DNA from: a virus
Length of the DNA stretch: 25,903 bases
UHGV virus genome: UHGV-0320751
Direction: 5' to 3' (one strand)
Positions 1 through 25,903 of this stretch are shown here, piece after piece. Numbering within the stretch: the first letter of the stretch is position 1; the number at the start of each line of letters is the position of its first letter. A program made the position numbers and the translations under genes. The notes beneath the pieces were generated by a model. The model worked only from the letters and a program-made list of their open reading frames with translations, had not been told where the DNA came from and ran no database searches.

Positions 1-185
1 GTCATGAATCGAAGATAAGCAGAACGGACTGGAGATTTATTGCTTCGGTCTTGTGTGCTTTCGGAATGGCATCAGACATCAGTCCGATTAGCAGGGCTTT
101 TAAGTATGCGCTTGATGGACTCACCAATAAAAAACGCCCGGTGTGCAAGACCGAGCGTTCTGATCAAATACAAATGGAATTTTAA
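1..185 (+). CDS. cII: cII-like transcriptional activator, C-terminal fragment (5' end lies outside the window)
   Basis: Frame 3 is open from position 3 to a TAA at 183-185 and ends ...LTNKKRPVCKTERSDQIQMEF, matching the recalled C-terminus of lambda CII (...TNKKRPAATERSEQIQMEF). Not in the ORF track because it is truncated. Confidence 0.6.
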   Translation, partial: HESKISRTDWRFIASVLCAFGMASDISPISRAFKYALDGLTNKKRPVCKTERSDQIQMEF

Positions 186-198
186 CAACATCCAGCGA
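126..198 (-). ncRNA. oop: oop-like antisense RNA overlapping the cII 3' end, ending in an intrinsic terminator
   Basis: Minus-strand sequence ...UUUGAUCAGAACGCUCGGUCUUGCACACCGGGCGUUUUUUAUU closely matches the recalled 3' half of lambda oop RNA. Hairpin at 135-156 followed by a U-run (plus 126-134). Candidate minus-strand -10 TATAAT is the reverse complement of plus 203-208. The 5' end is approximate. Confidence 0.5.
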
Positions 199-207
199 GG
201 TAATTAT

Positions 208-480
208 ATGCGAAACAAAGGCTTTAATCCACCTGATACACACAAAGAAGTTAAGCGTTTGCGCTTCCTTCGTTCCATTGATGAAAGAACTCAAATCTCT
301 TTTGTGAAAGTTGCCAGAACTGAGCTTCTGAAGGCTGAGGCGAGGGCGTTGCTCCCGTCTCTACCAAAAGAGGAGGGATATACGTTCATTCCAAACGCAT
401 TTCTGGAAAAGCTGCTCAAAGAAGACATATCCGTAAGTCAGTTTAACGATGTTCTTAAGGTCTTTCGTCAAGGCAGGTAG
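208..480 (+). CDS. hypothetical protein between cII and the replication initiator
   Basis: ATG at 208 with an AGG Shine-Dalgarno 9 nt upstream; 90 aa. The track ORF 40..480 begins with TTG and its N-terminal part overlaps the cII frame, so the internal ATG is preferred. No family recognised. Confidence 0.4.
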   Translation: MRNKGFNPPDTHKEVKRLRFLRSIDERTQISFVKVARTELLKAEARALLPSLPKEEGYTFIPNAFLEKLLKEDISVSQFNDVLKVFRQGR

Positions 481-482
481 TT

Positions 483-1430
483 ATGAGCAATACAGCAAAA
501 ATCTACGATTTCAGCGCCGCACACGAGCGCAGGAGCAACAGGATGGAGAACCAGAAAACTGGTTACATTCCGTTGTACCGGAGCATTCTGAAACAGTCAT
601 GGGCGAAAGATGTTTATCTTCGCACCCTGTGGGAAAACCTTCTCCTGAATGCCGCCAGAAAGCCATACAAAGCGAATTTCAAAGGTCATGAATGGCATCT
701 GCAACCCGGTCAACTGGTTGTGACAGCAGCTGATTTAGGTCTTCAGTTATGCGACAGGCATGGCAAGCCGGCAAGCCGTGATCAGGTTGAGCGGATGCTT
801 CAGGTTTTTGTGAAAGAGGGGATGATCTCCATTGATGGAGAGAAGCAAAAAGGTCGTGTGATCACCATCACAAATTACCATGAATATGCTCAAAAAATGG
901 ACGATTCATCCGCACATGAAGCCGCACAAACAACCGCACATGATGCCGCACATGATGAAGCCAGTAATGGCGCTGCATTCAGCGTACATGCCGCACATGA
1001 AAGCGCACATGAAGCCGCACAAACAACCGCACATCATGAACAAGAAGGTATTAACAAGAATATAAATAATACCCCCCTACCCCCCAATGGGGGAGGCGAT
1101 GGGCAGGTTAAACCTGAACGTCGCAAGGCAGAACGCATCGACTACGAATCCTTCCTGAACGCCTACAACACCGAAGTCGGTGACAGACTTCCACACGCTG
1201 TTGCGGTCAACGAGAAACGCAAACGCCGCCTGAAGAAAATCATCCCGCAACTGAAAACGCCAAACGTGGACGGTTTCAGAGCGTATGTCAGGGCGTTTGT
1301 GCATCAGGCCAAGCCGTTTTACTTCGGAGACAACGACACGGGCTGGACGGCAGATTTTGATTACCTGCTGAGGGAAGATTCGTTAACGGGAGTTCGGGAA
1401 GGGAAGTTTGCAGACAGGGGGATTGCATGA
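483..1430 (+). CDS. replication initiator: lambda O-like N-terminal domain fused to a DnaT-like C-terminal domain
   Basis: N-terminus [10 protein letters not shown] resembles lambda O (MTNTAKILNF). The C-terminal region ([18 protein letters not shown]...[17 protein letters not shown]) resembles the DnaT/replisome-organizer domain. Sits directly upstream of a DnaB-like helicase and its stop overlaps the helicase start (ATGA). Confidence 0.8.
910..1038. repeat. putative origin iterons inside the initiator gene: two blocks of four 12-bp repeats (CCGCACA core)
   Basis: CCGCACA cores start at 910, 922, 934, 946 and at 991, 1003 (GCGCACA), 1015, 1027, all at 12-bp spacing. Followed by an AT-rich stretch (1040-1066) and C/G tracts. 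Same layout as ori-lambda inside O. Confidence 0.6.
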
Positions 1431-2803
1431 AACAGGATATCGAAGCGAGCGTTATCGGTGGCCTGCTGATTGGTGGATTAACACCAACCGCCAGCGACGT
1501 TCTGGCAACGCTGGATCCGGAAGCGTTTTCAATTCCGCTCTACCGGAAAGCCTTCGAGGTTATCCGCAAGCAGGCGCGAAACAGAAACCTAATCGACGCG
1601 CTGATGGTTGCCGAGGCGTGCGGAGAGGAGCATTTCACGTCAATCCTGATGACCAGCAAAAACTGCCCGAGTGCCGCAAATCTGAAGGGATATGCAGGAA
1701 TGGTCGCGGATAACTATCACCGCCGTCTGGTGCTGGAAATCATGGATGAAATGCGTGAACCAATTCAGAGCGGAACCATCGACGCATCGAGTCAGGCGAT
1801 GGATGAGCTTGTAAAGCGTCTTTCAGCCATCAGAAAGCCCCGTGACGAGGTTAAACCTGTACGGTTAGGGGAAATCATTACTGACTACACTGACACGCTT
1901 GACAGGCGTCTGAGGAACGGAGAAGAGTCCGATACCCTGAAGACCGGAATCGAAGAACTTGATGCCATCACCGGAGGGATGAACGCAGAAGACCTGGTGA
2001 TAATCGCTGCTCGTCCTGGTATGGGGAAAACCGAACTGGCGCTGAAGATTGCCGAAGGCGTTGCAAGCCGCGTTATTCCTGGTTCTGACGTCCGGCGCGG
2101 GGTATTGATTTTCTCAATGGAAATGAGCGCATTGCAGATTGCAGAGCGAAGCATTGCCAACGCCGGGAGGATGTCGGTTAGCGTACTGCGAAATCCTGCA
2201 TCGATGGATGACGAAGGCTGGGCGCGTGTTGCTAACGGCATGAGTCAGCTTGCAGATTTGGATGTATGGGTAGTCGATGCCTCGCGGTTATCGGTCGAAG
2301 AAATACGCTCAATCGCAGAACGGCATAAACAGGAAAATCCAAACCTGTCTCTAATCATGGCGGATTATCTTGGCCTGATTGAGAAGCCGAAAGCAGACCG
2401 CAACGACCTCGCAATTGCTCACATCTCCGGAAGCCTGAAGGCGATGGCGAAAGACCTGAAAACGCCTGTTATCTCCCTGAGTCAGCTTTCGCGCGATGTT
2501 GAGAAGCGACCAAACAAACGCCCGACAAACGCAGATTTGCGTGATTCAGGAAGCATTGAACAGGACGCAGACTCAATCATCATGCTCTATCGGGAAGCGG
2601 TATATGACGAGAACAGTAGCGCCGCACCATTTGCTGAAATCATTGTGACAAAAAACCGTTTTGGCTCGCTTGGTACGGTTTACCAGCGGTTCTGCAACGG
2701 ACACTTTGTTGCATGTGACCAGGATGAAGCCAGACAGATTTGCACAGCATCAAATGCGCCCGCTGCGCGTGGCAGACGATATGCACAAGGGGCTGACGTA
2801 TGA
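1427..2803 (+). CDS. DnaB-family replicative DNA helicase (phage-encoded)
   Basis: 458 aa with a DnaB N-terminal domain and Walker A motif [13 protein letters not shown], plus RecA-like C-terminal motifs. GGGGGA Shine-Dalgarno before ATG 1427. Confidence 0.9.
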
Positions 2804-2884
2804 CCATCTACATCACTGAGCTAATAACAGTGGCTATTTACACAGTAGCCCTTTTTTATTGGATTAAGAACTAGGGGGATCCTA

Positions 2885-3088
2885 ATGGACACCGTTAACG
2901 GAATGTGTTCAGACGCACCGCGTGCCAAAAAATGTAAATGCGGAAAATCACCGACAATATTCGACATGGAGAACGGGTGCCAAATCTACTGCGCTAACCA
3001 CGCTGCTGTGGCGGCCGCGAATTATCGCAGTGCGGTAACGGAGTGGAATAATCTGAAGTCTGTTAGAGAGGGAAGTCATGAATCTTGA
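2885..3088 (+). CDS. small zinc-ribbon protein, possibly Lar-family (restriction alleviation)-like
   Basis: 67 aa with CKCG...(x14)...CQIYC followed by ...AVTEWNN, resembling the Lar/RalR layout (CxxCG ... CxxxC ... AWN). GGGGG Shine-Dalgarno before the ATG. Family assignment is from memory only. Confidence 0.45.
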   Translation: MDTVNGMCSDAPRAKKCKCGKSPTIFDMENGCQIYCANHAAVAAANYRSAVTEWNNLKSVREGSHES

Positions 3089-3260
3089 CGAGCAAGATGC
3101 ACAAACTATTAGCTCATACATAAGGGCATCGAGACCAGATTACAAAGGTCCGGTATTCGTAGATTTATCTCGCCTTGAAGAGATTTACATGTGGAAAGCA
3201 AGGTTACTTACGCATTTTGTTATTCGAACGATGACTAGCAACATTACAAAACCAATGTAA
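3078..3260 (+). CDS. hypothetical small protein (nin-region)
   Basis: ATG at 3078 with GAGAGGGAAG upstream; 60 aa; start overlaps the stop of the preceding ORF. Confidence 0.4.
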   Translation: MNLDEQDAQTISSYIRASRPDYKGPVFVDLSRLEEIYMWKARLLTHFVIRTMTSNITKPM

Positions 3261-3268
3261 CTGGAGAG

Positions 3269-3490
3269 ATGAATATGAGCACACTCGCAGACCTTATTCA
3301 TGCTGATATGGCGGAAGATGGAGCAAGGCGAAATAGGTACTGGAAATCATCAAGCCTTCCAGTTTGTGAAAGATTCAACCACAGGCCAAAACAAAAACGT
3401 AGTCGAAGAGACAAGGTGTTGAAAAAACTCATGCAAATTAACATGGCTGGTTTTGTCAGATTCGTGAGTGAAACGACTAACGGGGATTGA
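3269..3490 (+). CDS. hypothetical small basic protein (nin-region)
   Basis: ORF of 73 aa with a GGAG Shine-Dalgarno; an alternative ATG at 3275 has better spacing. Basic stretch KQKRSRRDK. Confidence 0.4.
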   Translation: MNMSTLADLIHADMAEDGARRNRYWKSSSLPVCERFNHRPKQKRSRRDKVLKKLMQINMAGFVRFVSETTNGD

Positions 3491-3491
3491 T

Positions 3492-3803
3492 ATGGACGAA
3501 TCAAGAAAGCAGTTTGAAGAATGGTTTGAAAATTACACCGGATGTGATCCTAAAAATAAAATATACGCCAATATGGTTGAGATGTATTGGCAAGCGTGGC
3601 AGGCATCGCGAGCAGCTATTGAACTGGATATCGACTGGCCAGAATCGAATGACGACTTTTGGAAAGATGGTGAAGAAGGTGCTTATGCGATGGGTTATGA
3701 GGATGGGCGTGACAAAACGGTAATTGCAGTAATGAAAGCTATCAGAGCCGCTGGAATTAAAGAGAAGAATTTCGATGAAGCAAACAATCTTCCTCCGAAC
3801 TAA
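3492..3803 (+). CDS. hypothetical protein (acidic, Trp-rich)
   Basis: ATG at 3492 with GGGGA upstream, immediately after the stop of the previous ORF; 103 aa. No family recognised with confidence. Confidence 0.5.
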   Translation: MDESRKQFEEWFENYTGCDPKNKIYANMVEMYWQAWQASRAAIELDIDWPESNDDFWKDGEEGAYAMGYEDGRDKTVIAVMKAIRAAGIKEKNFDEANNLPPN

Positions 3804-4185
3804 GCAACAACAGCAAGCCGCAATAAATGCCATCCTCGCAACACCACTCGATAAAGACAAGCCAGTCACCATCCGCATTACTGACTACAAGCGCAACCTT
3901 GACCAGAACGCAAAATTTCACGTGATGCTGGCGGATATCGCTCGTCAGGTTCAATGGTGCGGCAAATGGTTAAAACCGGAACAATGGAAGGTTTTGTTGA
4001 TCAGCGGTCATGCAGTGGCAACAAAGCAGGAAGCTGATGTTTTGCCCGGGCTTGAAGGCGAATACGTCAACATTCGCGAAAGTAGCGCGCAGATGAGCGT
4101 GAAGCGCATGGCAAGCCTGATTGAGTACACGACAGCATGGGCTATTGGTCAGGGTGTCAGATTTACCGACAGGAGGTACGAATGA
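3775..4185 (+). CDS. ninB: NinB recombination protein (Orf family)
   Basis: 136 aa, alignable to recalled lambda NinB (motifs [24 protein letters not shown] versus lambda DQNRKLWACLGDVSRQVEWHGRWL). Confidence 0.9.
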
Positions 4186-4358
4186 GACGACAGCGACGAA
4201 GCATCACCGACATCATCTGCGAAAACTGCAAATACCTTCCAACGAAACGCTCCAGAAATAAACGCAAGCCAATCCCAAAAGAATCTGACGTAAAAACCTT
4301 CAATTACACGGCTCACCTGTGGGATATCCGGTGGCTAAGACATCGTGCGAGGAAATGA
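4182..4358 (+). CDS. ninE: NinE protein
   Basis: [23 protein letters not shown]... is near-identical to recalled lambda NinE. AGGAGG Shine-Dalgarno at 4171-4176; ATGA overlap with the ninB stop. Confidence 0.8.
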
Positions 4359-5305
4359 CGATGACTGCGTATTACAACGAAATAGATCCGTATGCAGCGC
4401 AATGGCTGCGTAACTTAATTGACGCTGGAGAAATTGCCCCCGGTTATGTAGATGAAAGGAGTATTGAAGATGTCACACCAGGTGATTTGCGAGGATTTAC
4501 CCAGCACCACTTTTTTGCAGGAATCGGAGTTTGGAGCTATGCACTTAGAAAAGCAGGATGGCCAGACAACAAGAGTATCTGGACAGGAAGTTGCCCATGC
4601 CAACCTTTCAGCTCGGCAGGCAAAGGAAAAGGGGTTGATGACGAGCGGCACTTATGGCCGGCATTCTTCTGGCTTATTGAAAAATGCAATCCTGGCATCG
4701 TTATTGGCGAACAGGTTGCAAGCGCAGACGGCCTCGCTTGGCTCGACCTTGTACAAACTGACTTGGAAGGTGCGAACTACACCTCTGCAGGTACCGATAT
4801 TTGCGCTGCGAGCTTCGGTTCTCCGCACATCAGGCAGCGATTGTATTGGGTGGCCTACTCCAACGACAAATATCAACTTTCAGCCAGAGACGCGCAGGGG
4901 AATTCAGAACCTATCTGGATGCGTGAGACTAGCGGGATGGCAAACTCCTTTAGCGAACGATGCAACAGGTTCAACGCATTGCTACAGCGGAAAAGACAAG
5001 AGCGGAACCCCAAGAATCTGCTTGAAACTTCCCGGGACGGTGAAGCTATGTACCCATTACCGGTTAACGGCTTCTGGAGAGATGCAGACTGGCTTTACTG
5101 TAGAGATGAAAAATATCGTCCAGTTAGACCCGGCTCATTCCCGATGGTTAATGGCATTGCCAAAAGCTTGGGACGAGGCAAGTCCACACTGGGAAGAATG
5201 GCAAAGCGCAATCAAGATCAGCGAATTATTGGATATGGAAACGCAATCAATGCAGAAGTAGCAACGGCATTCGTGAAAGTTTGTATGGAGGTTGTTAATG
5301 CTTAG
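4355..5305 (+). CDS. DNA (cytosine-5)-methyltransferase, orphan (no adjacent endonuclease)
   Basis: C5-MTase motifs are present: FFAGIGV (motif I-like), [13 protein letters not shown] (catalytic PCQ motif IV), GEQV (ENV-like), RQRLYW (motif VIII), IGYGNAI (motif X). Start overlaps the ninE stop. Confidence 0.85.
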
Positions 5306-5474
5306 CCCACCCCAATCCATTCAATACCAGAAAGAAAGCGTCGAGCGGGCTTTAACGTGCGCTAACTGCGGTCAGAAGCTGCATGTGCTGGAAGTTCACG
5401 TGTGTGAGCACTGCTGCGCAGAGCTTATGAGCGATCCGAATAGCTCAATGTACGAGGAAGAAGACGATGAATGA
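5298..5474 (+). CDS. ninF: NinF protein
   Basis: [58 protein letters not shown] is near-identical to recalled lambda NinF. GGAGG Shine-Dalgarno at 5287-5291. The track start at 5292 is TTG. Confidence 0.8.
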   Translation: MLSPPQSIQYQKESVERALTCANCGQKLHVLEVHVCEHCCAELMSDPNSSMYEEEDDE

Positions 5475-6189
5475 GTTAATAAATGGCAATGCCATCAAAA
5501 TGACAAGCATTGAAATCGCTGAGTTGGTTGGTAAGCGTCATGACAATGTGAAACGTACCATCGAAACGCTGGCTAAAAATGGTGTTATCCGGCTTCCTCA
5601 AATTGAGGTTTCCGAAAGAATCAATAACTTAGGGTTCAATGTTCAGTACGAGCATTACGTTTTCGAAGGCGAACAAGGTAAGCGAGACAGTATTGTCGTT
5701 GTTGCCCAGTTGTCGCCGGAATTCACCGCTCGCCTTGTTGACCGCTGGCGAGAGCTTGAAGAAGCTGCGGTTAATATCCCCAAAACGCTACCAGAAGCGT
5801 TGCGCCTTGCTGCTGATCTTGCTGAGCAGAAAATGCAACTGGAAAACCAGCTCGCAATTGCCGCACCTAAAGTTGAGTTTGCCGATCGCGTTGGCGAGGC
5901 CAGCGGAATTTTGATTGGAAACTTTGCAAAGGTTGTCGGTATTGGTCCAAACAAACTGTTTGCGTGGATGCGCGATCACAAAATCCTTATTGCTTCAGGT
6001 TCCCGGCGCAATGTGCCAATGCAGGAATATATGGATCGCGGCTATTTCACAGTGAAAGAAACAGCGTTCAACACAAATCACGGAATACAGATATCGTTCA
6101 CCACAAAAATCACCGGGCGTGGTCAACAGTGGCTGACCAGAAGGCTGCTCTATAGCGGAATGCTGAAAGTAACAGGGGAGGCTGCTTAA
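5467..6189 (+). CDS. Roi-like / phage antirepressor-family DNA-binding protein (Rha/Bro-N-like N-terminus, KilA-C/ANT-like C-terminus)
   Basis: 240 aa. The N-terminus (MTSIEIAELVGKRHDNVKRTIETL) looks like a Rha/Bro-N domain. Position after ninF matches the roi gene of HK022-type nin regions. Confidence 0.75.
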   Translation: MNELINGNAIKMTSIEIAELVGKRHDNVKRTIETLAKNGVIRLPQIEVSERINNLGFNVQYEHYVFEGEQGKRDSIVVVAQLSPEFTARLVDRWRELEEAAVNIPKTLPEALRLAADLAEQKMQLENQLAIAAPKVEFADRVGEASGILIGNFAKVVGIGPNKLFAWMRDHKILIASGSRRNVPMQEYMDRGYFTVKETAFNTNHGIQISFTTKITGRGQQWLTRRLLYSGMLKVTGEAA

Positions 6190-6479
6190 TGGCTAAACTA
6201 CGCAAAGAAGCGCGCGGCAGAGAATGCCAGGTACGTATTTACGGCGTATGCAATGGTAATCCTGAAACTACAGTTCTGGCACATTACCGGATGGCTGGAA
6301 TTTGCGGAACGGGAATGAAGCCTGACGACCTGATCGGCGCATGGGCTTGTAGCGCGTGTCACGATGAAATCGACCGACGCACCCATAATCTCGACAACAA
6401 AGACGCCAGACTTTACCACCTCGAAGGCGTGATCAGGACGCAGGCGATACTACTGAAGGAGGGGAAGATTAAGCCATGA
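6189..6479 (+). CDS. DUF1364 (YbcO-like) protein
   Basis: 96 aa, Cys/His-rich (RECQVRIYGVCNGNPETTVLAH...ACSACHDEIDRR), resembling E. coli DLP12 YbcO as recalled. GGGGAGG Shine-Dalgarno; start overlaps the stop of the upstream gene. Confidence 0.75.
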   Translation: MAKLRKEARGRECQVRIYGVCNGNPETTVLAHYRMAGICGTGMKPDDLIGAWACSACHDEIDRRTHNLDNKDARLYHLEGVIRTQAILLKEGKIKP

Positions 6480-6838
6480 ACGAATATCAGTTTGTGCTTC
6501 CATACCCGCCGTCGGTGAATACCTACTGGCGAAGACGGGGAAGCCAATACTACATCAGCGATAAAGGCCAGAAATACCGAAAAGATGTTCAGCAAATCAT
6601 CCGCCAACTTAAGTTAGACATTTTCACCAAATCACGACTCCGCATCAAAGTCATCGCAGACGTTCCAGACTCCCGCCGCCGCGACCTCGATAACATCCTG
6701 AAAGGTTTACTCGACTCCCTTATCCACGCCGGATTTGCGGAAGACGACGAGCAATTCGATGACATTCGCGTAATTCGTGGTGTGAAAGTACCAGGCGGAC
6801 GGCTTGGAATAAAAATCACCGAACTGGAGAACGTATGA
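6476..6838 (+). CDS. rusA: RusA Holliday-junction resolvase
   Basis: 120 aa with RusA signature (LPYPPSVNTYW...DVPDSRRRDLDNILKGLLDSL...GGRLGIKITEL). AGGAGGGG Shine-Dalgarno. Confidence 0.9.
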   Translation: MNEYQFVLPYPPSVNTYWRRRGSQYYISDKGQKYRKDVQQIIRQLKLDIFTKSRLRIKVIADVPDSRRRDLDNILKGLLDSLIHAGFAEDDEQFDDIRVIRGVKVPGGRLGIKITELENV

Positions 6839-7023
6839 ACGCCACAATTCAAACGATACCAGAGCTTCTTATCCAGACACGAGGCAATCAGACCGAAGTG
6901 GCGAGGATGCTTTCCTGCGCAAGAGGAACAGTGCTCAAGTACAACCGAGACAGCAAAGGCGAGCGTCACGTAATAGTTAACGGCGTCCTGATGGTCAAAC
7001 AGGGCAAGAGGGGAAGACGATGA
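6835..7023 (+). CDS. ninH: NinH-like small DNA-binding protein
   Basis: 62 aa; IPELLIQTRGNQTEVARMLSCARGTVLKY aligns to recalled lambda NinH (IPDMLVEAYGNQTEVARRLKCSRGTVRKY). Confidence 0.75.
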   Translation: MNATIQTIPELLIQTRGNQTEVARMLSCARGTVLKYNRDSKGERHVIVNGVLMVKQGKRGRR

Positions 7024-7643
7024 GACTCGAAAGCGTAGCTAAATTTCATTCGCCAAAAAGCCCGATGATGAGCGACTCACCACGGGCCACGGCTTCTGAC
7101 TCTCTTTCCGGTACTGATGTGATGGCTGCTATGGGGATGGCGCAATCACAAGCCGGATTCGGAATGGCTGCATTCTGCGGTAAGCATGAACTCAGCCAGA
7201 ACGACAAACAAAAGGCTATCAACTATCTGATGCAATTTGCACACAAGGTATCGGGGAAATACCGTGGTGTGGCAAAGCTTGAAGGAAATACTAAGGCAAA
7301 GGTACTGCAAGTTCTCGCAACATTCGCTTATGCGGATTATTGCCGTAGTGCCGCGACGCCGGGTGCAAGATGCAGAGATTGTCACGGTACTGGCCGGGCC
7401 GTTGATATTGCCAAAACAGAACGGTGTGGGAGAGTTGTCGAGAAAGAGTGCGGAAGATGCAAAGGCGTCGGCTATTCAAGGATGCCAGCAAGCGCAGCAT
7501 ATCGCGCTGTGACGATGCTAATCCCAAACCTTACCCAACCCACCTGGTCACGCACTGTTAAGCCGCTGTATGACGCTCTGGTGGTGCAATGCCACAAGGA
7601 AGAGTCAATCGCAGACAATATCTTGAATGCGGTCACACGTTAG
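7020..7643 (+). CDS. Q: late-gene antiterminator Q (lambda-type)
   Basis: 207 aa, essentially identical to recalled lambda Q (MRLESVAKFHSPKSPMMSDSPRATASDSLSG...). Confidence 0.95.
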   Translation: MRLESVAKFHSPKSPMMSDSPRATASDSLSGTDVMAAMGMAQSQAGFGMAAFCGKHELSQNDKQKAINYLMQFAHKVSGKYRGVAKLEGNTKAKVLQVLATFAYADYCRSAATPGARCRDCHGTGRAVDIAKTERCGRVVEKECGRCKGVGYSRMPASAAYRAVTMLIPNLTQPTWSRTVKPLYDALVVQCHKEESIADNILNAVTR

Positions 7644-7685
7644 CAGCATGATTGCCACGGATGGCAACATATTAACGGCATGATA

Positions 7686-7714
7686 TTGACTTTTTGAATA
7701 AAGTTGGGTAAATT
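7686..7714 (+). promoter_or_regulatory. late promoter pR' (-35 TTGACT 7686-7691, -10 TAAATT 7709-7714) with overlapping qut site
   Basis: Hexamers separated by 17 bp, immediately downstream of Q; the sequence matches the recalled lambda pR' region. Confidence 0.7.
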
Positions 7715-7720
7715 TGACCC

Positions 7721-7914
7721 AACGATGGGTTAATTCGCTCGTTGTGGTAGTGAGATAAAAAGAGGCGGCGCTTACTACCGATTCCGCCTAGTTGGTCACT
7801 TCGACGTATCGTCTGGAACTCCAACCATCGCAGGCTGAGAGGTCTGCAAAATGCAATCCCGAAACAGTTCGCAGGTAATAGTTAGAGCCTGCATAACGGT
7901 TTCGGGATTTTTTA
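7721..7914 (+). ncRNA. 6S RNA (short pR' transcript terminated at tR')
   Basis: About 194 nt from the predicted pR' start to the tR' terminator, as in lambda. Confidence 0.55.
7854..7914 (+). terminator. tR' intrinsic terminator
   Basis: Stem AATCCCGAAAC (7854-7864) pairs with GTTTCGGGATT (7899-7909), followed by a T-run (7908-7914). Confidence 0.65.
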
Positions 7915-8311
7915 TATCTGTGCAACAGGTAAGAGCATTCTCCCTTATGGGGCTTGGCTTAAATGCACCGAGTGCTCTTATCGTTGTGCTGAATTAAGCG
8001 AATGCCGGAAGCAGAACCGGATCACCAAATGCGTACAGGCGTCATCGCCGCCCAGCAACAGCACAACCTAAACTGAGCCGTAGCCACTGGCTATCCTGAA
8101 TTCATCAGTGATAGTTACGCTGCGGCCTTCTACACATGATCTTCGTGAAAGCGGGTGGCAGGAGGTCGCGCTAACAACCTCCTGCCGTTTTGCCCGTGCA
8201 TATCGGTCACGAACAAATCTGATTACTAAACACAGTAGCCTGGATTTGTTCTATCAGAAATCGACCTTATTCCTAATTAAATAGAGCAAATCCCCTTATT
8301 GGGGGTAAGAC

Positions 8312-8635
8312 ATGAAGATGCCAGAAAAACATGACCTGTTAGCCGCCATTCTCGCGGCAAAGGAACAAGGCATCGGGGCAATCCTTGCGTTTGCAATGGC
8401 GTACCTTCGCGGCAGATATAATGGCGGTGCGTTTACAAAAACAGTAATCGACGCAACGATGTGCGCCATTATCGCCTGGTTCATTCGTGACCTTCTCGAC
8501 TTCGCAGGACTAAGTAGCAATCTCGCTTATATAACGAGCGTGTTCATCGGCTACATCGGTACTGACTCGATTGGTTCGCTTATCAAGCGCTTCGCTGCTA
8601 AAAAAGCCGGAGTAGAAGATGGTGGAAATCAATAA
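8312..8635 (+). CDS. S: holin S (dual-start: S107 antiholin at 8312, S105 holin at 8318)
   Basis: [20 protein letters not shown]... is identical in layout to lambda S. An upstream CCCC/GGGG stem-loop (8291-8306) corresponds to the lambda sdi structure. Confidence 0.95.

Positions 8636-25903: not shown

Follow-up and report, generated by a model that had tools for sequence, protein, structure and literature searches.

A known replication cassette from lambda-like E. coli phages carries two blocks of direct 12-bp repeats within its initiator gene

Results

Layout and distribution of the module

The DNA analyzed here (the window, a stretch of 25,903 nucleotides from the virus genome UHGV-0320751) comes from a lambdoid phage or prophage with phage-21-like virion genes. 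Positions 483-2803 contain two plus-strand open reading frames encoding 315 and 458 residues, and the initiator stop codon overlaps the helicase start codon in an ATGA at 1427-1430 (Table 1). The original prediction described this segment as a non-lambda replication module with a DnaB-type helicase in place of P, and this description was confirmed; the surrounding genome is lambdoid. The segment is nothing out of the ordinary, as this replication cassette is already on record from lambda-like E. coli phages. Over its whole length it is 97.6-98.2% identical to CUS-3, JEP4, Gally, HF4s and Kapi1, in which it is annotated as replication protein O plus a DnaB-like helicase, and it is present in hundreds of E. 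coli genomes. An IMG/VR scan with the N-domain returned 80 loci, every one at least 99% identical, indicating that this initiator allele is common.

The small ORF upstream of the initiator matches phrog_2519 across its full length (E 2.2e-57), and its counterpart in Kapi1 is annotated as hypothetical. Residues 55-88 of this ORF faintly resemble the beginning of the O N-domain (Phage_rep_O, E 0.047), at a score below the cut-off, and its membership in the replication module is uncertain. Downstream of the helicase gene, the terminator-like hairpin probably marks the end of the module by analogy with tR2 in lambda and L2 in P22; the P22 record has a terminator annotated shortly past gene 12. A search of the whole window against Rfam at the gathering threshold gave no match, and the oop-like terminator is therefore unconfirmed as oop RNA.

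Table 1 Features of the replication module (window coordinates)
Feature	Position	Strand	Sequence or basis
Small ORF, 90 aa	208..480	+	Ends 3 bases 5' of the initiator start; conserved phage ORF
Initiator gene, 315 aa, lambda O / P22 gp18 class	483..1430	+	ORF, phrog_345, relatives
Putative N-terminal origin-binding domain, residues 20-132, winged helix	540..878	+	Pfam Phage_rep_O
Iteron block A, four direct 12-bp repeats	910..957	+	CCGCACATGAAG, CCGCACAAACAA, CCGCACATGATG, CCGCACATGATG
Spacer between iteron blocks	958..990	+	SNGAA / AGTAATGGCGC core
Iteron block B, four direct 12-bp repeats	991..1038	+	CCGCACATGAAA, GCGCACATGAAG, CCGCACAAACAA, CCGCACATCATG
AT-rich tract, presumed DNA-unwinding element	1036..1072	+	AACAAGAAGGTATTAACAAGAATATAAATAATA; 79% A+T
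C-run/G-run element, conserved	1069..1094	+	AATACCCCCCTACCCCCCAATGGGGG; encodes TPLPPNGG
C-terminal domain, residues 205-315, P22 gp18-type, presumed helicase-recruiting	1095..1430	+	Relatives, AlphaFold2
DnaB-family replicative helicase, 458 aa, orthologue of P22 gp12 / HK97 gp55 / Eru2B	1427..2803	+	Pfam, identity
Intrinsic-terminator-like hairpin	2832..2860	+	GGCTATTTACACAGTAGCC then CTTTTTTATT; just 3' of the helicase stop codon

Domain composition of the helicase and the initiator

The second gene was expected to encode a complete DnaB-family helicase replacing the loader P, and the searches agree with this expectation. DnaB_N (PF00772, E 5.5e-13, 49.3 bits against a cut-off of 23) and DnaB_C (PF03796, E 9.5e-78, 261.5 bits against a cut-off of 27) were both detected, the Walker A motif GMGKT can be read in the sequence, and tblastn found no homologue of lambda P, DnaC or DnaT anywhere in the window. 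The protein scores under the NCBIfam equivalog cut-offs (335.7 against 385.25 for TIGR00665 and 311 against 498.65 for phage_DnaB). It is 90% identical to P22 gp12 across all 458 residues. Because DnaB-type activity has been reported for gp12 (Wickner 1984, cited in PMC8022706), the enzyme is predicted to act as a hexameric 5'-3' helicase/ATPase.

The initiator matches phrog_345 ('replication initiation O-like') over its full length (E 2.7e-99) and is 98-99% identical to the 'replication protein O' of CUS-3, JEP4, Kapi1 and Stx2a phages. A winged-helix domain at its N-terminus is connected by a disordered linker to a helical domain at its C-terminus. In the AlphaFold2 model, residues ~30-135 have a pLDDT above 93, the linker (residues 144-186) falls below 50 (40-50) exactly over the iteron-encoded stretch, and residues ~210-310 reach ~98. 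For the C-domain, AlphaFold2 gave five helices with a pLDDT of 91.6. Membership of the N-domain in the lambda O family, as originally predicted, was evident from a Phage_rep_O match (PF04492, E 3.3e-15, 56.8 bits where the cut-off is 28.7). Past the M-NTAKI-F start, similarity to lambda O is weak, as had also been stated (32% identity over 69 residues, E 0.005). The initiator is the lowest-scoring of the compared Phage_rep_O members (57 bits, followed by 114 for HK97 gp54, 123 for lambda O and 129 for P22 gp18), and profile and fold searches with its N-domain matched only winged-helix and DnaD-N/RepA-N proteins.

The C-domain is shared with P22 gp18 (60.5% identity over residues 190-312) and HK97 gp54 (94-97%). 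Together with the 90% identity of the helicase to gp12, this turns the proposed analogy to P22 genes 18 and 12 into real homology. Profile searches with the C-domain found no matching Pfam model and no relative in the PDB. An ordinary homologue search returned mostly near-identical fragments without useful Pfam labels, while an exhaustive search of cluster representatives yielded a family of 896 at E<=1e-3. Members of this family carry diverse N-terminal domains, including Phage_rep_O (32), HTH_36 (21), DnaD_N (9), DUF1376 (5), Lin1244_N (4) and others. Kinship with the C-domain of lambda O was considered and rejected, as lambda O and the C-domain profile aligned in hhalign with a probability of 0.2%.

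Iterons and spacer within the initiator gene

Eight 12-bp iterons in two blocks of four had been proposed within the initiator gene, and an in-register reading of the repeats bears this out. The units start at 910, 922, 934, 946, 991, 1003, 1015 and 1027, and Tandem Repeats Finder reported period-12 arrays at 910-955 (3.8 copies) and 991-1034 (3.7 copies). The repeats are direct and without dyad symmetry, and the start of block B lies 81 bp from that of block A. Seven units begin with CCGCACA and one with GCGCACA. CCGCACA occurs ten times in the window against 4.6 expected copies, a count reached in none of 100 shuffles, and seven of these ten copies fall within 910-1033.

In-frame reading also agrees with the prediction that the iterons encode a His/Ala-rich linker: the repeats are translated as the disordered stretch joining the two folded domains. 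The core CC/GCA/CA is retained even though the first codon specifies S, A or T and the third H or Q. The first codon ends in CC in seven of the eight units, the Ala codon is GCA in all eight against a background of 36% (P about 3e-4), and the H and Q codons both start with CA. The nucleotides of the repeats are better conserved than the residues they encode, which is a constraint at the level of DNA. Two overlapping open reading frames, at 880-1065 in another plus frame and at 906-1043 on the minus strand, were judged to be by-products of the repeats. The SNGAA / AGTAATGGCGC core of the spacer is kept in all relatives with the two-block origin type; Mulock, Yersinia 210.17, contig L011 and ENT1 all retain the spacer, including those with other iterons.

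The AT-rich tract and the putative origin

The AT-rich segment expected beside the iterons adjoins block B, and no other DNA in the module is less stable. It contains the 34-mer with the highest A+T content and the lowest stability in the two genes (-34.8 kcal/mol; mean -47.7, sd 2.9), at the 99.9th percentile of the whole window. The same tract also contains the joint of two mosaic modules, as HK97-type phages are homologous only from about window position 1054 on and the Mulock and Yersinia phages diverge from the window past the AACAAGAAT motif. The adjacent C-run/G-run element, which includes a small inverted repeat (CCCCCA/TGGGGG) at 1081-1093, is common to the window, L011, HK97, P22 and ENT1 regardless of iteron type. 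In lambda an inverted repeat lies to the right of the AT-rich tract, and the C-run/G-run element, being at the matching position, may by analogy play a similar role.

The iterons and AT-rich tract are placed in the gene where the lambda and P22 records annotate their origins, consistent with the original proposal of an origin at this site. By this analogy the region would function as an origin, and from the covariation across five loci described below the N-domain is predicted to bind the iterons. Our literature search found no experiment on this initiator allele. The two Eru papers (PMC8044961 and PMC8951638) mention iterons in neither case, and nothing specific was found on the repeat motif or on 12-bp iterons in lambdoid O genes, on which the subscription-only Juhala 2000 (HK97) and King 2007 (CUS-3) might hold something.

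Comparison with known replication systems

The module very likely represents the type known as genes 18/12 in P22, gp54/gp55 in HK97 and 'Eru2' in Stx phages, located in the early right operon. P22 shares the gene order and the overlapping stop and start codons, has its origin annotated inside gene 18, and displays an AT-rich tract followed by an ACCCCC..TACCCCC..GGGGG element as in the window. The N-domain of P22 gp18, however, lacks BLAST-level similarity to that of the window and has only the Pfam family in common. With HK97, DNA identity is ~97% from window position ~1054 to 2803, a span comprising C-domain and helicase; gp54 is annotated there as 'similar to P22 Gp18' and gp55 as 'similar to DnaB'. 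An initiator with a 458-aa DnaB helicase has been named Eru2A (273 aa) and Eru2B (458 aa) (PMC8044961), and HK97 and Eru2A both differ from the window in their N-domain and in having lambda-style palindromic iterons. The 315-aa initiator allele also occurs in many Stx2a phages, and these probably correspond to the O121:H19 phages that PMC8951638 assigns to Eru2.

Lambda O has an N-domain of the same Pfam family with a common MxNTAKI start, its gene contains an ori in which iterons, AT-rich tract and inverted repeat follow in the same order as in the window, and the O and P genes overlap by 4 bases as the initiator and helicase genes do here. In contrast, the C-domains are unrelated, and the window carries a DnaB-type helicase and no P. 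The iterons of lambda differ from those of the window in number, length and symmetry. Lambda, P22 and HK97 each have four palindromic iterons of ~20 bp spaced at 20/24/23 bp, an arrangement absent from the window with its 2 x 4 direct 12-mers. Since direct 12-bp repeats are unlike palindromic iterons, the binding mode of lambda O is not simply transferable to this initiator. By description, the window also resembles phage L, whose presumed ori consists of six imprecise 11-bp direct repeats (TGTCCAACGGA) in gene 18 of a P22-like module with a DnaB-type helicase gene 3' of it (PMC8022706); the repeat sequence of phage L is different and a two-block layout is unreported.

Mosaicism of the initiator gene

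By sequence comparison, the initiator gene is a mosaic of an N-domain with its cognate iterons and a C-domain that travels with the helicase, two exchangeable units joined in the AT-rich/C-run element. Mulock (Klebsiella) and vB_YenM_210.17 (Yersinia) carry the N-domain of the window type, CCGCAC 12-bp iterons in two blocks, the shared spacer and a AACAAGAA AT-rich tract, joined to lambda-O-like C-domains and followed by lambda-type P loaders; they are natural 'domain swap' counterparts of the window. Conversely, HK97, P22, Pasteurella Pmp10, Stenotrophomonas BUCT708 and the metagenomic loci L095 and L097 combine the gp18-type C-domain with other N-domains, and in all of them a DnaB helicase gene lies directly 3' of the initiator.

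Iteron sequence appears to change along with the N-domain. In relatives whose N-domains are 68-82% identical to that of the window the CCGCAC core is kept, arranged as 2 x 4 units in Mulock (82%) and 2 x 3 units in Yersinia 210.17 (76%). Relatives with 45-53% identity (ENT1 at 45% and L011 at 53%) have other 12-mers and keep the layout of two blocks with a 69-bp offset, spacer and AT-rich tract. Five loci, among which there are three iteron sequences, form the basis of this covariation; being so nearly identical, the 80 IMG/VR loci add no independent information to it. Iteron type is a trait of the exchangeable ori/N-domain sub-module rather than of the module type.

Discussion

Proposed mechanism and alternatives

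From these observations we propose that the N-terminal winged-helix domain would bind the eight direct iterons in its own gene and that the resulting nucleoprotein complex would, by analogy with ori-lambda, destabilize the AT-rich tract. The C-terminal helical domain would then recruit the DnaB-type hexameric helicase that the phage itself encodes in the translationally coupled downstream gene, as suggested by the co-inheritance of the C-domain with DnaB genes and by P22 genetics. Such recruitment would replace the lambda route, in which P hijacks host DnaB. Host primase and Pol III would complete the replisome, as expected from what is established for gp12 of P22 (Wickner 1984, cited in PMC8022706).

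The 12-bp repeats could instead be mere coding sequence for a low-complexity Ala/His linker without any DNA-level function, with the origin located elsewhere. The stretch is indeed translated in frame and predicted to be disordered, and linkers often evolve through repeat expansion. We nevertheless regard this explanation as quite improbable, as conservation favors the nucleotides over the residues, the layout recurs with other 12-mers as the N-domain diverges, and the array sits at the iteron position of lambda and P22, right beside the module's least stable DNA. Even less credible, to the point of being nearly dismissed, is an O/DnaT chimera whose C-terminus acts as a DnaT-like ssDNA-binding adaptor handing over the helicase, following the original description of the C-terminus as DnaT-like. 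None of the tools gave support to it. Pfam DnaT (PF17948) at E<=10 matched neither the C-domain nor any of 122 full-length and 59 trimmed relatives, while E. coli DnaT itself, as a positive control, matched at 3.7e-21. Profile searches of PDB sequences with the C-domain returned no DnaT although the library holds six DnaT sequences, and no DnaT-like fold was found for the domain. Likewise, hhalign against E. coli DnaT gave a probability of 0.2% (E 0.26), and tblastn of DnaT on the window produced only noise outside the initiator gene. The sole hhalign alignment contains a W-x-D-x-D-F/Y-like string (GWTADFDYL in the window, DWQPDADFI in DnaT), which may have prompted the idea. Of the domains that the original prediction led one to expect, Phage_rep_O, DnaB_N and DnaB_C were thus found and DnaT was not; the initiator is chimeric as a mosaic of N-domain/iterons and gp18-type C-domain/helicase, and not as a fusion of O and DnaT.

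Helicase loading might also need host DnaC or another factor, with host DnaB, primase or a chaperone as the partner of the C-domain. Among six distant C-domain family members sampled, a DnaB gene lies next door in two and is absent nearby in four; as the link to DnaB is not universal, the C-domain may contact something besides or instead of the helicase. The many kinds of N-terminal winged-helix domains to which it is fused further suggest that it serves as an adaptor of general use to some conserved component of the host. Against this, a DnaB gene lies directly 3' in all closer relatives examined, mostly with overlapping stop and start codons, P is the partner when the same N-domain joins a lambda-type C-domain, and the window has no loader gene. 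We therefore consider a different partner unlikely, if a more serious contender than the other two alternatives, and retain direct recruitment of the phage helicase as the preferred reading.

A further-reaching interpretation is that the putative origin belongs to a distinct and as yet undescribed sub-class of lambdoid origins that are bound as direct-repeat arrays, with the C-domain serving as a loader-independent adaptor for the DnaB helicase. In this sub-class, 12-bp iterons may be arranged head to tail in two blocks, three or four to a block, with a conserved spacer in between, and the O-family winged-helix domain may assemble on them in the way plasmid Rep monomers do, instead of forming dimers on four palindromes. 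We offer this interpretation tentatively and consider it possible but doubtful.

Significance

As textbook lambdoid mosaicism that is ~98% identical to annotated phages, the module has little discovery value in itself. The P22 replication type has been under study since the 1980s, and there is some practical value in that Stx phages are classified by Eru replication type, for which links to the stability of lysogens and to virulence have been described. What is mildly new is a putative origin with two blocks of three to four direct 12-mers, in which it is unlike those of lambda, P22 and HK97. One N-domain and its iterons occur here either with a gp18-type C-domain and DnaB or with a lambda-type C-domain and P, and these natural domain swaps offer a testable view of which half of the initiator sets the origin and which sets the helicase route. 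The gp18-type C-domain, representing a large family without a Pfam model or structure, would be a reasonable structural target for understanding loader-free helicase recruitment.

Identity of the replication module

The initiator and helicase genes lie on one strand, overlap at ATGA and together fill positions 483-2803. Pfam searches identified initiator residues 20-132 as a Phage_rep_O domain (E 3e-15; 56.8 bits, cut-off 28.7) and matched the helicase to DnaB_N (E 5.5e-13) and DnaB_C (E 9.5e-78), as expected from the original prediction of an O-family domain followed by a complete DnaB-family helicase. PHROGs labels the proteins 'replication initiation O-like' and 'DnaB-like replicative helicase', respectively. 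A tblastn search across the window for homologues of lambda P, DnaC and DnaT was negative and, with DnaB domains encoded downstream of the initiator, the proposal of a helicase in place of the loader P also holds. The helicase is 90% identical to P22 gp12 over its full length, while initiator residues 190-312 are 60.5% identical to the P22 gp18 C-terminus and 94% identical to HK97 gp54, whose record reads 'similar to P22 Gp18'. In the Stx-phage literature a Phage_rep_O-motif initiator and a 458-aa DnaB-domain helicase are named Eru2A and Eru2B (PMC8044961; PMC8951638). The module is therefore already known, and the suggested analogy to P22 genes 18 and 12 is true homology. It is also very common. 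Over its full extent, the 2.3-kb segment shares 97.6-98.2% identity with JEP4, CUS-3, Gally, HF4s and Kapi1, P22-like coliphages whose records annotate it as a replication protein O and a replicative or DnaB-like helicase. Dozens of Stx2a-converting phages carry the initiator at 98-99% identity and, among 5,426 complete E. coli genomes, the segment is present in part in 723 and to at least 80% in 268.

Features of the replication module and its surroundings
Feature	Position	Strand	Details
Strong intrinsic terminator	131-161	-	12-bp stem, then TTTTTTATTGG; within ORF 51-185
90-aa ORF	208-480	+	stops 3 bases ahead of initiator start; conserved phage ORF, phrog_2519 (E 2e-57)
Initiator ORF	483-1430	+	315 aa
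Iteron units (n=8)	starts 910, 922, 934, 946, 991, 1003, 1015, 1027		in register
Inter-block spacer	958-990	+	codes ..SNGAA..; DNA core AGYAAYGGCGC
AT-rich tract	1036-1072		directly after iterons; 79% A+T
C-run/G-run element	1069-1094	+	AATACCCCCCTACCCCCCAATGGGGG; small inverted repeat right of AT-rich tract
Helicase ORF	1427-2803	+	458 aa
Terminator-like hairpin, then T-run	2832-2860	+	just downstream of helicase stop codon
328-aa ORF	4319-5305	+	nin region
Virion genes (terminase, portal, capsid protease/scaffold, major capsid, tape measure)	~11450-25000		99.9% identical to phage 21

Flanking features

A cII-like ORF ending ...KTERSDQIQMEF contains the upstream terminator at its 3' end. The terminator resembles that of lambda oop RNA in position and sequence; it has no Rfam match at the gathering threshold. 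The 90-aa ORF is annotated in Kapi1 and unannotated in CUS-3. Its residues 55-88 bear a faint likeness to the beginning of Phage_rep_O (E 0.047), and the ORF may be left over from the 5' end of another O gene or encode a small accessory protein. The hairpin after the helicase is analogous in position to lambda tR2 and the P22 L2 terminator. From its sequence motifs, the nin-region product looks like a DNA cytosine methyltransferase.

A candidate origin within the initiator gene

Tandem Repeats Finder detected two period-12 arrays (910-955 and 991-1034), in which the eight units open with CCGCACA in seven cases and with GCGCACA in the other. The 25.9-kb window contains 10 copies of CCGCACA (4.6 expected), a count not reached in any of 100 shuffles; seven of the copies fall in 910-1033. 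The AT-rich tract is the least stable 34-mer of both genes (4.4 sd off the mean) and, window-wide, reaches the 99.9th percentile. Since ORF calls, repeat detection and stability analysis located the ORFs, eight 12-bp iterons and AT-rich segment as predicted, the original coordinates and description are correct.

The lambda and P22 records annotate ori within the initiator gene, just past the N-domain, which is also where the window repeats lie. By three lines of evidence, the repeats are constrained as DNA, beyond their coding for a peptide linker. The nucleotides CC-GCA-CA are kept in the eight units while codon 1 varies between Ser, Ala and Thr and codon 3 between His and Gln; GCA encodes Ala in 8/8 units versus 36% in the rest of both genes. 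Relatives with N-domains at 68-82% identity retain the iteron core and layout: both Klebsiella phage Mulock, with four units per block, and Yersinia phage vB_YenM_210.17, with three, have two blocks and the window core. Relatives at 45-53% identity (contig L011 and Enterobacter phage ENT1) keep the layout, with two blocks of three 12-mers at a 69-bp offset, but have different 12-mers; they share with the window the SNGAA-coding spacer and the AACAAGAA AT-rich tract. Iteron sequence thus varies along with the N-domain, as expected of a recognition pair. AlphaFold2 modeling of the full initiator yielded two confident domains joined by a linker (residues 144-186, pLDDT <50) that is exactly the iteron-encoded stretch. 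We infer that the initiator binds the iterons and that the segment has origin activity. No experiments on this allele turned up in a literature search, and neither Eru paper (PMC8044961, PMC8951638) mentions iterons.

The spacer is conserved in 5/5 members of this origin type (the window, L005 2976-3008, L009 2458-2490, L011 ~880-912 and L010 ~2415-2449), including those with differing iterons, which could reflect a host-factor site or peptide-level constraint.

The origins of lambda, P22 and HK97 contain four iterons each, of 18-22 bp with internal dyad symmetry, spaced 20, 24 and 23 bp start-to-start, whereas in the window origin type direct 12-mers without dyad symmetry form two blocks 81 bp apart (69 bp in versions with three units per block). 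The N-domain is a divergent Phage_rep_O member, scoring 57 bits versus 114-129 for lambda, P22 and HK97. Six imprecise 11-bp direct repeats have been reported in phage L gene 18 (PMC8022706), so the idea of short direct repeats is not new. We found no description of the two-block layout in the literature; it is the sole part of the finding with a claim to novelty, and a modest one.

Mosaic structure of the initiator gene

In HK97-type phages the match to the window begins only at about 1054. In Mulock and Yersinia 210.17 it stops at the AT-rich tract, past which these phages encode a lambda-type C-domain and then a lambda-type P loader. The C-run/G-run element is common to the window, L011, HK97, P22 and ENT1, regardless of iteron type. 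Together these alignments indicate that the initiator gene is built from two exchangeable units, N-domain plus iterons and C-domain plus helicase route, joined in the AT-rich/C-run region. Such exchange is the classical lambdoid pattern, and the lambda record marks recombination points just right of the lambda iterons. The element encodes TPLPPxGG, which recurs at the C-module start in many distant family members; the selected feature may be the DNA, in the form of a hairpin or a joint for recombination, or the peptide. PhiR63_2, the nearest overall relative (65% of the window aligned at 99.8% identity), differs in having lambda O/P/ren where the window has its replication module. With the phage-21-like virion genes, this indicates that the replication cassette has been swapped in a lambdoid background.

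L011 is a 2.7-kb contig (OR850084.1) that bears the name 'Staphylococcus phage SA 1298 Kay' and the mark UNVERIFIED_ORG. Its O protein is enterobacterial-type, with 62% overall identity to the window initiator and a nearly identical C-domain, and the organism label is probably wrong.

The C-terminal domain and proposed helicase recruitment

The original interpretation stood except for the proposed DnaT-like C-terminus, which we reject. The C-terminal 126 residues gave no Pfam match at E<=10 and no PDB sequence match. DnaT matched none of 122 full-length family members, and family profiles did not find DnaT among PDB sequences, though the library holds six DnaT sequences. Hhalign of the family against E. 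coli DnaT returned a probability of 0.2%, while E. coli DnaT, as positive control, matched PF17948 at 3.7e-21. The lambda O C-domain is also unrelated. The initiator C-terminus is instead a gp18-type C-domain, whose family lacks a Pfam model and a detectable solved structural relative.

An exhaustive search recovered 896 cluster representatives (E<=1e-3), with the domain nearly always C-terminal in proteins of 250-350 aa. The 122 members differ widely in their N-terminal winged-helix parts (Phage_rep_O 32, HTH_36 21, DnaD_N 9, DUF1376 5, Lin1244_N 4, Phage_rep_org_N 2), and one member matches Phg_2220_C (PF09524) weakly. The winged-helix domains fused N-terminally to it are of eight or more kinds (proteins P0035-P0176; alignments A1, A3).

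Most likely, the N-domain would bind the iterons, the AT-rich tract would open, the C-domain would recruit the phage DnaB-type helicase, and host primase and polymerase would then join. The recruitment step is put forward with moderate confidence on the basis of co-inheritance. A DnaB gene directly follows the gp18-type C-domain in HK97, P22, Pasteurella Pmp10, Stenotrophomonas BUCT708 and two metagenomic loci (L095 and L097), whereas P is the next gene when a lambda-type C-domain is joined to the window-type N-domain. Because DnaB is adjacent in only two of six distant family members sampled, the C-domain may contact a host component in some lineages. The remaining interest of the module lies in the two-block direct-repeat origin layout and in the gp18-type C-domain family, which is structurally uncharacterised.

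What the first reader, a model, noticed from the sequence alone, without database searches (positions are those of the whole stretch)
2804..3803. Cluster of four small ORFs downstream of the helicase, including a Lar-like zinc-ribbon protein
The position corresponds to where lambda carries ren (resistance to Rex exclusion), a known slot for anti-defence genes. ORF 2885-3088 has a CxCG-x14-CxxxC ... EWN layout reminiscent of Lar/RalR restriction-alleviation proteins. The three neighbours (3078-3260, 3269-3490, 3492-3803) are tightly packed with overlapping stop/start signals, and I recognise no family for them. Together with the orphan cytosine methyltransferase about 1.5 kb downstream, this suggests an early-expressed anti-restriction set.
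Basis: inference. Interest (0 to 1): 0.5.

Follow-up and report, generated by a model that had tools for sequence, protein, structure and literature searches.

The report
Small accessory genes in lambdoid nin region
The four small genes are real, conserved but uncharacterised accessory genes in a well-known variable slot of lambda-like phages, and the first one only weakly resembles the Lar anti-restriction protein that sits in the same slot in related phages.

Summary
Window 2804-3803 carries four real, tightly packed small genes. They lie downstream of a DnaB-type helicase, a 24-codon ninA mini-ORF and the tR2 terminator, and upstream of ninB.

All four belong to catalogued families of unknown function:
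- ORF1: HK97 gp60, phrog_6308.
- ORF2: phrog_21123.
- ORF3: DUF7301.
- ORF4: PF26207, the same family as 933W p31.

They are not one unit. ORF1 comes with an HK97-like module and ORF2-4 with an Stx-phage-like module, joined at 3066-3082. The families occur independently and in other orders in hundreds of prophages.

ORF1 is not a demonstrable Lar member. Pfam gives no hit and hhalign gives at most 9.6% probability. There is a collinear, weak similarity: 10.8 bits to a home-made 22-sequence Lar profile, reached by 27 of 20,000 shuffles.

True Lar genes sit directly 5' of ninB in Stx phages. ORF1 holds that same position in HK97.

No anti-defence homology was found for ORF2-4. This is an ordinary nin-region cassette array with one modest annotation lead.

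The parts
1427..2803 (+). DnaB-type replicative helicase (gene P analogue), the upstream border of the slot
   Evidence: Pfam DnaB_C 9.5e-78 and DnaB 5.5e-13. 98% nt identity to HK97 gp55.
2800..2874 (+). ninA mini-ORF (24 codons, hydrophobic). Its ATG overlaps the helicase stop. It is truncated here by GAG->TAG compared with the 32-codon form in most relatives.
   Evidence: Annotated ninA in CUS-3 and Nil2 and gp56 in HK97. Variant survey of 80 loci.
2832..2860 (+). tR2-type intrinsic terminator (hairpin plus T run) inside ninA
   Evidence: The only + strand terminator-like site in 2500-4500. It is co-linear with the annotated tR2 of phage Nil2. One relative has a different hairpin sequence at the same place.
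2885..3088 (+). ORF1: HK97 gp60-family Cys-rich protein (67 aa; C8, C17, C19, C32, C36 and H39 conserved). Putative zinc ribbon with weak collinear resemblance to Lar.
   Evidence: phrog_6308 E=3.6e-51. 98% nt identity to HK97/CUS-3. Narrow family: 16 proteins, 8 representative clusters. pN/pS indicates purifying selection. Lar tests.
3066..3082 (.). Mosaic joint. This 17-nt stretch is shared by the HK97-like module (2601-3082) and the Stx-phage-like module (3066-3522). It covers the ORF2 ribosome-binding site and start, and the ORF1 3' end.
   Evidence: blastn of the window against HK97, CUS-3, SH2026Stx1, 1717 and phi330.
3078..3260 (+). ORF2: 60-aa protein, phrog_21123, function unknown
   Evidence: PHROG E=4.8e-39. 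97% identical copies in Stx phages, mostly unannotated there, and 37% identity in Serratia phage Eta. Followed by an ORF3-family gene in every surveyed locus that carries it.
3275..3490 (+). ORF3: DUF7301 protein (71 aa from ATG 3275; alternative ATG 3269). Basic, pI 10.35.
   Evidence: Pfam PF23975 107 bits, phrog_1785. Matches in 224 phage records, including a paralogue immediately upstream of Lar in Stx phages. pI.
3492..3803 (+). ORF4: PF26207 (Phage_phiTE_015)/phrog_343 protein (103 aa). Acidic, pI 4.36. Same family as 933W p31. Overlaps the ninB start by 29 nt.
   Evidence: PHROG E=2.9e-32. 367 homologues at E<=0.001, all 120 listed carrying PF26207. 70% identity to 933W p31. AF2 mean pLDDT 69.8, N-terminal helical hairpin, no informative fold match.
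3523..3596 (+). Variable segment inside ORF4 (residues about 11-35), between conserved N- and C-terminal blocks. An intragenic mosaic boundary.
   Evidence: No nucleotide match to the Stx phages that match both flanks at 96%. Length and sequence are hypervariable in the family alignment.
3775..4185 (+). ninB (Orf recombination mediator), the downstream border of the slot
   Evidence: Pfam NinB 3.1e-55.
4182..4358 (+). ninE (start ATG 4182, ATGA overlap with the ninB stop)
   Evidence: Pfam NinE 1.5e-43, covering residues 16-73 of the longer ORF.
4355..5305 (+). Orphan C5 cytosine DNA methyltransferase (start ATG 4355, ATGA overlap with the ninE stop)
   Evidence: Pfam DNA_methylase 2.7e-14, phrog_363 1.5e-92. 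Neighbours are NinE and NinF; no restriction-enzyme gene is adjacent.

Best explanation
Shown: the interval is the promoter-proximal end of the nin region of a lambdoid prophage.
- After the DnaB-type helicase comes a ninA mini-ORF that contains the tR2 terminator.
- Four genuine small genes follow, closely spaced or overlapping: ORF1 (HK97 gp60 family), ORF2 (phrog_21123), ORF3 (DUF7301) and ORF4 (PF26207, the 933W p31 family). Then comes ninB.
- They sit in a hypervariable cassette slot. Content is exchanged between phages by recombination at short conserved gene-boundary sequences.
- Here an HK97-type ninA-tR2-ORF1 module is joined at 3066-3082 to an Stx-phage-type ORF2-ORF3-ORF4 module.

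Inferred from the architecture:
- The simple sigma-70 scan found no + strand promoter-like site, and the genes lie behind tR2. They should be made as delayed-early products of the pR transcript, only after N antitermination.
- They are probably dispensable for growth, as the paper cited describes the lambda nin genes.

Inferred function, the weakest step:
- The genes are most likely independent accessory proteins that act on the host early in infection, in counter-defence or host takeover. I put this at about 0.5.
- ORF1 is the best candidate. I read it as a small zinc-binding protein with ligands C17/C19 and C36/H39, built like a Lar zinc ribbon followed by a C-terminal A-V-x-E-W-N helix. In HK97 it occupies the position directly 5' of ninB that true Lar genes occupy in Stx phages.
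- If ORF1 works like Lar, it would dampen type I restriction of the incoming unmodified genome. The nearby orphan C5 methyltransferase would protect the DNA by modification.
- I put ORF1 sharing the Lar fold at about 0.4, and ORF1 actually alleviating restriction at about 0.25.
- ORF3 (basic) and ORF4 (acidic) have no assignable mechanism.
For: Gene identity and reality:
- PHROG and Pfam hits.
- Near-identical annotated genes in HK97, CUS-3 and Stx phages.
- Purifying selection on ORF1.
- A distant ORF2 homologue.

Operon context:
- tR2.
- No + strand promoter-like site in 2500-4500.
- nin genes are described as nonessential and tightly packed (PMC8022706).

Mosaicism and cassette behaviour:
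- Module boundaries.
- The ninA-tR2-ORF1 module sits behind either a helicase or a Ren gene.
- 53 different slot architectures occur among 80 loci that share a >=96% identical ninB.
- The order DUF7301 > PF26207 > ORF1 > ninB-like is seen in a diverged phage.

Lar analogy:
- The collinear alignment runs C-G ... C-x-x-[C/H] ... A-V-x-x-W-N.
- The score rose from 7.7-8.1 to 10.8 bits when the Lar profile was broadened from 10 to 22 sequences.
- Shuffle p fell from about 0.005-0.007 to 0.00135, and hhalign P from 0.038 to 0.0034.
- ORF1 is the top-scoring of 349 six-frame ORFs of the window.
- True Lar (Pfam 37.8 bits) lies directly 5' of ninB and overlaps it in SH2026Stx1 and 933W, next to a Dam methyltransferase.
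Against: - No functional homology was found for any of the four proteins in Pfam, NCBIfam, PADLOC or the PDB, by sequence or fold.
- ORF1 fails the curated Lar model and stays below any accepted remote-homology threshold (hhalign probability <=9.6%).
- The first ORF1 knuckle is CxC, not CxxC. The Arg after W-N that is conserved in Lar is missing.
- The AF2 model of ORF1 was unusable (pLDDT 52).
- ORF1 and a true Lar coexist in locus L222. That argues against simple functional equivalence.
- Proximity to replication and recombination genes fits other roles equally well.
Confidence: 0.55

Rival explanations
1. ORF1 is a member of the Lar/RalR restriction-alleviation family. The four ORFs plus the C5 methyltransferase form a dedicated early anti-restriction set.
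For: - Weak collinear similarity to Lar profiles.
- True Lar plus a methyltransferase in the same slot in Stx phages.
- Delayed-early position behind tR2.
Against: - No Pfam Lar hit.
- hhalign probability <=9.6%.
- A profile search of 1.84e9 proteins does not connect the ORF1 family to any other family.
- ORF2-4 have no anti-defence signal.
- The four genes assort independently.
- ORF1 coexists with a true Lar in L222.
Confidence: 0.15
2. The small proteins are accessory factors of phage replication or recombination. They would work with the neighbouring helicase or the NinB/Orf mediator, for example by binding DNA, SSB or host recombination proteins, rather than acting on host defences.
For: - They lie between the replication genes and ninB.
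- ORF4-family genes are the commonest immediate 5' neighbour of this ninB allele.
- ORF3 is strongly basic with an Arg/Lys-rich centre.
Against: - Slot content is extremely variable for one and the same ninB allele (53 architectures in 80 loci), and some phages have almost nothing there.
- The same families follow either lambda-P/Ren or DnaB-type replication modules.
- No DNA-binding or recombination domain was detected.
Confidence: 0.15
3. They are prophage 'moron'-type genes that protect the lysogen, for example by superinfection exclusion, abortive infection or a toxin-antitoxin pair formed by basic ORF3 and acidic ORF4.
For: - ORF3 and ORF4 are adjacent and oppositely charged (pI 10.35 and 4.36).
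- GC content is lower (38-43%) than in the flanking genes.
- Rac RalR itself has been described as a DNase toxin of a type I toxin-antitoxin pair (PMC4041452).
Against: - No + strand promoter-like site, and the only terminator-like site is upstream (tR2), so expression from the repressed prophage is not expected.
- No PADLOC hit.
- DUF7301 directly precedes an ORF4-family gene in only about 23 of 80 ORF4-family loci.
Confidence: 0.08
4. Some of the ORFs are non-functional remnants or chance reading frames left by mosaic recombination.
For: - A recombination joint lies at the ORF1/ORF2 border and changes the ORF1 C-terminus.
- ORF4 has an intragenic mosaic boundary.
- ORF2 is left unannotated in most Stx phage records.
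Against: - Strong PHROG and Pfam matches.
- pN far below pS for ORF1.
- A protein-level ORF2 homologue in Serratia phage Eta.
- Exact copies of ORF1, ORF2 and ORF3 on 371, 501 and 100 contigs, though the exact ORF4 sequence is on only 4.
- Shine-Dalgarno-like purine-rich runs lie a few bases upstream of each start (read).
Confidence: 0.04

Closest known systems
HK97 gp60 (phrog_6308; also present in CUS-3, HK446, HK544)
   Same: ORF1 with its upstream ninA/tR2 is 97-98% identical in DNA (window 2601-3082). The protein is identical through residue 66. It holds the same position behind the helicase.
   Different: In HK97 the gene abuts and overlaps ninB. Here its last codons are replaced at the 3066-3082 joint (...SHES* instead of ...SHEKTNL*), and three more genes are inserted before ninB. 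No function is known for gp60; a literature search found nothing relevant.
Lar/RalR restriction-alleviation proteins (Pfam PF14354), e.g. Rac RalR and the Lar-like genes of Stx phages 933W, 1717 and SH2026Stx1
   Same: - Similar size, 60-80 aa.
- A Cys knuckle ending in C-G.
- A second knuckle about 17 residues later.
- An A-[VIL]-x-x-W-N motif about 15 residues after that.
- In lambdoid phages, a position directly 5' of ninB and near a phage methyltransferase.
   Different: - ORF1 does not reach the Pfam model or an accepted hhalign probability (<=9.6%).
- Its knuckles are C-x-C and C-x-x-H rather than C-P-F-C and C-x-x-C.
- It has extra conserved C8 and C32.
- There is no Arg after W-N.
- Activity is untested. 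RalR itself has also been described as a DNase toxin (PMC4041452).
Lambda Ren (and the 933W / PhiR63_2 Ren-like proteins)
   Same: It occupies the same general interval between the replication genes and ninB.
   Different: There is no sequence similarity to ORF1-4 (blastp). Where both occur, a Ren-like gene precedes the ninA/tR2/ORF1 module. ORF1-4 are therefore additions downstream of tR2, not replacements of ren.
DUF7301 (PF23975; ST64T Orf-69, vB_24B_15-like genes)
   Same: ORF3 is a full-length member, 107 bits. Paralogues lie in the same slot in more than 200 phage records.
   Different: Nothing differs; it is an ordinary member. The family has no known function, and a literature search found nothing.
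PF26207 Phage_phiTE_015 / phrog_343 (933W p31, Sf6 gene 48-like)
   Same: ORF4 shares the conserved MDESRKQFE.W start, the W.AWQASRAAIEL block and the acidic C-terminal half. Like most members seen here, it usually sits just 5' of ninB.
   Different: Its variable segment (3523-3596) and its last 5 residues differ from the Stx-phage copies. The family has no known function, and no structural neighbour is informative.

Membership tests
Lar_restr_allev (Pfam PF14354) | Scores above the curated Pfam gathering threshold (28.6 bits) | tested here: not met
   ORF1 has no Pfam hit at E<=10. The controls pass: RalR 53.5 bits and SH2026Stx1 Lar-like 37.8 bits.
Lar_restr_allev (Pfam PF14354) | N-terminal zinc knuckle C-P-F-C-G (CxxCG) | tested here: not met
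   ORF1 has C17-K-C19-G20 (CxCG), one residue shorter. Only the C-G aligns.
Lar_restr_allev (Pfam PF14354) | Second knuckle CxxC about 17-18 residues after the first | tested here: inconclusive
   ORF1 C36-A-N-H39 aligns with the Lar C-x-x-C, 17 residues after C19, but has His in place of the last Cys. C32 is an extra conserved Cys.
Lar_restr_allev (Pfam PF14354) | C-terminal A-[IVL]-x-x-W-N-x-R motif | tested here: inconclusive
   ORF1 has A50-V-T-E-W54-N55-N-L. A, V, W and N are present, but the conserved Arg is absent.
Lar_restr_allev (Pfam PF14354) | Statistically significant profile-profile similarity | tested here: not met
   hhalign probability was 0.45%, 1.35% and 9.6% as the Lar alignment was broadened. 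A custom HMM gave 10.8 bits, reached by 27 of 20,000 shuffles. This is suggestive only.
Lar_restr_allev (Pfam PF14354) | Alleviates type I (EcoKI) restriction / enhances modification | not testable with these tools
   Needs plating assays.
HK97 gp60 family (phrog_6308) | Full-length profile match and conserved Cys/His pattern | tested here: met
   E=3.6e-51 over residues 1-66. C8, C17, C19 and C32 are invariant, and C36 and H39 nearly invariant, in the family alignment.
phrog_21123 (ORF2) | Full-length profile match | tested here: met
   E=4.8e-39, residues 1-60 of 60.
DUF7301 (PF23975) | Scores above the Pfam gathering threshold (27 bits) | tested here: met
   ORF3 scores 107.2 bits, profile positions 1-64 of 65.
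PF26207 Phage_phiTE_015 / phrog_343 | Profile match | tested here: met
   phrog_343 E=2.9e-32. All 120 listed homologues, including 98-99% identical ones, carry the precomputed PF26207 hit. The local Pfam scan returned no PF26207 hit for ORF4 even at E<=1, so the model is probably absent from that copy and the Pfam part is indirect.
Glyoxalase/VOC superfamily (for ORF4) | Pfam Glyoxalase_4 above 27 bits and a beta-alpha-beta-beta-beta fold | tested here: not met
Lambdoid nin region | Lies between the replication genes and Q, downstream of tR2, with closely packed genes including ninB, ninE, ninF, rusA and ninH | tested here: met
   Helicase, NinB, NinE, NinF, YbcO, RusA, NinH and Q are all present in order. 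tR2. ATGA overlaps at 4182 and 4355 (read).
Known anti-phage defence systems (PADLOC-DB) | Any model hit | tested here: not met
   No hit for ORF1-4 at E<=0.1.

The most novel reading that the evidence does not exclude
HK97 gp60/ORF1 is a cryptic, highly diverged Lar-type zinc ribbon with CxC plus CxxH ligands. The position directly 5' of ninB would then be a dedicated counter-restriction locus with interchangeable alleles (classical Lar or gp60-type), flanked by further uncharacterised counter-defence cassettes. These would include the acidic PF26207 protein with its hypervariable segment and the basic DUF7301 protein.
Probability: 0.2. Interest if true: 0.5.

Novelty: already known. Interest (0 to 1): 0.27.

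Why it matters
It gives a testable functional lead for HK97 gp60, a gene that has had no annotation for decades, and for two widespread Enterobacteriaceae prophage families (DUF7301 and PF26207). It also documents that the P/ren-ninB interval is a fast-evolving cassette site that carries true Lar genes in Stx phages. If ORF1 proved to be a Lar analogue, the known sequence space of restriction-alleviation proteins would widen. It would also mark this slot as a place to mine for counter-defence genes. As it stands, this is an ordinary piece of lambdoid mosaic genome, made of genes already catalogued as hypothetical proteins.

Tried and rejected
Structure and fold:
- AF2 of ORF1 with its shallow 8-sequence alignment gave pLDDT 52. 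The model was unusable, and no fold search was attempted.
- PDB sequence searches for ORF1-4 and for Lar found nothing.

Family assignments rejected:
- The weak Glyoxalase_4/'VOC' hit for ORF4 is below the cut-off and has no structural support.
- NCBIfam and PADLOC gave nothing for ORF1-4.

Building a Lar profile:
- The search with RalR and the genome-contig scan returned only near-identical RalR copies.
- The profile was finally assembled from phage tblastn hits and IMG/VR relatives.

Other dead ends:
- The HNH endonuclease and NinX proteins that share 90% clusters with ORF1 and ORF2 show no sequence resemblance to them. I treated this as a clustering artefact.
- Literature searches for DUF7301, PF26207/phiTE_015 and HK97 gp60 found nothing relevant, and one search was spoiled by 'Lar' matching 'large'.
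- Rfam, tRNA and repeat scans of the region were empty.
- A DUF7301-Lar fusion suggested by the 933W and 1717 annotation was rejected. The DUF7301 match and the annotated 933Wp32 start are in different frames, and the N-terminal 64 codons of the 1717 CDS show no resemblance to either family.
Full report
**What is in the sequence.** The six-frame listing confirms ORFs at 2885-3088 (67 aa), 3078-3260 (60 aa), 3269-3490 (73 aa) and 3492-3803 (103 aa) on the + strand. The surrounding genes identify a lambdoid early-right operon:
- an O-like initiator (483-1430);
- a DnaB-type helicase (1427-2803);
- NinB (3775-4185) and NinE (4182-4358);
- a C5 DNA methyltransferase (4355-5305);
- NinF, a 240-aa ORF (5467-6189) not scanned here, a YbcO-type nuclease, RusA (by position and by the match to PhiR63_2), NinH and an ORF at 7020-7643 in the position of Q.

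The late half of the window is 99.8% identical to phage 21-like and PhiR63_2-like phages. Those phages carry a different early-right module, with lambda O/P and Ren.

**The 80 bases before ORF1 are not empty.**
- A 24-codon hydrophobic mini-ORF (2800-2874) starts on the helicase stop codon. It corresponds to ninA of CUS-3 and Nil2, and to gp56 of HK97.
- Inside it lies the only + strand terminator-like site of the region: a stem at 2832-2850 followed by a T run. It is co-linear with the tR2 terminator annotated in phage Nil2.
- Among 67 related loci with the ninA start motif, nearly all have the stem GGGGCTA...TAGCCC. The window has a G->T change at its base and a GAG->TAG change that shortens ninA.
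- One relative has a completely different hairpin at the same place.
- The scan found no + strand promoter-like site in 2500-4500.
- The four ORFs are therefore nin-region genes proper. They should be transcribed from pR only after antitermination at tR2.

**Are they genes?** Yes.
- Each matches a PHROG family over its full length: phrog_6308, 21123, 1785 and 343, with E from 1e-32 to 1e-51.
- ORF3 passes Pfam DUF7301 at 107 bits.
- ORF4's homologues carry PF26207, 'Phage_phiTE_015'.
- ORF2 has a 37%-identical homologue in Serratia phage Eta.
- ORF1, compared with two diverged homologues recovered with their DNA, shows pN 0.06-0.12 against essentially saturated synonymous sites (pS 0.87-0.99).
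- Exact copies of ORF1, ORF2 and ORF3 occur on 371, 501 and 100 contigs. The exact ORF4 sequence occurs on only 4. Sources call them 'hypothetical protein', 'Bacteriophage protein' or 'DUF7301 family protein'.
- The ORF3 start is probably ATG 3275. That gives the 216-nt gene annotated in relatives and matches where the profiles begin.

**They are not one unit.** Pairwise blastn gives the following picture:
- Window 2601-3082 (helicase end, ninA/tR2, ORF1) is 97-98% identical to HK97 and CUS-3.
- Window 3066-3522 (ORF2, ORF3, start of ORF4) and 3597-3784 (ORF4 C-terminal half) are 96% identical to Stx phages SH2026Stx1, 1717 and phi330.
- The two modules share only 17 nt (3066-3082), at the ORF2 ribosome-binding site and start. 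The ORF1 C-terminus changes there.
- Window 3523-3596 is a variable segment inside ORF4. In the family alignment it is a hypervariable stretch between the conserved blocks MDESRKQFE.W and W.AWQASRAAIEL.

**Slot surveys in IMG/VR.**
- In 80 loci selected for ORF1, the dominant order is helicase > ORF1 > ninB, as in HK97. About 14 loci have ORF1 > ORF2 > ORF3, with or without ORF4. Seven place the ninA-tR2-ORF1 module behind a Ren-like gene.
- In 80 loci selected for ORF4-family genes, DUF7301 is the immediate upstream gene in only about 23.
- In 80 loci with a ninB at least 96% identical to this one, there are 53 different slot architectures. The distance from the replication gene to ninB ranges from about 290 nt to more than 1.5 kb.
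- A diverged phage has the order DUF7301 > PF26207 > ORF1 > ninB-like.
- The interval is therefore a hypervariable cassette site. The exact four-gene array of the window is a recurrent but minor haplotype.
- Close packing with ATGA overlaps is a general nin-region trait (PMC8022706).

**Is ORF1 Lar-like? Negative results.**
- The Pfam Lar model does not report ORF1 even at E<=10. My recalled RalR sequence was confirmed 100% identical to prophage copies and scores 53.5 bits.
- BLASTP of ORF1 against RalR finds nothing.
- A profile of the ORF1 family, searched against 1.84 billion representative proteins, finds only 8 clusters, all of its own family.
- hhalign against a RalR-only profile gives 0.45% probability. 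It aligns just RSAVTEWNN with KEALERWNK.
- AF2 on ORF1 was unusable.

**Is ORF1 Lar-like? Suggestive results.**
- I built Lar profiles from diverse phage Lar proteins.
- With 10 sequences, ORF1-family members score 7-8.5 bits in a collinear alignment from C-G to W-N. Of 20,000 shuffles of ORF1, 101-132 reach that score, and hhalign gives P=0.038.
- With 22 sequences at no more than 85% identity, ORF1 rises to 10.8 bits. Only 27 of 20,000 shuffles reach it, and hhalign gives P=0.0034 with probability 9.6%.
- ORF1 is the top-scoring of the window's 349 six-frame ORFs, at 10.2 bits against 5.8 for the next.
- In that alignment C19-G20 matches the Lar C-G, C36-x-x-H39 matches the second Lar C-x-x-C, and A50-V-x-E-W54-N55 matches A-[IVL]-x-x-W-N.
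- A score that rises as the profile broadens is what remote homology would give.

**Independent positional evidence.**
- tblastn with RalR shows that genuine Lar genes lie immediately 5' of ninB, overlapping it, in Stx phages 1717, SH2026Stx1, 2851, PA28 and CP-1639. The 933W record annotates a Lar-like CDS in the same place.
- The SH2026Stx1 gene passes Pfam Lar at 37.8 bits. There the order is helicase > ninA > HNH > ORF2 (unannotated) > ORF3 homologue > ORF4 homologue > second DUF7301 > Lar > ninB > Dam methyltransferase.
- In HK97 and in the diverged loci L263 and L264, ORF1 sits in that same position directly 5' of ninB.
- Against simple equivalence, one locus (L222) has ORF1, ORF2, ORF3 and a true Lar.
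- Overall I rate a shared Lar-type fold at about 0.4, and a restriction-alleviation function at about 0.25.

**ORF2, ORF3 and ORF4.**
- There is no informative hit in Pfam, NCBIfam, PADLOC or PDB sequences.
- ORF4 is acidic (pI 4.36; family median 4.74) and ORF3 is basic (pI 10.35).
- The ORF4 model has mean pLDDT 69.8, with a confident N-terminal helical hairpin. It matches only uncharacterised phage proteins in BFVD and nothing meaningful in the PDB.
- The sub-threshold Glyoxalase_4 hit is probably the source of the 'VOC family' names some databases give these proteins. It is not supported.
- 933W p31 is an ORF4-family member at 70% identity.
- GC content of ORF2-4 (38-43%) is below that of the neighbouring genes (49-52%).

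**Verdict.**
The slot, the timing and the motif resemblance are right, and true Lar genes do live here in relatives.
- Lar membership is not shown. The other three genes have no anti-defence evidence, and the four genes are independent cassettes rather than a set.
- All four are already catalogued as hypothetical genes, at 96-100% identity to copies in published phages and prophages.
- Interest is modest. The only real lead is a testable functional hypothesis for HK97 gp60.

Noticed in passing
window 2800-2874 (codon at 2872-2874; base 2831): The ninA mini-ORF is cut to 24 codons by GAG->TAG; most relatives have 32 codons. A G->T change at the base of the tR2 stem (GGGGCTA -> GTGGCTA) was seen in none of 67 related loci. 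One relative has an entirely different hairpin sequence at the same spot, which suggests that the hairpin, rather than the peptide, is the conserved feature.
   Followed up: partly
L102 (933W) 2498-2857; L092 (phage 1717) 3448-3873: The RefSeq 'Lar-like restriction alleviation protein' CDSs of 933W and 1717 are over-extended at the N-terminus. The true Lar domain starts at MSDLSLTQPK. The extension runs, in another frame, across a separate DUF7301 gene that is often left unannotated.
   Followed up: yes
Stx phage records, e.g. NC_049919.1 16398-16577: The ORF2 homologue (97% identical, 60 aa) has no annotated feature in most Stx-converting phage records, although it is conserved down to 37% identity in Serratia phage Eta.
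   Followed up: partly
window 3523-3596 (ORF4 residues about 11-35): This is a hypervariable segment, in both length and sequence, flanked by highly conserved blocks across the PF26207 family. The C-terminal half also comes in at least three unrelated versions behind an identical N-terminal half. I did not resolve whether this reflects intragenic module shuffling or diversifying selection.
   Followed up: partly
window 4355-5305: An orphan C5 cytosine methyltransferase sits between ninE and ninF. Its likely start is ATG 4355, overlapping the ninE stop as ATGA, not the GTG at 4319. Many relatives carry a Dam-type N6-adenine methyltransferase between ninB and ninE instead.
   Followed up: partly
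proteins P0158, P0166, P0170; loci L223, L224, L239: In some relatives an HNH endonuclease gene lies between ORF1 and ninB, or just after ninB. Some predicted HNH proteins begin with the first 30 or so residues of NinB, as if a homing-type endonuclease had inserted at the ninB 5' end.
   Followed up: no
window 2885-3088 versus L263:2851-3078 and L264:25-240: Nearly every synonymous site of ORF1 differs from the two diverged homologues (pS 0.87-0.99), while the protein stays 78-86% identical. This is unusually strong conservation for a 67-aa protein of unknown function.
   Followed up: yes
window 1-8000 versus 11450-25000: The late region is 99.8% identical to phage 21, ev017 and PhiR63_2. The early-right region is an HK97/Stx-type mosaic that is absent from those phages, which have lambda O/P, Ren and an IS200 transposase in the slot instead.
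   Followed up: partly
clusters 1 and 2: The 90%-identity clusters that contain ORF1 and ORF2 have unrelated representatives (an HNH endonuclease of 195 aa and a NinX/DUF2591 protein of 122 aa) with no sequence resemblance to them. This appears to be a clustering artefact in the protein collection.
   Followed up: yes

Follow-up and report, generated by a model that had tools for sequence, protein, structure and literature searches.

Two nested reading frames in a lambdoid nin region and a proposed two-chain cytosine methyltransferase

The segment between ninE and ninF

The window, that is the whole stretch of DNA that was analysed, comprises 25,903 nucleotides of the virus genome UHGV-0320751. 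In its lambdoid nin region a 951-bp segment forms the interval between ninE and ninF, and it holds two open reading frames on the same strand, which we call alpha (frame A) and beta (frame B; Table 1). The alpha frame is open without a break from 4319 to 5305, where it ends in a TAG (5303-5305), and it offers two ATG codons at 4355 and 4361. RefSeq places the start at 4361, giving a protein of 314 aa, and the consensus of the homologues (MTAYYNEID) does the same. The ATG at 4355 overlaps the stop codon of ninE (ATGA, 4355-4358), whereas the one at 4361 lies 2 nt past this stop with a GAGG 8 nt upstream, so an overlap of alpha with ninE hinges on the choice of the start; the genes abut in both cases. 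The first-pass annotation had described a gene packed tightly between ninE and ninF and overlapping both of them. The tight packing holds, with both neighbours recognised by Pfam (PF05322 and PF05810), and so does the overlap with ninF, the ATG of which (5298) is found 8 nt before the alpha stop, but the overlap with ninE applies to the ATG at 4355 only and not to that at 4361.

Table 1: Features of the ninE-ninF segment and its neighbours (positions in the window).
Feature	Position	Strand	Description and evidence
ninE	4182..4358	+	upstream neighbour; PF05322 (1.5e-43), RefSeq coordinates
alpha ORF (frame A), C5-cytosine methyltransferase large domain	4355..5305	+	316 aa; Pfam, homologues, AF2, Foldseek, RefSeq
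alpha motif II (YNEID)	4373..4387	+	extreme N-terminus; TIGR00675 match starts at position 25; E9 invariant, D11 nearly so
beta Shine-Dalgarno AAAGGAG	4455..4461	+	8 nt before ATG 4470; inside the invariant D-E-R-S-I-E-D-V of alpha
beta ORF (frame B)	4470..5261	+	263 aa; +1 relative to alpha, wholly inside alpha
alpha motif I unit (FFAGIG, then helix)	4511..4528	+	between motifs III and IV; in-silico relocation test
alpha motif IV CPCQPFS	4592..4612	+	catalytic Cys82; invariant in 34 homologues; aligns to M.HhaI PCQ
alpha motif VI GEQV (ENV variant)	4706..4717	+	Glu119; G118, E119, Q120 and V121 invariant; aligns to M.HhaI ENV
beta conserved N-terminal block (... LRASVLRTS)	4740..4832	+	overlaps alpha motifs VI-VIII; beta 86-135 z 5.1 (4.1-6.9)
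alpha motif VIII PHIRQRLYW	4823..4849	+	Arg160, Arg162; P157, I159, R160, R162 and W165 invariant; M.HhaI PQKRERIY
beta WxTPxAxD modules	4848..4970	+	GWPTPTT at 4848-4868, second at 4935-4970; alignment to LLPTPxAxD repeats
alpha 'passenger' segment, residues 175-234	4877..5056	+	z = 0.4; pLDDT <50; large indels among homologues
alpha conserved segment 235-279 (start)	5063..5092	+	F240 to D251 invariant; overlaps lead-in to beta motif IX
beta motif IX-like element	5121..5174	+	alignment (hhalign) to the sequence directly before motif X in single-chain enzymes
alpha motif X-like GYGNAI, then C-terminal helix	5231..5248	+	Y294, G295, N296, A297 and I298 invariant; helix 300-315 confident
ninF	5298..5474	+	downstream neighbour; PF05810, translation of start

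Downstream of alpha and ninF the genes for an Ant/Rha protein, YbcO, RusA, NinH and Q were found, and NinB is also among the neighbours. As the first-pass annotation had stated, no restriction endonuclease is present among NinB, NinE, NinF, Ant/Rha, YbcO, RusA, NinH and Q, nor is one listed by RefSeq for a prophage with 99.6% identity (strain FDAARGOS_1256). Related phage loci of alpha are likewise solitary, without an adjacent restriction gene, and by its gene context alpha is an orphan (solitary) phage DNA methyltransferase. Identical alpha genes carry the RefSeq/PGAP label 'DNA cytosine methyltransferase', and alpha is the only frame annotated there.

Family and motifs of alpha

Judged by sequence and model comparisons, alpha is a genuine C5-cytosine methyltransferase homologue. 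The Pfam family PF00145 matches it with 53.8 bits (cut-off 22), the alignment covering only profile positions 64-196 of 324, and TIGR00675 reaches 43.3 bits, which is under its cut-off of 100.65, with an alignment beginning at profile position 25. Its homologues align over the full length with 55-98% identity, and a Foldseek search with the AF2 model of alpha retrieved M.HaeIII and M.HhaI (E about 2e-7). This model is confident at residues 1-171 and 297-316 and has a pLDDT <50 at residues 172-296. Five motifs, FFAGIG, CPCQPFS, GEQV, PHIRQRLYW and GYGNAI, are invariant across 34 homologues, and with C82, E119, R160 and R162 being invariant in all of them the catalytic motifs proved undisrupted on alignment. 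The description of alpha as a complete C5-methyltransferase can thus be retained for a homologue with intact catalytic Cys, Glu and Arg, but not for the rest of the protein, since frame A lacks motif IX; its motif order is also non-canonical.

The N-terminus of alpha is devoid of motif I and FFAGIG is instead placed after motifs II and III and ahead of motif IV. When residues 48-74 were shifted to the N-terminus in silico, the Pfam score of 50.9 bits increased to 69.3, with a PF00145 alignment that began at profile position 5 instead of 64, with TIGR00675 rising from 41.4 to 56.4 bits. As read from these profile comparisons, the motif order of alpha is II, III, I, IV with a displaced motif I unit. 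Departures from the I-to-X order are familiar from circularly permuted C5-methyltransferases such as M.BssHII, M.Alw26I and others, which are true permutations cut in the variable region so that motifs IX-X precede I-VIII, and according to a survey all natural permuted enzymes share one topology (PMC5944983). Alpha resembles them in departing from the canonical order, but here only the strand-loop-helix unit of motif I has moved, to a position between III and IV.

At the other end of the protein, GYGNAI matched the region of motif X in single-chain enzymes only weakly in the profile comparison (E 0.15). No recognisable motif IX is present in frame A, and the region between motifs VIII and X of this frame had no profile match.

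Dual coding and selection on both frames

Frame B is open from 4452, with its start ATG at 4470 and an AAAGGAG ahead of it; this nested +1-frame ORF (4452/4470-5261) had been overlooked in the first-pass annotation. Within the window the 95 nt that precede the ORF contain five frame-B stops, the next 807 nt contain none and two more follow, and the +2 frame has 21 stops. Across 61 distinct loci the alpha codon for Arg35 is AGG in 26 and CGG in 17 (43/61 together), Ser36 is encoded by AGY in 46/61, and a +1-frame ATG is found at alpha D39-V40 in 50/61. An AGG or CGG followed by AGY would yield GGAG where both coincide, the two codons having been counted separately. On these counts, it is the choice of codons in alpha, the rare arginine codon AGG among them, that preserves GGAG compatibility and the beta ATG.

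In 85 loci a tblastn search located alpha and beta on one and the same stretch of DNA, offset by +1 every time. Both frames are present in distant phages of Salmonella (epsilon15), E. coli (K1ind1), Xanthomonas, Burkholderia (BcepC6B), Rhodobacter and Vibrio, with tblastn identities of 47-58% for alpha and 37-57% for beta. An open stretch of 200 codons or more exists in the +1 frame of 82/82 distinct homologous genes and in the +2 frame of 0/82, the longest one in the latter frame having a median of 56 codons. Synonymous-codon shuffles that preserve alpha reduced the beta-frame score from 281-746 as observed to 106-249, and in 13/13 loci the observed score was above every shuffle; since the null scores are not zero, some of the beta similarity follows from the constraint on alpha. 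Region-wise shuffles showed that beta 46-240 is conserved given alpha but beta 1-45 is not, and that alpha 1-174 and 235-316 are conserved given beta but alpha 175-234 is not. Where conserved parts of both proteins coincide, alpha 235-279 reaches z 5.8 given beta and beta 196-240 reaches z 6.5 given alpha, and by this measure selection on both frames is acting on the stretch. Among near-identical relatives most substitutions are beta-silent and alpha-non-silent (5/5, 4/5 and 4/7), and in a relative at 86% identity the beta-silent/alpha-non-silent side is ahead by 33 vs 24. At the level of sequence comparison, dual coding and purifying selection on both frames are shown by these data.

A single complete orphan methyltransferase with a chance or hitch-hiking open +1 frame that gives no product would fit the RefSeq/PGAP annotation of alpha only and the part of the beta similarity that the alpha constraint explains (null 106-249). 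We regard this as scarcely credible, as it has to face the open frame in 82/82 genes vs 0/82 for the other frame, observed scores above all synonymous shuffles, a Shine-Dalgarno sequence and ATG preserved via rare codons, recent substitutions that prefer beta-silent sites, and the independent homology between beta and the variable region found in single-chain enzymes.

This homology was detected by hhalign, in which the C-terminal half of the beta family matched single-chain actinophage C5-methyltransferases (Prob 94.8%, E 5e-8) over the variable region and motif IX. The match ends just before motif X, which in these enzymes is touched only by the C-terminus of alpha and not by beta. The single-chain proteins, represented by Mycobacterium phage Phasih gp65 (408 aa), have a catalytic domain like that of alpha (tblastn with alpha 75-202, 34% identity); the resemblance to beta lies in their LLPTPxAxD repeats and in 'LHPAFPEWMMGWPAGW', and their 'GNGVVP' is the counterpart of GNAI in alpha. 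The motif IX-like element of beta, with L219, P221, H223, S224, W226, L227, L230, P231 and W234 invariant, aligns to 'RLxAAFSEWMMGWPAGW' of the single-chain enzymes, and the WxTPxAxD modules vary in copy number among the beta homologues. The single-chain enzymes differ in being encoded in one frame with the canonical order from I to X, and they have no counterpart of the beta 46-125 block, in which G91, S92, T93, L94, W99, K100, R114, S116 and R119 are invariant. As judged by these alignments, alpha and beta are shown to be homologous to complementary parts of C5-methyltransferases.

Two earlier claims have to be revised on this basis. A single self-sufficient ORF had been assumed, but the match to the variable region and motif IX sits in the nested +1 ORF. 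The target-recognition region of about 120 aa, which had been described as not recognisable, indeed has no profile match in frame A, but its residues 175-234 are not conserved beyond the constraint from the +1 frame. It is unrecognisable because these residues lack conservation of their own and the matching sequence lies in the +1 frame, the DNA of this passenger segment encoding the WxTPxAxD modules of beta.

The beta family has 4,998 homologues, and a profile search of 1.84 billion representatives gave 14,712 clusters at 50% identity. The best 150 profile matches were all stand-alone beta-type proteins, and for this reason the search is uninformative on in-frame fused relatives. The beta profile had no matches among PDB sequences, and nothing meaningful was obtained from Pfam and NCBIfam, in both of which the family is without a model. 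For beta alone AF2 reached a mean pLDDT of 41 (35-sequence alignment). In PHROG beta matched phrog_1008 (E 3e-23); a mis-framed artefact of the PHROG families was considered and discarded in view of the +1 offset in 85 loci, the shuffles, the 82/82 open frames and the substitution pattern. Two phage records annotate both nested CDS as 'DNA methyltransferase' (K1ind1 ORF28/29 and PhiXhv-28). The B-frame ORF of phage P AB-2017 is annotated as 'Mte8-like protein', which may point to a Swiss-Prot methylase entry.

Could beta be an unrelated gene, for example with an anti-defence or regulatory function, that was overprinted on a methylase scaffold? Overprinting is frequent in viruses, and the missing Pfam/NCBIfam family and a largely low-confidence model would suit such a gene. 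A strict co-occurrence of beta with the alpha subfamily would not be expected from it, and neither would a homology that profile-profile comparison places in the variable region and motif IX of C5-methyltransferases and that ends exactly where motif X of alpha begins, and we consider this origin very improbable.

A proposed two-chain enzyme and known systems

From the sequence data and by analogy to a characterised enzyme we consider it likely that the ninE-ninF segment encodes two same-strand proteins that assemble into one active orphan methyltransferase. Alpha would form the large domain with the AdoMet-binding motifs II, III and I, the PCQ cysteine, the glutamate of E-Q-V, the RxR of motif VIII and the motif X-like GNAI helix. 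Beta would be translated from its own AAAGGAG-ATG within alpha and would supply the WxTPxAxD modules and the motif IX-like element, whose counterparts in single-chain enzymes are located between VIII and X and make up the small domain that recognises DNA. Most likely alpha and beta would assemble and both chains would be needed, as in M.EcoHK31I, and the annotated alpha ORF alone is probably not the enzyme. The assembled enzyme would methylate a short target on the phage DNA and, given expression in the lysogen, on the host DNA too. Protection from restriction is what such methylation usually brings, and self-protection of this kind or epigenetic effects in the lysogen, as suggested in the first-pass annotation, would be a reasonable role.

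M.EcoHK31I (YGGCCR; Lee, Kam & Shaw 1995) consists of two polypeptides with beta encoded wholly within alpha in another frame, alpha bearing motifs I-VIII plus X, and beta motif IX (PMC2836561, PMC3404938). When the beta starts in its alpha were silenced, methylation was absent, and its beta can dispense with the first 42 residues (PMC2836561). The locus described here has the same layout, with beta (4470-5261) inside alpha (4355-5305) in the +1 frame, as in 82/82 distinct genes, and the same distribution of I-VIII and X to alpha and IX to beta; the likeness is one of architecture. Likewise, the approximately 42 dispensable N-terminal residues of the M.EcoHK31I beta have a parallel in beta 1-45, which lacks conservation of its own. 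With 309 aa the alpha chain of M.EcoHK31I is similar in size to the 316 aa found here. Its target-recognition domain is assigned to alpha and its beta has about 176 aa, whereas our beta has 263 aa with variable-region-like modules and the matching part of alpha is a passenger. M.EcoHK31I is also part of a restriction-modification system, whereas the prophage gene is solitary in the nin region, and the published accounts of that enzyme (PMC2836561, PMC3404938) make no mention of a displaced motif I such as that of our alpha. A plasmid collection that was searched for M.EcoHK31I yielded only ordinary alpha/beta-type genes annotated as 'DNA cytosine methyltransferase'. M.AquI (CYCGRG) is a naturally split alpha/beta C5-methyltransferase that is active with its motifs divided between two chains (PMC3404938); in contrast to M.AquI, motif X remains in alpha here, with the whole of beta lying inside alpha in the +1 frame. 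Our literature search gave no report of nested genes among the cytosine methyltransferases of phages.

When alpha 1-171, beta 127-240 and alpha 286-316 were combined into one sequence, the Pfam score rose from 53.8 to 59.0 bits (a gain of about 5-8 bits), and the alignment of this composite reached no further than profile position 195, short of motifs IX-X, which counts against the two-chain reading. The small gain can be attributed to the Pfam model being weak in IX-X, since the C-terminal part of a genuine single-chain enzyme, used alone, is likewise unmatched. We also counted against two chains the poor AF2 result for beta alone and the beta profile being unmatched in PDB sequences, Pfam and NCBIfam.

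The failure of the composite to lengthen the Pfam alignment could also mean that alpha functions by itself as a compact orphan C5-methyltransferase and that beta is translated but only a non-obligatory accessory with a function in specificity, regulation or another pathway. Every catalytic motif is located in alpha, the segment 235-279 between VIII and X is conserved in its own right and might serve as a minimal element for recognition with which alpha could act alone, and the conserved beta block 46-135 is without a counterpart in single-chain enzymes. Such an enzyme would nevertheless have to work without motif IX and with residues 172-296 poorly modelled, the missing parts being exactly those found in beta, and it would leave beta nested in 82/82 alpha genes as an accessory. 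In the only studied enzyme with such a layout alpha by itself is inactive (PMC2836561), and on balance we regard an autonomous alpha as rather unlikely.

Both frames might also be joined in a single polypeptide by two programmed frameshifts, from alpha after motif VIII by +1 into beta for the variable region and motif IX and then by -1 back to alpha for motif X. The order of such a composite would be collinear with single-chain enzymes, for example Mycobacterium phage Phasih gp65, and an in-phase heptamer, always CCCGGGG, is present between motifs IX and X in 12/53 loci. However, no in-phase X_XXY_YYZ heptamer was found between these motifs in the window, nor in 41/53 loci (at the +1 junction that follows motif VIII a slippery site was looked for by eye only), and some 380 nt upstream of where the shift would occur beta has a conserved Shine-Dalgarno sequence and ATG of its own. 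The fusion would also leave beta 46-125 and alpha 235-279 untranslated, each of which is independently conserved, and the published precedent has two separate chains. Without conserved slippery sites and with conserved segments being skipped, the frameshift fusion was rejected as very unlikely, and two separately translated chains are the reading we prefer.

The beta family counts >14,000 clusters (50% identity), and beta is present in all 82 alpha genes examined. With chances that we see as even, a nested beta could, instead of being peculiar to one restriction-modification system, be the rule for a very large family of phage and prophage C5-methyltransferases in which beta would act as a modular specificity subunit and alpha-only clones would be inactive. 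If this is true, about 800 nt are read in two frames with purifying selection in both, the transposition of motif I in alpha is previously undescribed, and PGAP, Pfam and NCBIfam miss an essential subunit of thousands of enzymes. Alpha as a lone orphan methylase would be routine and is annotated already, whereas a nested beta alters the picture of function, annotation and gene overlap. Constructs with an altered codon usage of alpha, for example codon-optimised ones, would destroy beta and the enzyme could wrongly seem inactive. The beta family, with its thousands of members, is not covered by any curated model, and pipelines in which one gene may not lie inside another leave it out. That the modules of beta vary in number suggests a simple route by which phages could change their methylation specificity. 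The overlap would also be a good system for studying two-frame co-evolution, because it is long (about 790 nt, same strand) and widely conserved and both products are of recognisable ancestry, and its dual-constrained and passenger segments can already be distinguished in the present data.

The methylase gene between ninE and ninF

The window is a lambdoid prophage in which replication genes are followed by the nin region, Q, lysis, terminase and head and tail genes. The C5-cytosine methyltransferase ORF, here called alpha, lies in a single open frame spanning 4319-5305 and possesses two in-frame ATGs, one at 4355, where ATGA is shared with the ninE stop, and one at 4361. RefSeq starts the gene at 4361, the homologue consensus MTAYYNEID agrees with this, and a GAGG 8 nt 5' of this ATG shows a better Shine-Dalgarno spacing than for 4355. 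The first-pass annotation had described overlaps at both gene ends: that with ninE exists for ATG 4355 only and not for the RefSeq start, and that with ninF could be confirmed, as the ninF ATG precedes the alpha stop. Also as described, no restriction enzyme is found among the genes around alpha.

Coordinates of the two-frame methylase locus and its flanking genes
Feature	Position	Strand	Evidence
ninE	ends 4358	+	PF05322, E 1.5e-43
alpha	4355/4361-5305, stop at 5303-5305	+	PF00145
beta	4470-5261 (frame open from 4452)	+	ORF listing, PHROG match, tblastn
ninF	starts ATG 5298, 8 nt ahead of alpha stop	+	PF05810

PF00145 matches alpha with 53.8 bits (cut-off 22) over profile positions 64-196 of 324 only, and alpha aligns with M.HhaI across motifs IV-VIII, confirming the C5-methyltransferase proposed for 4355-5305. 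The catalytic residues Cys82 (PCQ), Glu119 (E-Q-V), Arg160 and Arg162 are present, and the C-terminal region carries GNAI and a motif X-like helix. The AF2 model is confident at residues 1-171 and 297-316 with a pLDDT <50 at 172-296, and Foldseek matched it to C5-methyltransferase large domains over ~170 columns. The gene itself had been annotated before; its allele is present in 11 of 5,426 complete E. coli genomes, labelled 'DNA cytosine methyltransferase', and more than 8,000 homologues of alpha were found, the top ones aligning over the full length.

A second coding frame inside alpha

The ORF listing contains a +1-frame ORF of 269 codons located completely within the methylase ORF (frame A), which we call beta (frame B). 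Its translation matches phrog_1008 (E 3e-23), which together with phrog_31772 represents the beta family in PHROGs, both being named 'DNA methyltransferase'; Pfam, NCBIfam and PDB sequences gave no match. The frame-B protein gave 243 phage records in tblastn, and a frame-A query locates the same places. Among GenBank phages and IMG/VR, 85 loci have both frames matching on one stretch of DNA, offset by +1 every time, with identities of 47-58% for frame A and 37-57% for frame B and with hosts including Salmonella, Escherichia, Klebsiella, Xanthomonas, Burkholderia, Pseudomonas, Vibrio and Rhodobacter. Of 82 distinct genes, all have a +1 frame free of stops over at least 200 codons (covering a median 88% of the gene), and none has such a +2 frame (median longest 56 codons). 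Frame B of the window shows five stops in the 95 nt ahead of the ORF, none over 807 nt and two after that; in the +2 frame there are 21. A word-indexed search found 4,998 beta homologues, all stand-alone proteins of 240-340 aa without a Pfam domain, and an exhaustive search (E up to 1e-3) 14,712 representatives of clusters formed at 50% identity. RefSeq annotates the outer gene only, both nested CDS are annotated in two phage records, and our literature search found no paper on a nested gene in phage methyltransferases. In Escherichia phage P AB-2017 (KY295898, 22-702 of locus L088) the beta-frame ORF is named 'putative Mte8-like protein', a label that may go back to the name of a methylase entry in Swiss-Prot.

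Frame B is not conserved merely through frame A, as four concordant tests demonstrate. When synonymous codons were permuted with protein A and its codon usage held exactly (200 shuffles, 13 loci), the frame-B alignment score fell from 281-746 to 106-249, and in each of the 13 loci none of the 200 shuffles reached the observed score. Testing each frame given the other in 16 loci, we found B 46-240 (median z 4.3-6.5) as well as A 1-174 and A 235-316 (z 5-8) to be conserved, and B 1-45, B 241-263 and A 175-234 to be without conservation of their own (z 0.1-0.6). The ~120 aa target-recognition region previously assigned to alpha between motifs VIII and X therefore has to be revised in its middle part, A 175-234 being a passenger of frame B. 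Substitutions between near-identical relatives are concentrated at sites where they leave B unaltered but change A (5/5, 4/5 and 4/7; 33 vs 24 at 86% identity), the reverse of what is expected for a gene coding in frame A alone. Beta also has its own start signal, AAAGGAG (4455-4461) 8 nt ahead of its ATG, and 50 of 61 distinct loci have a +1-frame ATG. The codon of the invariant Arg35 of alpha is AGG or CGG in 43 of these 61 (AGG, a rare Arg codon, in 26) and that of Ser36 is AGY in 46; jointly, such codons would spell GGAG, the two counts being tallied separately.

Methyltransferase parts in alpha and beta

The N-terminus of alpha is motif II (YNEID), with the TIGR00675 alignment beginning at profile position 25, and the strand-loop-helix unit of motif I (residues 48-74; FFAGIG at 4511-4528) sits between motifs III and IV. 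With residues 48-74 placed in silico at the N-terminus, alpha scores 69.3 instead of 50.9 bits against Pfam, its alignment starts at profile position 5 and not 64, and TIGR00675 gives 56.4 instead of 41.4 bits, so that both alignments are collinear again with a gain of 15-18 bits. In a 2018 REBASE survey, every natural permuted C5-methyltransferase was reported to be a circular permutation with its cut in the variable region (PMC5944983); the local transposition in alpha is a different arrangement from that of M.BssHII-type enzymes.

Beta alignments show a conserved block with LRAS..RTS, GWxTPxAxD modules of variable copy number, entire modules being won or lost precisely at the variable positions of alpha, and an invariant 18-residue motif IX-like element. 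Single-chain actinophage enzymes like gp65 of Mycobacterium phage Phasih carry all parts in one frame, in the order catalytic domain, LLPTPSAAD and STPQARDYKG repeats, LHPAFPEWMMGWPAGW (motif IX) and GNGVVP (motif X). A profile of this variable-region/motif IX/motif X part built from 31 such proteins matches the beta family (Prob 94.8%, E 5e-8, 136 columns), the alignment ending immediately ahead of motif X, and the alpha family matches it weakly at the motif X end only (E 0.15). Thus, alpha and beta correspond to complementary parts of a canonical enzyme. This profile match, the synonymous shuffles, the 82 of 82 open frames and the B-silent substitutions make an unrelated overprinted gene very unlikely and a spurious ORF barely credible. 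Most database relatives of the actinophage variable-region/motif IX/motif X part (P0389-P0508) stand alone and are short, with lengths of 100-280 aa; Mycobacterium phage ByChance, for instance, has a 'DNA methylase' of 127 aa. Actinophages too may commonly have split C5-methyltransferases, or some of these proteins may be fragments from short contigs.

The DNA codes in both frames and both are homologous to C5-methyltransferase parts, and the best explanation, which we consider probable, is that alpha and beta would form one C5-methyltransferase expressed from the nin operon. We infer translation of beta, its assembly with alpha and the activity, target and role of the enzyme; as the methyltransferase is solitary, anti-restriction or epigenetic marking would be its most likely role. 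The nested architecture is already known from M.EcoHK31I, whose beta chain, with motif IX, is coded wholly inside alpha (motifs I-VIII and X) in a different frame and where alpha-beta association is needed for activity (PMC2836561, PMC3404938) and silent removal of the internal beta starts from the alpha gene abolished methylation (PMC2836561). The first 42 residues of its beta are dispensable (PMC2836561, PMC3404938), paralleling the unconstrained beta 1-45 described here. That alpha is active by itself with beta as accessory appears unlikely to us, even if alpha 235-279 is a conserved segment of its own and a composite alpha/beta sequence failed to lengthen the Pfam alignment. A double frameshift leading to a single chain would agree with the collinearity but is highly improbable, as beta has a conserved start ~380 nt ahead of the putative shift, the segments beta 46-125 and alpha 235-279 are conserved but would go untranslated, and no slippery heptamer occurs in the window or in 41 of 53 loci. 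Twelve loci (including L001 3445, L029 2311 and L031 2437) have an in-phase CCCGGGG, read in the beta frame, after motif IX and ahead of alpha motif X, where the window has none; it may simply code for Ser-Pro-Gly of beta. With alpha and beta as one enzyme, the annotated ORF is probably just half of it. The scale of the family and the length and quality of the dual coding are notable, with beta being ignored by RefSeq, Pfam and NCBIfam.

Neighbouring genes

Downstream of ninF follow an Ant/Rha protein, YbcO, RusA, NinH and Q. The Ant/Rha-type antirepressor gene (240 aa, 5467-6189) separates ninF from ybcO; E. coli FDAARGOS_1256, with a methylase locus 99.6% identical, has a 70-aa hypothetical gene in its place (3668-3880 of locus L091). 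This is a mosaic module exchange immediately 3' of methylase/ninF. Two nin-region ORFs, 2885-3088 (67 aa) and 3468-3803 (111 aa), are without Pfam match. Directly 5' of an 853-aa ORF (22178-24739), probably the tape measure, two short overlapping ORFs (21347-21769 and 21751-22185) look like the tail-chaperone pair G/GT of lambda, which is made via a -1 frameshift.
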